Shown: piece after piece, positions 1-59,143 of the stretch
Numbering within the stretch: the stretch's first letter is position 1
How the letters are laid out: the number at the start of each line of letters is the position of its first letter
Assembly (NCBI GenBank): GCA_035281425.1
Contig: DATEDX010000084.1
Location: 1-59,143 of the forward strand
Length of the DNA stretch: 59,143 nucleotides
Origin: Acidimicrobiia bacterium
GTDB taxonomy: Bacteria > Actinomycetota > Acidimicrobiia > Spongiisociales > ZC4RG35
Reading direction: 5' to 3'
Program-made: the position numbers and the translations under genes
The notes under the pieces: generated by a model
What the model saw: the letters and a program-made list of their open reading frames with translations, nothing else
Databases searched by the model: none
Told to the model about the DNA's origin: nothing

Positions 1-195
1 GACGATCCCCGGCACCAGCCAGTCGTCGAGGAGGGGTACTTTCTCCATCCAGGCGGCCGGCATCCTGATCAATCCCCCGCTGGGGTCGGCAATCATGGTC
101 ACTCCTCCGCCGACGGCAGTGATGCCCAAGAAGCCGAGGAGGACCGCTGCCAACCAAAGGCTCGGGGGCCGGGTATGGGCCCGTGGCGGACCCAT
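1..195 (-). CDS. hypothetical membrane protein, N-terminal part only (gene runs off left edge)
   Basis: Own minus-strand translation from ATG at 195: MGPPRAHTRPPSLWLAAVLLGFLGITAVGGGVTMIADPSGGLIRMPAAWMEKVPLLDDWLVPGIV, open to position 1. One hydrophobic helix. No family recognised. Confidence 0.3.
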   Translation of the reverse strand, partial: MGPPRAHTRPPSLWLAAVLLGFLGITAVGGGVTMIADPSGGLIRMPAAWMEKVPLLDDWLVPGIV

Positions 196-425
196 GGTCC
201 TTTGCTGCAACATTTCGTCTCCTTTCGCCCCCAGACTGCTCTGTGGGTCTGGAGGCGGCTAGAGGCGAACGGCCCCTAGAGCCGGGTAGAGGTCCAAGCT
301 GGTCGAGAAAGGATCATGCTGGAGACAACCCCCGGACCCCACGGAAGGCGGCCGACCAACGGCCGGTCGCCCCCACAGCTCTTCAAGCGGATGTACTTTT
401 AACCCGAACAGAGAAAGGAGCACTG

Positions 426-743
426 GTGACCGACCCAACTGCCCCCAATCCCCCGCCCGCCGATAACCCGCCCCCACCGGAACCACCACCGGTCCACGAG
501 GACGAGAGTCATACCGACCGTGGGTGGCTTGACGACGCCGAACAAGCGCTGGATCGGGTTACCAAAGCCCTTGGTGCTGCTTGGGAAGCCACCCGGGAGG
601 CACGGATGAGCGCCCTCGAATCGGCCAAAACCGCCGCCAAACAACTTGGCGAGGCGATCGACCGTGGCGCCGAAGCCGCCCGGCTCCGCTGGCAGCAGAA
701 CCAGACGCAGGAGCCACCGCCTCCCCCCGACACCAGCGAGTAG
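426..743 (+). CDS. hypothetical small Pro-rich / helical protein
   Basis: In frame with track ORF 183..743. GTG at 426 has AAAGGAG (414-420) 5 nt upstream, so the shorter start is preferred. PPPADNPPPPEPPP followed by an amphipathic helical segment. No family recognised. Confidence 0.4.
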   Translation: MTDPTAPNPPPADNPPPPEPPPVHEDESHTDRGWLDDAEQALDRVTKALGAAWEATREARMSALESAKTAAKQLGEAIDRGAEAARLRWQQNQTQEPPPPPDTSE

Positions 744-795
744 AGGCTCCCCCCCGGCTCTCCGGCACCGTTAGCCTCCCCCCACCGACAGAAAG

Positions 796-1032
796 GTGGC
801 GAGGTCGATGGGTGACGTACATGTCGAGGAGCTATTCGGCATCGGCAAGCGCTACGACATTCGCTGTTCCCGCGGGCAGCGGGTCTCCATCATCGTCCAC
901 AAGGACGGGGTGCGGGAGCTGTATGTGTTCGAAACCGACGATGAGGACCCCACCGCCACCGTTCGCCTAGAGGAGAGCGAGGCCCGCAAGATCGGGGCGG
1001 TGTTGGGCGGCACCTACTTCACCGAGTCTTAG
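796..1032 (+). CDS. cation:proton antiporter regulatory subunit (KhtT N-terminal-domain-like)
   Basis: 78 aa. GIGKRYDI..G.RVSIIVHKDGVRELYVFE..DEDP...V.L.E.EARKIGAVLGG pattern as in KhtT/YhaT-type regulators. Sits 12 nt upstream of a CPA2 antiporter gene. Confidence 0.65.
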   Translation: MARSMGDVHVEELFGIGKRYDIRCSRGQRVSIIVHKDGVRELYVFETDDEDPTATVRLEESEARKIGAVLGGTYFTES

Positions 1033-1044
1033 TCGGCGCTCAAA

Positions 1045-2541
1045 GTGGCGCAGGAACTGGTGGGGCTTGGCGCCGGCTTGGTGCTGGCGGGATTGCTGGC
1101 CAAGGTAGGCCAGCGCTTCGGGTTGCCCACGGTTCCTTTCTTTATGGCCGCGGGCCTCCTCCTCGGCCCCCACACCGCCGGCCCGGCTCTGATCGAGCAC
1201 CCCGAGAGCCTGGAGTTGGTGGCGGCTCTCGGGTTGATCTTTCTCCTCTTTTCGATCGGGGTGGAGTTTCCCGCCGAACATGTCCTCGCCAGCGGATGGC
1301 GTCTCTTCGCCTCCGCCGGTGCCTACATCGGTCTCAACGTAGGCGGGGGGCTGATCCTCGGCGCCAGCCTTGGCTGGGGATCGGCCGAGGCGTTGGTAGT
1401 TGCCGGAGCGGTCGGCATCTCTTCGTCCGCCATCGTCACCAAACTGCTCATCGAGCTCCGCCGCTTGGCTAACGCTGAAACCCCCACCATCCTCGGGATC
1501 ATCGTCATCGAGGACATCTTCCTGGCGATCTACCTGGCCGTGCTGCACCCGGTGCTGGGCGGCGCCAGCTCGGCGGCGGCGATTGCGGTGGAGTTCGGCC
1601 GCTCGTTCGGCTTCATCCTCTTGCTCATCTTCCTGGCCCGATTCGGGGCTCGGCTGGTGGGGACCATCATTGGCAGCGACGAGGACGAACTGCTCACCGT
1701 CCTCTTCGTGGGGGTGGCGGTCCTAGTGGCGGGGGTTTCGGCGGGGCTGGGGGTCTCCGACGCCATTGGGGCATTGATGATTGGTCTGGTCATCTCCCGC
1801 ACCGAACTCCGAGAGAGGATCGAGCGGCTCATGTTGCCTCTACGGGACGCTTTCGCCGCTCTCTTCTTCTTCGCTTTCGGGCTCTCGATCGATGTCGGCA
1901 CCTTCGGTGGAGTGGCCGGTCCGGTGCTGGCGGCCGCAGCACTCACCCTATTCCTCAACCTGATCGCGGGGGTGATTACCGGCCGGCTGCTTGGCTTCAA
2001 CCAGCGGGCGGCGGCCAACATTGGGCTATCGCTCTTGGGCCGGGGAGAGTTCTCACTTATCCTCGCCGCGCTGGCTTTGGGCGCGGGGCTGGATGCGCGG
2101 CTGGGACCGTTCATCGCCTTGTACGTGCTGGTGCTGGCAGTGGCCAGCCCGTTGCTCGCTTCCCGATCCAAGCAGTTCGCGCGCCTCTTGCCGGCCCGAG
2201 CGCTGACCGGGTGGGCCTATGTCCAGCAGCAGACCATGACCACCGCTTGTACCCATCTGGGATCGATCCGCGAGGTGGAACCCGCCGCCGACGGTTGTGT
2301 GGACTGCCTCGCATTGGGTGACAATTGGGTCCACCTCCGCCTCTGCCTGGCCTGTGGCTACGTCGGCTGCTGCGACGATTCCAAGAACCGGCATGCCAGC
2401 TCCCACTTTCACGAGACTCGCCACCCCATCGTCCAGTCCTTCGAGCCGGGTGAAGACTGGCGTTGGTGCTACATAGATCAAGCCTTGGTGTACGGGCGCC
2501 TCCGGCCACTGCAAACGATCCCCGAGGCTCGCCAGCACTAA
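1045..2541 (+). CDS. CPA2-family cation:proton antiporter (Kef/KhtU-like) with C-terminal UBP-type zinc finger
   Basis: About 390 aa polytopic Na_H_exchanger-like membrane domain. From nt 2248: CTHLGSIREVEPAADGCVDCLALGDNWVHLRLCLACGYVGCCDDSKNRHASSHFHETRHPIVQSFEPGEDWRWCYID, the Cys/His pattern of ZnF-UBP. Confidence 0.85.
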   Translation: MAQELVGLGAGLVLAGLLAKVGQRFGLPTVPFFMAAGLLLGPHTAGPALIEHPESLELVAALGLIFLLFSIGVEFPAEHVLASGWRLFASAGAYIGLNVGGGLILGASLGWGSAEALVVAGAVGISSSAIVTKLLIELRRLANAETPTILGIIVIEDIFLAIYLAVLHPVLGGASSAAAIAVEFGRSFGFILLLIFLARFGARLVGTIIGSDEDELLTVLFVGVAVLVAGVSAGLGVSDAIGALMIGLVISRTELRERIERLMLPLRDAFAALFFFAFGLSIDVGTFGGVAGPVLAAAALTLFLNLIAGVITGRLLGFNQRAAANIGLSLLGRGEFSLILAALALGAGLDARLGPFIALYVLVLAVASPLLASRSKQFARLLPARALTGWAYVQQQTMTTACTHLGSIREVEPAADGCVDCLALGDNWVHLRLCLACGYVGCCDDSKNRHASSHFHETRHPIVQSFEPGEDWRWCYIDQALVYGRLRPLQTIPEARQH

Positions 2542-2658
2542 ACAGAGGCATCACACAAGCCCACCCCGGATTCCCAGAAAGCTCTCAGTAAATCCCCAGC
2601 CGGGAGTCAGCGAGCTTACGGATCATGACCTCCGATTAAGCCCCGAGAGGAGACGACC

Positions 2659-3480
2659 ATGAACGACACCCACGTCGAAGAACCCAGTAACGAAGCGCTA
2701 CGGGCAATCACCCGGCGCTCGGCCCTGCGGCTGTTAGGAGGAGCAGGTCTGGCGGTGGTGGCTGCCTGCGCCACCGATCTCACCTCGACCTCGGCCACCA
2801 CCGGCACCACCGCCGCCTTCGAGACGCCCACTACTGGGACGGGTTCGGTCACCACCGCCTCCGCAGTCACCAATCCCACCTTCGGCGGTGCCGGCAGCTG
2901 CGTTTTGGTACCCGAGGAGACGGAAGGTCCCTACCCCCTCGACCTCTCGGGCTCCGAAGAGTTCTTCCGCAGTGACATCACCGAAGGGAAAGAAGGAATA
3001 CCGCTGACCATGAACCTGGTGCTGGTGGACGTGAACAACGGATGTAATCCGGTCTCGGGGGCGCGGGTTGACGTGTGGCACTGTGACGCGGCCGGGGTCT
3101 ACTCGGGCTACAGCCAGCCGGGCGCCGACACCACCGGCGAGACCTTCTGCCGGGGGATACAACTCACCGATGCCAACGGCCAGGTGACCTTCCAGACCAT
3201 CTACCCGGGTTGGTATCAGGGTCGTGTCACCCACATCCACTTTCAGGTGTTCCTGGAGTCGGGCTTGGCCGCCACCTCCCAGATCGCCTTCCCCGAAGAC
3301 ATCACCAGGACGGTCTACGAGGTGGAGCCGTACGCGGCCAAGGGTCAGAATGCCTCGGTGGCGAGCAACGCGGCCGACGGCATCTTCGCCGATGGCACCC
3401 AGTACCAGCTCGCCACCATCACCGGCGGAGTCGACACCCGCCTGGTGGGCAGCCTCCTCGTGGGAATCGCCAGCAGCTGA
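2659..3480 (+). CDS. Tat-signal lipoprotein, intradiol ring-cleavage dioxygenase-like protein
   Basis: Twin-arginine signal TRRSALRLLGGAGLAVVAAC. Motifs TEGPYP, VDVWHCDAAGVYSGY, YPGWYQGRVTHIHFQV are typical of the protocatechuate/catechol intradiol dioxygenase fold. Confidence 0.75.
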   Translation: MNDTHVEEPSNEALRAITRRSALRLLGGAGLAVVAACATDLTSTSATTGTTAAFETPTTGTGSVTTASAVTNPTFGGAGSCVLVPEETEGPYPLDLSGSEEFFRSDITEGKEGIPLTMNLVLVDVNNGCNPVSGARVDVWHCDAAGVYSGYSQPGADTTGETFCRGIQLTDANGQVTFQTIYPGWYQGRVTHIHFQVFLESGLAATSQIAFPEDITRTVYEVEPYAAKGQNASVASNAADGIFADGTQYQLATITGGVDTRLVGSLLVGIASS

Positions 3481-3507
3481 GTCCAATTCCCTCTCCTTCC
3501 CTTGCCG

Positions 3508-3556
3508 TTTTGGCGAGTAAAGCCGACGCGATAGCGTCGCCTCTACGCGCCAAAAA
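3508..3556. repeat. REP-like palindromic element, degenerate copy (loop GATA)
   Basis: TTTTGGCGAGTAAAGCCGACGC-GATA-GCGTCGCCTCTACGCGCCAAAA; 3 mismatches in the stem. Lies 28 nt after the dioxygenase stop. Confidence 0.8.
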
Positions 3557-3566
3557 AGAAGGATGA

Positions 3567-4019
3567 GTGATGACGTCACAAGGAGCCGAGCGGAGCCGAC
3601 GTCCCATCGTTTGGCGGTTGTCGCTAGCCAGCCCTCCAGGGCGGGTATTCGAGTACGTAGATACCGACGCCGGCCGAGAACGTTTCTGGGCCACTCGCTC
3701 CCGGAGGGACGATTCAAGTTTTGAGCTGCAGTTCCCCAATGGATACCGCACCCGGGTGGACGTATTGGAGCGGATCCACCCCAGCCGCCTCGTCATCCAA
3801 TACCTTGACTCGAGGTCCACCTTCGACCTCACTCCGCATCCCCGGGGCGGTTGCCTGTTTCAGGTCACTTGCGAGTGCGATGAGCCCGACTCATGGATGG
3901 AGTTCTACCCCGGATGGGTGAGTTGGCTCCTGGTGCTCAAAGCCGCGGTCGACTTCGGTGTTGACCTACGCAACGGCTCACCCGACCGAACCTGGGACCA
4001 GCGCTTCGTCGATCAGTAG
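3567..4019 (+). CDS. SRPBCC / AHSA1-like domain protein
   Basis: 150 aa. GR.FE....DAGRERFWA ... YPGWVSWLLVLKAAVDFGVDLRN resembles Activator-of-Hsp90-ATPase-like SRPBCC proteins. RBS AAGAAGGA upstream of GTG/ATG at 3567/3570. Confidence 0.55.
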   Translation: MMTSQGAERSRRPIVWRLSLASPPGRVFEYVDTDAGRERFWATRSRRDDSSFELQFPNGYRTRVDVLERIHPSRLVIQYLDSRSTFDLTPHPRGGCLFQVTCECDEPDSWMEFYPGWVSWLLVLKAAVDFGVDLRNGSPDRTWDQRFVDQ

Positions 4020-4042
4020 TCAGAAGGGGGGGGTTTCAGCCA

Positions 4043-4495
4043 TCAAGGTGGGGGGAGAGTGGTGGTCGTCAACGCATTACCGATGCATCCTTCCATCCCG
4101 CCTCGGAATTCCCAGAGCCGCATGCCGATGTCCGGCCAGCGGCGCAGCACCAAACCACCATCCATGACAAACCCAGGAAAGCGCCAGCGGACGCACATAT
4201 GGGTCAACTCTCCGGAGCTGTTATGAGGGAAGACCTCCACTACGGGTGCACCGTAACGGCGGTGATACGACAGGATCAGCTCGGCGACTGCTTGCAGTGC
4301 GTCAGGCTCACCAGCAACCCCATGAGTGAGAAGGCGCGCATGGTCCAATTCCCCCTCCAAAACGAGGGCAATCCAAAAACGGGTGAGTGATTCAGCTTCG
4401 CCGATCGTCTGCATCTCGGCCGTCACTTCGGCGGGTTCGGCTTCCGTACAAGCCGCAAGGACAACGACTGCCAGCAGCAACGTGACGGACTTCAT
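4043..4495 (-). CDS. hypothetical lipoprotein (paralog of 6157..6615)
   Basis: Lipobox LLAVVVLAAC. About 40% identity by eye to the 6157..6615 product, including RFP..VM.G.LV.R.WP..G.R..EF.GGMEGC. No family recognised. Confidence 0.6.
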   Translation of the reverse strand: MKSVTLLLAVVVLAACTEAEPAEVTAEMQTIGEAESLTRFWIALVLEGELDHARLLTHGVAGEPDALQAVAELILSYHRRYGAPVVEVFPHNSSGELTHMCVRWRFPGFVMDGGLVLRRWPDIGMRLWEFRGGMEGCIGNALTTTTLPPP

Positions 4496-4573
4496 TCGAG
4501 CATGAACCTACCCTCTGGAGAGACCGCCTTCGGGAAGGAACTCCGGGGCGACGAGGAGCGTCAAACTAGACGC

Positions 4574-6079
4574 ATGACCAAGCGCCTCCTGGTCCTCGCC
4601 TTATTTGCTTCGGTTCTGGTCGTTGCCCCTACCCAGCAGGCCCTCGCCTGTTCTTGCCGGCCCCTCGACCTCGCCACGGAGGTCCCCGAATATGACGCCG
4701 CCTTCGTCGGAACCCTGGTCGAACGCCCCAACATGTCCCTCCTGGGCGACGCGCCCTACCACTTCGAGGTCGAACAATGGGTCAAGGGTGACCTGGGTCC
4801 CGAATTGGACGTCCTGGCCCCCAGCCAAGGTGCGGCGTGCGGCTTCGAGGCTCCCCTCGGGGAACGAGTCGGGGTGCTGGTGCAGGTGGAGAACGGGATC
4901 GCCCGCGGCAACCTTTGCACCATGGCCAACCCTGACCTGCTCCTCGTTTGGGACCGGGCCCTAGCCGTTGAAAGTGAGGGGCCGCCGGTCTTTCTCGTCG
5001 CCGGTTCGGAGGGGCTTGCCCGGCTGGTGCTGCTGGACGAAGCGGCCCAGATCGTGGCCTTGGTAGGGGGTGAAGGAGAGAACCTCAACGGGCTGACGGT
5101 GTGTCCGGGCTCATCCCTGCTGGTGGAAATGGTCAACGACCAACTGGTGGTCCGCTCCACCGCCGATCTGCGCGAAGTGCGACGCATCGACCTCATGGGT
5201 CTTCCCTTTGAGGTCGGAGTCCCCAACATCTGGTGCCGGGACCCGGCCGCCCAACAAATCTGGTTAGGGACCGATCAATACACCGAGGAGGGCGAGATCA
5301 TCTTCCAGGTGCTGAGCGCGGACAACCTCGATCAGCCCCTGCTCGAGGGTCCTTACAGCTGGATGGAGGTAGGCCCCCATGTCGCAGTGGGAGGAGAAGG
5401 TCCCACTGCCGAGACCATCTGGCGCATCGATCTGGCCAGTGGCGAGCGCACCTTACTCCACAAGATCCCGGTCGATTCGGCAGACTCGTCGCCGTCCGGG
5501 CGAGGATTCATCAATCCCAACGGCACCCAGGTAATGGTCAGCGAGTGGCGTTACAACGACGACCGGGGTGGTCTCACCAACCTGTTCCTCTACGATCTGG
5601 AGTCGGGAGAAGTCGTGTCCCAGATCGATAGCTTCCCCACTGCCGATGGAGTGGGGTGGATCGACGAGCGGCGATTCCTTCTCTACTCCTACCCCGATAT
5701 CAACTCTGACCAGGTGGACAATGTCATCATCGATGTTGTCACCTCCGAGGTAACCGTCCTCGACGAGTTCGCCGGATGGCGTAACCACATCCTCGGCGAG
5801 CAGATGGTGGGAGCCATGGAGGCGAGGCTGCGGGCGGTCCCTCTCGCCGGCGGACAGCCGATCGAGTTACGCCTCCTTCCATCCGAATATCACTACCTGG
5901 CGGCGATCCTCGACCCAGAGGCTCAACTCGCCGCCCCCACCACTACTTCCGGTCCCATCACGACGTCAAGCCCGACGACTTCGACTGCCGTCCCTAGGAC
6001 CAGCGAGGGGCCGGGGTCGTGGCCTCTCCTCCTGGCTGCGATGGGGGTGGTGGGTTTGATCGTGATCGCCCGCCGTTGA
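4574..6079 (+). CDS. secreted, C-terminally anchored protein: N-terminal TIMP/NTR-like Cys-x-Cys domain + beta-propeller-like region + TSP-rich linker + TM
   Basis: Track ORF 4502..6079. ATG at 4574 gives the signal peptide MTKRLLVLALFASVLVVAPTQQALA followed by CSCRP. The middle resembles TolB/WD40-like repeats. C-terminus TTTSGPITTSSPTTSTAVPRTSEGPGSWPLLLAAMGVVGLIVIARR. Confidence 0.7.
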   Translation: MTKRLLVLALFASVLVVAPTQQALACSCRPLDLATEVPEYDAAFVGTLVERPNMSLLGDAPYHFEVEQWVKGDLGPELDVLAPSQGAACGFEAPLGERVGVLVQVENGIARGNLCTMANPDLLLVWDRALAVESEGPPVFLVAGSEGLARLVLLDEAAQIVALVGGEGENLNGLTVCPGSSLLVEMVNDQLVVRSTADLREVRRIDLMGLPFEVGVPNIWCRDPAAQQIWLGTDQYTEEGEIIFQVLSADNLDQPLLEGPYSWMEVGPHVAVGGEGPTAETIWRIDLASGERTLLHKIPVDSADSSPSGRGFINPNGTQVMVSEWRYNDDRGGLTNLFLYDLESGEVVSQIDSFPTADGVGWIDERRFLLYSYPDINSDQVDNVIIDVVTSEVTVLDEFAGWRNHILGEQMVGAMEARLRAVPLAGGQPIELRLLPSEYHYLAAILDPEAQLAAPTTTSGPITTSSPTTSTAVPRTSEGPGSWPLLLAAMGVVGLIVIARR

Positions 6080-6120
6080 TCCCGGCCTCTCCCCCGTCCC
6101 GCCTCTCCCCCTCCTCAGGG

Positions 6121-6169
6121 TTTTTGGCGCGTAGAAGCGACGCTATCGCGTCGCTTCTACGCGCCAAAA
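6121..6169. repeat. REP-like palindromic element (22-bp perfect stem, loop TATC)
   Basis: TTTTGGCGCGTAGAAGCGACGC-TATC-GCGTCGCTTCTACGCGCCAAAA. Lies between convergent genes. Overlaps the last 3 codons and TAG stop of 6157..6615. Confidence 0.9.
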
Positions 6170-6615
6170 GGGGGAGCATTGCAGCCTTCCATCCCGCCAT
6201 GGAACTCCGACACTCTTAGCCCCTGTCCGGGCCATTGGCGCGAAACGAGCGCCCCGTTCATCACCAACTCCGGGAATCGAAACACCGCACACACAAATAC
6301 GAGTCCGTCTTCGGTGGTGCTGTGGTGAAAGACGAGAACCGTGGGTAGACCATGCCGGTGGTTTCGAAGGAAGAGGGTCTCGGCCAGCCCATCCAACGCT
6401 TCCTGCTCTCCATTTTGGCCGCGGGTAAGTTGACGGGCACCTCCAAAGTCGCCGGTCAAGGCCCGGTGGATCCAATCCTTGGTTAAGACGACTGCTTCGA
6501 CTGCGAACTCCCTCCGAAGCGGTGCCGGATCCTCCGGTCTGGCCGCCAACCTGTCCCCAGGTGGGACGCACGATGACAAAGTTGCGACAGTTACAAGGGC
6601 CACGAGCCGTTTCAT
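6157..6615 (-). CDS. hypothetical lipoprotein (paralog of 4043..4495)
   Basis: Lipobox VATLSSC. Shares the GGMEGC C-terminal motif with 4043..4495. The last residues FGA and the stop are encoded by the REP element. Confidence 0.6.
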   Translation of the reverse strand: MKRLVALVTVATLSSCVPPGDRLAARPEDPAPLRREFAVEAVVLTKDWIHRALTGDFGGARQLTRGQNGEQEALDGLAETLFLRNHRHGLPTVLVFHHSTTEDGLVFVCAVFRFPELVMNGALVSRQWPGQGLRVSEFHGGMEGCNAPPFGA

Positions 6616-6652
6616 CGCCAGTTGGTAAAGCTACTCGTTTCCCTCCTCAGGG

Positions 6653-6701
6653 TTTTTGGCGCGTAGGGGCGACGCGATAGCGTCGCCCCTACGCGCCAAA
6701 A
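6653..6701. repeat. REP-like palindromic element (22-bp perfect stem, loop GATA)
   Basis: TTTTGGCGCGTAGGGGCGACGC-GATA-GCGTCGCCCCTACGCGCCAAAA. Preceded by CCCTCCTCAGGG, as is the 6121 copy. Lies between divergent gene starts. Confidence 0.9.
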
Positions 6702-6712
6702 CCTCCGGATAA

Positions 6713-7855
6713 ATGATCAGGACTGATTCCTCCCCGGCTGAGTTGAGAGCCCGCGGTGGGCTCAAGTGGAACTTTTATCCCGAGGACGTTCTGGCCGCCT
6801 GGGTGGCAGAGATGGACTTCGGGTTGGCCGAACCGATCGCTACCGCGTTGCACGCCGCCGTCGATCGAGGCGACACGGGCTACTTCTACCCGCCGGCGGT
6901 GTCGGCGACCGCCGAGGCCGCGGTCAGCTACTGGTCTAGGGCATTCAGTTGGAAGGTGAAGCCGGAGCGGGTGCTACCGGCGCCCGATGTCGTCGAAGGT
7001 ATCCGGCGGGCTGTCGAACTCCTCACCCGTCCCGGCTCACCCGTCATCCTCCACACGCCGGTCTACTACCCCTTCTTCTCGATGGTGGAACGGGCCCACC
7101 GCGAGTTGATCGCGGTTCCCTCGACGACCGACAACGAGTGGCGTTATCACCTCGACCTCGAGGCGATCGACGCCGCCTTCAGCCAAGGGGCCGGATCACT
7201 CGTTCTCTGCCATCCCTGGAACCCGACCGGACGCGTCTTCTCCCCGGAAGAACTGGCCGAGGTCATCGGGATCGCCACCGCTCACGGCGGGCGGGTCATT
7301 TCCGACGAAATCCACGCCCCTCTCACCTACCACGGCGCCGTCCACAGCCCGGCCGCCGCCATCGATCCGGAAACGGTGATCACCGTAACCTCGGCCTCCA
7401 AGGCTTGGAACCTCCCCGGGCTCAAATGCGCTCAGGTCGTGTTGACCAACGACGACGATCTGGAGCGGTGGAACGAATACTTCACTCCCGAGAAGGTTGG
7501 GGTGAGCACTTTCGGCCTCATCGCCAATACCGCCGCCTACGCCTCGGGGGATATTTGGCTGCAGGAGGTTCTGGAGATCCTGGCCAGTAACCGGAAGCTG
7601 CTGGGTGAACTGATCGCCAGCCAGCTCCCCGCCGTCCGCTACTACCCGCCCGAGGCGACCTATCTCGCCTGGCTCGACTTCGGCGGCTACGGCATCCAGA
7701 ATCCGGCCGCCTTCTTCTTGGAGAACGCCAAGGTAGCCGTCAGTGATGGGGGGCCTTTCGGGGCCGTCGGCGGCGGCTACGCCCGCCTCAACTTCGCCAC
7801 CACGCCTTCGATCCTCGAGCAGATCGTGGGGCGGATGGCGGCCGCCGTCGCATAG
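6713..7855 (+). CDS. PLP-dependent C-S lyase / aminotransferase class I/II (MalY/PatB-like cystathionine beta-lyase)
   Basis: GGLKWNFYPEDVLAAWVAEMDF N-terminus and SASKAWNLPGLK PLP-lysine motif, typical of the MalY/PatB family. Confidence 0.8.
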   Translation: MIRTDSSPAELRARGGLKWNFYPEDVLAAWVAEMDFGLAEPIATALHAAVDRGDTGYFYPPAVSATAEAAVSYWSRAFSWKVKPERVLPAPDVVEGIRRAVELLTRPGSPVILHTPVYYPFFSMVERAHRELIAVPSTTDNEWRYHLDLEAIDAAFSQGAGSLVLCHPWNPTGRVFSPEELAEVIGIATAHGGRVISDEIHAPLTYHGAVHSPAAAIDPETVITVTSASKAWNLPGLKCAQVVLTNDDDLERWNEYFTPEKVGVSTFGLIANTAAYASGDIWLQEVLEILASNRKLLGELIASQLPAVRYYPPEATYLAWLDFGGYGIQNPAAFFLENAKVAVSDGGPFGAVGGGYARLNFATTPSILEQIVGRMAAAVA

Positions 7856-7869
7856 GCGTCTCTTCTCCC

Positions 7870-7918
7870 TTTTTGGCGCGCCGCGATCGGGCTATAGCCC
7901 GATAGCGGCGCGCCAAAA
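7870..7918. repeat. REP-like palindromic element, inner-stem class CGATCGGGCTA
   Basis: TTTTGGCGCGCCGCGATCGGGCTA|TAGCCCGATAGCGGCGCGCCAAAA (1 mismatch). Lies between convergent stops 7855 and 7936. Confidence 0.9.
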
Positions 7919-7935
7919 CGGGAAGGGGGAGTGGC

Positions 7936-10900
7936 TCAGCTGCAGCCGAGGCTGTTCCCGCAGTTGAGGCACTTGTAGCAAGCGCCGTTGCGGATGGTGA
8001 TGTGCCCACAGATGTCGCAGATCGGTGCGTCCCCCATCATCTCGCTCAAGGCCGACTGCATGGCCGCGGTGCCGGCGTCTTTCGCTCCTACCGCGGCGGC
8101 GATTTTGGCAGCCTTCCCCGGGCGGGTGACGAGCTGGGCTCCCGGGGTCGGCTGCGCGATCGGAGCTCCCGGCGAGCCTTCCAAGAACTTCACCGCGCTG
8201 GCCACCGCGGTGACGTCCCGCTCGGCCACCGCATCGGTGAGGTCAAGCTGCACCCCCGCCTCCACCGCTAGGCCGGAAGCCGGCTCGGGCAGTTCACCTT
8301 CTCGCACCGGAGGAACCTGGGCGAGGTCGTCTCGACGGAGATACTCCACCGCCAGCGCCCGAAAGACGTAGTCGACGATGGAATTGGCCATCTTGATATT
8401 GGGGTGGCCCTCGACCATGCCCCGGGGTTCGAAGGTCTGGAAGGTGAAGGTATCGACGAACTCCTCGAGCGGCACTCCGAACTGAAGTCCCTTGGAGACG
8501 GCGATGGCGAAGCAGGAGAGGATGCCGCGCAATGTGGCGCCTTCCTTGGCAAGGTCGATGAACAGCTCACCGAGGGTGCCATCTTCGTATTCGCCGGTGC
8601 GGAGATAGACCTTGTGGCCTCCGATCTTGGCTTCCTGGGTGTATCCACCCCGTCGGGCCGGAAGCAGGAAACGTGGCGGATGCATTCCCCGGGCGTAGGC
8701 CTGGGTGGGCGAGAGCCCGGCCGGGATCTTCCCCCACAGGATTTGCTTGTCGATCTCATGCGCCTTGGTGACCTCCTCTGGCTCTTCTTCCGATTGAGCG
8801 TCGTCGGAGGAAGCGGAGAGGGGCTGGCTGGCCTTGGACCCGTCTCGGTAAAGAGCCATGCACTTCACGCCCAGCTCGTAAGAGAGCATGTAGCTCTCCT
8901 CGATGTCTTCCACCGTGGCCTCGTTGGGCATGTTGATGGTCTTGGAGGCGGCCCCAGAGAGGAAAGGCTGGGTGGCAGCCAGCATCTTGATGTGGCCGGT
9001 GTGGTGGATCAAGCGCTGCCCTCTGCGTCCATTGCGGTTGGCCGTGTCGAACACCGCCAGGTGCTCCTCGCGGAGGTGAGGGGCTCCTTCGATGGTCTGC
9101 TCGCCGCACACCCATTCGGTGGCTTCTCGGATCTGGGCCCCCGAATAGCCCAACGCCCGCAGCAGATCGAAGTCGAAGGTGGCGTACTCCTCAGGAGCGA
9201 AGCCCAAGCGCTGCAACGTCGCCTCGCCGAGGACAAAGGGGTTGAAGGCGTGCTTCAACTCGAAGACCGCCGGGAGGGTGGCTTCGATCTTGGCCAGGTC
9301 GTCGTCGTTGAGACCCTTGTCCCGCAACGTCTCCGGGTTGATGTGCGGTGCCCCTTGCAGGGAACTGGTTCCGACGATGTAGCGGACGATTTCTTGGATT
9401 TGGACCTCGTCGTAGCCGAGGTTGCGCAGGGCCGGCGCCACCGACTGGTTGACGATCTTGAAGTAGCCGCCTCCGGCCAGCTTCTTGAACTTCACCAGAG
9501 CAAAGTCGGGCTCAACCCCGGTGGTGTCACAGTCCATCTGCAGCCCGATGGTGTTGTGAGAGACAAACCCGTTGGCGACATAAGTCACGTTGTCGGGAAC
9601 CGACAGATCGTATGTCAATTGCTCTTCACCCAGCTCTACCGAGTTGACCTGGTCGTAAAAGAACCCCAGAAGGTGAGCGAGGCGAGGATCTCCGGTGCGC
9701 TCCAAAAGCTCCTCGGCAGAACGCCGAGAAACGAGTCCGATGCGGCTCATGCTCAAAAGCATGGTTCTACGAAGGCCATCGTTCAGTGGATGGAGTTCGT
9801 CGATCAGACTCCGGGGGACGGGCACATAGTCCCGACGCGCGGCCTGCTGGGTCTGATGCCGGACGATGCCCGCTTGCTTGCGCCCCGAGATGAACCCGAT
9901 TTCTGCAGCCCAACGACGGTGATATGAGGCGTTAACCGGCCGCAGAGTTACCGAGGTCGATTGTCCCCATCCAGTGGTGTCGAACTTCCTTGCCATCGGA
10001 TACCCGATGGCAAGAAGCAGCGATTGGACGTCAGCGGCGAATTCGAGGGATGTTGTTGTCCAGCTGGGATAACCGTGGGAGTGGGCATACCCATCCGCCT
10101 CGAAGAGTCCTTTGATGAACGCCGTATAGGTGCGGCGGTCATTCGTGGCGAGAATGGCCTCGGGAACGTGGGGGTGCCAGCCCTTGCCAACGTGTCCTTC
10201 GGAGGGTGCCTTTTTGCTGAATCCACAGGCCTCCCACCAGACAGCCAATGGCACCGAGTTAAACGCCACCTCTTCGTAACCCTGCCGTGGCGCAACCTTG
10301 GCTTCGAGGTTGAACAAGTCCTTGCCAAGAAGCGAAAGCCTCTCAACGACATCGAAGTCACCAGCAGTGACCGTGAGCCGAATTCCTTTGGCGTGTAGCG
10401 ATCCGTCTCCCATGAAGTAGCCGACGAACTCGGCCAACTCAGGGGTTATCCCGCCGGGCACCTTGGTCGTGAAGTCCGCCGTCCAGTGGGCATCGCCCAA
10501 CGGCGGCAAGAGAACCGGTTGGGGCTCCCCTATCAGCTGGTCAAGCTGAAGAGGGACCAGATCTCCCTCCTCCACTTCGGCGAAACGCTTCCAGGTCCAG
10601 CTTCCGTCGGGCTGCACCACCTTGACTCGGTGAGTGGCGGTGCCCTGGAGCCGGTAGCCGCGACCGGTGTCCACTGTCACCACCGGTTCTACTCCATTGA
10701 CGTAGAAGTGGGTGGCGGTTCGAGGTCCTTCGTCAGTTCCCACTGCCAACTTGAGATCCTGCCACTGCCCCCCGTGCGGATCGCCCAACGTGGCTAGGCG
10801 CACCAACCCTCGCTCGGTGGGTACCAGTGTTCCGCCGATTAGGCATCCAGTAGGAGCAATGACGCTCACCTGGGCGTTGCGGTAGCCGTGGCGCTCGCCC

Positions 10901-13900
10901 ATGTCGAGGGCGAGATCCCAAGACTGGCGAGCGGCGGTGAGGAGGTTGGACGGGGTCAGACTGCCGTTGATGCCCACGACATAGTGCGACAGGCCTTCGT
11001 ACTCGCTTTGCTCGGCGTCGTAAGCGGCCCGGCGATGATTGCGGATCACCCGCAGCATCGACTCCCGGTTCTCGGCAAAACGGGGGAAGGGCCCCACTGC
11101 CGCAGCCAACTCGGCCGAGGTGGCGTAGGCGTATCCGGTCAGGATGGCGGTGATCGCTCCGGCCACGGCCCGGCCGTCGCCGGAGTCGTAGGGCAACCCC
11201 ATCCGCATCAACAGGGTGCCGAGGTTGGCGTAGCCCAGCCCGAGAGTCCGGTAGTCGTAGGAACCCTGGGCGATCTCCTTGGAGGGGAAGTGGGCCATTG
11301 TCACTGAGACCTCTAAGACGATGGTCCACAACCTGATGGCATGCTCGTAAGCCTCGACGTCGAAACTGTTAGTGGCGTCGTCGAAGAACTTGATCAGGTT
11401 GATCGACGCCAGGTTGCACGCGGTGTCATCAAGAAAAACGTACTCGCTACAAGGGTTAGTCGCCCTGATCTTTCCCCCGGCCGGAGAGGTGTGCCACTCG
11501 TTGATGATGGTGTCGAACTGCACCCCCGGGTCGGCGCAGGCCCAGGCGGCTTCAGCCACTCGTCGCCACAGGTCACGGGCCTTGACCGTCCTTCGCACTT
11601 TGCCGGTCGTTCGATCGGTGAGCTGCCAGTCGTCGTCGTTGCGAACCGCTTCGATGAACTCATTGGGAACCCGCACCGAGTTGTTGGAGTTCTGCCCTGA
11701 GACCGTGGCGTAGGCCTCGCCGTTGAAGTCGGCGGGGTACCCGCCGTATTGGATCAGGGTCCGCGCCTTCTCCTCTTCGTGCTTCTTCCAGTCGATGAAC
11801 TCTTCGATGTCGGGATGGTCGAGATCGAGGATCACCATCTTGGCCGCGCGCCGAGTTGTTCCGCCGCTTTTTATTGCCCCTGCGGCCCGGTCTCCGATCT
11901 TCAGGAAGCTCATTACTCCCGAAGACTTCCCCCCGCCGGAGAGCCTCTCATTCTCGGAGCGAATCGAGCTGAAATTGCTGCCGGTGTTGTGGATGGCGAC
12001 CAGTCCGTATCGTCCGGCTAGGTAATTCGAATGATTTGCCACCGTGAGGTCGTAAAAGTCCGGATTCGTGGTGCAGGTTGTCACCGAACTGACGAAAGCG
12101 ACCGAACCGGCGACTCTTGAGACGGTGGAAGCGAGCTCGTCTTGCCGATCTATTACCGCTACCGCCCTCTGGAGCTTGCGCGGATTAACCAGGCCTTCGT
12201 AGTGGAGCCGACCGAGGTGGAAGCTGTCCTTACCGAGTCGGACCCGCAGCCAATCGGCTGGTGGGCGCTTCCCGAAAAGGTTTTGAGCCAAGTCGCGACT
12301 GAGAGGCATGCAGAATGCCCGCTCGCCGGCTCGACCAGCGACGTGCTCAAGCAGGCGTTGGCGACGATGCGGATGGCTCATAAGCGAAGCGAGGGCGTCT
12401 CGCTTCGGAAGGGGCGCCGACTTGCGCAAGATGGTGACAACCCATCCGTTGCCGGAGCGGGTGAGTCCCCCGCCCATGCCGTGGAACGAAACCAAGACCG
12501 CCAGGTCTTCGGCTAGGGACCGAGAGGCGGTGAAGACTGAAGCCCTGCCGCTGGCAACCGTGCCATCCGAATCCATCAAGCCAGCGAGGAAAGCCAGCGT
12601 TAACCGCGGACCACCAGTCCAGAGGAAACCAGGAAGGCGCTGGTTATCTTTAGGCCCAGGTTCGAATAGGGAACTGATAAAGCCGGTGACTCGGCGGCCC
12701 GTATAGGTCAACATTTGGCCGGCCTGATCAGTGTCGATCGGCTGCATCGAGGACGTCTCGCCAAAGTTTCGACGTATTGTCTCTTGAACTCGGCGCAGAT
12801 TGTCCTCCGTCTCGTCAAAGAAGCGGACCCGTGGCCGCCGATATTCATAGGTACGGCCATACTTGTTGGTGGTCCGGGAGGATTGGATTCCGAGACTTCC
12901 GTCGCCGACGAAGTAGCCCACCAACCATGCCAGATCCTCGTCCAGGACAACGGACTGCTTCTCTACGTGGCGGAAGTAAGACGTCTCATAGTCGACAACG
13001 ATCGGTTCCTGGCCGATTGCCTCCACAGCCGACTCGTTTGGACCAAGCACGGCATCTCCACGTCGGAGCTGATCGGCCCGTCGCTCAACCACGTTCTCCC
13101 CATCCCACACCAGGAAGGGATGCCATTCGGAAACAATCGCCTCTGCGCCGGTGTCGAAGCGGACAGTCAGCTTGTCGTCTTCGGCGACGTCGTATGCCCA
13201 CACAAGCTCGACTTTGTCCAGGTTGTACTTACCGGTCTTCTCGTCAATTGAGAGAGTGAAGACGTCCTCGTCGCCTATGTCGATATAACGACCCTTGCCA
13301 TCGAACTCTTGAATAGGACGGCCCTGACGAGCGTAACGCTGAAAGAGATCACGTATGGGAATGAAGCCCTCGCCCTTCACGTAGACACGCGAGTCCCCCG
13401 ACGTGCAACCGCTCCCCATCTTGAAGAGGCGGGCCTCTCGTACCCACAGGTCCATGATCCCGCCAGGGTTGACCAGATCATCCTTAACACTGTTTATGAA
13501 ACAGGCATGAGGGGCAGGATGGGAGTAGGCGTCGGGGGATTCCGTCATCTCTCCGCTCTGGGGGTCGACAAACCAGAAGCCCTGGGGCGTACCGGTGATG
13601 TCATAGGCATGGGCGAGGCCGGTGTTGAACCATTGCGGGGAGTTGGGAGAGGCGATCTGGTTGGCGAGCATGTACTTGAGCTCGTCTTCGAAGGCCTGAG
13701 CGTCGGCTGGGGTGGCGAAGTAGCCGTGATTCTCGCCCCACCAGCGCCAGGTGCCGGCTAGGCGATCGAAGACCTGACGAGAAGAAATCTCCCCACCCAA
13801 GACCGGCTCACCATCCTCATCGAGGACGGGATTTCCCTCGTCGTCGACCTGAGGAACGCCCGCCTTGCGGAAGTACTTGGAGACAATGATGTCGGTGGCG

Positions 13901-14061
13901 ACCTGGGACCAGGAGGCGGGAACCTCAGCGTCCTTCACCTCGAAGACCACCGATCCGTCAGGGTTGGTGATACGAGAGTCGCGTTTTGCCCACTCGATCG
14001 ACGAATAGGGATCGCGTCCTTCCTCGGTGAAGCGCCGGGGAATGCGTAGACCTTCAGTCAT
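7936..14061 (-). CDS. nrdJ: vitamin B12-dependent (class II) ribonucleotide reductase, precursor containing two inteins
   Basis: 2041-aa ORF. Extein motifs: RIPRRFT...PYSSIEW, KMGSG|TGSNFSSIR, ATNPCSEYVFLDDTACNLAS, VIAPTG|TIGLQMDCDTTGVEPDFALVKFKKL. C-terminal Zn ribbon CDICGH...CYKCLNCGNSLGC. SD GGAGGGAGAGGAGAGG before ATG 14061. Confidence 0.95.
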   Translation of the reverse strand: MTEGLRIPRRFTEEGRDPYSSIEWAKRDSRITNPDGSVVFEVKDAEVPASWSQVATDIIVSKYFRKAGVPQVDDEGNPVLDEDGEPVLGGEISSRQVFDRLAGTWRWWGENHGYFATPADAQAFEDELKYMLANQIASPNSPQWFNTGLAHAYDITGTPQGFWFVDPQSGEMTESPDAYSHPAPHACFINSVKDDLVNPGGIMDLWVREARLFKMGSGCTSGDSRVYVKGEGFIPIRDLFQRYARQGRPIQEFDGKGRYIDIGDEDVFTLSIDEKTGKYNLDKVELVWAYDVAEDDKLTVRFDTGAEAIVSEWHPFLVWDGENVVERRADQLRRGDAVLGPNESAVEAIGQEPIVVDYETSYFRHVEKQSVVLDEDLAWLVGYFVGDGSLGIQSSRTTNKYGRTYEYRRPRVRFFDETEDNLRRVQETIRRNFGETSSMQPIDTDQAGQMLTYTGRRVTGFISSLFEPGPKDNQRLPGFLWTGGPRLTLAFLAGLMDSDGTVASGRASVFTASRSLAEDLAVLVSFHGMGGGLTRSGNGWVVTILRKSAPLPKRDALASLMSHPHRRQRLLEHVAGRAGERAFCMPLSRDLAQNLFGKRPPADWLRVRLGKDSFHLGRLHYEGLVNPRKLQRAVAVIDRQDELASTVSRVAGSVAFVSSVTTCTTNPDFYDLTVANHSNYLAGRYGLVAIHNTGSNFSSIRSENERLSGGGKSSGVMSFLKIGDRAAGAIKSGGTTRRAAKMVILDLDHPDIEEFIDWKKHEEEKARTLIQYGGYPADFNGEAYATVSGQNSNNSVRVPNEFIEAVRNDDDWQLTDRTTGKVRRTVKARDLWRRVAEAAWACADPGVQFDTIINEWHTSPAGGKIRATNPCSEYVFLDDTACNLASINLIKFFDDATNSFDVEAYEHAIRLWTIVLEVSVTMAHFPSKEIAQGSYDYRTLGLGYANLGTLLMRMGLPYDSGDGRAVAGAITAILTGYAYATSAELAAAVGPFPRFAENRESMLRVIRNHRRAAYDAEQSEYEGLSHYVVGINGSLTPSNLLTAARQSWDLALDMGERHGYRNAQVSVIAPTGCLIGGTLVPTERGLVRLATLGDPHGGQWQDLKLAVGTDEGPRTATHFYVNGVEPVVTVDTGRGYRLQGTATHRVKVVQPDGSWTWKRFAEVEEGDLVPLQLDQLIGEPQPVLLPPLGDAHWTADFTTKVPGGITPELAEFVGYFMGDGSLHAKGIRLTVTAGDFDVVERLSLLGKDLFNLEAKVAPRQGYEEVAFNSVPLAVWWEACGFSKKAPSEGHVGKGWHPHVPEAILATNDRRTYTAFIKGLFEADGYAHSHGYPSWTTTSLEFAADVQSLLLAIGYPMARKFDTTGWGQSTSVTLRPVNASYHRRWAAEIGFISGRKQAGIVRHQTQQAARRDYVPVPRSLIDELHPLNDGLRRTMLLSMSRIGLVSRRSAEELLERTGDPRLAHLLGFFYDQVNSVELGEEQLTYDLSVPDNVTYVANGFVSHNTIGLQMDCDTTGVEPDFALVKFKKLAGGGYFKIVNQSVAPALRNLGYDEVQIQEIVRYIVGTSSLQGAPHINPETLRDKGLNDDDLAKIEATLPAVFELKHAFNPFVLGEATLQRLGFAPEEYATFDFDLLRALGYSGAQIREATEWVCGEQTIEGAPHLREEHLAVFDTANRNGRRGQRLIHHTGHIKMLAATQPFLSGAASKTINMPNEATVEDIEESYMLSYELGVKCMALYRDGSKASQPLSASSDDAQSEEEPEEVTKAHEIDKQILWGKIPAGLSPTQAYARGMHPPRFLLPARRGGYTQEAKIGGHKVYLRTGEYEDGTLGELFIDLAKEGATLRGILSCFAIAVSKGLQFGVPLEEFVDTFTFQTFEPRGMVEGHPNIKMANSIVDYVFRALAVEYLRRDDLAQVPPVREGELPEPASGLAVEAGVQLDLTDAVAERDVTAVASAVKFLEGSPGAPIAQPTPGAQLVTRPGKAAKIAAAVGAKDAGTAAMQSALSEMMGDAPICDICGHITIRNGACYKCLNCGNSLGCS
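9553..10845 (-). mobile_element. intein 2 of NrdJ (431 aa, aa 1073-1503) with LAGLIDADG homing endonuclease
   Basis: Starts with Cys (TGC 10845-10843) after APTG; ends ..GFVSHN (AAC 9555-9553), followed by Thr. Block B TATH. LAGLIDADG motifs FVGYFMGDGSL and IKGLFEADGYA. Confidence 0.9.
11986..13407 (-). mobile_element. intein 1 of NrdJ (474 aa, aa 219-692) with LAGLIDADG homing endonuclease
   Basis: Codons checked: starts with Cys (TGC 13407-13405) after GSG; ends ..GLVAIHN (AAC 11988-11986), followed by Thr. Block B SEWH. LAGLIDADG motifs LVGYFVGDGSL and LAGLMDSDGTV. Visibly more AT-rich than the exteins. Confidence 0.9.
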
Positions 14062-14237
14062 AACCTCTCCTCTCCCTCCAAATGAGCGCCTACCCCTCGG
14101 GAGGGCTCAGAGCCACGGCCGATGTGGCCCGTTTCAACGCTCTCGGGGAGCGGTCGGTAAGGGCACCACGGCCATTTTCCGGGGGCCGCCCATCGCAGCT
14201 GAAGCAGCTGTTGCCGGCCCGTTCTCAAACCGCCTCA

Positions 14238-14253
14238 CCACAAGATGTTGTGG
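14238..14253. promoter_or_regulatory. NrdR box 1 (promoter-distal) in nrdJ leader
   Basis: CCACAAGATGTTGTGG matches 12/16 to the NrdR consensus as I recall it (acaCwAtATaTwGtgt). Centre of a perfect 11-bp inverted repeat CCTCACCACAA-GATG-TTGTGGTGAGG (14233-14258). Confidence 0.6.
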
Positions 14254-14268
14254 TGAGGGAACCTGGCA

Positions 14269-14284
14269 CCACATCATCTTGGGG
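14269..14284. promoter_or_regulatory. NrdR box 2 (promoter-proximal) in nrdJ leader
   Basis: CCACATCATCTTGGGG is 12/16 identical to box 1. Centres are 31 bp apart, the spacing typical of tandem NrdR boxes. Lies 11 nt downstream of the -10 on the nrdJ strand. Confidence 0.55.
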
Positions 14285-14294
14285 CGAATACACT

Positions 14295-14323
14295 ACTGTA
14301 ATTACACGAATGGCATTGGTCAA
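14295..14323 (-). promoter_or_regulatory. putative sigma-70-type promoter of nrdJ
   Basis: Minus strand reads TTGACC (14323-14318), 17-nt spacer, TACAGT (14300-14295). Sits in an AT-richer patch. Implies a leader of about 225 nt. Confidence 0.55.
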
Positions 14324-14375
14324 GAACCATTCAAGGTTGGTTTTCGCGACCTTTCCCGGGGCGTGAAAAAGTCAC

Positions 14376-14384
14376 TTATCCACA
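14376..14384 (+). promoter_or_regulatory. perfect DnaA-box 9-mer TTATCCACA upstream of nrdJ promoter
   Basis: Exact match to the E. coli-type consensus TTATCCACA. Lies 53 bp upstream of the -35. Confidence 0.4.
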
Positions 14385-14502
14385 GGGGAAGTGGGCTTCC
14401 AGCCGGGGAAGCGCGACCAGAGCGAGCACCTTACCGCCCCCTCGCCTCACCGGGGATCAAGCGACCTCCAAACATTTCGCGAGACTCCCCCGCACGTCCA
14501 AC

Positions 14503-15381
14503 CTATCGAGTCGCGATCCAGCGCTTGATGCGATCGGAGTCGAGACCGATTGGCTCGGAGTCGGGGCGGCGTCGGGTGAGAATGCCGATCAGGACCCGCC
14601 ACCCGGTCCACCAGGGACGCTCCCTGACGAAGTCGAGGGAGAACTTCTCGTAGCGCACCACGAGGTCGGCCAGCTCGCTCGGTTCGATCGAGTCGGGAGA
14701 AAGCCCGTGATCAGCCACCGCGGCCAGAGCGGCTCGATGGTGGTCCCATAGCCCTGCGATCTCGGTGTTGAAGACCTGACGAAGCTCGATCGAGGGAACC
14801 GGCAGGGCGCCTCGATCCATGGTCACCAGCACTCGCTCCCCGAAACGAGAGGCGAAGGTTTGCACCTGATCCGTGAGGATGGCGTAGGTCTGCCGATCGG
14901 GCGCGAGCAGGTAAGTGAACACGGTCTCGAAGCCGGGCCCTCGGGCCTGGGCTGCGCTCACCGGTTGGAAGCCGAGCTGGCGGTACTGGACAAGGAAGGC
15001 CCGCGCCTCCTCGGCCACTCCTTGGTCGTGGCGGGTTTCCAGATCCCAGCCCGCCATCCGTGACATGTAGAAGCGCCATCTGAGGGGGAGAGCCACCAGA
15101 TAGATGACCACTGCGCTGCCTACCACCCGGGGCAGCCCAAATACCGGAATGGCGTTGAGCAGGATCAGCACCATCATGAAGAGGCGGGCGATCCCACCCC
15201 GCAGGGTGGCCAACACCCCGAGGAGCAGCGCCTGGCCAATGAAGATGGTGAGCGGGCTCCATCCCCGGTCGCGCCCCAACATCGCCACCAGTACCCCACC
15301 GGCAAACCCGGAGATGATGATGGGCCAGGCCGATCGACGGAGGACGCTGAGTGCCAGCACAATGACAGGATGGCACGTCAA
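14503..15381 (-). CDS. hypothetical membrane protein (about 4 N-terminal TM helices + soluble C-terminal domain)
   Basis: 292-aa track ORF. Start uncertain (TTG 15381 or GTG 15360). No family recognised. Confidence 0.5.
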   Translation of the reverse strand: MTCHPVIVLALSVLRRSAWPIIISGFAGGVLVAMLGRDRGWSPLTIFIGQALLLGVLATLRGGIARLFMMVLILLNAIPVFGLPRVVGSAVVIYLVALPLRWRFYMSRMAGWDLETRHDQGVAEEARAFLVQYRQLGFQPVSAAQARGPGFETVFTYLLAPDRQTYAILTDQVQTFASRFGERVLVTMDRGALPVPSIELRQVFNTEIAGLWDHHRAALAAVADHGLSPDSIEPSELADLVVRYEKFSLDFVRERPWWTGWRVLIGILTRRRPDSEPIGLDSDRIKRWIATR

Positions 15382-15750
15382 CTGGTCTCCTCAGGCTCAC
15401 CCTTCGAGTCCTCGATCGGCTTCTCCCGAGCGGTCCGGATGGGTCAAACCATCGCTGTCTCCGGGACGGCTCCCATCTGGCCCGATGGATCGTGTGATCC
15501 CGATCCGTATCGCCAGGCGCATCGCTGCCTCGAGATAATTGCCACCGCCCTCTCCCAAGCTGGTGCCACCTTCGCCGACGTGGTCCGAACCCGAACCTTC
15601 ATCACCGATCCGGCCGTGGCCGAAACGGTAGGGCGAGCACACGGCGAGGTCTTCTCGGAGATCCGTCCCGCTTCCACCATGGTGGTGGTGGCAGGGCTGC
15701 TCGATCCTCGATGGAAGGTCGAGATCGAAGTGGATGCGGTTGTCCTATAA
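15370..15750 (+). CDS. RidA/YjgF family protein
   Basis: SSGSPFESSIGFSRAVRMGQTIAVSGT ... RTRTFITD ... PASTMV..L..P...VEIE, typical of RidA-family proteins. ATG at 15370. Confidence 0.8.
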   Translation: MARQLVSSGSPFESSIGFSRAVRMGQTIAVSGTAPIWPDGSCDPDPYRQAHRCLEIIATALSQAGATFADVVRTRTFITDPAVAETVGRAHGEVFSEIRPASTMVVVAGLLDPRWKVEIEVDAVVL

Positions 15751-15764
15751 CCGCTCCCGGCATC

Positions 15765-15793
15765 TTGACAGGGAAGCTGTTTGAGCGTATGCT
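15765..15793 (+). promoter_or_regulatory. putative promoter of the small-membrane-protein/TetR operon
   Basis: TTGACA (15765-15770), 17-nt spacer, TATGCT (15788-15793). RBS AAAGGAG lies 6 nt before ATG 15833. Confidence 0.5.
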
Positions 15794-15809
15794 TTAAGCA
15801 ATCGCTCAA
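15781..15809. promoter_or_regulatory. inverted repeat overlapping the -10, candidate TetR operator
   Basis: TTGAGCG-N15-CGCTCAA (7-bp perfect arms) spanning the -10 hexamer. Confidence 0.35.
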
Positions 15810-15832
15810 GCACCTCAGGAAAGGAGTCAGCG

Positions 15833-16207
15833 ATGAACGGCAACGGATACGCCATCGCCGTCTACGCCATCTATGCCGTGGTAGCCATTGGGTTGACCAT
15901 CTGGCTGGCGAGGACACTGCACAAGAGTGGCCAGGCTTTCCTCGAAGACGTCTTTGCCGACAAGCCGGAATTGGCAGAGTCGGTGAATCGGCTGTTGGTG
16001 GTGGGCTTCTACATGCTCAACCTTGGCTACGCCTTCTACCTGCTCCGCACCCAAAGCGGATTGGACGCCTTCGCCGCCGTCCAGGTCCTGGTCAACCGCC
16101 TGGCCATCCTCCTGGTCACGCTGGCCATCATCCACTTCATCAACGTCACGGTCTTCTGGAGCATCCGTTCTCGCAGCCAGCGGCGGGCCCAAGACCTGTT
16201 GCTCTGA
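15833..16207 (+). CDS. small integral membrane protein (3-4 TM), hypothetical
   Basis: 124 aa, hydrophobic. Its TGA stop overlaps the ATG of the TetR gene (TGATG at 16205-16209). Confidence 0.6.
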   Translation: MNGNGYAIAVYAIYAVVAIGLTIWLARTLHKSGQAFLEDVFADKPELAESVNRLLVVGFYMLNLGYAFYLLRTQSGLDAFAAVQVLVNRLAILLVTLAIIHFINVTVFWSIRSRSQRRAQDLLL

Positions 16208-16803
16208 TGGTCGACCGAGAGCCCACCACCAGAGAGGTGATCATGGAGGCGGCATTGCAGACCCTTCGCCACGAGGGCTCCGCCGGGGCCAGTGCCCGAA
16301 GCATCGCCGCTCGGGGCGGGTTCAACCAGGCGCTGATCTTCTACCACTTCGGCTCGCTCGAGAAGCTGTTCATCGAGGCCGCGGACCGCGCTTCGGCCAG
16401 ACAGGTCGATCGTTATCGGGAGGCGGCCCAGGGAGTCACTACCTTGTCGGGGCTGGTGGACCTGGCCCGCCGGCTTCACCACGACGACCAAGAGTCGGGA
16501 GCGGTGACCATCGTCACTCAGCTGATGGCCTCGGCTGTGTCCCATCCCGAGTTGGGAAGAGCAGTGCTGAGTGGATTCCGACGCTGGATCGATCTGGTCG
16601 AGGAACTGGTGGAAGGCTCACTTGAGGGGAGCCCTTTGGCGGCGATGATCCCGAAGCGGCAGGCCGCCTATGCCATCGCCGCCGTCTTCCTGGGGATGGA
16701 GCTGATGACCGGTCTGGATCCAACTCAGTCCGAGGCCGAAGCGACCCTGGAAGCGATGGGTTCACTCGCTGCTGTGTTCGAGTCCTGGTTCGGCACCGCC
16801 TGA
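16207..16803 (+). CDS. TetR/AcrR family transcriptional regulator
   Basis: Internal ATG (codon 143) of track ORF 15781..16803. HTH SARSIAARGGFNQALIFYHFGSLEKL. The upstream part of the ORF overlaps the membrane gene in another frame. Confidence 0.85.
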   Translation: MVDREPTTREVIMEAALQTLRHEGSAGASARSIAARGGFNQALIFYHFGSLEKLFIEAADRASARQVDRYREAAQGVTTLSGLVDLARRLHHDDQESGAVTIVTQLMASAVSHPELGRAVLSGFRRWIDLVEELVEGSLEGSPLAAMIPKRQAAYAIAAVFLGMELMTGLDPTQSEAEATLEAMGSLAAVFESWFGTA

Positions 16804-17553
16804 CGGTTCCAGCATCGCCGTCACTTCCGGCGCCTGGTCGACAACTTCGGCGGAGGAGCGCCGATCGGAGACGAGACGATAAGCGACCACTCCTGCCACC
16901 ACCAAGGCCAAAGCCAGGGCACCAAACAGGATCCCCGGAATCCCTCCCCCTCGACGGGATTCGGCAAACATGTCCACCCCGGAGAGGTCGTCTTCGAAGA
17001 GACGCCAGGTGACGGTGCGATCGACTAGTTCTCCGTTGTGCTCGATCACTTCCCCGGGGAAGGTCACCGACACCCGGGCGTCGAACTCAAGAAGCCCGAA
17101 CACTTCCTCGATGGCCACCCCATCAACCTCTTGCCCTTCGGCACCAGGGATGGAGCCTTCGAAGCGGATCGTCTCGCCAGTGTCGGTGATCGACACTCCC
17201 TGCAGCGCCGGGCCCTCCTCGCCGCCGCCCAGCGGGGGCGCCTCGGTGAGGGCATCGTGCAGCTCCTCGAAGCTGGAGAAGGTGCGGGTAACCGTGATCC
17301 CCTCCACGTCGCCGTCGACGAATGGCGTCACCGTCCACCCGTCGGCGGCGGCCTCTCCCTCGATATCGCTAAAGACTTGGCCACCTTCGCCGGATTCGGC
17401 CATGAAGTCTCGGAGTTGTTCGTCGAATCCGATGCTGAACTCGACCACTCCTGCCTCGGGGTCGGTGAGATCGATGTCGACCCAGGTGCGCATCTCGCAG
17501 GCGGAGAGGAGGACCGCCGCGACCAGCAGCAACAAGCGGGGTGCGGATTTCAC
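16762..17553 (-). CDS. hypothetical lipoprotein with C-terminal TM anchor (possibly LppM/DUF3153-like)
   Basis: Lipobox LLSAC. Acidic extracellular domain. C-terminal helix GILFGALALALVVAGVVAY. Family call is a weak guess. Confidence 0.5.
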   Translation of the reverse strand: MKSAPRLLLLVAAVLLSACEMRTWVDIDLTDPEAGVVEFSIGFDEQLRDFMAESGEGGQVFSDIEGEAAADGWTVTPFVDGDVEGITVTRTFSSFEELHDALTEAPPLGGGEEGPALQGVSITDTGETIRFEGSIPGAEGQEVDGVAIEEVFGLLEFDARVSVTFPGEVIEHNGELVDRTVTWRLFEDDLSGVDMFAESRRGGGIPGILFGALALALVVAGVVAYRLVSDRRSSAEVVDQAPEVTAMLEPSGGAEPGLEHSSE

Positions 17554-17603
17554 CCCATCACCCTATCTCGGGAGCGGGACTCCACAACCCCGCTTGCTGC
17601 CAG

Positions 17604-18410
17604 TCAGCGTCGTCTGGTGCTAGTGACTAAGAATCCGGCAATCCAGTCTTGGGCGTGCTCGGTGTCGACCCGGTAGTAGTAGCCGGCTCCAACACAGAAC
17701 TCGTTGAGCACGAATGACCCAACCCCTACCACCGTCCGGGAAGAGTCCCCGCCCAGGAAGGCCGGGCCTCCTGAATCACCGAAACAGGCACCGCCCGAGT
17801 TCTTCCCGCTGTTGGATGAGAAGTGGATGTTCCACCCGTCGGAAAGGGCACTTTCCAATTCGACCAGCATTGGATGACCCTTGTAGCGGGCCCGGTCGGC
17901 CTGAAGCTGGGTCAGGGTGTTCTGAAGCCCATATCCAACTATGGTGAATTCCTGGCCGGCGCGGGGCTTTTTGGCCGCGTCATCCAGGGTTCCCACGGCC
18001 GCCAGTTGGCCCAAGGGCAGGCCGCTCACCGCCTCGTCGAGCACCACCACCCCCACATCAGATGTGTTAGGGAAGGTGGCGAAGTCGTCGTAGGCGGGAT
18101 GGGTGTAGGGGGTGCCGTCGACGGCTTCCCCTCCACTGAACGGGTAACTCGGATCGTTCACTTCCTCGTCGAACCACACCCGGGCGGCGTCGGTGCCGAA
18201 GGTGCAATGGCCGGCGGTGAGGAGAACTCGGTCTGAGATCAGCGTCCCCGAACACCGATGAGAGGGAGCGCCGTCGACGTCGAATACCACCAATCCCACT
18301 TGGGGGTGGGCCCCGTCGTCAGGTTCTCCCCAGATCACTGCCAGCGCCGGTAGCGCCAGGCCGACAACCAAGATGATGGCCAGTACGGCAATCACCGATT
18401 GCTTCCGCAT
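17604..18410 (-). CDS. secreted trypsin-like serine protease (S1 family)
   Basis: Signal peptide. CSGTLISDRVLLTAGHC (His) and CFGDSGGP (Ser) motifs. Confidence 0.85.
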   Translation of the reverse strand: MRKQSVIAVLAIILVVGLALPALAVIWGEPDDGAHPQVGLVVFDVDGAPSHRCSGTLISDRVLLTAGHCTFGTDAARVWFDEEVNDPSYPFSGGEAVDGTPYTHPAYDDFATFPNTSDVGVVVLDEAVSGLPLGQLAAVGTLDDAAKKPRAGQEFTIVGYGLQNTLTQLQADRARYKGHPMLVELESALSDGWNIHFSSNSGKNSGGACFGDSGGPAFLGGDSSRTVVGVGSFVLNEFCVGAGYYYRVDTEHAQDWIAGFLVTSTRRR

Positions 18411-18482
18411 GCTTCCTCCCTCGCTTGCGTGGCCACCAGAGGCTACCGAGGGCGGTGGAGCTAGCTCAAACGGGGCGGGCGT

Positions 18483-18935
18483 CTAAGGCTCTACGACCAC
18501 CTGGCCCGACATGAAGTCGGGGTGGAAGCGGCAGTAGTAAGGGAACTCCCCTGCTTCGCTAAAGGTCACCACCACCGGCGCTTCCTCGGCGATGGCCTGG
18601 TTCCAACGGCCGTCGGGGGTGCCGGTCCCGGAGGTAGTGGTATGGCTTCCCGACGACAGATTCCAGCGCACGCTGTCGCCGACTTTGATCGTCACCACCG
18701 AAGGGTTGAAGGCGAAGTCCTCGGCGAAGACGTCCACCACCTCGCCACCCTCACCACCTGTCGTGGTGGTCGAGGGCGCTTCGGTCGTGGTGGGAGAAGC
18801 AGTAGTCGTGGGGGAAGCAGCGGTGGTGGTAGCGGCGGAGGTTTGGGTGGTTTCGGCGCCGGTGGTCTCCGTCACCTGTCCTCCACATGCCACCGTCAGC
18901 ACCGCCACCAGGCTCAAGATCACAGTCGGTTTCAT
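18483..18935 (-). CDS. cupredoxin-like blue copper lipoprotein (amicyanin/plastocyanin-like)
   Basis: Lipobox LTVAC, Thr-rich linker, then SGSHTT ... YYCRFHPDFM copper-ligand pattern (H...C-x2-H-x3-M). Confidence 0.75.
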   Translation of the reverse strand: MKPTVILSLVAVLTVACGGQVTETTGAETTQTSAATTTAASPTTTASPTTTEAPSTTTTGGEGGEVVDVFAEDFAFNPSVVTIKVGDSVRWNLSSGSHTTTSGTGTPDGRWNQAIAEEAPVVVTFSEAGEFPYYCRFHPDFMSGQVVVEP

Positions 18936-18995
18936 CGCCGCACAGTACGCAGGTGAGGCGTCGCCGGGTTCATATTCTGATTAGCTTGTCGGTCC

Positions 18996-19430
18996 GTGGA
19001 TCCCATGGACTTGGCCGTGGAAGAGGCCCGCTTCGGCTTGGAGGAGGGCGGCATACCCATTGGGTCGGTGCTGACCGTGGACGGTGAAGTCATCGGCCGG
19101 GGTCATAACCGGCGGGTTCAGATGGGAAGCGTCGTGCTCCACGCCGAAATGGATGCCCTGGAAAACGCTGGCCGGCTGCCTGCCTCCACCTATCAGCAGG
19201 CGACGCTCTATTCGACCCTCTCACCATGTGACATGTGCTCGGGCGCAGCTCTGCTTTACGGCATCCCCCGCATCGTGGTCGGTGAAAACCACACCTTCCG
19301 GGGACCGGAAGGATGGCTGCGCTCTCGAGGGGTCGATGTAGTGGTCCTGGACCGGGTCGACTGCATGCGGATGATGGAAGAGTTCATCAAGGCCAATCCA
19401 GACCTTTGGTTCGAAGACATCGGCGAGTAA
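18996..19430 (+). CDS. cytosine deaminase, CDA-fold (yeast Fcy1-type)
   Basis: HAEMDALENAG and PCDMCSGA zinc motifs. C-terminal NPDLWFEDIGE mirrors the Fcy1 C-terminus as I recall it. Confidence 0.75.
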   Translation: MDPMDLAVEEARFGLEEGGIPIGSVLTVDGEVIGRGHNRRVQMGSVVLHAEMDALENAGRLPASTYQQATLYSTLSPCDMCSGAALLYGIPRIVVGENHTFRGPEGWLRSRGVDVVVLDRVDCMRMMEEFIKANPDLWFEDIGE

Positions 19431-19461
19431 CGCCCGACCAGGGTCTCACTCCGTCACTCCC

Positions 19462-19902
19462 TTAACGGGGATAAAGGATCAACTGGGTATTGCGAAAGAG
19501 GGCGACCGTCTTACCGGTCTCCTCGGCAGTGACGGTGGCATCCCACACCTGAGTGGTGCGCCCGCCGTGAACCATCTCGGCCGTCGCAACCATCCCTCCC
19601 GATCGCAGAGTGCTGAGGTGGTTCGACTTCAATTCGATGGTGGTGAATCCGGTCGCCCTGGGAGGAAGGGAAGCCACCGTCCCGTATCCGGCCGCAGTGT
19701 CGGCCAGGGCAATAACGGAGGCGGCATGAAGGAAACCGTTGGAAGCTTCGTGTTTCTGCCCAACGTCGAGTCGCATCGTGCAAATGCCTGCCGCTAGCGA
19801 GATCAACTCGATGCCGAGCAAGCCGGGCAAACGCGGCTTCCCGGCCTCCTCCAAGAAAGCGGTCAACTGAGCAGGGTCGGGGGGAAACACGGGGGATGAC
19901 AT
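19462..19902 (-). CDS. PaaI-family hotdog-fold thioesterase
   Basis: GFLHAASVIALADTAAGYG ... HGGRTTQVWDATV pattern of PaaI/YigI-type thioesterases. Confidence 0.75.
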   Translation of the reverse strand: MSSPVFPPDPAQLTAFLEEAGKPRLPGLLGIELISLAAGICTMRLDVGQKHEASNGFLHAASVIALADTAAGYGTVASLPPRATGFTTIELKSNHLSTLRSGGMVATAEMVHGGRTTQVWDATVTAEETGKTVALFRNTQLILYPR

Positions 19903-19933
19903 GGCCGCACTCTGGCAGACCTAGCCTGGAGAT

Positions 19934-20167
19934 GTGGACGTCGCCGCCGCGGTGGTTGCCTTCGTCTTCGGGGTCTTAGTGGGCTTGGGCCTGGGCCGCT
20001 ACTGGTCCGAGCGACGGGTCGTCATGCTCTCGATGGCGATCACTTTGATCATCGGAGGAGCCACCTGGCTGGTCGATCCCGTCCATGTCGCCGGCCCTTC
20101 CCTCACCATCGGCGGGGCAGCGCTCCTCCTGGGAGCTGCGGTCACACCCCGCTTGCGATCGTCGTGA
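19934..20167 (+). CDS. small membrane protein, hypothetical
   Basis: 77 aa, 2-3 hydrophobic helices. 4-nt overlap with the next gene. Confidence 0.4.
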   Translation: MDVAAAVVAFVFGVLVGLGLGRYWSERRVVMLSMAITLIIGGATWLVDPVHVAGPSLTIGGAALLLGAAVTPRLRSS

Positions 20168-20571
20168 AAGATCCGGTCGAAGAACAGATCGAAGAGGCCA
20201 TCAGCCGGGGCGACTTCGACCATCTTCCGGGAAAGGGAAAGCCACTACCCAGGGGTGACGACGGACCGGGTTGGTGGGCGAGAAGGAAGGTCGCCGAGTT
20301 GCGCCGTGAGGAGCGCATCGAAGCTTTCGCCGGCGAGATCGAGGAGCGAGTGGGTCAGCTCTGGACCCTCCCCCGGGAAAGCGAGGTGCGGGCGGCCGTC
20401 GAGCATTTGAACGATGAGATCAACGCTTTCAATTCGCCTCTGGCGGATGCTGAGAAGCTTGAGTTGGTCGACCCCGAGGCGACCGTGGGGGTTTGGCGTC
20501 GGATGTGGAGGATGAGAGGGGAGACGGAAGACGGGAGACGGAAGACGGAAGACGGGAGACGTGAGTGGTGA
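20164..20571 (+). CDS. DUF1992 (DnaJ-C28-like) domain protein
   Basis: EEQIEEAISRGDFDHLPGKGKPLP N-terminal signature. The last about 17 codons and the TGA stop lie inside the heptamer array. Confidence 0.7.
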   Translation: MKDPVEEQIEEAISRGDFDHLPGKGKPLPRGDDGPGWWARRKVAELRREERIEAFAGEIEERVGQLWTLPRESEVRAAVEHLNDEINAFNSPLADAEKLELVDPEATVGVWRRMWRMRGETEDGRRKTEDGRREW

Positions 20572-20815
20572 GTGGTGAGTGGTGAGTCGGAAGACGGAAG
20601 ACGTGGGACGGGAGCCGCTAGACGTGAGAACGAAAGACGAAGTCGACCCCCCTCCCCCCTTCGGGGTACTCCCCCCAACGTCGGCCCTGACGGGCCTCCT
20701 GGGGGGAGAAGACCGGACTTCCTCCCCTAGGAGAGAAGCGAGCCTTCCTCCCCCAGGAGCGAAGCGCCCGTTGGGGAGGTGGCGCTGAAGGCGACGGAAG
20801 GGGCTCCGCCAGGAG
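20521..20815 (+). repeat. composite intergenic repeat, copy A: 18 heptanucleotide units + hairpin-forming CTTCCTCCCC-AGGAG-GAAGCG units + GGGGAGGTGGCGC module
   Basis: 7-nt periodicity 20521-20646 (GAGACGG AAGACGG ... GAGACGT GAGTGGT x3 ...). 20744-20766 CTTCCTCCCCCAGGAGCGAAGCG recurs reverse-complemented at 40749-40771. Confidence 0.8.
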
Positions 20816-20825
20816 TCAGGAACTG

Positions 20826-21179
20826 TCACCGGTAGGCGTGGGCAGCGAGGTCGCTCAGGGCGGCGAACTCGAGGGTGGCGGCATGGGTCGCCTCCAGGAT
20901 TACTGGCGGGGCCAGCCCGGCCTCCAGAGCCTCCACCCAGCGCGAAGCGCACAGACACCAGCGCTCACCTGGCTGCAGCCCGGGAAAGCCAAACCGAGGA
21001 GTGGAGAGATCGTTGCCCCGAGAAAAACTGAACTCCAAGAACTCAGCCGTCATCACCGCACACACGGTATGGACCCCGATGTCGTCGGAACCGGTCTCAC
21101 AACATCCATCCCGGTAAAAACCGGTTAGAGGGTCGTAAGAGCAGCTCTCGAGGTCGGTTCCCAGAACGTTCTTGGCCAC
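20826..21179 (-). CDS. DUF2237 family protein
   Basis: NVLGTDLE.CS.DP.TGFYRDGCC.TG..D.G.H.VCA.MT.EFL.FS...GNDLSTP, typical of DUF2237. Confidence 0.75.
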   Translation of the reverse strand: MAKNVLGTDLESCSYDPLTGFYRDGCCETGSDDIGVHTVCAVMTAEFLEFSFSRGNDLSTPRFGFPGLQPGERWCLCASRWVEALEAGLAPPVILEATHAATLEFAALSDLAAHAYR

Positions 21180-21200
21180 CTTCCTAGAGTAGAAGGCGGC

Positions 21201-22196
21201 TCACCCCAAAGCTTTACGGATAGTGGACTCGATCCGGTCGACCGAGGGAATGGCCAGATCTTCGAGTGACTCGGCGGCGGGCAGGGGAATGTGAGGCGTG
21301 GTGATCCGCACCACCGGCCCGTCGAGATCCCAGAACGCTTCTTCGGTGACGAGCGACGAGATCTCCGCCCCCCACCCACAGAGGCGGGGGTTCTCCTCCA
21401 CCGTGAACAGCCGGCTGGTCTTGGCGACTGATCTGAGCACCGCCTGGGCGTCGAGGGGCACCAGCGAGCGTAGGTCGATCACCTCCACTTCGATGCCGTC
21501 GGCGGCTAGGCGCTCGGCTGCCTCCAGTGCCCGCGGGACCATCAGGGCCAAGGCGACGAGGGTGAGGTCGGCTCCCTCCCTCACTACCCGAGCTTCTCCC
21601 AGCCTTCCCACCAGTTCCCCGTCCGGGACTTCGCCTTTGGTGGCAAGGAGAGACTTGTGTTCGAAGAACACCACCGGGTCGGGATCTCGCACCGAGGCCG
21701 CCATCAAAGCCACCACATCGGTCGGGGTTGATGGCGCCACCACCTTCAGCCCCGGGATCATCATGCACCAGTTCTCCACCGACTGGGAATGCTGCGCGCC
21801 GAAGCGGGACCCGCCCCCGTTGTGGGTGCGAATCACGATCGGGATGGTGAACTGGCCTCCGGTCATGTAGCGGCTCTTGGCGATTTCGTTGGCCACCAAG
21901 TCCCAGCACACCGCCAAGAAATCCGAGAACATGATCTCGGCGATGACCGGAATGCCGGTCATGGCCGCTCCCATCGCCGCACCCAAGATCGCCTGCTCCG
22001 AGATGGGGGTGTCTCGGATCCGGCCCGGCCCGAACTCGTCCAAGAGGCCCACCGTGGTCTTGAACACCCCTCCGGCTCCGGCGATGTCCTCTCCCAGCAT
22101 CACCAGGTTGGGGTCGCGGTGCATCTCCTGCGCGATGCCGTATGCCACCGCCTCCCGGTAGGTCAGTTCCGCCACGACGAACCTCCGTCGGCCCAC
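21201..22196 (-). CDS. 2-oxoacid dehydrogenase E1 component, beta subunit (transketolase-like)
   Basis: LTYREAV..GI.QEM.RDP.V...GEDI...GGVFK.T.GL...FG..R..DTPISE. Start uncertain (GTG 22196 or GTG 22175); either overlaps the alpha-subunit stop. Confidence 0.85.
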   Translation of the reverse strand: MGRRRFVVAELTYREAVAYGIAQEMHRDPNLVMLGEDIAGAGGVFKTTVGLLDEFGPGRIRDTPISEQAILGAAMGAAMTGIPVIAEIMFSDFLAVCWDLVANEIAKSRYMTGGQFTIPIVIRTHNGGGSRFGAQHSQSVENWCMMIPGLKVVAPSTPTDVVALMAASVRDPDPVVFFEHKSLLATKGEVPDGELVGRLGEARVVREGADLTLVALALMVPRALEAAERLAADGIEVEVIDLRSLVPLDAQAVLRSVAKTSRLFTVEENPRLCGWGAEISSLVTEEAFWDLDGPVVRITTPHIPLPAAESLEDLAIPSVDRIESTIRKALG

Positions 22197-23242
22197 ACAT
22201 CGGTGTGGAGATACTCTTCCCCCGGAAGTGCTCCCGCTTTGGCGAACTCAGTGGCTTCGTCTACCCGGGCCGCCACCTCCTTGACGATCTCGGACAGCTT
22301 GGCTTCGGGGACGCCGAGGCGCAGCAAGCGCTGGTGGTACATCGGCAAAGGATCACGCTCCAACCAGGCCGCCAGCTCCTCCGCCGGTCGGTATTTCCCG
22401 GGATCGGCCCGGCTGTGGCCTCCATGGCGGTAGGTGACCGCTTCGACCAGCGAGGGTCCCTCTCCTCGCCGAGCCCGGGCGAGCACCGTCTGGGCAGTGA
22501 CGTAGACCTCGTCGGCGTCGTTGCCGTCGATGAGTATCGGCTCAAGCCCGTAGGCCGGCGCTCTTCCCGCTGCCGGATGGCTCACGGCGGTGACCAGGTC
22601 GATGGGCGTGTACTCCATATAGAGGTTGTTTTCGCAGACAAAGACCACGGGCAGCTTCCAGATCACTGCCAGATTGAGAGCCTCATGAAAGGCCCCGATG
22701 TTGGTGGTCCCGTCACCAAAGAAGGCCACTGCCACTTGGTCGGTGCCCCGCAACTGAGCCGACCAAGCGGCGCCGTTGGCTACACAGAGATGGGCCCCAA
22801 TGATGGCGTAGCTGCCCATCATCCCGTGCTCAACCGAAGTGAGGTGCATTGATCCACCCTTACCTCGAAGGATGCCGTTCTGGCGTCCCAGCAATTCGGC
22901 TAGAACCGGCCCCAGCGGCGCCCCCCGGGCCAGGGTGTGGGCGTGCCCCCGGTAAGTGGCAAAGGTGTAATCACCGGGTCGCATGGCCCGAGCAAATCCG
23001 GTAGCGATGGCCTCCATCCCCAGCGAAAGGTGGGAGGTTCCCTTGACCAGGTTCTGCATGAAGAGGTCGTAGGCGCGTTTTTCGAACTGGCGCAGCACCT
23101 GTTGAACCTCGAACATCTCCACCCGGGTCTCGAGGGGGATGCCCAAGCGGTCGTTGGCTTCGTCGAGCGGGCGGGGGAGGCGAGGGGGGCGTTGGGCGTA
23201 GTCCAAGAGCCCGGGGTCCGCCCCGTCAGCGGTGGTGCTCAT
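22163..23242 (-). CDS. 2-oxoacid dehydrogenase E1 component, alpha subunit (TPP-binding)
   Basis: YRGH.H.LA.G; GKGGSMH; FFGDGTTNIGAFHEALN.A..W.LPVVFVCENN TPP motif. Its ATG shares a base with the upstream gene's TGA (TGATG at 23244-23240). Confidence 0.85.
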   Translation of the reverse strand: MSTTADGADPGLLDYAQRPPRLPRPLDEANDRLGIPLETRVEMFEVQQVLRQFEKRAYDLFMQNLVKGTSHLSLGMEAIATGFARAMRPGDYTFATYRGHAHTLARGAPLGPVLAELLGRQNGILRGKGGSMHLTSVEHGMMGSYAIIGAHLCVANGAAWSAQLRGTDQVAVAFFGDGTTNIGAFHEALNLAVIWKLPVVFVCENNLYMEYTPIDLVTAVSHPAAGRAPAYGLEPILIDGNDADEVYVTAQTVLARARRGEGPSLVEAVTYRHGGHSRADPGKYRPAEELAAWLERDPLPMYHQRLLRLGVPEAKLSEIVKEVAARVDEATEFAKAGALPGEEYLHTDVWADGGSSWRN

Positions 23243-24510
23243 CAGTATTGGTTCGCCACCATCAGTTCCTCACAAGGGAACAGGGTGGTGACCTTGGGGC
23301 CGTCGGCTGTAACCACCATCATCTCCTCGATCCGCGCCGCCGAACGGCCGTCTTTGGCCGGAGCGTAAGTTTCCAGGGCAAAGTACATCCCCTCGCGGAT
23401 CTCGATGGGGTCGTTGAGCGAATTGAGACGGCTGATGATGGGGCGTTCATGCAAGCCCACGCCAACGCCGTGACCGAACTGGAGTCCGAAGGCATCCATC
23501 TCGTCCGCGAATCCGAAGTCCTCCGCTTTGGGCCAGACTTTGGCGATCATGTCGGTGGTGTTGCCGGGGCGGACCAGTTCGATCCCGGCATCCATCCACT
23601 CCCGTGCTTGGCGGAAGGCGTCCCGCTGGGCCTGGGTGGCCCGACCGACCACGAAGGTGCGGTAATAGCACGTGCGGTAGCCGTTGTAGGCATGAATGAT
23701 GTCGAAATAGGCCTGATCTCCGGGGCGGATGATGCGGTCACTGAACACATGCGGATGGGGGGAGCATCGTTCGCCGGCGATCGAGTTGATCGCCTCCACG
23801 AACTCCGAGCCCATCTCGAAGAGGCGAGCATGGGCCAGACCCACGATGTCGCTTTCTCGCACGCCCGGCTTCAGGTTTTCGAAAATGTCTTGGTAGACCC
23901 CATCGACCATCGCCGAAGCCTGGGAGAGAAGCACGATCTCGTCCGGACTCTTGATCTCTCGGGCCATCATCATCGCCTGTTGCCCGTCGGTGACGGTCAG
24001 CCCCTCCTTCTGCAGGGCCAGGAAGACCGAGGTCTCCGCCATGTCCACTCCCAACGGCTCTCCTCCTACTCCCTCCTCACGAAGGGCGGCGGCGATCTCT
24101 TGGGCGGCTCGAGCATGGAGGCCGGCCTCGGGGCCGATGGCCCCCTGCAGGCCGGTGTTGCCACCGATGGAGTTCTCGGTGTCGTAAAGGTGGGGGAGTT
24201 GCAGCCGGTGGGCCTTGGCGGCAGAGCCGAAGTCCCAGATCCGGGGCCGCCCGTGGCGGGTGATGAGGGCCCAGCGTTCACCTTTGTTGAAGGCCCAGTA
24301 GCCGATCTGAGTGGCGGTGGCATAACGGATATTGGAGGTCTCGAAGAGGAGCAGCGCTCCCAATCCGTGGGCGTCGAGTTGGCGGCGGACCCGTTCCAAG
24401 CGATGGGTGCGGAGCCGTTCGAAGTCGACCCTTTCCTCCCAATCAACCCCCATCACCCCCGGAGCCCGGGTAGTCGCTACCGGAAACTCATCAGCGTTGT
24501 TGTCAGCCAC
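23242..24510 (-). CDS. M24-family metallohydrolase (creatinase/Xaa-Pro peptidase-like)
   Basis: Creatinase_N-like N-domain and pita-bread C-domain (HGVGVGLHE, YFALE). GTG 24510 preferred over the track start 24717 because GGAGGAG lies 8-9 nt upstream. Confidence 0.75.
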   Translation of the reverse strand: MADNNADEFPVATTRAPGVMGVDWEERVDFERLRTHRLERVRRQLDAHGLGALLLFETSNIRYATATQIGYWAFNKGERWALITRHGRPRIWDFGSAAKAHRLQLPHLYDTENSIGGNTGLQGAIGPEAGLHARAAQEIAAALREEGVGGEPLGVDMAETSVFLALQKEGLTVTDGQQAMMMAREIKSPDEIVLLSQASAMVDGVYQDIFENLKPGVRESDIVGLAHARLFEMGSEFVEAINSIAGERCSPHPHVFSDRIIRPGDQAYFDIIHAYNGYRTCYYRTFVVGRATQAQRDAFRQAREWMDAGIELVRPGNTTDMIAKVWPKAEDFGFADEMDAFGLQFGHGVGVGLHERPIISRLNSLNDPIEIREGMYFALETYAPAKDGRSAARIEEMMVVTADGPKVTTLFPCEELMVANQY

Positions 24511-24557
24511 GACGGCCTCTCCTCCACTCGGTATTCGGCACTGCCCAACCGCTTCGG

Positions 24558-24567
24558 CAAACGTTTG
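24558..24567. promoter_or_regulatory. candidate LacI-family operator half-pair (perfect palindrome CAAACGTTTG)
   Basis: 10-bp perfect palindrome with the AACGTT core typical of LacI/GalR operators. Lies in the divergent M24 / bicupin intergenic region. Confidence 0.35.
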
Positions 24568-24647
24568 GATTCTGTGATGGCAGCATCCGGGTGTCAACCT
24601 GTTGCGGCCAAGGTAATACGCCTCTATCGTCGCCGACAGCCAAAATG

Positions 24648-24657
24648 CAAGCGTTTG
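24648..24657. promoter_or_regulatory. second, imperfect LacI-type operator-like site (CAAGCGTTTG)
   Basis: 8/10 palindromic. Lies 35 nt upstream of the bicupin ATG. Confidence 0.25.
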
Positions 24658-24691
24658 TCTGCCCCTGCCTGGGCAGGTTTCCAACACCGCC

Positions 24692-25597
24692 ATGATCCCC
24701 GAGCGCCATGTGGTCAAGCGAGCCGGCGAAGCTCACTTCGCCCTCCCGGAAGAGTTCTCGGGTCGAGCGCGAGGTTTCCGCCGCTGGTCGATGGTGGATC
24801 ACACCACCCCGGGCGCGGTCCACACTGGTTTTGGTGTCTCGGAACTGGAACCCGAGGGATCGGTCGATACCCATGTCCACTCCTTCGAGGAAACCTTCTA
24901 CGTGCTGGAAGGATCGGTGCAATTGGTGACGCCCGAAGCCACCGTCGACCTCCAACCCGGCGACTACGGCTTGGTCCCGCTCGGAGTCCCTCACGCCTGG
25001 CATAACGGGGCCAGCGGGGTGGCCCGCTGGGCGGATCTGTTCACTCCTCAGCCCCGACCTTGGCTGGGAAGCGACACGTTTTTCGTCCCCGAGCTGACCC
25101 CGGGTCCAGGCGTCTCGGTCGATCCTCGCGATCCTCGCACCCGCGCCTTCGGCCACATTGCCCCCGAGAACATGGACCCGGGCCGCCAGACCCAAGAGAT
25201 GCTGGCAGTGTCGGCTTCGATGCGCACCGCCCTCCTCGTCTATTCGGGGATCACGGTGAAGATGATGTCGGACTCCGACCTCGGCGCCCAGCTTTCGACC
25301 ATGTTCATGGTCCAGTACGAGCCACGGGGAGTAGCAGGAGCCCACGACCATCCCTTGGAAGAGACCTACCTCATCTTGGACGGAGAGGTGGACGGGGTCT
25401 TCGACGGGGTTCGCTACCGGCTGCGGCCCGGTGACGTCGCCTTCGCCGGGGTGGGGGCGGTACACGAGTTCTCCAATCCCACCGACACCACCGTCCGGTG
25501 GTTGGAGACGCAGTCACCGGCACCACCTGCCCGCCACTCCTACCGGTTCGCCCGGGACTGGAAATATCTGAGCGACAAGCTGACCAAGGAGCGATAG
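24692..25597 (+). CDS. bicupin protein (two cupin domains), function unknown
   Basis: Two cupin motifs: DTHVHSFEETFYVLEG...PGDYG.VP.G.PHAW and GAHDHPLEETYLILDGE...PGDVAF..VGAVHEF. Confidence 0.7.
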   Translation: MIPERHVVKRAGEAHFALPEEFSGRARGFRRWSMVDHTTPGAVHTGFGVSELEPEGSVDTHVHSFEETFYVLEGSVQLVTPEATVDLQPGDYGLVPLGVPHAWHNGASGVARWADLFTPQPRPWLGSDTFFVPELTPGPGVSVDPRDPRTRAFGHIAPENMDPGRQTQEMLAVSASMRTALLVYSGITVKMMSDSDLGAQLSTMFMVQYEPRGVAGAHDHPLEETYLILDGEVDGVFDGVRYRLRPGDVAFAGVGAVHEFSNPTDTTVRWLETQSPAPPARHSYRFARDWKYLSDKLTKER

Positions 25598-26287
25598 ATG
25601 CCGGGAGCAGTGGTAGTTGTTGGAGGATCCTCGGGATTGGGCCGGGAGATCGCCACTCACTACGCCAAGAGCGGAGCGGAGGTGGTAATTACCTGTCGGG
25701 AACAGGAGCGAGCCGAGGTCATCGCCGCCGAAATCGGGGGCGCCACTACCGGCTTAGCCCTGGACTTAAACGACCTGGCCGGGATCGCCCCGGCCCTGGC
25801 CGGGGTAGGTCCGGTCCGCTACCTGGTGATCTCCGCCATCGAGAGAGACGAGAACAAGATCCGTGACTACAACGTGGAGCGGGCTGTCAAGCTCGCCACC
25901 CTCAAGCTGGTGGGATACAACGCCGTCATCCATGCTCTCCTCGACCGGTTCAACGACGACAGCTCCATTGTCCTCTTCGGGGGACTGGCCAAAGATCGTC
26001 CCTACCCCGGGTCGTTGACCGTTACTTCGGTCAACGGCGCCGTCTCCACCATGATCAACTCGCTGGCCATCGACTTGGCCCCGGTCCGCATCAACGCCAT
26101 CCACCCCGGCATCGTCGGTGATAGCCCCTACTGGGCGGGAAAGCCTCTCGACGGGGTCAAGGCTCGAACCCCCGGTGGCAACCTCGTCGCCATGGAAGAC
26201 GTGGTGGGAGCCGTCGTGTTCCTGCTGGAAAATCGGGGCGTCAACGCCGTCAACCTGCCTCTCGACCGCGGCTGGCGAGTGACCTAA
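25598..26287 (+). CDS. SDR-family short-chain oxidoreductase
   Basis: VVVGGSSGLGREIA Rossmann motif, about 229 aa. Starts 1 nt after the bicupin stop. Confidence 0.8.
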   Translation: MPGAVVVVGGSSGLGREIATHYAKSGAEVVITCREQERAEVIAAEIGGATTGLALDLNDLAGIAPALAGVGPVRYLVISAIERDENKIRDYNVERAVKLATLKLVGYNAVIHALLDRFNDDSSIVLFGGLAKDRPYPGSLTVTSVNGAVSTMINSLAIDLAPVRINAIHPGIVGDSPYWAGKPLDGVKARTPGGNLVAMEDVVGAVVFLLENRGVNAVNLPLDRGWRVT

Positions 26288-26306
26288 TCAGCCCCACTCT
26301 TTCCGG

Positions 26307-26355
26307 TTTTTGGCGCGTCAAGGTGACCGCCATGGCGTCACCTTTACGCGCCAAA
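26307..26355. repeat. REP-like palindromic element, inner-stem class CAAGGTGAC
   Basis: TTTTGGCGCGTCAAGGTGACCGCC-ATGG-CGTCACCTTTACGCGCCAAAA (1 mismatch + 1 bulge). Lies between convergent stops 26287 and 26363. Confidence 0.85.
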
Positions 26356-26362
26356 ACCCCGA

Positions 26363-27388
26363 TCAAACGGGTCGGGTCGAGGCCCTTACCACCAGCACTG
26401 GGTCGAGGGAGTGGTCCCCCGGACGTTCACCGTTGAGGAGGCTGGCCACCATCTCCCCCGCCATCCGGCCCACCTCCCAGCTGGGATAGCGGAGGGTGGT
26501 CAGGGGCGGGTCGATCTGGCCCACCATGGGTAAGTCGTTATATCCAACCAGTGAGACGATCCCCGGGACTCGCAGGCCGGCGGCGCGGAAGACCGAAAGA
26601 GCCCCGATGGCCATCAGGTCGTTGTGGGCGAACACAGCAGTGGGAAATGGGCCGGGCCTGGCCACCAGCAGCCGGGCGAGGCGTTCGCCTTCTTCGATGC
26701 TGGGGGTGTGAGCCCGATCGGAAAGCGTTACCTCTTCGATGCCATGCTCCCCAAGCAACCCGACGAAGCCAGCCGCTCGCCGGGGGAAGTTGGCGACGTC
26801 GGCGGGGCCCTCGAGCTGGGCCACCAGACGGTGACCTAAGTGATGGAAGTGTTCCGCCACCAGTCGCCCTCCCTGGTAGTCATCGTGAATGACCTGGGGA
26901 AGGACGGTGTCCTCCAAGGGACGGGCAGCGATGATGGTGGGAACCAACCGGCCGGCTGACTCGAGGATGTCCTTGTCGCCGGCTCGAGCCGCTGCCACCA
27001 CGATGGCGTCAACCCGGCGGGAGAGCATGTGGTCGAGAATCACCCCCAGCCGATCGTGGTCGTCTTGAGTTTCGGCGATCAGGGGCAAGAGCCCTACCCC
27101 TTCGATCGTGCTGGTAAGCCCGTGGATGATGGGGGTGACGAAGGTGTTGCCGAGGTCGGCGGCGATAACTCCCACCGTGGCGGTACGACCGCTCTGCAAG
27201 CCTCGGGCTACCAGGTGGGGCCGGTAGCCGAGGGCGTTGGCTACCTCGACGATGCGGAGCCGGGTGTGTTCCTTGACCCGCTGCTGCTGGCGAGGATCAA
27301 GAGCCCGGGAAACCGTCGAGGGATGAACCCCGGCCTGGCGGGCCACATCGAGCAGCGTCACCCCACCGTTGGGCCGCTGAACGTTCAT
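26363..27388 (-). CDS. LacI family transcriptional regulator
   Basis: HTH VTLLDVARQAGVHPSTVSRAL plus a periplasmic-binding-fold C-domain. Confidence 0.9.
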   Translation of the reverse strand: MNVQRPNGGVTLLDVARQAGVHPSTVSRALDPRQQQRVKEHTRLRIVEVANALGYRPHLVARGLQSGRTATVGVIAADLGNTFVTPIIHGLTSTIEGVGLLPLIAETQDDHDRLGVILDHMLSRRVDAIVVAAARAGDKDILESAGRLVPTIIAARPLEDTVLPQVIHDDYQGGRLVAEHFHHLGHRLVAQLEGPADVANFPRRAAGFVGLLGEHGIEEVTLSDRAHTPSIEEGERLARLLVARPGPFPTAVFAHNDLMAIGALSVFRAAGLRVPGIVSLVGYNDLPMVGQIDPPLTTLRYPSWEVGRMAGEMVASLLNGERPGDHSLDPVLVVRASTRPV

Positions 27389-27397
27389 CTGGACAGG

Positions 27398-28285
27398 TTA
27401 GGAAGACCCTGATGAGCCGGAAGCCCGGCGGGCGGCTTCCACTACGTAGCCCATATCTCGGTCGCCGAGTCCCCGAGCGAGCAAGGCTTCGACGGTTTCG
27501 AGTGTCCGGCGTAGCTGGGGCATGTCCACACCGGCAGCAGCGGCTGCCTCCAACGTCAACCGGAGATCTTTAGCCGCGAGGTCGAGAGTAAAGGTGATCG
27601 GGGTGCGATCGGGATCGAGATATTGAGGCTTGCGGTAGCTGATGATGGGCGCCCCGGCAGCACTGCGGGAGACCACGTCCTGGGTGGTAGCGGGGCTGAC
27701 CCCGGCCGCCTCCGCCAGGGCAACTCCTTCGGCGAAGGCCTGGTTGATGGCGTAAAGGATCGAGTTGACGGTGAGTTTGAGAGCCGCTCCCGCCCCCGGC
27801 GGTCCCACCAACTCCGGTTTGCCCATCGCCTCCAGAATCGGCGTGACCCGTTCGTAGGTCGCCGGGCTAGCGCCGGCCATGATGAGGAGGCTGCCTGCTT
27901 CGGCCGCCGGGGTACTGCCGGAAACCGGGGCGTCGATCAGGATCCCCCCCGCCCGGGCAAGACGGTCTGCTGCCTGGGCCACCGCCGCCGTACCCGAAGT
28001 CCCCATGTCGACCCAAAGCAAGCCGGGCCGGAGGCCGTCCTCCGCCTCGGCCAAGACCTCAAGCAGAACATCGCCATCGGCAAGCATGGAGACGGCCACC
28101 CCACTCTCCTCCACCGCGTGCCGGGCAGTGGGGGCTACTCGTCCGCCGTGAGCAGCGACGAACTCCTCGGCGACAGAGGGGGTTCGGTTGAAGACGGTGA
28201 GATCGAAGCCGTGTCGGGCAAGGTTGGCCGCCATCAGCCGTCCCATCCGGCCCAAGCCCAGAAAGCCCACCGCAGCTTCAGACAT
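27398..28285 (-). CDS. NAD(P)-dependent oxidoreductase, 3-hydroxyisobutyrate dehydrogenase family
   Basis: VGFLGLGRMGRLMAANLARHGFDLTVFNRT. ATG 28285 preferred over the track start 28327. 8-nt overlap with the trmH-like stop. Confidence 0.8.
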   Translation of the reverse strand: MSEAAVGFLGLGRMGRLMAANLARHGFDLTVFNRTPSVAEEFVAAHGGRVAPTARHAVEESGVAVSMLADGDVLLEVLAEAEDGLRPGLLWVDMGTSGTAAVAQAADRLARAGGILIDAPVSGSTPAAEAGSLLIMAGASPATYERVTPILEAMGKPELVGPPGAGAALKLTVNSILYAINQAFAEGVALAEAAGVSPATTQDVVSRSAAGAPIISYRKPQYLDPDRTPITFTLDLAAKDLRLTLEAAAAAGVDMPQLRRTLETVEALLARGLGDRDMGYVVEAARRASGSSGSS

Positions 28286-29063
28286 GCCCGAAACGATAAA
28301 GCGCGATGGCGGCGGCGTGGCCGACATTGAGGGAGTCCACGTCGGCCCGGTGAGGGATCTTCACGATCAGGTCGGCGTGTTCGAGGGCGGAATCGGAGAG
28401 ACCCTGAGCCTCAGAACCGAAGAGAAGGGCGCCGCGAGCCGGGACCTCCACCGCGTTGAGATCGGCGGCCTCCGATCTCGGGGTGAAGGCCAGCACCCTG
28501 AAGCCGTGCCTGCGAAGAGAGTCGATTTGCTCCGGCCAGGGGGTGGCCCGAGCGGTGGGGGTGGTGAGCACGGTTCCCATGGAGACTCGCACGCAGCGCC
28601 GGTAGAAGGGGTCGGCGCAGGTGGGATCGAGGATTACGCCGTCGCCGCCGAGGGCGGCGGCGCTGCGGTAGATGGCGCCCAGATTCTCGTGATCGTTGAT
28701 GCCTTCGAGGACCACCAGGGTCCGAGCGGCCGCCGCCACCTCAGCGAGGTTGGGGAAGGCGCGACGGTTCACCGCCGCTACCACCCCTCTATGTAACTGA
28801 AACCCCACGGTGGCCTCAAGCACAAGGGGAGGAGCCACCAGCACCGGAACCGCCGGGGGCATCTCCAGTTTGGAAACCTTGTCTTGGGCAATCAACACCG
28901 AGCGCACTGGCCAGTCGGTGGTGAGCAGGCGGCGGACCGCTTCCCAACCCTCCACGATGAAGAACCCTCCTTCTTCCTCCTGCCGGATGCGGGCAGCGGG
29001 GTCAGTGAGGTGGCGGTAATCCGCCAGCCTTTCATCGCCGGGATCGCTAATAAGTGTCCTCAT
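28278..29063 (-). CDS. TrmH/SpoU family RNA 2'-O-methyltransferase
   Basis: Internal ATG 29063 of track ORF 28278..29258. FIVEG...V..LL ... LEGINDHENLGAIYRSAAALG ... SLNVGHAAAIALY SpoU motifs. Confidence 0.8.
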   Translation of the reverse strand: MRTLISDPGDERLADYRHLTDPAARIRQEEEGGFFIVEGWEAVRRLLTTDWPVRSVLIAQDKVSKLEMPPAVPVLVAPPLVLEATVGFQLHRGVVAAVNRRAFPNLAEVAAAARTLVVLEGINDHENLGAIYRSAAALGGDGVILDPTCADPFYRRCVRVSMGTVLTTPTARATPWPEQIDSLRRHGFRVLAFTPRSEAADLNAVEVPARGALLFGSEAQGLSDSALEHADLIVKIPHRADVDSLNVGHAAAIALYRFGHV

Positions 29064-29112
29064 CGAGGTAACCGTCCACACCGAGAACCTGCGTCGTACC
29101 TTCAAGGTACCG

Positions 29113-30045
29113 GTGCGGGAGGGGGGGCTCCGGGCTTCTCTGCGGAGCCTGTTTGCCCGTGAGCACCGGCAAGTGATAGCGGTGGAAGGGGCCTCCTTTG
29201 AACTCCGCCGGGGGGAGATCGTCGGATTCCTTGGTCCCAATGGGGCCGGCAAGACCACGACCTTGAAGATGTTGTCCGGTTTGTTGTATCCCGACTCAGG
29301 GATCGGAGAGGTGCTGGGCCACGTTCCTCACCGGCGGGAAGCTGCCTTCCTCAAGCGCATCGCCCTGGTGACCGGCAACCGCAGCTCGCTCGGCTGGGAC
29401 CTTCCCGCCCTCGACTCTTTCCTGCTTCTCAAGGCGCTCTACGACATTCCCGCCGCCGACTTCGAGCGGCGCCGATCCCAATTCGTCGAATTGCTGGAGC
29501 TGGAAGCACTGGTCACCAAACCGGTTCGCAACCTTTCGCTGGGGGAGCGCATGAAGGTGGAACTCGCCGGTGCTCTCCTCCACGCTCCAGAGGTGCTGTT
29601 CCTCGATGAGCCCACCTTGGGACTGGATGTGACCATGCAGAAACGGCTGCGGCAGTTCATCCGTGCCTACAACCAGGAAACCGGGGCGACAGTCTTGCTC
29701 ACCAGCCATTACATGGCAGATGTAGAGGCGCTTTGCGAGCGGGTGATCGTGATCCACCAGGGACGGCTCCAATACGACGGCAACCTGAGCGGGCTCACCA
29801 GTCGCTTCGCCAGCCACAAGACCCTCACCATCGTCGGGGAAGGTCTGCCCGCCGAGATGTCGGGCTGGGGTGAGGTGGTGGACCGTCAACCAGACCGGGT
29901 CACCCTGCTGGTGGCACCCGATCAAATCGGCCGGGTGGCGGCCGACCTCCTCGCCCGGGCCACGATCGATGACATCACCATCGAAGATCCCCCCATCGAA
30001 GACGTGATCGAACGGGTCTTCGCCGAGGCGGCCGGGTCGAGCTGA
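29113..30045 (+). CDS. ABC transporter ATP-binding protein (partner of two ABC-2/DUF990-like permeases)
   Basis: Walker A GPNGAGKTT, signature LSLGERMK, Walker B LFLDEPT. The real start is probably upstream of 29113 (see findings). Confidence 0.85.
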   Translation: MREGGLRASLRSLFAREHRQVIAVEGASFELRRGEIVGFLGPNGAGKTTTLKMLSGLLYPDSGIGEVLGHVPHRREAAFLKRIALVTGNRSSLGWDLPALDSFLLLKALYDIPAADFERRRSQFVELLELEALVTKPVRNLSLGERMKVELAGALLHAPEVLFLDEPTLGLDVTMQKRLRQFIRAYNQETGATVLLTSHYMADVEALCERVIVIHQGRLQYDGNLSGLTSRFASHKTLTIVGEGLPAEMSGWGEVVDRQPDRVTLLVAPDQIGRVAADLLARATIDDITIEDPPIEDVIERVFAEAAGSS

Positions 30046-30048
30046 GCC

Positions 30049-30849
30049 ATGTCGATCGTCCGCTACTACCTGGCCGAGGCCCGCAACGGCTTGCTCCACG
30101 AGTTCCAGTACCGAGTCACGGCCTTCATCGGGCTGGTGGGTTTCCTCATCGAACCGGTGGTGTACCTGGCGGTCTGGCGCTCGGTGGCCATCGCCCAGGG
30201 GGGAGCGGTGGGCGACTACGGGCTCAACGAACTAACCGGCTATTACATCGCCTGGAGCCTGGTACGGGCCATGAACCTCGCCCTCACCCCCTATTCGTGG
30301 GAGTGGCGGATTCGGGGAGGTCGCCTCAACGAGTTCCTGATGCGACCAGTCCATCCCTTCCACCGCGACTTCGCCTTCTTCGCCGGTCAGAAGCCGGTTT
30401 GGATCATCATGGCGCTCCCGCTGGCAGCCATCATGTGGCTGACCTTCCGGCCGGAGTTGTCGCTGTCGGTGGTGGGACTGGCGGGATTTTTCGTCGCCAT
30501 CTGGCTGGCCTTCACCATCCGTCACATGTTCCTCTTCCTGCTGGGAAGCGTGAACTTCTGGACCACCCGCACCTCGGCCTTGTTCGAGCTCAACGTGGCT
30601 CTCGAGTTGATGTTGTCGGGTCGCCTTGTGCCGATGTCGCTGATGCCTGACTGGGTGCAGACAGTGTCCACCTTCCTTCCCTTCCGCTGGACTTTCCAAT
30701 TCCCGATCGAGGCGGTGATCGGCCGGCTTTCCCAGGCGGAGATCCTCACCGGGCTGGTGGTGCAGGGGGCCTGGATCGCCGGCCTGGCCCTGCTCATCAG
30801 GCTGGTCTGGGGGCGTGCCATCCGTCGCTACACGGCGGTGGGGGGATGA
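30049..30849 (+). CDS. ABC-2 family transporter permease
   Basis: 266 aa, 6 TM. Immediately follows the ATPase. Confidence 0.7.
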   Translation: MSIVRYYLAEARNGLLHEFQYRVTAFIGLVGFLIEPVVYLAVWRSVAIAQGGAVGDYGLNELTGYYIAWSLVRAMNLALTPYSWEWRIRGGRLNEFLMRPVHPFHRDFAFFAGQKPVWIIMALPLAAIMWLTFRPELSLSVVGLAGFFVAIWLAFTIRHMFLFLLGSVNFWTTRTSALFELNVALELMLSGRLVPMSLMPDWVQTVSTFLPFRWTFQFPIEAVIGRLSQAEILTGLVVQGAWIAGLALLIRLVWGRAIRRYTAVGG

Positions 30850-31628
30850 GGGCGGTGAGGCTCGGCTGGGCCTACTTCCGGATCATCGCCGCCAACGAGA
30901 TGCAATACCGGGTGAACCTGGTTCTGCAGCTCCTCAACTCGGCCATCACCCTCGCCACCGGGATGGTGGCCATCTCCTTGGTCTTCTCACACACTCCCGA
31001 GCTTTCGGGGTGGACTCGCTCGGAGTTGTTGGTGGTGATGGGGCTCCATATCGCCGTCGGGGGAGTGATCGGAGCGCTGGTCCGCCCCGGTATGAGCCAG
31101 TTCATGGAGGAGGTAGAGGAGGGGACCTTCGACATGGCTCTGACCAAACCGGCCGACAGCCAGCTCCTGGTCAGCATTCGCTCGTTCCGGATCTGGCAGC
31201 TGGTGGACGTGGTGGTGGGGGGACTGGTGGTTGGCTACGGGGCGGGCGGGATCGAAGCGGTGAACAGCGGGCGGCTCCTGGCTTTCATCGCCGCGGCCGC
31301 TATGGGGGTGGTGGTGCTCTACTGCCTGTGGCTGGCGCTGGCCACCACCGCCTTCAAGATCACCCGGGCCGACTCCATCTTCGATATGTTTGACGGTATG
31401 TATCAGGCGGGGCGCTGGCCGGTCTCGATCTATCCCACCTGGCTCCGAGGCACCCTTACCTTCATCATTCCGCTGGCCTTCGCCATCACGGTTCCCGCCG
31501 AAACCCTGGCTGCCCGCCTGGGACCAACCTCGCTTCTGCTCGGCCTGGCGGTGACGGCGGTGGTGGCGGCTGCCTCCCGCTGGCTGTGGATGCGGGCGAT
31601 CCGCTCCTATAGCGGCGCTTCCGCCTGA
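30846..31628 (+). CDS. ABC-2 family transporter permease
   Basis: 260 aa, 6 TM. 4-nt overlap with the previous permease. Confidence 0.7.
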   Translation: MRAVRLGWAYFRIIAANEMQYRVNLVLQLLNSAITLATGMVAISLVFSHTPELSGWTRSELLVVMGLHIAVGGVIGALVRPGMSQFMEEVEEGTFDMALTKPADSQLLVSIRSFRIWQLVDVVVGGLVVGYGAGGIEAVNSGRLLAFIAAAAMGVVVLYCLWLALATTAFKITRADSIFDMFDGMYQAGRWPVSIYPTWLRGTLTFIIPLAFAITVPAETLAARLGPTSLLLGLAVTAVVAAASRWLWMRAIRSYSGASA

Positions 31629-31731
31629 ACTCACCGCCAACCCAGGGTTGTAGGGTCCACAAATGGACTCCTGAACCCGGGGTTCGCGGCAATGATCTGT
31701 TCGCGAGCGGGTTGGCTACCGTGGCCGGTTC

Positions 31732-32658
31732 ATGTCCGAGCCGCTCGTCTCCGCCCGCCAACTGGTCAAGAAGTTCGACAATTTCACCGCGGTGGCAGGC
31801 GTCGACTTCGACATCAACCAGGGGGAAGCTTTCGGATTCCTGGGACCAAACGGGGCGGGAAAGACCTCGACCATGAAGATGATCGGGGCTACCTCGCCCG
31901 TCACTGCCGGGCACCTGTCGGTGCTCGGGATGGATCCCGAAACCCAGGGTCCCGCCATCCGCGCCCGGCTAGGGGTGGTGCCCCAGGAGGACAACCTCGA
32001 CACCGAACTCACCGTCGAAGAGAACCTGATGATCTACGGCCGCTACTTCGACTTGCCCCGGGCCGAGATCCGCCGCCGGATCGACGAACTGCTCGCCTTT
32101 GCCCAGCTGGCCGATCGGAGGGAGAGCAAGGTCGAGCCGCTTTCCGGGGGCATGAAGCGCCGCCTCACCATCGCCCGCGGCCTCATCAACCACCCCGACC
32201 TCCTCATTCTCGACGAGCCCACCACCGGTCTCGACCCCCAGGCCCGCCACCTTCTTTGGGAGCGGCTCTACCGCCTCAAGCGCGACGGGGTGACACTCAT
32301 CATCACCACCCACTACATGGACGAAGCCGAGCAGCTTTGCGACCGGCTGGTCATCATGGACAAGGGATTGATCGTGGCCGAAGGCTCTCCTCGCCAGCTG
32401 ATCGAGCTCCACGCAACTCGCGAGGTGCTAGAACTTCGATTCCCTGCCGGAGGGCAGGAGGAGGTGGTGCCTCGCCTTGAGGGGGTGGGGAAGCGGCTCG
32501 AGATTCTTCCCGACCGGGTGTTGGTTTACGCCGACGACGCCGAGGCGGCTCTATCCGAGGTCCACCAGCGGAGCATTTATCCGGAGACGGCTCTGGTCCG
32601 TCGCGCCACCCTCGAAGATGTGTTCCTGCATCTGACCGGCCGGACTTTGGTCGACTGA
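31732..32658 (+). CDS. ABC transporter ATP-binding protein (DrrA/NodI-like exporter ATPase)
   Basis: GPNGAGKTST, LSGGMKRRLTIA, LILDEPTTGLDP. Confidence 0.85.
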   Translation: MSEPLVSARQLVKKFDNFTAVAGVDFDINQGEAFGFLGPNGAGKTSTMKMIGATSPVTAGHLSVLGMDPETQGPAIRARLGVVPQEDNLDTELTVEENLMIYGRYFDLPRAEIRRRIDELLAFAQLADRRESKVEPLSGGMKRRLTIARGLINHPDLLILDEPTTGLDPQARHLLWERLYRLKRDGVTLIITTHYMDEAEQLCDRLVIMDKGLIVAEGSPRQLIELHATREVLELRFPAGGQEEVVPRLEGVGKRLEILPDRVLVYADDAEAALSEVHQRSIYPETALVRRATLEDVFLHLTGRTLVD

Positions 32659-33425
32659 TGCTCGCCACCTCCGCCCTCCGGGTCGTCGAGGGCCACGTTC
32701 GGACCTACCGTCATACCTGGCGGGGCTCCGTCATCTCCACCTTCGCCTCCCCCCTCTTCGTACTGGTGGCGATGGGGATCGGGCTGGGCAGACTGGTGGA
32801 CGACGGTCCCGGCGGCGTGCCCTATCTGGTCTGGCTCGCTCCGGGGCTGCTGGCCGCGGCGGCGATGCAGACCGCGGCCGGTGACTCTTCTTACCCGGTG
32901 ATGGCAGGAATCAAGTGGACCAAGAGCTATCACGCTGCCCTCGCTACCCCGGTCTCCGTCCCCGCTCTCGTCCTGGGCCACTTCGGCTGGCTGGTGTGCC
33001 GGCTCGCCCTCAGCTTGATCGTCTATGCCGGGGTGATGGTGGCGGTAGGGGCGATCAGCCCAGCCCGCGGCCTGGCCGCGGTTGTCCCGGGGATCCTCAC
33101 CGGTCTGGCCTTCTCGGCTCCCATCACCGCCTGGGTGGCAACCTTGAAGAAGGAGGCCGGGCTGTCGACCCTCTTCCGGTTCGTGATCGTGCCCCTCTTT
33201 CTCTTCTCTGGCACCTTCTTTCCCATCACCCAACTTCCCGGCTTCATGCAGCCGCTGGCCTTTTTCACGCCGCTTTGGCATGGAGTCGAATTGGCGCGAG
33301 GAGTAGCGGGGATTGCCGGCCACCCCCACCTCCCCTGGATGGTTCACCTGGCGGCACTCACCGCCTGCACCCTGGTGGGTGTGTGGCTCTCGCTTCGCAA
33401 CCTCGAGAGGGTGATGCGGAAATGA
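32658..33425 (+). CDS. ABC-2 type transporter permease (NodJ/DrrB-like)
   Basis: 255 aa, 6 TM. Overlaps the ATPase stop. Confidence 0.75.
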   Translation: MLATSALRVVEGHVRTYRHTWRGSVISTFASPLFVLVAMGIGLGRLVDDGPGGVPYLVWLAPGLLAAAAMQTAAGDSSYPVMAGIKWTKSYHAALATPVSVPALVLGHFGWLVCRLALSLIVYAGVMVAVGAISPARGLAAVVPGILTGLAFSAPITAWVATLKKEAGLSTLFRFVIVPLFLFSGTFFPITQLPGFMQPLAFFTPLWHGVELARGVAGIAGHPHLPWMVHLAALTACTLVGVWLSLRNLERVMRK

Positions 33426-34234
33426 GCGCCCCCGTCCTCACCACCCGGGTGCTCCCTCCTATTCGCCGTCCCGGCACCCGCGCCCAGCGGATCATCGAAC
33501 GGAACTTGATGGTTTACCGGCGAATCTGGCTGGTCATCTTCTCCGGCTTCTTCGAACCCGTCTTCTACTTGCTGTCGATCGGTTTGGGGGTGGGGATGCT
33601 GGTAGGGGATATCTCGTTGGCTGATGGCCGGCTGGTCAGCTACACGTCGTTCGTAGCTCCCGCCCTTCTCGCCTCCTCGGCCATGAACGGCGCCGTCTTT
33701 GAGTCGACCCTCAACCTGTTTTTCAAGCTGAAGTGGGGAAAGGTTTACGACGCCGTCCTCACCACCCCCATGCAGCCGCTCGACATCGCCTTGGGGGAAG
33801 CCGCCTGGTCGTTGACCCGAGGGGGAATGTATTCGCTCGCCTTCGTGGTGGTCATGGCAGTGTTCGGCTTGGTCAACTCTTGGTGGGCCCTAGCCGCCGT
33901 CCCCGCCTGTTTGCTCATCGGCTTTGCCTTTGCGGGGATGGGAATGGCGGCCACCACCTTCATGAAGGGGTGGCAGGACTTCGACCTCGTGCAACTGGTG
34001 GTGCAGCCGCTGTTTCTCTTCTCTGGGACCTTCTTTCCCATCGACGTCTACCCACCCGCCTTGCAGCTGGCCGCCCGATTTTCCCCGCTTTATCACGGGA
34101 CGGAGTTGGTGCGAGCGGCCACCCTGGGGCACTTCGACTGGTCGGTGCCTGGACACATCCTCTTCTTGTTGGTGATGGGTTTGCTGGGCATGGCCATTAC
34201 CCGCCGGCGTTTCGCCAAGCTACTGCTCCCCTAG
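33422..34234 (+). CDS. ABC-2 type transporter permease (NodJ/DrrB-like), second copy
   Basis: Internal ATG 33422 of track ORF 32915..34234, with ATGA overlap with the preceding stop. MSAPVLTTRV...IIERNLMVYRRIW. Confidence 0.75.
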   Translation: MSAPVLTTRVLPPIRRPGTRAQRIIERNLMVYRRIWLVIFSGFFEPVFYLLSIGLGVGMLVGDISLADGRLVSYTSFVAPALLASSAMNGAVFESTLNLFFKLKWGKVYDAVLTTPMQPLDIALGEAAWSLTRGGMYSLAFVVVMAVFGLVNSWWALAAVPACLLIGFAFAGMGMAATTFMKGWQDFDLVQLVVQPLFLFSGTFFPIDVYPPALQLAARFSPLYHGTELVRAATLGHFDWSVPGHILFLLVMGLLGMAITRRRFAKLLLP

Positions 34235-34359
34235 CTTCCCGGCTTTCGGCTCAGCGCTACCGTCTACCGGCTACCGGCTGTCGCACTTAGCTCCCTGCGG
34301 ACATGTAAACGGGTAATTGGGGATAGCCTCCAAGGATGAGCCGCCAGGCCCCGAGCTAG

Positions 34360-35529
34360 ATGTTGCGCAGGTACGTCGCCGCCCGCCTGGTGGCCGGTCT
34401 CTTCGGATTGCTCTTGTTTCTCACCGTGATCTTCTTCCTCACCCGGATCATGGTGCCGGGTGACTTCAGCACCAACTTCGCGGTCGGCTCCGGCGGCGCC
34501 TTCGCCGGGCTGGCCGAGCGATTGGGACTGAACCGCCCCCTCTGGCAGCAATACCTGCTCTGGCTGGGGGGAGTGCTCACTCTCGACCTCGGTCGCAGCC
34601 CGGGAGGGCCGCCGGTGCTTCAAATCGTGCTGGCGGCGCTCCCCTGGACCCTGACCATGTTTGTGCTCGGCCTGGGGACTGCCTTCTGGGTAGGGAGCAG
34701 AGTCGGCAGGTGGGCAGGTTGGCGGCGCCGGTTCACCACCCCGACCAGTTTGGGGGCGGCCACCCTCAGCTCCATCTTCCCTCCCTGGCTGGTGTTCCTG
34801 TTCTTCTACATGACTGTCAACCTCTTCGGGTTTCGGTGGTTCAACACCGTCACTGCCCTCGACTATTACCTCTGGGAGGTGGTTCGGGAGCACCGGGTCT
34901 TGTGGACCATGCTCGCCACTCTCTTCGGGCCCCTCGCCCTCTCCCTCGGGGTGGAGCGCCTGATCTCCGATCGCCGTCGCCGGCGGATCTGGCGTTACAG
35001 CTCCCGGGCTGCCATCCCCTTGTTTGCTCTCTGGGCCTGGGACCAGGCCGGCATCTCCGCACATGCCTTCGATCTGCTCGGCATCCTCATGCTCCCCATC
35101 GTGGTCCTCTTCTTGCTGTCGGTGGGAGACGTGATCTTGGTGGTGGCGGCGGCGGTGGAGGGATCACATGAGTCCGACTTCGTTACCACCGCCCGCGCTA
35201 AAGGCCTTACCGATCGCCAGGTGCGAGAACGGCATGCGGGGCGAGTGGCCCTGCTTCCTGCCCTCTCCCGCCTCACCGCCACCCTTCCCTTCGCCCTGGG
35301 GGGGTTGGTCATCATCGAGGGCAGCTTTGGACGCTTGGGTGGCTACCGCATCGACCTGCCCGGAGTGGCCTCGGTCCTCTTCGGGTCTCTGCGACAGCGG
35401 AACTTCCTAGTGACGATGGGGGGCCTGATTGTGGTGGGGATGATCACCCTGGTGGTGCGCATCATCCTCGACCTGGCCGCCGCCTCCCTCGACCCTCGGA
35501 TCCAACTCGAGCGAGCTACCTATGGCTGA
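34360..35529 (+). CDS. ABC transporter permease, DppB/OppB-type (binding-protein-dependent family), unusually long
   Basis: MLRRYVAARLVAGLFGLLLFLTVIFFLTRIMVPGDF N-terminus. 389 aa. Confidence 0.75.
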   Translation: MLRRYVAARLVAGLFGLLLFLTVIFFLTRIMVPGDFSTNFAVGSGGAFAGLAERLGLNRPLWQQYLLWLGGVLTLDLGRSPGGPPVLQIVLAALPWTLTMFVLGLGTAFWVGSRVGRWAGWRRRFTTPTSLGAATLSSIFPPWLVFLFFYMTVNLFGFRWFNTVTALDYYLWEVVREHRVLWTMLATLFGPLALSLGVERLISDRRRRRIWRYSSRAAIPLFALWAWDQAGISAHAFDLLGILMLPIVVLFLLSVGDVILVVAAAVEGSHESDFVTTARAKGLTDRQVRERHAGRVALLPALSRLTATLPFALGGLVIIEGSFGRLGGYRIDLPGVASVLFGSLRQRNFLVTMGGLIVVGMITLVVRIILDLAAASLDPRIQLERATYG

Positions 35530-36523
35530 GATGATCCGGGCCTGGCGGCTTCGCACCCGCTGGATGTCGGGCTGGGTCCGAGCCGTTTTCTCATTCTTTG
35601 AAGCTCGCCTCGGACTCTTCATCCTCACCCTCTTCGCCATGCTCAGCCTCGCCCACCCGTTCCTCCTGAGGACGGTCTGGCCCCGGGCGATATACGACCC
35701 TCGAGCCGGGTTCGACTACCGCATCACCGACCACCCGTCTTCGCCCAGCCTGCTCCACTTCCTAGGCACCGACGTGTTCGGCAAAGACACCTTCAGCATG
35801 CTTATCGCCGGAGCCCGGCCAGCCATCATCGCCGGGATGTTGGCGGGCATCGTCACCGCGGTGGTAGCGCTCTCGGTAGCCGGTTTGTCATCGGCCTATC
35901 GCACCGCCGACCGGGTATTCGGGGTCTTCGTCGACGCCGCCCTTTACCTGCCGGTCCCCATCGTCATGTTGATCCTGGGGGCCGATCCCCGCGCCGACCG
36001 GCTGACTCCGGCAGTCTTCGGGGTGCTGTTCGGGCTGCTCACCGGGCTGTCGAGCGGCGCCCTGGTATTGCGGTCCCAGGCCCTGCCCATCATGACCTCC
36101 GGTTATGTCGACGCCTGCCGCATCGCCGGGGCCTCCACCCGGCAGGTGGTGCTGCGTCACCTGGTTCCGGCTTTGATGCCGGTGGCCGGAACCTATGTGG
36201 TGTTGGGAGCGGCGGGAGCGGTGATCACCCAAGGCTTCCTCTCTTGGCTGTCCTACACGGCTACTTTCACCGACTGGGGCACCCTGGTCTATTGGGCGAT
36301 CGTCACCCGTGACTTCAGCGGGCGGTTGATGTGGCCAGTCCTGATCGCGGCGGGAACGGCCATCACCTTGCTCACTTTGGGTTTCCACCTACTTTCCATT
36401 GGCTTTCGCAAGGCTGCCGCCCGGCCCTGGTCGTCGCTTCCTCCTACTACCACTGAGGACCGGGTCTCAGAACCCCTTCCACTCAACCTGGCCTGGGCCC
36501 GACAATCGGACCTGGGAGCGTAA
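35522..36523 (+). CDS. ABC transporter permease, DppC/OppC-type
   Basis: 333 aa. HPFLLRT...LGTDVFGKDTFSMLIAGARPAII, typical of the DppC N-region. 8-nt overlap with the previous gene. Confidence 0.75.
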   Translation: MAEMIRAWRLRTRWMSGWVRAVFSFFEARLGLFILTLFAMLSLAHPFLLRTVWPRAIYDPRAGFDYRITDHPSSPSLLHFLGTDVFGKDTFSMLIAGARPAIIAGMLAGIVTAVVALSVAGLSSAYRTADRVFGVFVDAALYLPVPIVMLILGADPRADRLTPAVFGVLFGLLTGLSSGALVLRSQALPIMTSGYVDACRIAGASTRQVVLRHLVPALMPVAGTYVVLGAAGAVITQGFLSWLSYTATFTDWGTLVYWAIVTRDFSGRLMWPVLIAAGTAITLLTLGFHLLSIGFRKAAARPWSSLPPTTTEDRVSEPLPLNLAWARQSDLGA

Positions 36524-36537
36524 GCCCCCCTTCTGGC

Positions 36538-36570
36538 GACGGTTGAGCACGAATATCGTGCTGAACCGTC
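36538..36570. terminator. hairpin between convergent genes (candidate bidirectional terminator)
   Basis: GACGGTTGAGCACG-AATAT-CGTGCTGAACCGTC, 14-bp stem with one mismatch. Lies between stops 36523 (+) and 36582 (-). Confidence 0.45.
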
Positions 36571-36581
36571 ACCAGAACGGA

Positions 36582-37034
36582 TTAGGCGCCCCATTTGGCG
36601 ACCATGGCCAGCATGGCCAGGGCGATGAGCAGAGTGTCGATGCGCCCCCAGAAGGCGATGCTGCGGTGCAAAGGCGCAGTGGAGGCCGCCTCCCCGGCTT
36701 CGTAGAGAGCTAAGGCCTCTTTGGTCTTGCGGCTGAAGACGAGCCCGCCTAAGGCGCCTCCGATCACCAGCACGGCGATGCCGAGGCCGACGAAAACCGA
36801 ACCGAAGCTGTATGTCCCTCCCGAAGTCAATACCAGGATCACGCCCGTGACGAGGATCACCACCGATGCCGTGCCATATAGCGGGTTGGTCATCTTGTGC
36901 ACCGTTTCCATGAAGCGGCGCGCGGTGCCGGCCTCACCTGAGAGCATGCCTCGGCTGATGGTGAGCTGGGCCAGGTTGGCGCCCAACCAGGTACCTCCCC
37001 CCATGATGTGCAGCCACAAAGTCACTGTTCGCAT
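36582..37034 (-). CDS. integral membrane protein (4 TM), hypothetical
   Basis: 150 aa, hydrophobic. No family recognised with confidence. Confidence 0.5.
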   Translation of the reverse strand: MRTVTLWLHIMGGGTWLGANLAQLTISRGMLSGEAGTARRFMETVHKMTNPLYGTASVVILVTGVILVLTSGGTYSFGSVFVGLGIAVLVIGGALGGLVFSRKTKEALALYEAGEAASTAPLHRSIAFWGRIDTLLIALAMLAMVAKWGA

Positions 37035-37074
37035 CTCGTCTCCTCTGCTCTTCTGCGGTCGGGAAGATAACGTC

Positions 37075-37950
37075 TCACCTCTCCAGCGCGGCCTTTATCT
37101 CTCCCAAAGCGGCGATGGTTTCGGGCTTGATCGGATCGAGTACGGCCTGGACATGGGAGACCCCGGCGGCTTCGACTCGGGCCAAGTCTTCGACCATCTG
37201 GGCCATCGAGCCGCTGAGGGGGTTTTCACCTTGGCGCCTCCCTGCCTGGCCGGGGAAGGCGAGGTGAAGAGCCACGGTCTTCTCCACTTCACCCAGTCCC
37301 CGTCCCGCTTGACGGCAGGCGGCTTCGATCTGCTCCAGCAGTGGGGGGATCTGGGCGGGGTCGTTGCCAAAGTCTTGGAACCAGGAGTTCCACGCCTGGA
37401 CGTGGGGCAAAGTCAACGAAAGCATGCGGGGGCGGCTCGACCCCACCATCAGCGGAATCGTCCGCCGGGGACGGGGCAGCAGTTCGCAGTCGTGGAGGGT
37501 GTAGAACTCGCCTTCGAAATCGATGGAGCCTTCGGTGAGCAGGGTCCGGACGATGGTGAAGGCTTCGGCGAAGCGGTCGACCCGTCGATCGAACGGCAAA
37601 CCGAAAGCCAAGAACTCGGTCCGGTTCCATCCCGCCCCCACCCCAAGGACAAGCCGGCCGCCGCTGATCTCGTCGATGGTGGCGGCCTTCTTGGCCAGGA
37701 TCGCCGGGTTGTGGAACGGGAGGGCGGCGACTAGCGGCCCCAGCTCCACGCGTTCAGTGACCGCGGCCAGGCCCGCCAACATCGACCAGCACTCCCAGGG
37801 GCCCCGCCTGCCCGCGGGAAGGTCGTAGAGGAGATGATCGCCCAGCCAGATGGAGTCGAGGCCCACTTCCTCCGCCACTCGGGCCATGTCCTTCATCTCC
37901 CCCCAAGTGGCCTCGTATTCGACCTCCGGCAGCTGAACCCCGATCTTCAC
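37075..37950 (-). CDS. LLM-class (luciferase-like) F420-dependent oxidoreductase
   Basis: MKIGVQLP...DSIWLGDHL...GGRLVLGVGAGW...EF..FG, typical of the LLM family. Confidence 0.8.
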   Translation of the reverse strand: MKIGVQLPEVEYEATWGEMKDMARVAEEVGLDSIWLGDHLLYDLPAGRRGPWECWSMLAGLAAVTERVELGPLVAALPFHNPAILAKKAATIDEISGGRLVLGVGAGWNRTEFLAFGLPFDRRVDRFAEAFTIVRTLLTEGSIDFEGEFYTLHDCELLPRPRRTIPLMVGSSRPRMLSLTLPHVQAWNSWFQDFGNDPAQIPPLLEQIEAACRQAGRGLGEVEKTVALHLAFPGQAGRRQGENPLSGSMAQMVEDLARVEAAGVSHVQAVLDPIKPETIAALGEIKAALER

Positions 37951-39458
37951 GCCAGCAGACCTCGCAGGGTGTCGAGGGTGTCTGCCTCCTCGGGGTTCTT
38001 GTCGTCGCGATACCGCTTCACCCGGGCAAAGCGGAGGGCAATGCCTCCCGGATACCGGGGACTCGCCTGCACGCCGTCGATCGCCACTTCCACCAGTTGC
38101 TCGGGCCGCAGATAGACGGTGAAGTTGTCCCGTCGCTCTTCCAGGCGGAGGAATCGCTCGGTCTGCCAGGCAAGCATCTCGTCGGTCATGCCTTTAAAGG
38201 TCTTGCCGACCATCACCCATCCTCCGGTGACGGGGTCACGGGCCCCGAGGTGGATGTTCGACAAGTAGCCCTGCCGCCTCCCGTGTCCCCACTCGGCGGC
38301 CAAAACCACCAAGTCATAGGTATGGACCGGCTTGATCTTCCGCCAGGCCTTGCCTCTCCTTCCCGCTTCGTAACGAGACCTGGCAGCCTTGACCATGACT
38401 CCTTCCTGGCGGGCCTGCAATGCCTGTCGCAAGAACCGTTCGGCTTCTCTCGGGTCGGAGGTGAAGACCCGGGGAATGCGATGCTCGACAGGGACGATCC
38501 GGTCGAGGGTGGTGAGCCGCTCCTGCAAGGGCAGGTCGATGAGGTCCTCTCCCCCGGCATGGAGCACATCGAAAAAGAACGGATAGAGAGGGACTTCGGC
38601 GAAGGTCCGCTCTTCGGTGCCGAACCGGCTCATCGTTTCCTGGAAGGGCTGAGGGGTGCCGTCGGCGCGGAGGGCCATGGCTTCGCCGTCGAGCACCAGG
38701 GCATCGACCGACAACGCCCGGGTAGCGCCGACCACCTCTGGGAGGCGCTCGGTGACGTCGTTCTGGTTGCGGGTGAAGATTCGGATTTCGTTTCCCAGGC
38801 GATGCACCTGGATGCGGGCGCCGTCGAGTTTCCACTCCACCGACACCTCCCCCACCACCGCCTCCTCTACCGAGCCAGCAGGCGAAGCCAGCATCGGTTT
38901 GAGCGGTGCCAACACCTGTAGCCCCAGGCTATTGAGCCCCGCCTCACCGGACTGGGCTGCCACCAGCGCCACCTCACCGAGATCGGCCCGAAGCATCAAT
39001 GCCCGCCGGAGGGCGGAAGCGGGCACTGAGAAGGCCATCGCCACCGCCTCCACCATCACCCCCTCCAATGCCCCCTGACGCAACTCGCCGGTCAGGAGCC
39101 GGCGAAGGAACTCCTGCTCTGCAGAGGTGGCCCGGCTGAAGAGCTGATCCAACAACCGTGACCTTTGCTGCTGTGAACCGGGGCCGGTAGCGAGAGGGAT
39201 GGAGGCCATTACCTCATCCACCTCAACCAGATGCAGGTTTGGTTCCGCATTTGGGGTAGCCGCTACCGAGAAAGCCGCCGCATACCCAACTCCGATCCGA
39301 CCTTGACGGACCTGCCCGGTGAGGAAGCCGATGGCAATGGGCACTTCCACCGGTGCCAGTTGGGTCAGGAAATCACTCAGTCGGGTGATTTTGGCTTTGC
39401 GGGATGAGATGGCAGCCACCCGAGCTGAAGTCGCCACCAGATCGGCGAAAAGGGTCAT
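37947..39458 (-). CDS. lig: ATP-dependent DNA ligase (LigB-like, with N-terminal DNA-binding domain)
   Basis: Adenylation motif EWKLDGARIQVH. Also EGVMVK and WRKIKP motifs. Confidence 0.9.
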   Translation of the reverse strand: MTLFADLVATSARVAAISSRKAKITRLSDFLTQLAPVEVPIAIGFLTGQVRQGRIGVGYAAAFSVAATPNAEPNLHLVEVDEVMASIPLATGPGSQQQRSRLLDQLFSRATSAEQEFLRRLLTGELRQGALEGVMVEAVAMAFSVPASALRRALMLRADLGEVALVAAQSGEAGLNSLGLQVLAPLKPMLASPAGSVEEAVVGEVSVEWKLDGARIQVHRLGNEIRIFTRNQNDVTERLPEVVGATRALSVDALVLDGEAMALRADGTPQPFQETMSRFGTEERTFAEVPLYPFFFDVLHAGGEDLIDLPLQERLTTLDRIVPVEHRIPRVFTSDPREAERFLRQALQARQEGVMVKAARSRYEAGRRGKAWRKIKPVHTYDLVVLAAEWGHGRRQGYLSNIHLGARDPVTGGWVMVGKTFKGMTDEMLAWQTERFLRLEERRDNFTVYLRPEQLVEVAIDGVQASPRYPGGIALRFARVKRYRDDKNPEEADTLDTLRGLLA

Positions 39459-39491
39459 GCCTCTGGGCGCGGTTCAGGCATTGGGCTTGGT

Positions 39492-40139
39492 TCAGGCATC
39501 GGGGAGGAGACTCTGCCACGCCAGGTCCGCAGGCGCGGGGCCGACGAAGGAGAGGAGGTCGCAGCCGGCGGTGCGAAGGAGGCGGGCGACAACGTGGAGG
39601 GGGAGGCCGATCACCCCCGATGGGCTCCCCTGGATCGATTCGATATAGAGGGCAGCCCTCCCGTTGAGGGCGTAGGCCCCAGCTTTATCCATTGGTTCGC
39701 CGCTCGCCACGTAATCGGCGATCTCCTCCTCGGTCATGGGCAGAAACCTGACCAGGGCCGAAGCAACTTCCGCCACCGTTTCGGCCGTTCCGTCATCGAC
39801 GGCCACCGCCACCCCGGTGAGTACCTCGTGGGTCTGATCGGAAAGCCGGCGCAACATGGCCCGGGCTTCTTCGGGGTGGGCAGGTTTGCCCAGGATCTGG
39901 CCGTCCACCACCACCGAGGTGTCCGCCGCCACCACCACCGCGCCGGGGATAGACACCGCTTCTGCCTTGCTGCGGGCGATCCTCTCCACGTAGTCGTAGG
40001 GTTCCTCATCGGGATAGCGCAACTCGTCGACTTCGGGGGCCACCACCTCGAAGGTGACTCCCAACCCCTCTAGTAGTGCCTGGCGGCGCGGCGAGGACGA
40101 GGCCAGGATCAAACGCCGGGTTTCGGCCACGTCACCCAC
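39492..40139 (-). CDS. maf: Maf-like nucleoside triphosphate pyrophosphatase
   Basis: RLILASSSPRRQALLEGLG..FEV ... AGAYALNG. GTG 40139 (or 40130) chosen. The rest of track ORF 39492..40367 overlaps the thioesterase gene. Confidence 0.8.
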   Translation of the reverse strand: MGDVAETRRLILASSSPRRQALLEGLGVTFEVVAPEVDELRYPDEEPYDYVERIARSKAEAVSIPGAVVVAADTSVVVDGQILGKPAHPEEARAMLRRLSDQTHEVLTGVAVAVDDGTAETVAEVASALVRFLPMTEEEIADYVASGEPMDKAGAYALNGRAALYIESIQGSPSGVIGLPLHVVARLLRTAGCDLLSFVGPAPADLAWQSLLPDA

Positions 40140-40530
40140 CCCGCAAATCTCCTGCCTCGTGGATGTTGTGGAGGCGTACCTGTCCCCGGGCCACCGTCTT
40201 GCCGTCCTCGGTTCGGGTGACGACGACTTGCCAGATTTGCTGGCTCCGACCCTGGTGAATGGGGGTGGCTTCGGCTTGAACTGTCCCCGAGCGGGCCGCT
40301 CGCAGGAAGTCGGTGGTGTTCGACAACCCCACCGCACCGAACCACCCCTGCTCGGTGGCCCAGACATGAGCTCCGTAAGAGGCGAGGGTTTCGATCATCG
40401 AGCTGTAGACCCCGCCGTGGACGATCCCATAAGGCTGGCGATGGCGATCTTCGATCACGATTTCGCCCACTACCCGCCGCCCATCCGCTTCCATGATCTG
40501 AAGCCCGATCGTCTCTTCAAAGCCGTTCAT
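40132..40530 (-). CDS. PaaI-family hotdog-fold thioesterase
   Basis: GIVHGGVYSSMIETLASYG ... HQGRSQQIWQVVV. Confidence 0.75.
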   Translation of the reverse strand: MNGFEETIGLQIMEADGRRVVGEIVIEDRHRQPYGIVHGGVYSSMIETLASYGAHVWATEQGWFGAVGLSNTTDFLRAARSGTVQAEATPIHQGRSQQIWQVVVTRTEDGKTVARGQVRLHNIHEAGDLRGG

Positions 40531-40599
40531 GGCGGTGAGGGTAGGCCCCCATCTCCCCCAGTACGCCCCGACAGCGGTGAGGGGAGTCCGGCGAAACCG

Positions 40600-40815
40600 G
40601 GAGACGCTTTCGTCTTCCGTCCTCCGCCATCCGCCTCAAACCGGGGCCCCTGCGTCGCCTGCGGCGCCACCCCCCCAGAACCCCCTGCGGCTGTTCGGGC
40701 CACCTCCCCAGAACCCCCTCCGGCCCTCCGGGCCACCTCCCCCAGCGTCGCTTCGCTCCTGGGGGAGGAAGTCGCGACTCACGTCTCACGTCTCACGTCT
40801 CACGTCTCACGTCTC
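40600..40815 (-). repeat. composite intergenic repeat, copy B (inverted relative to copy A)
   Basis: Minus strand reads 5 x GAGACGT (40815-40781), then GACTTCCTCCCCCAGGAGCGAAGCG, then about 2.5 x 32-nt GGGGAGGTGGCCC... units. Shares modules with 20521-20815. Confidence 0.8.
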
Positions 40816-41898
40816 AAAAACGCCGGAGCGGTCAAAGCAGATCCGCCCCGCCCTCATCCCGGCGGTGGGACGACCTAGAACCGTCACGTCCCGGGAAGGC
40901 GGCTCGTCGAAGAGAACCAAATCGGCTTCGGCGCCGACCTCGAGAAACCTCCTCCCCGAATACCGGTAGGCGGCGGGGCCTACCGCTTCCACCGTCGCCT
41001 CTGCACTAAGCCCAAATTGGTGTAGCCGGTCTGCCTCGACGCTGACGGCACCATGAGGCAGCCCGAGGTCGGTCCCGCAAAGCACGGTGACCCCCAGCTC
41101 CTCGGCCCGAGGGAGGAGGCGGCGGAGGTTATCGAGACCCTCCCCCAAGATTCGGGCCCCAGTGGATCCGGGCGTCATCGAGCCGGCCACGGATTCGACA
41201 TTGACCACCGTCGGCACCCAGGCTCCTCCCCTCCGCCCCAACACCTCGAGGTCGCCGTCGGAAAGAAACAGACCGTGCTCGATCGAGTCCACCCCGGCTC
41301 TAACCGCTATCCCCGGCGTCTTCGGGGCCATGGTGTGGATGGCGACTCGCCCTCCAGCTCCGTGCACCACCTGCACCGCCGCCGCCAGGGCTGCCTCCCC
41401 GAAATTGATCACCGGTCCCCGCCCCTTCTGAGGCCAGTCGCCGATCAGCTTCACCCATCCCCCCGAAAGGTTGGCCGCGGCCACTGCCTCTACGAGCCCC
41501 GCCTCGTCGGTCTCCACTGCAAAGCCCTCGAAATAGCCTTGAGGGCCGCTGATGATCCGCCCCGCCGCCATGAGGGCGGGTCGCTCGGGAGGCGGCTCGT
41601 CGAGCAGACGGAGGACGGCTTCGTCCGACCAACCTTTGTCGAAGAGGAGAAAGACTCCGGCCTCAAGCTGAGCGAACGCCCGCCGGCGAATGGCCGAGTA
41701 CTCACCGGGTCGATGGCGGTCATCGAGCGAGTCGGCACTGAGATGGGCGTGGCAGTCGGCCAGACCGGGCAAACACCAAAGTCCCCGGAGATCGAGCAGG
41801 GGGCCGTCGACGTCATTGGGGTGGACGAAGCGGTCCCCGAGCACGCCCAGGATGACCTCGGTTTGGTCCCACCGGCGGAGGTGAAGGAGGAGCTGCAC
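40807..41898 (-). CDS. amidohydrolase family protein (metal-dependent hydrolase)
   Basis: GLADCHAHL metal site, IHTMA, SIEHG, CGTDLG motifs. The last two codons and the TGA come from the heptamer array. Confidence 0.75.
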   Translation of the reverse strand: MQLLLHLRRWDQTEVILGVLGDRFVHPNDVDGPLLDLRGLWCLPGLADCHAHLSADSLDDRHRPGEYSAIRRRAFAQLEAGVFLLFDKGWSDEAVLRLLDEPPPERPALMAAGRIISGPQGYFEGFAVETDEAGLVEAVAAANLSGGWVKLIGDWPQKGRGPVINFGEAALAAAVQVVHGAGGRVAIHTMAPKTPGIAVRAGVDSIEHGLFLSDGDLEVLGRRGGAWVPTVVNVESVAGSMTPGSTGARILGEGLDNLRRLLPRAEELGVTVLCGTDLGLPHGAVSVEADRLHQFGLSAEATVEAVGPAAYRYSGRRFLEVGAEADLVLFDEPPSRDVTVLGRPTAGMRAGRICFDRSGVFET

Positions 41899-41960
41899 CG
41901 CGGCTCGACGGTAGCCAAGCCGCTCCAGTTCCCCCTCCTGTTAGGCGAAGATATGGTCTG

Positions 41961-43325
41961 ATGCGTACTCGTCGAGGTCTGGTCGCCCTCCTATTGGTCG
42001 CCTGTGTGCCCAGCGGCGCCCCCACCACTCAACCGACCGTGGTCGCAACCACCGCTCCTACTACCACCGCGCCGGTGGTGGTAGAGGTGGAGCCCGCTTC
42101 TTGTTCTGCTCCGCCGGTGACCTTCGGGCTCTTGTGCCAGGTGGTGGAGTTGATTGATGAGCGGCACTACCAGCCTCCTCCCCACACCGCGCTCGCCGCG
42201 GGGGCCGCTGCCGGAGTGAGCGTCTTCACCACCGAGGAGGACGAGGAGGTACCCGCCACCGTGACTTGCGCCATTCCCTCGGAGGACTTCGTCAGCCTCT
42301 GCGACCTGGTGGAAACCCGCCTGCGAGAAGATCCAGTTCCTATCGCTCCGATGATCGAAACGGCGGTCGAACACATGCTGGCGCAAGCCCTCGACCCCTA
42401 CACCACCTACGTCCGCCCGGAGCTTTCTGGGTCACTCAATGAGAACGGGGTCATCGCCGGAGCCGGGATCGTGGTCGCAGCCCGCAACTCAGTCGGATCG
42501 CCCTGTGTCCTCATCAGTGGGACCTGCCCGCTGGTGATCGACCTCGTCATCGAAGGCGGAGCAGGTGAGGAGGCCGGCCTTGAGGCCGGGGATCGCATCC
42601 TCACCGTGTCCGGCATCCCGGTCGACGGCCGGGGGGTGTCTGAAGTAGCCGGCGACCTGGCCGGGGGCAGTGGCGAGACCACCGAGGTGGAAGTGTCTCG
42701 GGACGGCGTCGAAGTGTCGCTGCTGCTCACCCACACCGACGAAGAGGTGGTGCCGGTGATTACCCAGGTGGTGGGCGACACCGGATACCTGCGCCTTCCC
42801 GAGTTCGGATTCGACACCCATCTCTTCGTCCACTTCACCTTGCAAGGCCTCATCGAGGGCGGGATCGATCGGCTTATCCTCGATCTGCGCGACAACCCCG
42901 GCGGCTTTCTCTTCTCAGTGTCAATCATCGGCTCCGAGTTTTTCTCCGATGGGCTTCTCTACCGCACCTTCTCCCCGCTGGAGGAACGGGAGTACCCGGC
43001 GGTGGAGGGGGGGATCGCCACCAGGATTCCGGTAACGGTGCTGGTCAACGAACTTTCGGCGTCGTCGGCCGAAATCCTGGCCTCGGTCCTTCAGGAACGT
43101 AATCGGGCGACCATCGTGGGTACCCCAACTTTTGGGAAAAACCTGGTCCAAGAGACGGCAGAGTTGCGAAACGGTGGGCTCCTCCGTCTCACCACCGCCA
43201 CCTGGACCACCCCGGCCGGAGCTTCGGTCGCCCCTGACGGGCTCCAACCCGACATCACCCTGGAATGGCCCCAAGATCTAGACATTCCGGGCTTGGTGGA
43301 ATTGGTAAACCGCGCCACCAATTAG
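41961..43325 (+). CDS. S41 family C-terminal processing peptidase with PDZ domain (lipoprotein)
   Basis: Lipobox LLVAC. PDZ GLEAGDRILTVSG. Catalytic region LVNELSASSAEILASVL ... GTPTFGK. Confidence 0.85.
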   Translation: MRTRRGLVALLLVACVPSGAPTTQPTVVATTAPTTTAPVVVEVEPASCSAPPVTFGLLCQVVELIDERHYQPPPHTALAAGAAAGVSVFTTEEDEEVPATVTCAIPSEDFVSLCDLVETRLREDPVPIAPMIETAVEHMLAQALDPYTTYVRPELSGSLNENGVIAGAGIVVAARNSVGSPCVLISGTCPLVIDLVIEGGAGEEAGLEAGDRILTVSGIPVDGRGVSEVAGDLAGGSGETTEVEVSRDGVEVSLLLTHTDEEVVPVITQVVGDTGYLRLPEFGFDTHLFVHFTLQGLIEGGIDRLILDLRDNPGGFLFSVSIIGSEFFSDGLLYRTFSPLEEREYPAVEGGIATRIPVTVLVNELSASSAEILASVLQERNRATIVGTPTFGKNLVQETAELRNGGLLRLTTATWTTPAGASVAPDGLQPDITLEWPQDLDIPGLVELVNRATN

Positions 43326-43366
43326 GTCGGGTTGGGTCTCTCGCAAGTTCTCCGGGCGGCTTGAAT

Positions 43367-44803
43367 GTGGGTGTGCGTCTCCGCTTGCTGGCCCTCCTGT
43401 CAGTCCTGGTCATCGCCGGATGTGTGGACGGGCCCGAAACCGTTCCCAATACCACCACCGCCACCAGCGCGGTGTCCACCACCACTACCTCTCCCTCCAC
43501 GACTCAGGGTGAAGGTCAATCCACGGCGACCACGGAAACGGTGGTGGAAGTCGCCCGGCTCCGATGTGACCAAGCCGACGACGACGCTTTGGTCTGTGAG
43601 GCTTACGACTTGATCAACCGCTTCTACGTCGATCAAGTGGCAGCCGCCGAGCTAGCCGACGCTGCCGCCGAGGCGGTGGTCAACCTCGACCACGAACCCA
43701 TCGCCGGCCAGCTCACCTGCCAGGTCCCCGCGGCCGCCTTCGAGGTGGTGTGTGAGGCCATGGCCGAGGAGGGCGCCAGCCAGGAAGTGGCGGTGGAAGC
43801 CACCCTCAATGGGATGATGAGCGCCCTTGATCCCAACAGCGCCTATCTATCGCCGGAAGCTCTGGCGATCCTGGAGGAGGACCAGTCGGGCGAAGTAGAA
43901 GGAATTGGAGCCCTGGTGGCGTCCGAGGATCTCACCGCTGAGGACCCCACCGCCACACCGTGCCCGGTGATCTCGTCCACCTGCCAGCTGGTGGTGATCT
44001 CCACCTTCGCCGAGGGACCGGCCGACCGGGCCGGGGTCGAGCCGGGCGACATCTTCATCGCCGTCGACGGTGAGCTGATCGAAGGGTGGACGGTTGATGA
44101 AGTGACGGCGGCGGTACGGGGTCCGGCGGGGACCCGGGTCACCTTGACCATGGATCGCGATGGTCAGCTGATCGACATTCCCATCATGCGGGCCTCCATC
44201 AGCGTCCCCGTGGTGGAAACCGCCACGGTCGGCTCCACCGGCTATCTCCGCCTCAATCTCTTCACCGACCGCTCCGACCTCCAATTCCACACCGCACTGG
44301 AAGGACTGCTCGACGATGGGATCGACCAGCTGGTCCTCGACCTGCGCGATAACCCCGGCGGCGCCCTCGACGCCACCGTGGCCATCGCCAGCGAGTTCCT
44401 CACCAGCGGAGTGGTGGTGAGGACCGAAGCTCCCTCTGACGAGGACATCTACGAGGTCCGGCGGGGCGGGATTGCCACCGATCCCGAACTCGACGTCGCC
44501 GTCCTCGTCAACCGGGGAAGCGCCTCTGCCTCCGAGGTCCTTTCGGGGGCGCTCAAGGAGGCAGGACGGGCGGTGGTAATCGGTGAGAACACCTTCGGTA
44601 AGAACACCGTCCAGCAGCGTTTCGGGCTCTCCAACGGTGGTGCCCTCAAGCTGACCGTGGCCCGGTGGGTGACGGCGGCGGGAACCGACTTCGGTGGCGA
44701 CGGCATCACCCCTGATGTCGCCGCCGAGCTACCCCCCGAGCTCACCCCCGACGAACTGGTGAGTGAGGTAGCTCAGCTGGCTGGATGGAGCAACGCCGCT
44801 TAG
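43367..44803 (+). CDS. S41 family C-terminal processing peptidase with PDZ domain (lipoprotein), tandem paralog
   Basis: GTG 43367 (or TTG 43361) inside track ORF 43265..44803. Lipobox [38 protein letters not shown] ... GENTFGK. Confidence 0.85.
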
Positions 44804-45468
44804 GCATCGGCGGGAGGGGCGTTCACCCCTAGGCCCACGGGACACGACACCCCCGTGGAGTGGTCGGGGCAATAACCGTAGGGGTTCTTGGCCAGATACT
44901 GCTGGTGGTAGTCCTCGGCGTAGTAGAAGGCTCCTGCCGGAGCGATCTCGGTGGTGATGGCGCCGTAGCCGTGACGACTCAGCTCCCGCTGGTAAACGTC
45001 ACGGCTGGCCAGGGCCTCTTGCAGTTGGGCTTCGGAGGTGGCAAAGATGGCGGAGCGGTACTGGCTGCCGACATCGTTGCCCTGACGCATCCCCTGGGTC
45101 GGGTCGTGGCTCTCCCAGAAGTGGCGGAGCAGCTCCTGATACGTCACCCGACTGGGATCGTAGACCACCAACACCGCCTCAGCGTGGCCGCTGCGGCCGG
45201 TGCAAACTTCCTCGTAGGTGGGGTTGGGGGTGTAACCGCCGGCGTAACCCGCCGCCGTCGAGTACACACCAGGCACCTGCCAGAACATCTTCTCCTCCCC
45301 CCAGAAACAACCGAGGGCGAAGATCGCCGTCTCCAGACCCTCTGGAAATGGGGGGACGATGCGGTGACCGTTGACATGATGGAACTCCGGGACGGCAAGC
45401 GGGTTATCCCTTCCGGGAAGGGCCTGCTCGGGCCCGATCGTCTCGGTTTTGTGGCCGAACCGCCACAT
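44800..45468 (-). CDS. msrA: peptide-methionine (S)-S-oxide reductase
   Basis: GCFWG active-site motif. ATG 45468 chosen inside track ORF 44800..45507. Its stop overlaps the stop of the convergent S41 gene. Confidence 0.9.
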
Positions 45469-45575
45469 TTTGGGGCTCCTTTTCGTTGGGCGTATCCCAT
45501 TCAACAACGAGTGGGGAGGGTTGGTTCCAACTCGGAGGCATAGATCGGGGGCAATCTGGGTACGATCGCAGCCTC

Positions 45576-46469
45576 GTGGTCAAGTTCCGCAAACCCGTGC
45601 AACGGTCAGGAGACCTCGTCGATCGCCGGGGGGCACCCGGACGGCGGGGGGGAATCGCCATCGGGGCCGGTGGTGGGGGCCTGGCCATCATCATCGCCAT
45701 CCTGTTCGCGGTGCTGGGTGGGGGTGGCGGCGGCTTGGAGGACATCATCGGTCAGCTGCAGCCTCCGCCCCAATCCGCCGAGGAGGCGCCCCTCGATCCT
45801 TCGGTCGACCCTCAGGCGGACCTGGTGGATTTCCTGTCGGTGGTGCTGGATGACAATCAAGCGATGTGGGAGGAGATCTTCATCCAGTCCGATCGGCAGT
45901 ATCGCCGGGCTCAACTGGTGCTGTTCGAGGAGGCCACCGCTTCTGGCTGCGGAGGCGCTCACGCTGGTGTGGGACCCCACTACTGCCCCCTCGACGACAC
46001 CATCTACATGGACCTGGGCTTCTTCGAGGTCCTCGCCTCCCGCTTCGGAGCCGCCGGCGACCTCGCCCCCGCCTACGTGCTTTCCCATGAGATTGCCCAC
46101 CACGTGCAGAACGTGCTCGGGGTGAGCGAACAGGTTCGTGACATGCAGCAAGCCAACCCCGCCCAGGCCAACGACCTCTCGGTGCGGCTCGAGTTGCAGG
46201 CCGACTGCTACGCGGGGGTGTGGGCCTCGACGGTGTTCGTGGGAGAGCTCCAGACCGGGGAGGATTTGGCCCTGGATCCGGGGGAGATCGCCGAGGCCCT
46301 GGAAGCAGCGGCGGCGGTAGGAGACGACCGAATCCAGGAAACCAGCCAAGGTCGCAGCGACCCCGAAACTTTCACCCATGGCACCTCCGAACAGAGGCAA
46401 CGCTGGTTCCAGACCGGCTATGAAACCGGCAACCCGGCCGCCTGCGACACCTTTTCCGGCGACGTATAA
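45576..46469 (+). CDS. neutral zinc metallopeptidase (YpfJ family)
   Basis: N-terminal SGDLVDRRG + Gly-rich [11 protein letters not shown] zinc motif. [15 protein letters not shown] 45576 chosen. Confidence 0.8.
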
Positions 46470-46521
46470 GCCGGTTTCCGTTTTCCTCCCTCCGCCGGTC
46501 CCGTTAGCCTCCTGTTGAGTC

Positions 46522-47586
46522 ATGGGCGCACGTCGGGCGGCCGCCGCTTTCACCACTGGTTTCCTGCTACTTGCTTTGGTGCCGGTGGCCGGAGCCAGTT
46601 CGGTGAGCGAAGCCGAGCGCGCCAAACACACCGCCGACCGGTTAGTGACCGCCGCCGTTGCCAACCGGGATGCCTTGGAATCCGAACTGCTGGCGGCGCT
46701 GGAGCGTTACCACCTGCTCGCCGAGCAGCTGGCCGATGTCTCCGCCGGTCTTGACGGCTTGCGAGAACGAATCGCTCGCACCCATCTCGAACTCGAAGAG
46801 GTCGGTGAGGAGACGGCGGAGCGAGCCGTGGCTGCCTACATGCAAGCCGTGTCCATGCCCAGCGCCTTGATGCTCGCCACCCCCAGTCTGGAAGGGGCGC
46901 TAGTGGTCGAGCGTTCCTTTGCCCTCCTCTCCGGGGAGGATCGCCAGCAGATCAACAGCCTGGCTGTCAGCGAGCGGGCCCTGCGGTCCTTGCAGGATCA
47001 ATATGTGCTGGAGTTGACCCGGGTGCAGAGCTTGCAGCAGGAGGTGGAGCGGGAGGCCGATCATCTCGAAGCTTTGTACGCCGCCGCCGATCTGGCCGTA
47101 GCCGAGGCCATCGCCGCCGCCCGGGCAGCCGACGCCGCCTATCAGGAGGCCCTGGACGAAGTAGCCCGGGCTCAAGCTATCGCCGCCGAACGGGCTAAAC
47201 GCGAGCAGCGGTCCACCACCACCGTCACCAGCCCACCTACCGGAACCTCCCCCTCCGATCCACCCGGAACCCGGACCTTCCGCCCGGCGGTGGAAAGGTG
47301 GCGGTCTTTGGTCGCGGCCTACTTTCCCGACTACCTGGTCGATCAGGCCCTGTCGGTCATCGACTGTGAAAGCCGTGGCAATCCCGAGGCACGCAACCCT
47401 TATTCGGGCGCCTCCGGACTCTTTCAGTTCCTGCCCGGAACCTGGGCGGTGGTAGCCCCTAAAGCCGGATTCCCCGACTCCAGCCCCTTCGACCCGGAGG
47501 CCAACATCGGCTCAGCCTGGTGGCTGGTCAACTACTACCTCAATCAGGGCAAACACCCCTGGACGGCCTGGAACTGCCAGCCCTAG
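46522..47586 (+). CDS. secreted coiled-coil protein with C-terminal lytic transglycosylase (SLT/GH23-like) domain
   Basis: Signal peptide, long Ala/Glu/Leu-rich coiled coil, then IDCESRGNPEARNPYSGASGLFQFLPGTW. Confidence 0.75.
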   Translation: MGARRAAAAFTTGFLLLALVPVAGASSVSEAERAKHTADRLVTAAVANRDALESELLAALERYHLLAEQLADVSAGLDGLRERIARTHLELEEVGEETAERAVAAYMQAVSMPSALMLATPSLEGALVVERSFALLSGEDRQQINSLAVSERALRSLQDQYVLELTRVQSLQQEVEREADHLEALYAAADLAVAEAIAAARAADAAYQEALDEVARAQAIAAERAKREQRSTTTVTSPPTGTSPSDPPGTRTFRPAVERWRSLVAAYFPDYLVDQALSVIDCESRGNPEARNPYSGASGLFQFLPGTWAVVAPKAGFPDSSPFDPEANIGSAWWLVNYYLNQGKHPWTAWNCQP

Positions 47587-47624
47587 CCGCCGACCGGCCC
47601 GGGGGAGCGAATCTGCTCCCGGGA

Positions 47625-49637
47625 GTGAACCTGAGTCCGGAAGGAGCCACTTTCTCGGTGCGAGCTCCTCATGCCGAAGCGGTGGAGGTGTGCCTATTCA
47701 GGGTCGACGGGGAGGAGCGGTTGGATTTGCACCGGCAATCACCCGAGTGGTTCGAAGGGAACCTCGCCTCAGCCCGGCCGGGGGACCTCTATGGCTTCAG
47801 GCTCCACGGTCGCTGGGAACCGGCGGCGGGGATCTTTACCAATCCTGCCAAGCTGTTGCTCGACCCCTACGGTCGTCAGTTTGTAGGCGATCTACGGCCC
47901 CACCCGGCGCTCGTCACCCACCGGCCTCGCCACGAAGACGCTCCCGACCCCCGCGACAGTGCCCCCTTCGTGCCCCGCTCGGTGATAGCCGACAGCAACT
48001 TCGATTGGGGTGACGACCGGCCACCGCAAGTGCCCTGGGAGGAGACCCTCATCTACGAAACCCACGTTCGGGGCCTGACCCGACTGCATCCGGCGGTGCC
48101 GGCCGAACTCCGGGGGTCCTACCTTGGCGTCATCACCGAACCGGTGGTCGAGCACCTGCAGGCGCTGGGCGTCACCGCCCTGGAGTTGCTGCCGGTTCAA
48201 TATTCGGTCACCGAACCTTGGCTGAGCCGGCGGAACCTGACCAATTACTGGGGCTACGCCACGGCCGGGTTTTTCGCCCCGCAATGGCGCCTGGCGGCCG
48301 GGGATGACCCGATCGGGGAGTTCAAGGCGATGGTGCGAGGCCTGCACCGGGCCGGGATCGAAGTCATCCTCGATGTGGTTTACAACCACACTGCTGAGGG
48401 CAGCCTGAAGGGACCAACCTTCGCCTTCCGGGGGTTCGACAACCCCGGGTTCTACCGCCTCGACCCCGCTGATCGGCGCCGGTACCTGGATTGGACGGGG
48501 ACGGGGAATTCGGTCGACCACACCCTGGCTTGGCCCCTCGAACTCACCCTCGCCTCACTCCGCTATTGGGCTCTGGAGATGCACGTTGACGGGTTTCGCT
48601 TCGATCTGGCGACTTCCCTCGGTCGGGTGGGGGAAGGCTTTACCGCCGGGGCGCCACTGCTCCAGGCCATCGCCGCCGACCCGATCCTCTCGGACCTGAA
48701 GCTGATCGCCGAACCCTGGGACCTGGGGCCCGGCGGCTACCAGTTGGGGGGATTCCCGCCCGGCTGGTCGGAGTGGAACGATCGATTCCGTGACGAGGTG
48801 CGCGACTTCTGGCGGACGACCGACCAGGCCCGGGCCAGCCTGGCTCGACGTCTCACCGGCAGCGAGGATCTCTTCGCGGGACGGCGAGCCACCACCTCCA
48901 TCAACTTCGTCACCGCCCACGATGGGTTCACGCTGACCGACCTGGTCTCCCACAACCACAAACACAACCATGCCAACCGGGAGCACAACCGGGACGGGGA
49001 AAGCCACAACCGGTCGTGGAACTCGGGGGTGGAAGGCGCCACCGACGACGCTGCCATCCTCGCCCTGCGCCGGACTCGGGCAGAGAGCCTCCTTGCCACC
49101 CTCTTCTTAGCCCGGGGGGTGCCGATGCTGACCGGGGGCGATGAGCTGGGCCGGACCCAGGGTGGCAATAACAACGCCTACTGCCAGGACAACGAGGTTT
49201 CCTGGTACCAGTGGGAAAAGATGGACTGGGAGCGGGTGGGATTGGTCCAGACCCTGTCAGCGCTGCGACGGCGTCATCGGGTGTTGCAGACTCACCACTG
49301 GCCCGACGGTGAGATACTGGCCGGGGGCCTGGCAGACGTGATGTGGTTCCGTCCCGAGGGGTCGGCGATGGCCCCCGAAGACTGGCAAGATCCCCACGAC
49401 CACGGCCTCAGCGCCTTCTTCAACGGGGAGGTGCTAACCCCCAACGACGCCAGCTTCCTCCTCTACCTCAACGGCGGCCACCGTCCCCGGTCGTTTCACC
49501 TTCCCGAGGTGCTTTCGCCCCGTCAATGGGACCTCGTCATCGACACCGGCCACACCCTTTCCGCATTCACCCCGGTGATGGTGGTGGCCCCCTTCGCCCT
49601 GGTGGCGGCCCGGTCGTCCCCCATCCTGCATTCTTAG
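47625..49637 (+). CDS. glgX: glycogen debranching enzyme
   Basis: GH13 motifs VILDVVYNHT, GFRFDLA, IAEPWD, FVTAHDGF. Start uncertain: GTG 47625 chosen to avoid a 67-nt overlap with the previous gene. Confidence 0.9.
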   Translation: MNLSPEGATFSVRAPHAEAVEVCLFRVDGEERLDLHRQSPEWFEGNLASARPGDLYGFRLHGRWEPAAGIFTNPAKLLLDPYGRQFVGDLRPHPALVTHRPRHEDAPDPRDSAPFVPRSVIADSNFDWGDDRPPQVPWEETLIYETHVRGLTRLHPAVPAELRGSYLGVITEPVVEHLQALGVTALELLPVQYSVTEPWLSRRNLTNYWGYATAGFFAPQWRLAAGDDPIGEFKAMVRGLHRAGIEVILDVVYNHTAEGSLKGPTFAFRGFDNPGFYRLDPADRRRYLDWTGTGNSVDHTLAWPLELTLASLRYWALEMHVDGFRFDLATSLGRVGEGFTAGAPLLQAIAADPILSDLKLIAEPWDLGPGGYQLGGFPPGWSEWNDRFRDEVRDFWRTTDQARASLARRLTGSEDLFAGRRATTSINFVTAHDGFTLTDLVSHNHKHNHANREHNRDGESHNRSWNSGVEGATDDAAILALRRTRAESLLATLFLARGVPMLTGGDELGRTQGGNNNAYCQDNEVSWYQWEKMDWERVGLVQTLSALRRRHRVLQTHHWPDGEILAGGLADVMWFRPEGSAMAPEDWQDPHDHGLSAFFNGEVLTPNDASFLLYLNGGHRPRSFHLPEVLSPRQWDLVIDTGHTLSAFTPVMVVAPFALVAARSSPILHS

Positions 49638-49677
49638 GACCCAGAGGGGCCGGAAAACGGCCCGTTTGGGTCCTAAG
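49633..49677. terminator. long hairpin between convergent glgX and glgC (candidate bidirectional terminator)
   Basis: CTTAGGACCCA ... TGGGTCCTAAG (11-bp perfect outer stem) enclosing GGGCCG-GAAAA-CGGCCC. Confidence 0.55.
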
Positions 49678-49694
49678 AAAGCGGATAGGTGGGT

Positions 49695-50933
49695 TCAGAG
49701 GATCTGGTGGCCTTTGGCCACGGCGGTGATCCCTCCCGAGGAGACAGTGAACAGTTCCTCGTCCTGTTCTTGAGAGCCTCCGATCTGATAGCCGGGCGGA
49801 ACGTCGACGTTCTTGTCGATGATGGCCCCGCGGACGGTGGCACCGGCGCCGACACGGACGTCGTTGAGGAGGATGGAGTTCTCCACCGTCGCTCCCGTCT
49901 CCACCCGCACCCCCGGGGAGAGCACCGAGTTGTACACGTAGGCCCCGGAGAGGATCACCCCGTTGGAGAGAATGGAATCGCTCACCTGGCCGGCACCGTG
50001 GTTGGCCACCGCCACCACCTTGGCGGGCGGTTGGGTGTGTCCGGCCGTGTAGATCGGCCAGTCGTCGTTGTAGAGGTTGAAGATGGGTTCGGTGGCAGTG
50101 AGGTCCATGTGCGCCTCGTGATAGGAGTCGAGGGTGCCAACGTCCCGCCAGTAGCCCCGCTCTCGATCGCTTACCCCCGGCACCTCGTTGTTGATGAAGT
50201 CGTAGACACTGGCCTCCCCCGCCTCCACCATGCGAGGGATGAGGTTGCCACCCAGGTCATGGCGGGAGGTCTCGTCTTCGGCGTCGAGGGCTAGTTGGTC
50301 GAGCAGCACCTTGGTGGTGAAGACATAGTTGCCCATCGAGACCAAAACGCTGGCGGGGTCTTCGGGGATGGGGCGGGCGTCGGGGGGCTTTTCCCGGAAA
50401 GCTTCGATCCGGGTGCTTCTACCCTTTTCGATTACCCCGAACTGATAGGCCTGGTCGAGGGGAACCCGGATGCCGGCCACCGTCACCCCCGCCCCCGATT
50501 CGATGTGATGCTCGAGCATTTGCATCGGATCCATGCGGTAGATGTGATCGGCGCCAAACACGAAAAGGTATTCGGGATCGGCGTCTTCGACCAGGTTGAG
50601 GTTCTGGTAGATGGCGTCGGCGGAGCCGAGGAACCACCGCTGCCCGAGCCGCATCTGGGCTGGGACCGAGGTGACATAGTTGCCGAGGAGGGTCGACATC
50701 CGCCAAGTGCGGGAGATGTGCACATTCAGAGAGTGGCTCTTGTATTGGGTCAGGACCACGATCCGCCGTTGTCCGCCGTTGACCAGGTTGGAGAGGGCGA
50801 AATCGATCAGCCGGTAGTGACCCCCGAAAGGTACCGCTGGTTTGGCTCGGTCCCGGGTGAGCGGCATCAGACGTTTGCCTTCTCCCCCGGCTAGAACCAT
50901 CGACAGCACATTGGTTCGGCCCCGGGTGGTCAT
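49695..50933 (-). CDS. glgC: glucose-1-phosphate adenylyltransferase
   Basis: [37 protein letters not shown]-terminal signature and a left-handed beta-helix C-terminus. Confidence 0.92.
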
Positions 50934-50952
50934 CTCGGCTCCCTTCTTGTGG

Positions 50953-52827
50953 TCATGGGGGACCCGCTTCGGCCAGGAATGTTGCCGAAAGTGGAGGCAA
51001 CGTCAAGAGCAGAGATTGCTGGTAGCCCTGATTGGGACGATCGGTGGTTGACCAGGTGTGTTCGGTCCAGGTGCCGAGCCCTCCGTAACGGGCGTCGTCA
51101 CTGGCGGCGAGGACTTCCCAGCGGCCGGCGGTGGGGACCCCAACGACGTAGTCGTCCCACGGCACCGGGGTGAAGTTCACCAGCACCAGCACCGGTCGGG
51201 CTCCTTCGGCTCGGCGAAGAAAGGCCAGCACGCCGTGGGAGTAGTCGTCGGCTTCGATCCAGGCGAAGCCTTGGGGGAGATGGTCTTCGCGATGCAAGGC
51301 CGGTTCGGACATCATCAGCCGGTTGAGTTCGGTAACCCACTGCTGGACGCCACGGTGTTCGGGTGCCTGAAGCGATCCCCAGGAAAGTTCACTTTCGTGG
51401 TTCCACTCCTCCCATTGGGCGATCTCTCCTCCCATAAAGAGCAGCTTCTTCCCGGGGGTGGCCCACAGATAGCCGAACAGGGCCCGCAGCCCGGCAAAAC
51501 GTCGCCAGCCCTCCCCGTATTGTTTTCCGAGCAGCGACCTCTTGCCGTGCACCACCTCGTCATGAGACAGGGAGAGCATGAACCGCTCCGAGTTGGCGTA
51601 GAGGCCCCGAAAGGTAAGCAGACGGTGGGTATCGGGATGGGAACGGAACAGCGGATCGAGGCGGACATAACGCAGGGTGTCGTTCATCCAGCCCATATCC
51701 CACTTGTAGTTGAAGCCGAGCCCGCCCTCCTCGAGGGGACCGGTGACCCGGGGCCAGGCGGTGGATTCCTCGGCGATGACCACCGCCCCCGGGAAACGCT
51801 GATGGACCGAACCGTTGAGACGGCGCAAGAACTCGACCGCCATCAGGTTTTCTCTCCCCCCGTGACGGTTGGGGATCCACTCCCCCTCCTGGCGGGAGTA
51901 GTCGAGGTAAAGCATGGAGGCGACGGCATCGACCCGGAGACCGTCGGCGTGATACTTCTCCAACCAGAAGTGGCCTGAGGAAAGGAGAAAGCTCCGGACT
52001 TCGCCTCGTTCGTAGTTGAAGATGAACGAGTTCCAGTCGGGGTGATAGCCCCTCCGAGCGTCGGCATGCTCGAACAGATGGGTCCCGTCGAAGTAGCCGA
52101 GACCGTGTTCGTCGGAGGGAAAGTGGGAAGGCACCCAGTCGAGGATTACGCCGATCCCCCGCTGGTGGAGGTGGTCGATCATGAACATCAGGTCTTGGGG
52201 GGTGCCGTAGCGGGCGGTGGGGGCGAAGAAGCCCGTGCACTGATAGCCCCACGACCCGTAGAAGGGATGTTCCATCACCGGCATCAGTTCGACGTGGGTG
52301 AAGCCGTGGGCGAGGCAATAGTCGGCTAGCGGTTCGGCCAGGGATCGGTAAGACACCTCACCTTGACGGCGCCACGAACCGAGATGAACCTCGTAAACCG
52401 AGATGGGCGCGTCGGGCGCCTGGCGAGCTCCGCGCCCCGACATCCATTGCTCGTCTCCCCACTGGTAGTCGAGGCTCCACACTTTGGAACCGGTCGCCGG
52501 AGGGGTCTCCGAATAGTTACCGAAGGGGTCGGCTTTGTTGACGGCGTAGTAGTTGTGGCGGGAGACGATCCGGTACTTGTAGACCGCTCCGTGTTCGATC
52601 CCCTCAATCTCACCGTGCCACATTCCCCCCTCTTCCCCCTGCAAGGGATGTGCCTTCTCGTCCCAGCCGTTCCACTCGCCGACTACCGAGACCCAGGCGG
52701 CGTTGGGCGCCCAGAGGCGGAAGGCCGTCGACTCATGGTGACGATGGGCGCCGAGCAGTTCGTAGAGGCGATCGTGATGTCCTTCCGCGAATAGCCAGCG
52801 GTCATCGTCGGTCAGAGAACGCGCCAT
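50953..52827 (-). CDS. glgB: 1,4-alpha-glucan branching enzyme
   Basis: ATG 52827 inside track ORF 50953..52989. GH13 motifs [37 protein letters not shown]. Confidence 0.92.
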
Positions 52828-52874
52828 CGCCCCTGACGATAGAAGGAGACCGTGGCCCTCCGCCCCGGGGAGGC

Positions 52875-54152
52875 CTAAGAAGCGCCGCCGGGGAAGCCGG
52901 GTACCTCGGCCGGGCTCACCTGGGGAAGCACCGGGGTGGGAGCCGGTCGCCGCCAGGTGAGGTGCGCCCAGGTAGCGGCGCCGAAACAAGCAGCCGCTCC
53001 GAGGAGAATGGCGGCCCGGGCGCCGAACTGGTCGGCCACCCAGCCAACCAGCGGACCGCCAATGGGGGTGCTGCCCAAGAAGACCATGGCCTGGAGGGCT
53101 AGCACCCGGCCCCGGTAGGCGGGAGCGGCGAGGAGTTGGACGAGGGCGGTGGAGGAGGTCATGAACCCGATCGAGCCCAATCCCACCACCACCGCCCCCA
53201 GATAGGCGACGGCCATGGTGGGGGAGGCCGCCAGGATCACCATCCCCAGCCCGAAGAGGGCCGCCGACCCCACCAGGTGGGATTTGGGAACGGTTTCCCG
53301 ACGGGCCGTGGCGAGCGCCCCCACCACCGCCGCCACGCTCATGGTGGAGAAGAGCCAGGTATAAGCCTGCTCACCGGCCTCGAGAGGCCCGGTCACCAAG
53401 AGGGGGGCGGTGACCGAGAAGTTGAAGGCGATGGTCCCGATGATGGCCATCATCGCCAGGGGGACGAAGAGGTCGCGATGAGAGCGGACATATCGCAAAC
53501 CCTCCCGGGTCTGACCTCGGCCGCGGGGGTGGGGGGTGGCAGGAAAGAGCTCCGCCGTACGCATGGCCGCCAGGCTGGCGAGGACGGCGATGTAGCTGAG
53601 GCCGTCGAGATAGAAGCACCAGGCGTAACCAACGGTGAGGACCAGGAATCCAGCCAGGGCGGGGCCGAAGACCCGCGACCCCGTCATCAGGGTGCTGTTG
53701 AGGCTGACGGCGTTGGAGACGTGGCTCGGGGGGACCATCTCCACCACAAAGGCGCGCCGTGACGGGTTGTCGAAGGCGGTGAGGACCCCCTGGAGGGCGG
53801 CCAGCGGCAGGATCACTCCCACCGAGGCGTTCCCAGTCAAGACCACCGTGCCCAGAATCAGCGACTGGAGCATGGCTCCAGCTTGGGTGAAAAAGAGAAC
53901 CCTCCGTTTGTCATAGCGATCGGCGATGGTGCCGGCAAAGGCGCCGAGGAGGAGCACAGGACCGAACTGGCAGGCGGCGAGGAGGCCGAGGACGATTCCC
54001 GAGCGGGTCAGCTCCAGCACCAGCAGGGTCTGGGCGACCATCGTCATCCAGGTCCCGGTCTGGGAAATGAACTGGCCGATGAAGAACAGGCGGAAATTGC
54101 GGACGGCGAGCGACCGGAAGGTGTCGGTGAAGCCGGTGGCGAGGGTGGTCAC
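52875..54152 (-). CDS. MFS transporter (EntS/efflux-like)
   Basis: 12 TM. AGTIADRYDKRRV loop motif. 4-nt overlap with the upstream marR-type gene. Confidence 0.8.
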   Translation of the reverse strand: MTTLATGFTDTFRSLAVRNFRLFFIGQFISQTGTWMTMVAQTLLVLELTRSGIVLGLLAACQFGPVLLLGAFAGTIADRYDKRRVLFFTQAGAMLQSLILGTVVLTGNASVGVILPLAALQGVLTAFDNPSRRAFVVEMVPPSHVSNAVSLNSTLMTGSRVFGPALAGFLVLTVGYAWCFYLDGLSYIAVLASLAAMRTAELFPATPHPRGRGQTREGLRYVRSHRDLFVPLAMMAIIGTIAFNFSVTAPLLVTGPLEAGEQAYTWLFSTMSVAAVVGALATARRETVPKSHLVGSAALFGLGMVILAASPTMAVAYLGAVVVGLGSIGFMTSSTALVQLLAAPAYRGRVLALQAMVFLGSTPIGGPLVGWVADQFGARAAILLGAAACFGAATWAHLTWRRPAPTPVLPQVSPAEVPGFPGGAS

Positions 54153-54586
54153 GGCGTTTCGTCGCCAGCCAAGCGCTCCAGCAGCGGAAGGGCGGCGGCC
54201 AAGGTGGCTTCCTCCTCCGGGGTGAACTCGGTCAGCTTCTGGTTGAGATACATGGTGCGTCGGGAGCGGACCTGATCGAGGAGCTGGCGGCCGGCGGGGC
54301 TGACCGAGACCAGGCTCACCCGTCGGTCTTGGGCGATCGCCGCCCGGTTGACCAGACCGTCTTGTTCGAGTTTGGTAACGATCTTGGTGATGAAGGGTGG
54401 GGAGAGATTCTCTTTGGCGGCCAGCTCACCCAGCGGGAGCGGTCCTTCTCGACCAATCGTGGCCAGGCAGGAGAGTTGGGTGAGGGTAAGACCGCCCATG
54501 GCCTGCTGGCGAAGGATTCGCTGCAAGCGGGCGACGGCCAGACGCAGCCGCTCCGAGAGCTCCCTGCTAGTGATTGTCGAGATCAT
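54149..54586 (-). CDS. MarR family transcriptional regulator
   Basis: Winged-helix LTLTQLSCLATIGREGPLPLGELAAKENLSPPFITKIVTKLEQDGLV.R....DRR. Confidence 0.88.
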   Translation of the reverse strand: MISTITSRELSERLRLAVARLQRILRQQAMGGLTLTQLSCLATIGREGPLPLGELAAKENLSPPFITKIVTKLEQDGLVNRAAIAQDRRVSLVSVSPAGRQLLDQVRSRRTMYLNQKLTEFTPEEEATLAAALPLLERLAGDETP

Positions 54587-54614
54587 TTCCTCAGTGAAAT
54601 ATTAGCTGAGGAAA
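54586..54614. promoter_or_regulatory. perfect 9-bp inverted repeat at the marR start, candidate MarR operator
   Basis: TTTCCTCAG-TGAAATATTAG-CTGAGGAAA in the 48-bp AT-rich divergent region between marR and the CaCA gene. Confidence 0.5.
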
Positions 54615-54634
54615 GTTTCTAATCTTCAATCTCA

Positions 54635-55912
54635 ATGCAGGTTTGGGGACAGGGGAACGGCTATTGCATTAGGTTTGCGGTGGGGCCGATCCTTTTGGCG
54701 GTGGCGGCCATTGTCCCCGGGTTGGTGGTCCGCTTCAGCGGGGTTGAGGTAGGCCCTCCGGTTGCTGCCTTGGTCTACGGGTTGGCGGTGGTGGGGGCCG
54801 CTTTTCTCGCCTCTTGGGCTGCGGAGATCATCCAACTCGACGTCAGTGGCGGGCTGGCGGTGGCCTTGCTGGCCCTCATCGCGGTTCTGCCCGAGTTGGC
54901 GGTGGACTTTGTCTTCACCTGGAAGTCGGGAACCGATCCGAGCCAAGCCGGCAACGTCCTCGCCAACATGACCGGGGGCAACCAGTTGCTCTTGGGGGTG
55001 GGCTGGCCGCTGGCCTTCCTGCTGGCGCGGTTGGCCACCCGCCGCTCGGGCTCCAACGAACGGGGGCCCGGGCGGGTGGAACTCGCGCCGCTGCAGTCGA
55101 TCGAGGTATCGATGCTGGCGGTGGCCGCCCTCGCCGGTCTCACCATGGCCTGGCGCGACCGCCTCACCCTGGCCGATACCGCCGTCCTCATCGGGCTCTA
55201 CGCCTTCTACCTGTGGCGCCTGCTGGGATCCCCCGCCACCGAACCGGAGTTGGTCGGACCGGCGGCGCTGGTCGCCACCCTTCCGGTTCGTCACCGGCGC
55301 CTCCTCAACGGAGCGTTCTTCGCCGCCGCCGCCTTCACCATCCTGGTCATCGCTGATCCGTTTGCCGAGAGCCTGGTGGCGGTGGGACGGATGTATGGGG
55401 TACCCGAGTTCTTCCTCGTCAAATGGCTGGCGCCGCTGGCGTCGGAGGCACCCGAACTGCTGGTGGCGGGCCTTTTTGCTCTCAAGCTGCAACCGGCGAT
55501 CTCGATCGGGGTGCTCCTCTCCGCCCTGGTCAACCAGTGGACCCTGCTGGTGGGGACTTTGCCCGCAGTCCACGCCATCGCTTCCGGGAGCACCGCCGGT
55601 CTCCCCTTGACTCCCGGTCAACGGCAGGAGCTGCTCATCACTGCCGGGCTAGCCATGGTGGGAGTGGGATTGGCCGCTCGCGGCTACCTGACCAAAGAAG
55701 CCTTCGTTCTGATCGTGGGGTTCTACCTCGCCCAGCTCGGCCACTCGATCTACGCTGCTCTGGTGACCGCCGGCGACTTTTCCACCGGCCGCACCACGCT
55801 GGGGATTGGCCTGGTCACTACCGGCGCCCTGCTCTGGATCGTCAACCGGCGAGACCTGGCCCGATCCCTAGATAACGGACTGAGAAGACCACAAAGGCAG
55901 CTGGCCGCATGA
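54635..55912 (+). CDS. CaCA-family cation/Ca2+ exchanger-like membrane protein
   Basis: Polytopic. Two alpha-repeat-like motifs, LIAVLPELAVDF and LASEAPELLVAG. Confidence 0.6.
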   Translation: MQVWGQGNGYCIRFAVGPILLAVAAIVPGLVVRFSGVEVGPPVAALVYGLAVVGAAFLASWAAEIIQLDVSGGLAVALLALIAVLPELAVDFVFTWKSGTDPSQAGNVLANMTGGNQLLLGVGWPLAFLLARLATRRSGSNERGPGRVELAPLQSIEVSMLAVAALAGLTMAWRDRLTLADTAVLIGLYAFYLWRLLGSPATEPELVGPAALVATLPVRHRRLLNGAFFAAAAFTILVIADPFAESLVAVGRMYGVPEFFLVKWLAPLASEAPELLVAGLFALKLQPAISIGVLLSALVNQWTLLVGTLPAVHAIASGSTAGLPLTPGQRQELLITAGLAMVGVGLAARGYLTKEAFVLIVGFYLAQLGHSIYAALVTAGDFSTGRTTLGIGLVTTGALLWIVNRRDLARSLDNGLRRPQRQLAA

Positions 55913-57060
55913 GATTCCGAACCCGACAGATCCACGCCGGGGTCAAACCCGACCCCACCACCGGAGCCATCCTCACTCCCATCCATCAAGCCACCACCTT
56001 CGTACAGGATTCGGTGGAGGAGTACATGGCCCGGGGCTACTCCTACAGCCGGGCGGGGAATCCCACCGTGGCCGCCTTCGAAGAGAAGATGGCCGACCTG
56101 GAAGGAGGCACCGGCGCAGCCGCCTTCGCCACCGGCATGGCCGCCACCGTCGCGGTGATGATGGCCTTCCTCAACCAAGGCGACCATGCTTTGGTGTCGG
56201 ACGTGGTCTACGGCGGCACCCACCGCTTTGCCACCCGAGTGCTGTCTCGTTTTGGGGTGAGCTTCAGCTTCGTCGATTCCTCCCGACCGGAAGTGGTGGA
56301 GGCAGCCATCAGCGATCGCACCCGCCTGGTCTTCACCGAAACCCCTGCCAACCCAACCCTCAAACTCACCGATCTGGCGGCGGTTTCGGCCCTCACCCAA
56401 GAGCGGGGTCTGCTCCACGCCGTCGACAACACCTTCCTCACTCCCTACTACCAGCGACCCTTAGAACTGGGAGCCGATCTCGTCGTCCACTCCACCACCA
56501 AGTATCTCGACGGGCACAACGCCACCCTGGGAGGGGCGGTGGTGGCAGCCAACTCCGGGCTGGTGGAAGAGGTCAAGTTCATGCAGAAGTCGGCCGGGTC
56601 GATCATGTCACCCTTTGTCGCCTGGCTGACCCTGCAAGGAGTCAAGACCCTCTCCGAACGAATGGACCGGCAATCAGACAATGCCCTGGCCGTGGCGCGT
56701 TTCCTCGAACAACACCCCCGGGTGACGGCGGTGGGCTACCCGGGTCTCGAGACCTTCCCCCAGCACGATCTGGCCAAACGGCAAGCCAGTGGATTCGGGG
56801 CCATGGCCTGGTTCGAGGTGGAAGGGGGGATCGAGGCCGGCAAGAAGCTGATGCGCTCGGTGAAGCTGTGGACCCTGGCCGAGAACCTGGGTGCGGTGGA
56901 GTCACTCATCACCCATCCGGTGACCATGACCCATGGTGACATGTCTCCCGAAGAGCGGGCAGCCGCCGGCATCGGCGACGGCCTGGTCCGGCTGTCGGTG
57001 GGTCTCGAAGACCCCGCCGACCTCATCGAGGATCTGGATCAGGCTCTCTCCGCCCTCTAA
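55909..57060 (+). CDS. PLP-dependent trans-sulfuration enzyme (cystathionine gamma-synthase/gamma-lyase family)
   Basis: FRTRQIHAG, YSR.GNPT, HSTTKYLDGHN (PLP Lys), RLSVGLED. ATGA overlap with the CaCA stop. Confidence 0.88.
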   Translation: MRFRTRQIHAGVKPDPTTGAILTPIHQATTFVQDSVEEYMARGYSYSRAGNPTVAAFEEKMADLEGGTGAAAFATGMAATVAVMMAFLNQGDHALVSDVVYGGTHRFATRVLSRFGVSFSFVDSSRPEVVEAAISDRTRLVFTETPANPTLKLTDLAAVSALTQERGLLHAVDNTFLTPYYQRPLELGADLVVHSTTKYLDGHNATLGGAVVAANSGLVEEVKFMQKSAGSIMSPFVAWLTLQGVKTLSERMDRQSDNALAVARFLEQHPRVTAVGYPGLETFPQHDLAKRQASGFGAMAWFEVEGGIEAGKKLMRSVKLWTLAENLGAVESLITHPVTMTHGDMSPEERAAAGIGDGLVRLSVGLEDPADLIEDLDQALSAL

Positions 57061-57120
57061 TCGCGGACCCCGGGTTCCAGGTGTCCAAAACGATCACCTC
57101 CAGCCCCGAGAATGAAGTAA

Positions 57121-57702
57121 TCAGGCCGGTTCGGCGATGGGGCGGCCGACGGTGAGCACTTTCACCATCTCCACCGGCAATTCGCCCAGCTGCCAGTCGG
57201 GCTCGACCCCGAGGGCGTCGGTGAGCTTGGCGAAGAAGGCGCGGGCGGCGGCCGCCGCGGCGATGTCGAAGATATCCGCATCCGTATAGCCCTGGCTTCG
57301 CAGGGCCTCCACATCTGCGGCCGTGACCGCCGAAGCGTCGCTGGCCACCAGCGCGGCAAAGCGCATCACCTCCGCCTCCCCCTCCGGCAGCCGGGCGGGA
57401 TCTTGCACTAACTCCGCCACCTCTTGCGGTTGGTAGAAGTTGGTTAGAGCTTTGCCGTGGGCCAGCGCGCAATAGCTCGACTTGAGAGCGGTGGCCGCCG
57501 CCACCGTTGCCAGTTCGTAGAGACGGCGATCCATGTGATCACGAACCGATGCGAGCAACTCCCGCCAACCATGCCAGACCTGAGGGCGGTGTCCAAAGAG
57601 TGGCGCATAGTTGGGGAGGTATCCCCAGGACCCCCGCTCGCGGGCGTAGATCTCGGCCAAATCACCGGTGGCGGCTTCTTCAGGAGTGGAGGAGAGAAAC
57701 AT
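57121..57702 (-). CDS. carboxymuconolactone decarboxylase-family, peroxidase-related (AhpD-like) protein
   Basis: ATGDLAEIYA...GYLPNYAPLF...P ... SSYCALAHG pattern. Confidence 0.7.
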   Translation of the reverse strand: MFLSSTPEEAATGDLAEIYARERGSWGYLPNYAPLFGHRPQVWHGWRELLASVRDHMDRRLYELATVAAATALKSSYCALAHGKALTNFYQPQEVAELVQDPARLPEGEAEVMRFAALVASDASAVTAADVEALRSQGYTDADIFDIAAAAAARAFFAKLTDALGVEPDWQLGELPVEMVKVLTVGRPIAEPA

Positions 57703-57713
57703 GGAACTCGAAA

Positions 57714-57893
57714 CTAGCCGCCCCGGCCCCGGCTGCGGAGGGCCAGTCCCGCCGCCGCCGCAAGCAGCAGGCCCCCGACTACGGCCCAGGTGGGATCACC
57801 TGTCATGAAGCTCCCGGGTATCAGACCGACACCCTGACCCAAGAAGACCAGACCCAGCACGGCTAAAGCTAGGGTCGCAGCAGATTTCGCCAC
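57714..57893 (-). CDS. possible small two-helix membrane protein (59 aa, below the track cutoff)
   Basis: Own translation: VAKSAATLALAVLGLVFLGQGVGLIPGSFMTGDPTWAVVGGLLLAAAAGLALRSRGRGG*. GTG 57893 or ATG 57806. No homology evidence. Confidence 0.25.
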   Translation of the reverse strand: MAKSAATLALAVLGLVFLGQGVGLIPGSFMTGDPTWAVVGGLLLAAAAGLALRSRGRGG

Positions 57894-57938
57894 CTGACGA
57901 TCGATTTTATAGGATCGCTCGACCTTGCTGAGGAGACG

Positions 57939-59066
57939 ATGACGGAGTTCAAGCCCGGGTTGGAAGGCGTGGTGGCCGCGGAGACCTCGCTCTCGTCAGT
58001 CGACGGGCAGCGGGGCGAGTTGATCATCGCCGGGTTTCCCCTCGAGGAACTTGCCGCCAACGCCAGCTTTGAAGAGGTCTGCTACCTGCTGTGGTATGGC
58101 CAGCTCCCCGGTCCCGAGGAGCTGAACGAGTTCCGGACCTCGATGGCCAGCTACCGGGCGCTCCCCGCCGCCACCTACGCCCTGCTGGCCGAGGCCGCCA
58201 AGGACCAGGTGACCCCGATGGATGCCCTGCGGATGGCTTCTGCCACCTTTGACCTCGACCTGGCCCACGGAGACGACTTGGCCAAGGCCAAGGCCATCAC
58301 TGCCCGCGTCCCACCCACGGTGGCCACCTACTGGCGCCTTTACAACCATCAGGAGCCAATCGAGCCGCGCTTCGACCTGGGAAGAAGCGCCAACTACCTC
58401 TACATGATCAATGGCGAGGAACCAGGCCCGGAAACGGTGCGAGGCCTGGAGACTTACCTCAACACGGTCAGCGACCATGGTCTCAACGCCTCGACCTTTG
58501 CCGCCCGGGTGATCATCTCGACCAACTCGGACATGGTGTCGGCCATCACTGGCGCCATCGGGGCCCTCAAGGGTCCCCTTCACGGGGGCGCCCCGGGACC
58601 GGCTCTGAACATGGTGTTTGAGATCGGGGCGGCGGAACGTGCCGAAGCCCACATCCGGGCCTTGCTCGATCGAGGCGAACGGCTGATGGGATTCGGCCAC
58701 CGGGTCTATAAGGTGCGTGACCCCCGGGCCGATGTGCTGGCTCACGCCGCCGAACGCATGTATCAGGCGGAGGGAGACATGGCCCTCTACGAGTTGTCGA
58801 AGGAGGTCGAAGCCACCGCGCTTCGCCTGCTCGATGAGTACAAACCGGACCGGAACCTGCGCACCAACGTGGAGTTCTTTACCGCCCTCCTGTTACACGG
58901 GATCGGGCTGGAGACACCGTTATTCACCCCCACCTTCGCCGCCGGGCGGGTAGCGGGATGGATCGGTCACTGTTTCGAGCAGCAACGGACCGGACGTTTG
59001 ATCCGTCCCGAATCGGTGTACGTCGGCCCCCGCGATCAGCGGTGGGTGCCACTAGCGGAGCGCTGA
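57939..59066 (+). CDS. citrate synthase (about 375-aa dimeric type)
   Basis: GLEGVVAAETSLS, DHGLNASTF, GPLHGGA, GFGHRVYK..DPR motifs. RBS GAGGAG lies 4 nt upstream of the ATG. Confidence 0.92.
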   Translation: MTEFKPGLEGVVAAETSLSSVDGQRGELIIAGFPLEELAANASFEEVCYLLWYGQLPGPEELNEFRTSMASYRALPAATYALLAEAAKDQVTPMDALRMASATFDLDLAHGDDLAKAKAITARVPPTVATYWRLYNHQEPIEPRFDLGRSANYLYMINGEEPGPETVRGLETYLNTVSDHGLNASTFAARVIISTNSDMVSAITGAIGALKGPLHGGAPGPALNMVFEIGAAERAEAHIRALLDRGERLMGFGHRVYKVRDPRADVLAHAAERMYQAEGDMALYELSKEVEATALRLLDEYKPDRNLRTNVEFFTALLLHGIGLETPLFTPTFAAGRVAGWIGHCFEQQRTGRLIRPESVYVGPRDQRWVPLAER

Positions 59067-59109
59067 GCCCGCCTTCCCTGTGAGGTTGCCGTCGTCTTCC
59101 CACCCCCCC

Positions 59110-59143
59110 TTTTGGCGCGCCAGGATCGGGCTATAGCCCGATC
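59110..59143. repeat. REP-like palindromic element (same inner-stem class as 7870 copy), truncated by window end
   Basis: TTTTGGCGCGCCAGGATCGGGCTATAGCCCGATC... Starts 44 nt after the citrate synthase stop. Confidence 0.8.

Follow-up and report, generated by a model that had tools for sequence, protein, structure and literature searches.

Does an uncultured actinobacterium encode a relative of the animal TIMPs, and if so, would such a protein act as they do? The question is raised by a single gene in the window, the whole 59,143-nt stretch of DNA analysed here. Directly behind its signal peptide, the encoded protein starts with Cys-Ser-Cys, and a preliminary description of this DNA had likened the sequence that follows to a TIMP/NTR domain. 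We therefore examined the architecture of the protein, its family and gene neighbourhood, and the fold and ancestry of its N-terminal module.

Architecture of the gene product

The open reading frame at 4574-6079 on the forward strand was recovered with exactly the translation given before. An alternative start (ATG 4502) would give a longer reading, but position 4574 is favoured because the homologs begin at M-x-KRLL. The 501-aa protein consists of five parts: a signal peptide, a Cys-Ser-Cys module of ~100 aa, a propeller, a Thr/Ser/Pro linker, and a C-terminal transmembrane (TM) helix ending in RR. These parts, together with one element downstream of the gene, are as follows:

4574..6079, + strand: complete gene of the TIMP-like/propeller surface protein, 501 codons plus stop (open reading frame, translation, homologs)
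4574..4648, + strand: Sec-type signal peptide MTKRLLVLALFASVLVVAPTQQALA, residues 1-25, ending in A-L-A (model helix 2-17; family statistics)
4649..4957, + strand: TIMP/NTR-like OB-fold module, residues 26-128 (mature 1-103), starting Cys1-Ser2-Cys3 (model, Foldseek, hhalign, family consensus)
4979..5923, + strand: beta-propeller, probably seven-bladed, residues ~136-450, distantly TolB/PD40-like (model, Foldseek, family profile)
5933..6019, + strand: disordered Thr/Ser/Pro-rich linker, residues 454-482 (sequence; pLDDT <50 over 457-485)
6020..6076, + strand: C-terminal TM helix and Arg-Arg tail, residues 483-501 (model helix 484-500)
6122..6169, unstranded: perfect 23-bp palindromic hairpin between convergent gene ends (repeat search; RNA fold -48.8 kcal/mol, z -9.0)

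Searched as a single sequence, the 501-aa protein had no match in Pfam, NCBIfam (E<=10 for Pfam) or, by phmmer, the PDB, and neither did the N-domain when searched alone against the same three collections. Full-length homologs (n=61) share 26-56% identity with it. The AlphaFold2 model of the full-length protein (pLDDT 87.7) reproduces the propeller-like region, the Thr/Ser/Pro linker and the TM helix with its RR tail that had been read from the sequence. The precursor contains six Cys (positions 26, 28, 89, 115, 177 and 221). The first four are residues 1, 3, 64 and 90 of the mature protein, and both this numbering and the assignment of the mature sequence to nt 4649-4918 agree with the earlier reading.

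The propeller is modelled with about 28 strands at pLDDT >90 and is probably seven-bladed; its Foldseek matches are 7-8-bladed propellers. Compared with the PDB, the family profile matches TolB (E 1.9e-5 to 9e-5) and S9-peptidase propellers (~2e-5) over the C-terminal half of the propeller (profile positions 272-433 for TolB), while neither PD40 nor TolB of Pfam matches the protein. Among the homologs, the pair Cys177/Cys221 within the propeller is invariant. In contrast to TolB, the present protein lacks the TolB N-domain, belongs to a monoderm actinobacterium and carries a TM anchor. This helix is a type I anchor with the N-terminus outside, and its ending, W followed by a hydrophobic stretch and RR, recurs throughout the family. 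Linkers similar to the Thr/Ser/Pro segment are found in short family members. Sortase (LPXTG) anchoring was rejected, with no LPxT[GAS] in the protein and a weak Gram_pos_anchor match in only one of 102 relatives.

Family and gene neighbourhood

The gene clearly belongs to an unnamed actinobacterial family of great size. The family comprises 6037 clusters at 50% identity and belongs to Actinomycetota wherever the source names the organism; its members are all labelled 'hypothetical' and have no Pfam assignment. When 72,556 plasmids were searched by tblastn with the family consensus, none matched, so that no example on a cultured replicon emerged. A search for tandem paralogs of the module was also negative.

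Gene order was compared across 28 loci, 24 from genomes and metagenomes and four carrying short forms. Conserved neighbours (paaABCDE, an ABC-F ATPase, PadR and glmS) are housekeeping synteny. The two flanking lipoprotein paralogs were considered as partners and rejected, as they are present in no other locus. No protease gene, metalloproteases included, recurs near the gene in the 28 loci; one HExxHxxGxxH open reading frame lies ~8 kb off in a single locus and has no Pfam match. Far from the gene, at 45486-46469, the window also holds a PF04228 enzyme, counted among the putative secreted metallopeptidases. The hairpin at 6122..6169 represents a single copy of an intergenic element that is repeated, and it may form a transcript-end structure. 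A simple terminator scan did not call it a canonical intrinsic terminator, and Rfam had no matches over the whole window.

Fold of the N-terminal module

A Foldseek search with the full-length model is dominated by the propeller and uninformative on the head, and the N-domain was modelled separately (AlphaFold2, pLDDT 92.9). Its best PDB matches are the N-domains of TIMP-1, TIMP-2 and TIMP-3 (E 1.9e-4, TMq 0.72, 19-21% identity), so that the proposed TIMP resemblance is borne out at the level of predicted structure. The first 22 PDB matches are TIMP N-domains and agrin NtA, followed lower in the list by the NTR modules of C345C, meteorin and PCOLCE. A viral structure library contained no match below E 0.04.

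The presence of agrin NtA, C345C, meteorin and PCOLCE among these matches bears on function, as several NTR-fold proteins (agrin NtA, C345C) are not inhibitors. The module could thus be a true TIMP/NTR homolog that inhibits no protease. It would then serve as a head that binds proteins or polymers, for adhesion, envelope organisation or signalling, with the disulfide-tethered N-terminus playing a purely structural part and the propeller being the main functional element. Such a role would fit the absence of a linked protease gene in the 28 loci, the position of some short forms in a cell-envelope context (glmM-glmS-acpS-alr) or behind a PadR regulator, and the resemblance of the propeller to TolB, an envelope protein-interaction scaffold. 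The non-inhibitory NTR modules (agrin NtA, complement C345C, PCOLCE, meteorin, netrin and sFRP C-domains; PF01759) do belong to the same fold class. However, TIMPs outrank every one of them in the Foldseek comparison, and the Pfam NTR model is unmatched. The non-inhibitory modules, as a rule, are found inside their proteins or at the C-terminus, with neither a free Cys1 nor a CxC start. The bacterial module, by contrast, stands directly behind the signal peptide in 307/307 members, every fusion being C-terminal to it, and its C-S/T-C start and A-x-A site are conserved at 89-100%. Taken together, we regard a purely non-inhibitory head as rather unlikely, and a TIMP-like head that binds metalloproteases as the preferred reading.

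Homology to TIMP N-domains

Profile comparison extends the resemblance from fold to sequence. An hhalign alignment of 307 bacterial N-domains with 104 TIMP N-domains gave a probability of 94.9%, E 4.4e-8 and a score of 47.5 over 102 columns. Reversed or column-shuffled TIMP profiles score 8-16, which places the likeness to TIMP-2 beyond chance. In this alignment C1/C3/C64/C90 stand opposite C1/C3/C72/C101 of TIMP-2, and the K-G motif is aligned as well.

Support from Pfam points the same way at a lower level. The family consensus has a single match, to PF00965 TIMP (residues 1-105, 19.4 bits, E 9.5e-4), which lies under the gathering cutoff of 23.1 bits, a threshold reached by neither the consensus nor the protein itself. 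Individual members match TIMP at E<=0.01 in three of 102 cases, and a reciprocal search with the TIMP HMM recovers 43 of 315 members at E<=0.01. PF01759 NTR matches neither the protein nor the 102 members nor the consensus, and the six-Cys NTR pattern is absent, the module having four Cys only. An N-domain profile searched against PDB sequences found nothing at E<=10. The suggested HMM test favours the TIMP half of the TIMP/NTR assignment, below threshold, and gives nothing for the NTR model.

Much of the TIMP profile score derives from the cysteine framework, and masking Cys halves it, from 47.5 to 23.3. This effect, the sub-threshold Pfam match and the wide recurrence of OB-folds would be compatible with convergence, in which an independent disulfide-stapled OB-fold had arisen, for example for metal binding or redox chemistry via the N-terminal Cys-x-Cys, after the manner of periplasmic OB-fold metallochaperones such as CusF. 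CusF and cold-shock domains do appear further down the Foldseek list (ranks 28-50), but at TM ~0.44 compared with ~0.7 for TIMP. Furthermore, the Cys-masked alignment recovers the same full-length register (P 0.002), and motifs other than Cys, namely F-x-V...K-G and C-G, are common to the module and TIMP.

The cysteines themselves argue in the same direction. All four are invariant or nearly so in sets of 58, 102 and 307 homologs. Cys1 is missing in only two homologs (P0055 and P0058), and these two are also the only ones without Cys64. This joint loss fits the TIMP disulfide topology and speaks for a structural disulfide rather than for free metal- or redox-active thiols. We accordingly consider convergence improbable. 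From the sequence pattern, disulfides C1-C64 and C3-C90 are predicted, equivalent to C1-C70/72 and C3-C99/101 in TIMPs. The third disulfide of the TIMP N-domain (C13-C124/126) is absent, with only four Cys present and a non-Cys residue in the column of TIMP-2 Cys13. Overall, the module is very probably a genuine if remote homolog of the N-terminal (NTR) domain of TIMPs, in both fold and ancestry.

Signal peptide and predicted mature N-terminus

The codons for Cys-Ser-Cys (4649-4657) follow straight after the signal peptide. Among the 307 relatives, Ala is found at -3 in 94% and at -1 in 93%. The residue at -2 varies, with Y, H, R, F, E, K and W all represented. At the start of the module, Cys occupies +1 in 99% and +3 in 100%, and +2 holds Ser in 89% and Thr in 11% (Ser/Thr together 99.7%). 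The A-x-A site directly before Cys-Ser-Cys, pointed out in the preliminary description, is thus strongly conserved across the family, with no lipobox. These statistics predict cleavage by signal peptidase I after Ala25 and before Cys26, which would make Cys1 the first mature residue, with a free alpha-amino group.

A Cys just behind a signal peptide is also the hallmark of bacterial lipoproteins, and both flanking genes carry real lipoboxes (LAAC, LSSC), yet acylation of Cys26, which would tether the protein at both ends and block its N-terminal amine, is hardly credible given that the lipobox [LVI][ASTVI][GAS]-Cys is contradicted by Q-A-L-A before the Cys, by Ala instead of Leu at -3 in 94% of relatives and by residues at -2 (often Y, H, R, F, E, K or W) that a lipobox does not tolerate, and that a C-terminal TM anchor exists already. 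The preferred N-terminus is therefore an unmodified Cys1. The constraint that keeps Cys N-terminal in the family matches that of TIMPs, whose free N-terminus binds the protease zinc (PMC9890683).

Comparison with known systems

Animal TIMPs (TIMP-1 to -4; MEROPS I35; PF00965) share the OB/NTR fold, provide the best structural match and show profile similarity over the whole domain. Both they and the bacterial module have a Cys-Ser/Thr-Cys start following signal-peptide cleavage, which is predicted for the module, with Cys in register and common K-G and C-G motifs. In contrast, the bacterial module has ~20% identity to TIMPs and remains below the Pfam gathering score, and the protein lacks the third N-domain disulfide as well as the six-Cys (three-disulfide) C-terminal domain, having a propeller, a stalk and a TM anchor instead.

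Two bacterial proteins invite comparison. Tim of Listeria monocytogenes (LMRG_00714) is a 'TIMP-like' lipoprotein whose partner is the metzincin Mtz (PMC8235301). It has a lipobox, and its TIMP likeness is structural only (Phyre2, ~60% confidence); its gene adjoins that of the metzincin, by which Tim is cleaved, and inhibition was not demonstrated (PMC8235301). Tim resembles the present protein in being bacterial, membrane-tethered and of proposed TIMP-like fold, whereas the family described here combines an A-x-A site and a CSC N-terminus with sequence-profile homology to TIMPs, and no protease is linked to it. Potempin A of Tannerella forsythia, also bacterial, membrane-anchored and of OB-fold, is a lipoprotein inhibitor of MMP-type metalloproteases that is described as structurally unrelated to TIMPs (PMC9890683). 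It inhibits via loops, by a 'bilobal' mechanism, and not via its N-terminus, and its gene adjoins that of the target peptidase (PMC9890683).

The preliminary description had stated that no bacterial TIMP is characterised. This holds to the extent that Tim was not studied as an inhibitor, but TIMP-like bacterial proteins had already been noted (PMC3516229, PMC8235301). In PMC3516229, TIMP-like single-domain proteins in 'various Eubacteria' appear as a one-line aside citing Brew & Nagase 2010. TIMPs are generally regarded as having been invented by animals. Studies of TIMP evolution place the origin of TIMPs in the eumetazoan radiation (a 2023 phylogenomic study, PMC10755359) or call them an ancient eukaryotic family (a 2016 study, PMC4860685), and the present bacterial family was not considered in either. 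What is new here is a bacterial form of the TIMP/NTR kind that is a real homolog.

Proposed function

On the model that we favour, signal peptidase I would cut after Ala25, so that Cys26 would begin the mature chain as residue 1, its alpha-amino group free. A TIMP-like OB-fold head would be made up of the first ~100 residues of this chain, with the N-terminal strand fastened to the C64-Gly65 loop by C1-C64 and C3-C90. The TolB-like propeller and the Thr/Ser/Pro stalk would carry the head above the membrane. The head is probably a surface-displayed metalloprotease-binding module, for which the most likely mechanism would be that of TIMPs, and the propeller may offer a second binding surface. 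We find it somewhat easier to accept than to reject that the product as a whole is a Sec-exported, type I membrane-anchored surface protein with a TIMP-related head at its exposed tip and a likely TIMP-like mechanism. Whether the module inhibits metalloproteases is, in our estimate, an even question, and both its binding to zinc proteases and its biological role are inferred.

A likely role of the protein would be to shield the cell envelope, in an ecotin-like manner, from metalloproteases that are exogenous or secreted by the cell itself. As no protease gene is linked, we favour this role over the control of a single cognate enzyme. A broader proposal, which we put forward tentatively and hold a little below even, is that Actinobacteria possess genuine TIMPs. 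Thousands of surface-tethered family proteins would then chelate metalloprotease zinc via a free Cys1, the TIMP/NTR inhibitory module would have arisen in prokaryotes or been exchanged by horizontal transfer in ancient times, and the propeller-fused form would represent a new two-site architecture of membrane-anchored inhibitor.

Significance

The features to which TIMPs owe their inhibitory action are retained in the family, namely a predicted free Cys1, Ser/Thr2 and two predicted disulfides stiffening the inhibitory edge. If the family members are genuine bacterial TIMPs, an origin of TIMPs in the eumetazoan radiation (PMC10755359) could no longer be upheld. If they do not inhibit, the 'inhibitory' N-terminal architecture would be older than, or independent of, protease inhibition. 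In both cases, a separate Pfam/InterPro model, linked to the TIMP clan, would be merited. Should the family inhibit metalloproteases, the protease inhibitors of bacteria would gain a major new class, the question of where the TIMP/NTR module originated could be put to a direct test, and a way in which monoderm bacteria protect their envelope would suggest itself.

The TIMP-like gene and the architecture of its product

The open reading frame at 4574-6079 (+) exists, and its translation is identical to that quoted in the preliminary description. An alternative ATG at 4502 lies upstream and would lengthen the protein by 24 residues. All close homologs begin with M-x-KRLL, which makes 4574 the likely start; a GAGGAG stands 16 nt 5' of it, rather far away for a ribosome-binding site, and the cleavage site is the same with either start. 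Cysteines number six in the whole protein (precursor residues 26, 28, 89, 115, 177, and 221), and the first four therefore fall at mature positions 1, 3, 64, and 90 (nt 4649-4918), as previously assigned.

The full-length AlphaFold2 model, built from an alignment of 58 full-length homologs, was confident (pLDDT 87.7, pTM 0.81) and contained the following elements:

N-terminus: signal-peptide helix
Residues 26 to ~128: compact beta-rich N-domain
Residues 140 to 445: ~28 strands
Residues 457-485: disordered stretch
Residues 484-500: terminal helix

The Thr/Ser/Pro linker (residues 454-482) and the C-terminal ending WPLLLAAMGVVGLIVIARR (residues 483-501) are as first described. In a Foldseek search with the whole model, 7-8-bladed propellers were the sole kind of match, and a PDB search with the family profile matched propellers of TolB and of S9 peptidases (E about 2e-5). 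On the basis of these matches the middle region is probably a TolB/PD40-like propeller, most likely seven-bladed; within it, the Cys177/Cys221 pair is invariant in the homolog alignment.

Relationship of the N-terminal module to the TIMP N-domain

Single-sequence searches of the protein found no match in Pfam, NCBIfam, or the PDB, and the N-domain profile matched none of the PDB sequences. Modelled alone, the N-domain reached a pLDDT of 92.9, and Foldseek returned the N-domains of TIMP-1, TIMP-2, and TIMP-3 as its best PDB structural matches (top match 3ma2_C, E 1.9e-4, TMq 0.72, 21% identity). The next match was agrin NtA, whose own PDB title relates it to N-TIMP-1, followed by the C345C, meteorin, and PCOLCE NTR modules, while generic OB-folds (CusF, cold-shock domains) were far below the TIMPs at a TM of about 0.44. 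A non-inhibitory NTR-type binding head is the main rival to metalloprotease inhibition, and we regard it as possible but rather doubtful.

Profile comparison by hhalign of 307 bacterial N-domains with 104 TIMP N-domains (101 database TIMP-2 sequences and three human sequences added to them) gave 94.9% probability and an E-value of 4.4e-8 over 102/105 columns; without the three added sequences the result did not change (94.8%). The alignment places C1, C3, C64, and C90 in register with C1, C3, C72, and C101 of TIMP-2, and likewise the F-x-V...K-G strand motif and the C-G dipeptide. The real TIMP profile scored 47.5 versus 8-16 for reversed or column-shuffled TIMP profiles. With all cysteines masked, the full-length register was unchanged (P 0.002), so the cysteine framework supplies most of the signal, though not all of it. 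That the module arose by convergence and has some unrelated metal or redox role is improbable.

Across 102 diverse members, TIMP (PF00965) was the Pfam family matching the most members (n=3, best E 1.9e-4). The family consensus matched only PF00965, over residues 1-105 versus profile positions 3-119, at 19.4 bits, just short of the 23.1-bit cutoff. A reciprocal search with a plain TIMP N-domain HMM retrieved 43/315 family proteins at E<=0.01. Since fold, profile comparison, controls, Pfam, and reciprocal HMM all point the same way, a TIMP-like fold and genuine, distant homology to the TIMP N-domain very probably underlie the resemblance first noticed at the mature N-terminus. Judged strictly by Pfam, the protein does not belong to the TIMP family, because its score is below threshold and it has neither an equivalent of the third N-domain disulfide of TIMPs nor their C-domain. 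The most fitting description is that of a bacterial TIMP N-domain homolog belonging to the TIMP/NTR superfamily.

The predicted mature N-terminus and cysteine conservation

TIMPs bind the catalytic zinc via the alpha-amino group of their N-terminal residue (PMC9890683, summary), which requires that no residue precede Cys1. Ala occupies position -3 in 94% of 307 family members and position -1 in 93%, and many residues occur at -2 (S, Y, L, H, A, R, F, Q, E, K, W); Cys occupies +1 in 99% and +3 in 100%, and the residue between them is Ser in 89% and Thr in 11%. Judged from these residues, the site before Cys1 would be a signal peptidase I A-x-A site, in keeping with the original reading. The same -3/-2/-1 pattern is not that of a lipobox, which leaves lipoprotein processing of Cys26 exceedingly unlikely. 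The few seemingly internal modules all have a Met and a signal peptide directly 5', which identifies them as mis-called starts; the module is consequently at the predicted mature N-terminus in 307/307, and all fusions are C-terminal to it.

The four module cysteines are invariant in the 102-protein sample. The most conserved module positions (C1, S2, C3, K46-G47, G61, C64-G65, E67, G75, L89-C90) include residues aligned with the TIMP inhibitory edge. Only two homologs, P0055 and P0058, lack Cys1, and the same two lack Cys64, while both retain Cys3 and Cys90. They form a small subclade of the 58-homolog alignment in which Cys1 -> Ala and Cys64 -> Val occur together. This joint loss is the behavior expected of C1-C64 and C3-C90 disulfides in the TIMP topology, and makes the subclade useful natural evidence for the predicted pairing. 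By TIMP logic, its members would be non-inhibitory variants.

Family forms and genomic context

At a threshold of E<=0.001 the N-domain profile matched 6037 representative clusters (50% identity), and at E<=1e-10 it matched 1026. In a set of 144 representatives that rank among the best, 89 are propeller fusions like the window protein, 46 are short, with 120-260 aa made up of a signal peptide, the module, a Pro/Thr-rich linker, a TM helix, and a basic tail, and nine are truncated or other forms. All members are named 'hypothetical protein' at source, none carries a precomputed Pfam domain, and the named sources are Acidimicrobiia, Gaiellaceae, Pseudonocardiaceae, and other Actinomycetota MAGs. 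A search for plasmid or viral relatives found none.

Neighborhoods were compared across 24 propeller-form and 4 short-form loci, each with one family gene. No recurrent protease was found near it in these loci. In one subclade, a divergently transcribed paaABCDE operon and an ABC-F ATPase recur as neighbors, which is plain synteny. Gaiellales short forms come after a PadR regulator and small unknown ORFs, and another short form sits between glmS and acpS/alr. At two loci (L025, 4378-5483; L028, 4108-5477, protein labeled Gaiellaceae by NCBI), the short form is directly 3' of a PadR-family regulator and one or two small unannotated ORFs, all on the same strand; this arrangement may be an operon suggesting envelope-stress regulation.

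Three genes of the window bear on the neighborhood:

4043-4495 (-): lipoprotein-like gene, ~150 aa
6157-6615 (-): paralogous lipoprotein-like gene, ~150 aa
45486-46469 (+): PF04228 'putative neutral zinc metallopeptidase' with a HEIAHHVQ motif

The two paralogs bracket the TIMP-like gene; their lipoboxes are LAAC and LSSC, and they share 39% identity and a C-terminal GGMEGC motif. Neither matches a Pfam family or turns up in any of the 28 related loci, suggesting that a local duplication or insertion took place in this genome alone. The PF04228 protein is the only zinc peptidase found in the 59-kb window, ~40 kb from the TIMP-like gene and with no evidence of linkage to it. At one of the 24 loci (L013, an Acidimicrobiia MAG), a 125-aa ORF at 15927-16304 (-) with a metzincin-type HEAGHSVGLRHGD motif and no Pfam match lies ~8 kb from the family gene. 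With no recurrent protease, and neighbors that are syntenic or local to one genome, the TIMP-like gene behaves as a stand-alone gene.

Other features of the window

Further features of the window are:

1045-2541 (+): Na+/H+ exchanger (PF00999) with a C-terminal zf-UBP zinc finger (PF02148, E 4e-12)
2659-3480 (+): intradiol-dioxygenase-like protein (Dioxygenase_C)
7936-14061 (-): 2041-aa class II (B12-dependent) ribonucleotide reductase, intein-interrupted
3510-3553, 6124-6167, 6656-6699, 7873-7916 (variant), 26310-26354: repeated 44-48-nt intergenic palindrome

The exchanger/zf-UBP fusion is unusual in a bacterial transporter. The N-terminus of the 2659-3480 protein carries a twin-arginine-like signal (TRRSALRLLGG) followed by a lipobox-like VAAC, and the protein would be an exported one with a dioxygenase fold. 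Pfam places two stretches each of Intein_splicing and LAGLIDADG_3 homing-endonuclease domains in the reductase. The palindrome has the layout TTTTGGCGCGTAG..GCGACGC-loop-GCGTCGC..CTACGCGCCAAAA and matched no Rfam family. Its copy at 6112-6178, between gene ends, forms a perfect 23-bp hairpin (-48.8 kcal/mol, z -9) and was not scored as a canonical terminator; a REP-like element is one possible reading of the palindrome, and a structure at which transcripts end in both directions is another.

Known systems and proposed function

Papers on TIMP evolution place the family in metazoans or in eukaryotes (PMC4860685, PMC10755359), the latter stating that TIMPs 'originated during eumetazoan radiation'. 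A single sentence in PMC3516229, citing Brew & Nagase 2010, mentions TIMP-type single-domain proteins in 'various Eubacteria'. Listeria Tim, a lipoprotein cut by its partner metzincin, was called TIMP-like on the strength of a Phyre2 match with ~60% confidence; inhibition by it was not demonstrated, and its authors state that they came across no record of a bacterial protein with structural similarity to TIMPs (PMC8235301). Given that sentence and Listeria Tim, bacterial TIMP-like sequences are not wholly new, and the earlier statement that no characterized bacterial TIMP is known needs qualification. We found no published description of a large actinobacterial TIMP-like family, of the strict C-S/T-C arrangement at its N-terminus, of the way it is anchored in the membrane, or of a TIMP-like module fused to a TolB-like propeller, and Pfam captures none of them.

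Following Sec export, the protein would be cleaved before Cys26 and oxidized to C1-C64, C3-C90, and C177-C221, with the TIMP-like head held above the membrane on the propeller and a ~30-residue stalk. The Cys1-Ser2-Cys3 ridge and the C64-G65 loop would then wedge into a metalloprotease cleft, where Cys1 would chelate the protease zinc. Such metalloprotease inhibition is, by analogy with TIMPs, an evenly balanced prospect. In potempins (PMC9890683) and Listeria Mtz-Tim (PMC8235301), the inhibitor or TIMP-like protein is paired with a dedicated protease, and the stand-alone behavior of the gene argues against a pair of this kind.

Ecotin is a stand-alone, broad-range inhibitor. The same logic would fit the TIMP-like protein, which could give broad protection from proteases, be they exogenous or several endogenous ones.
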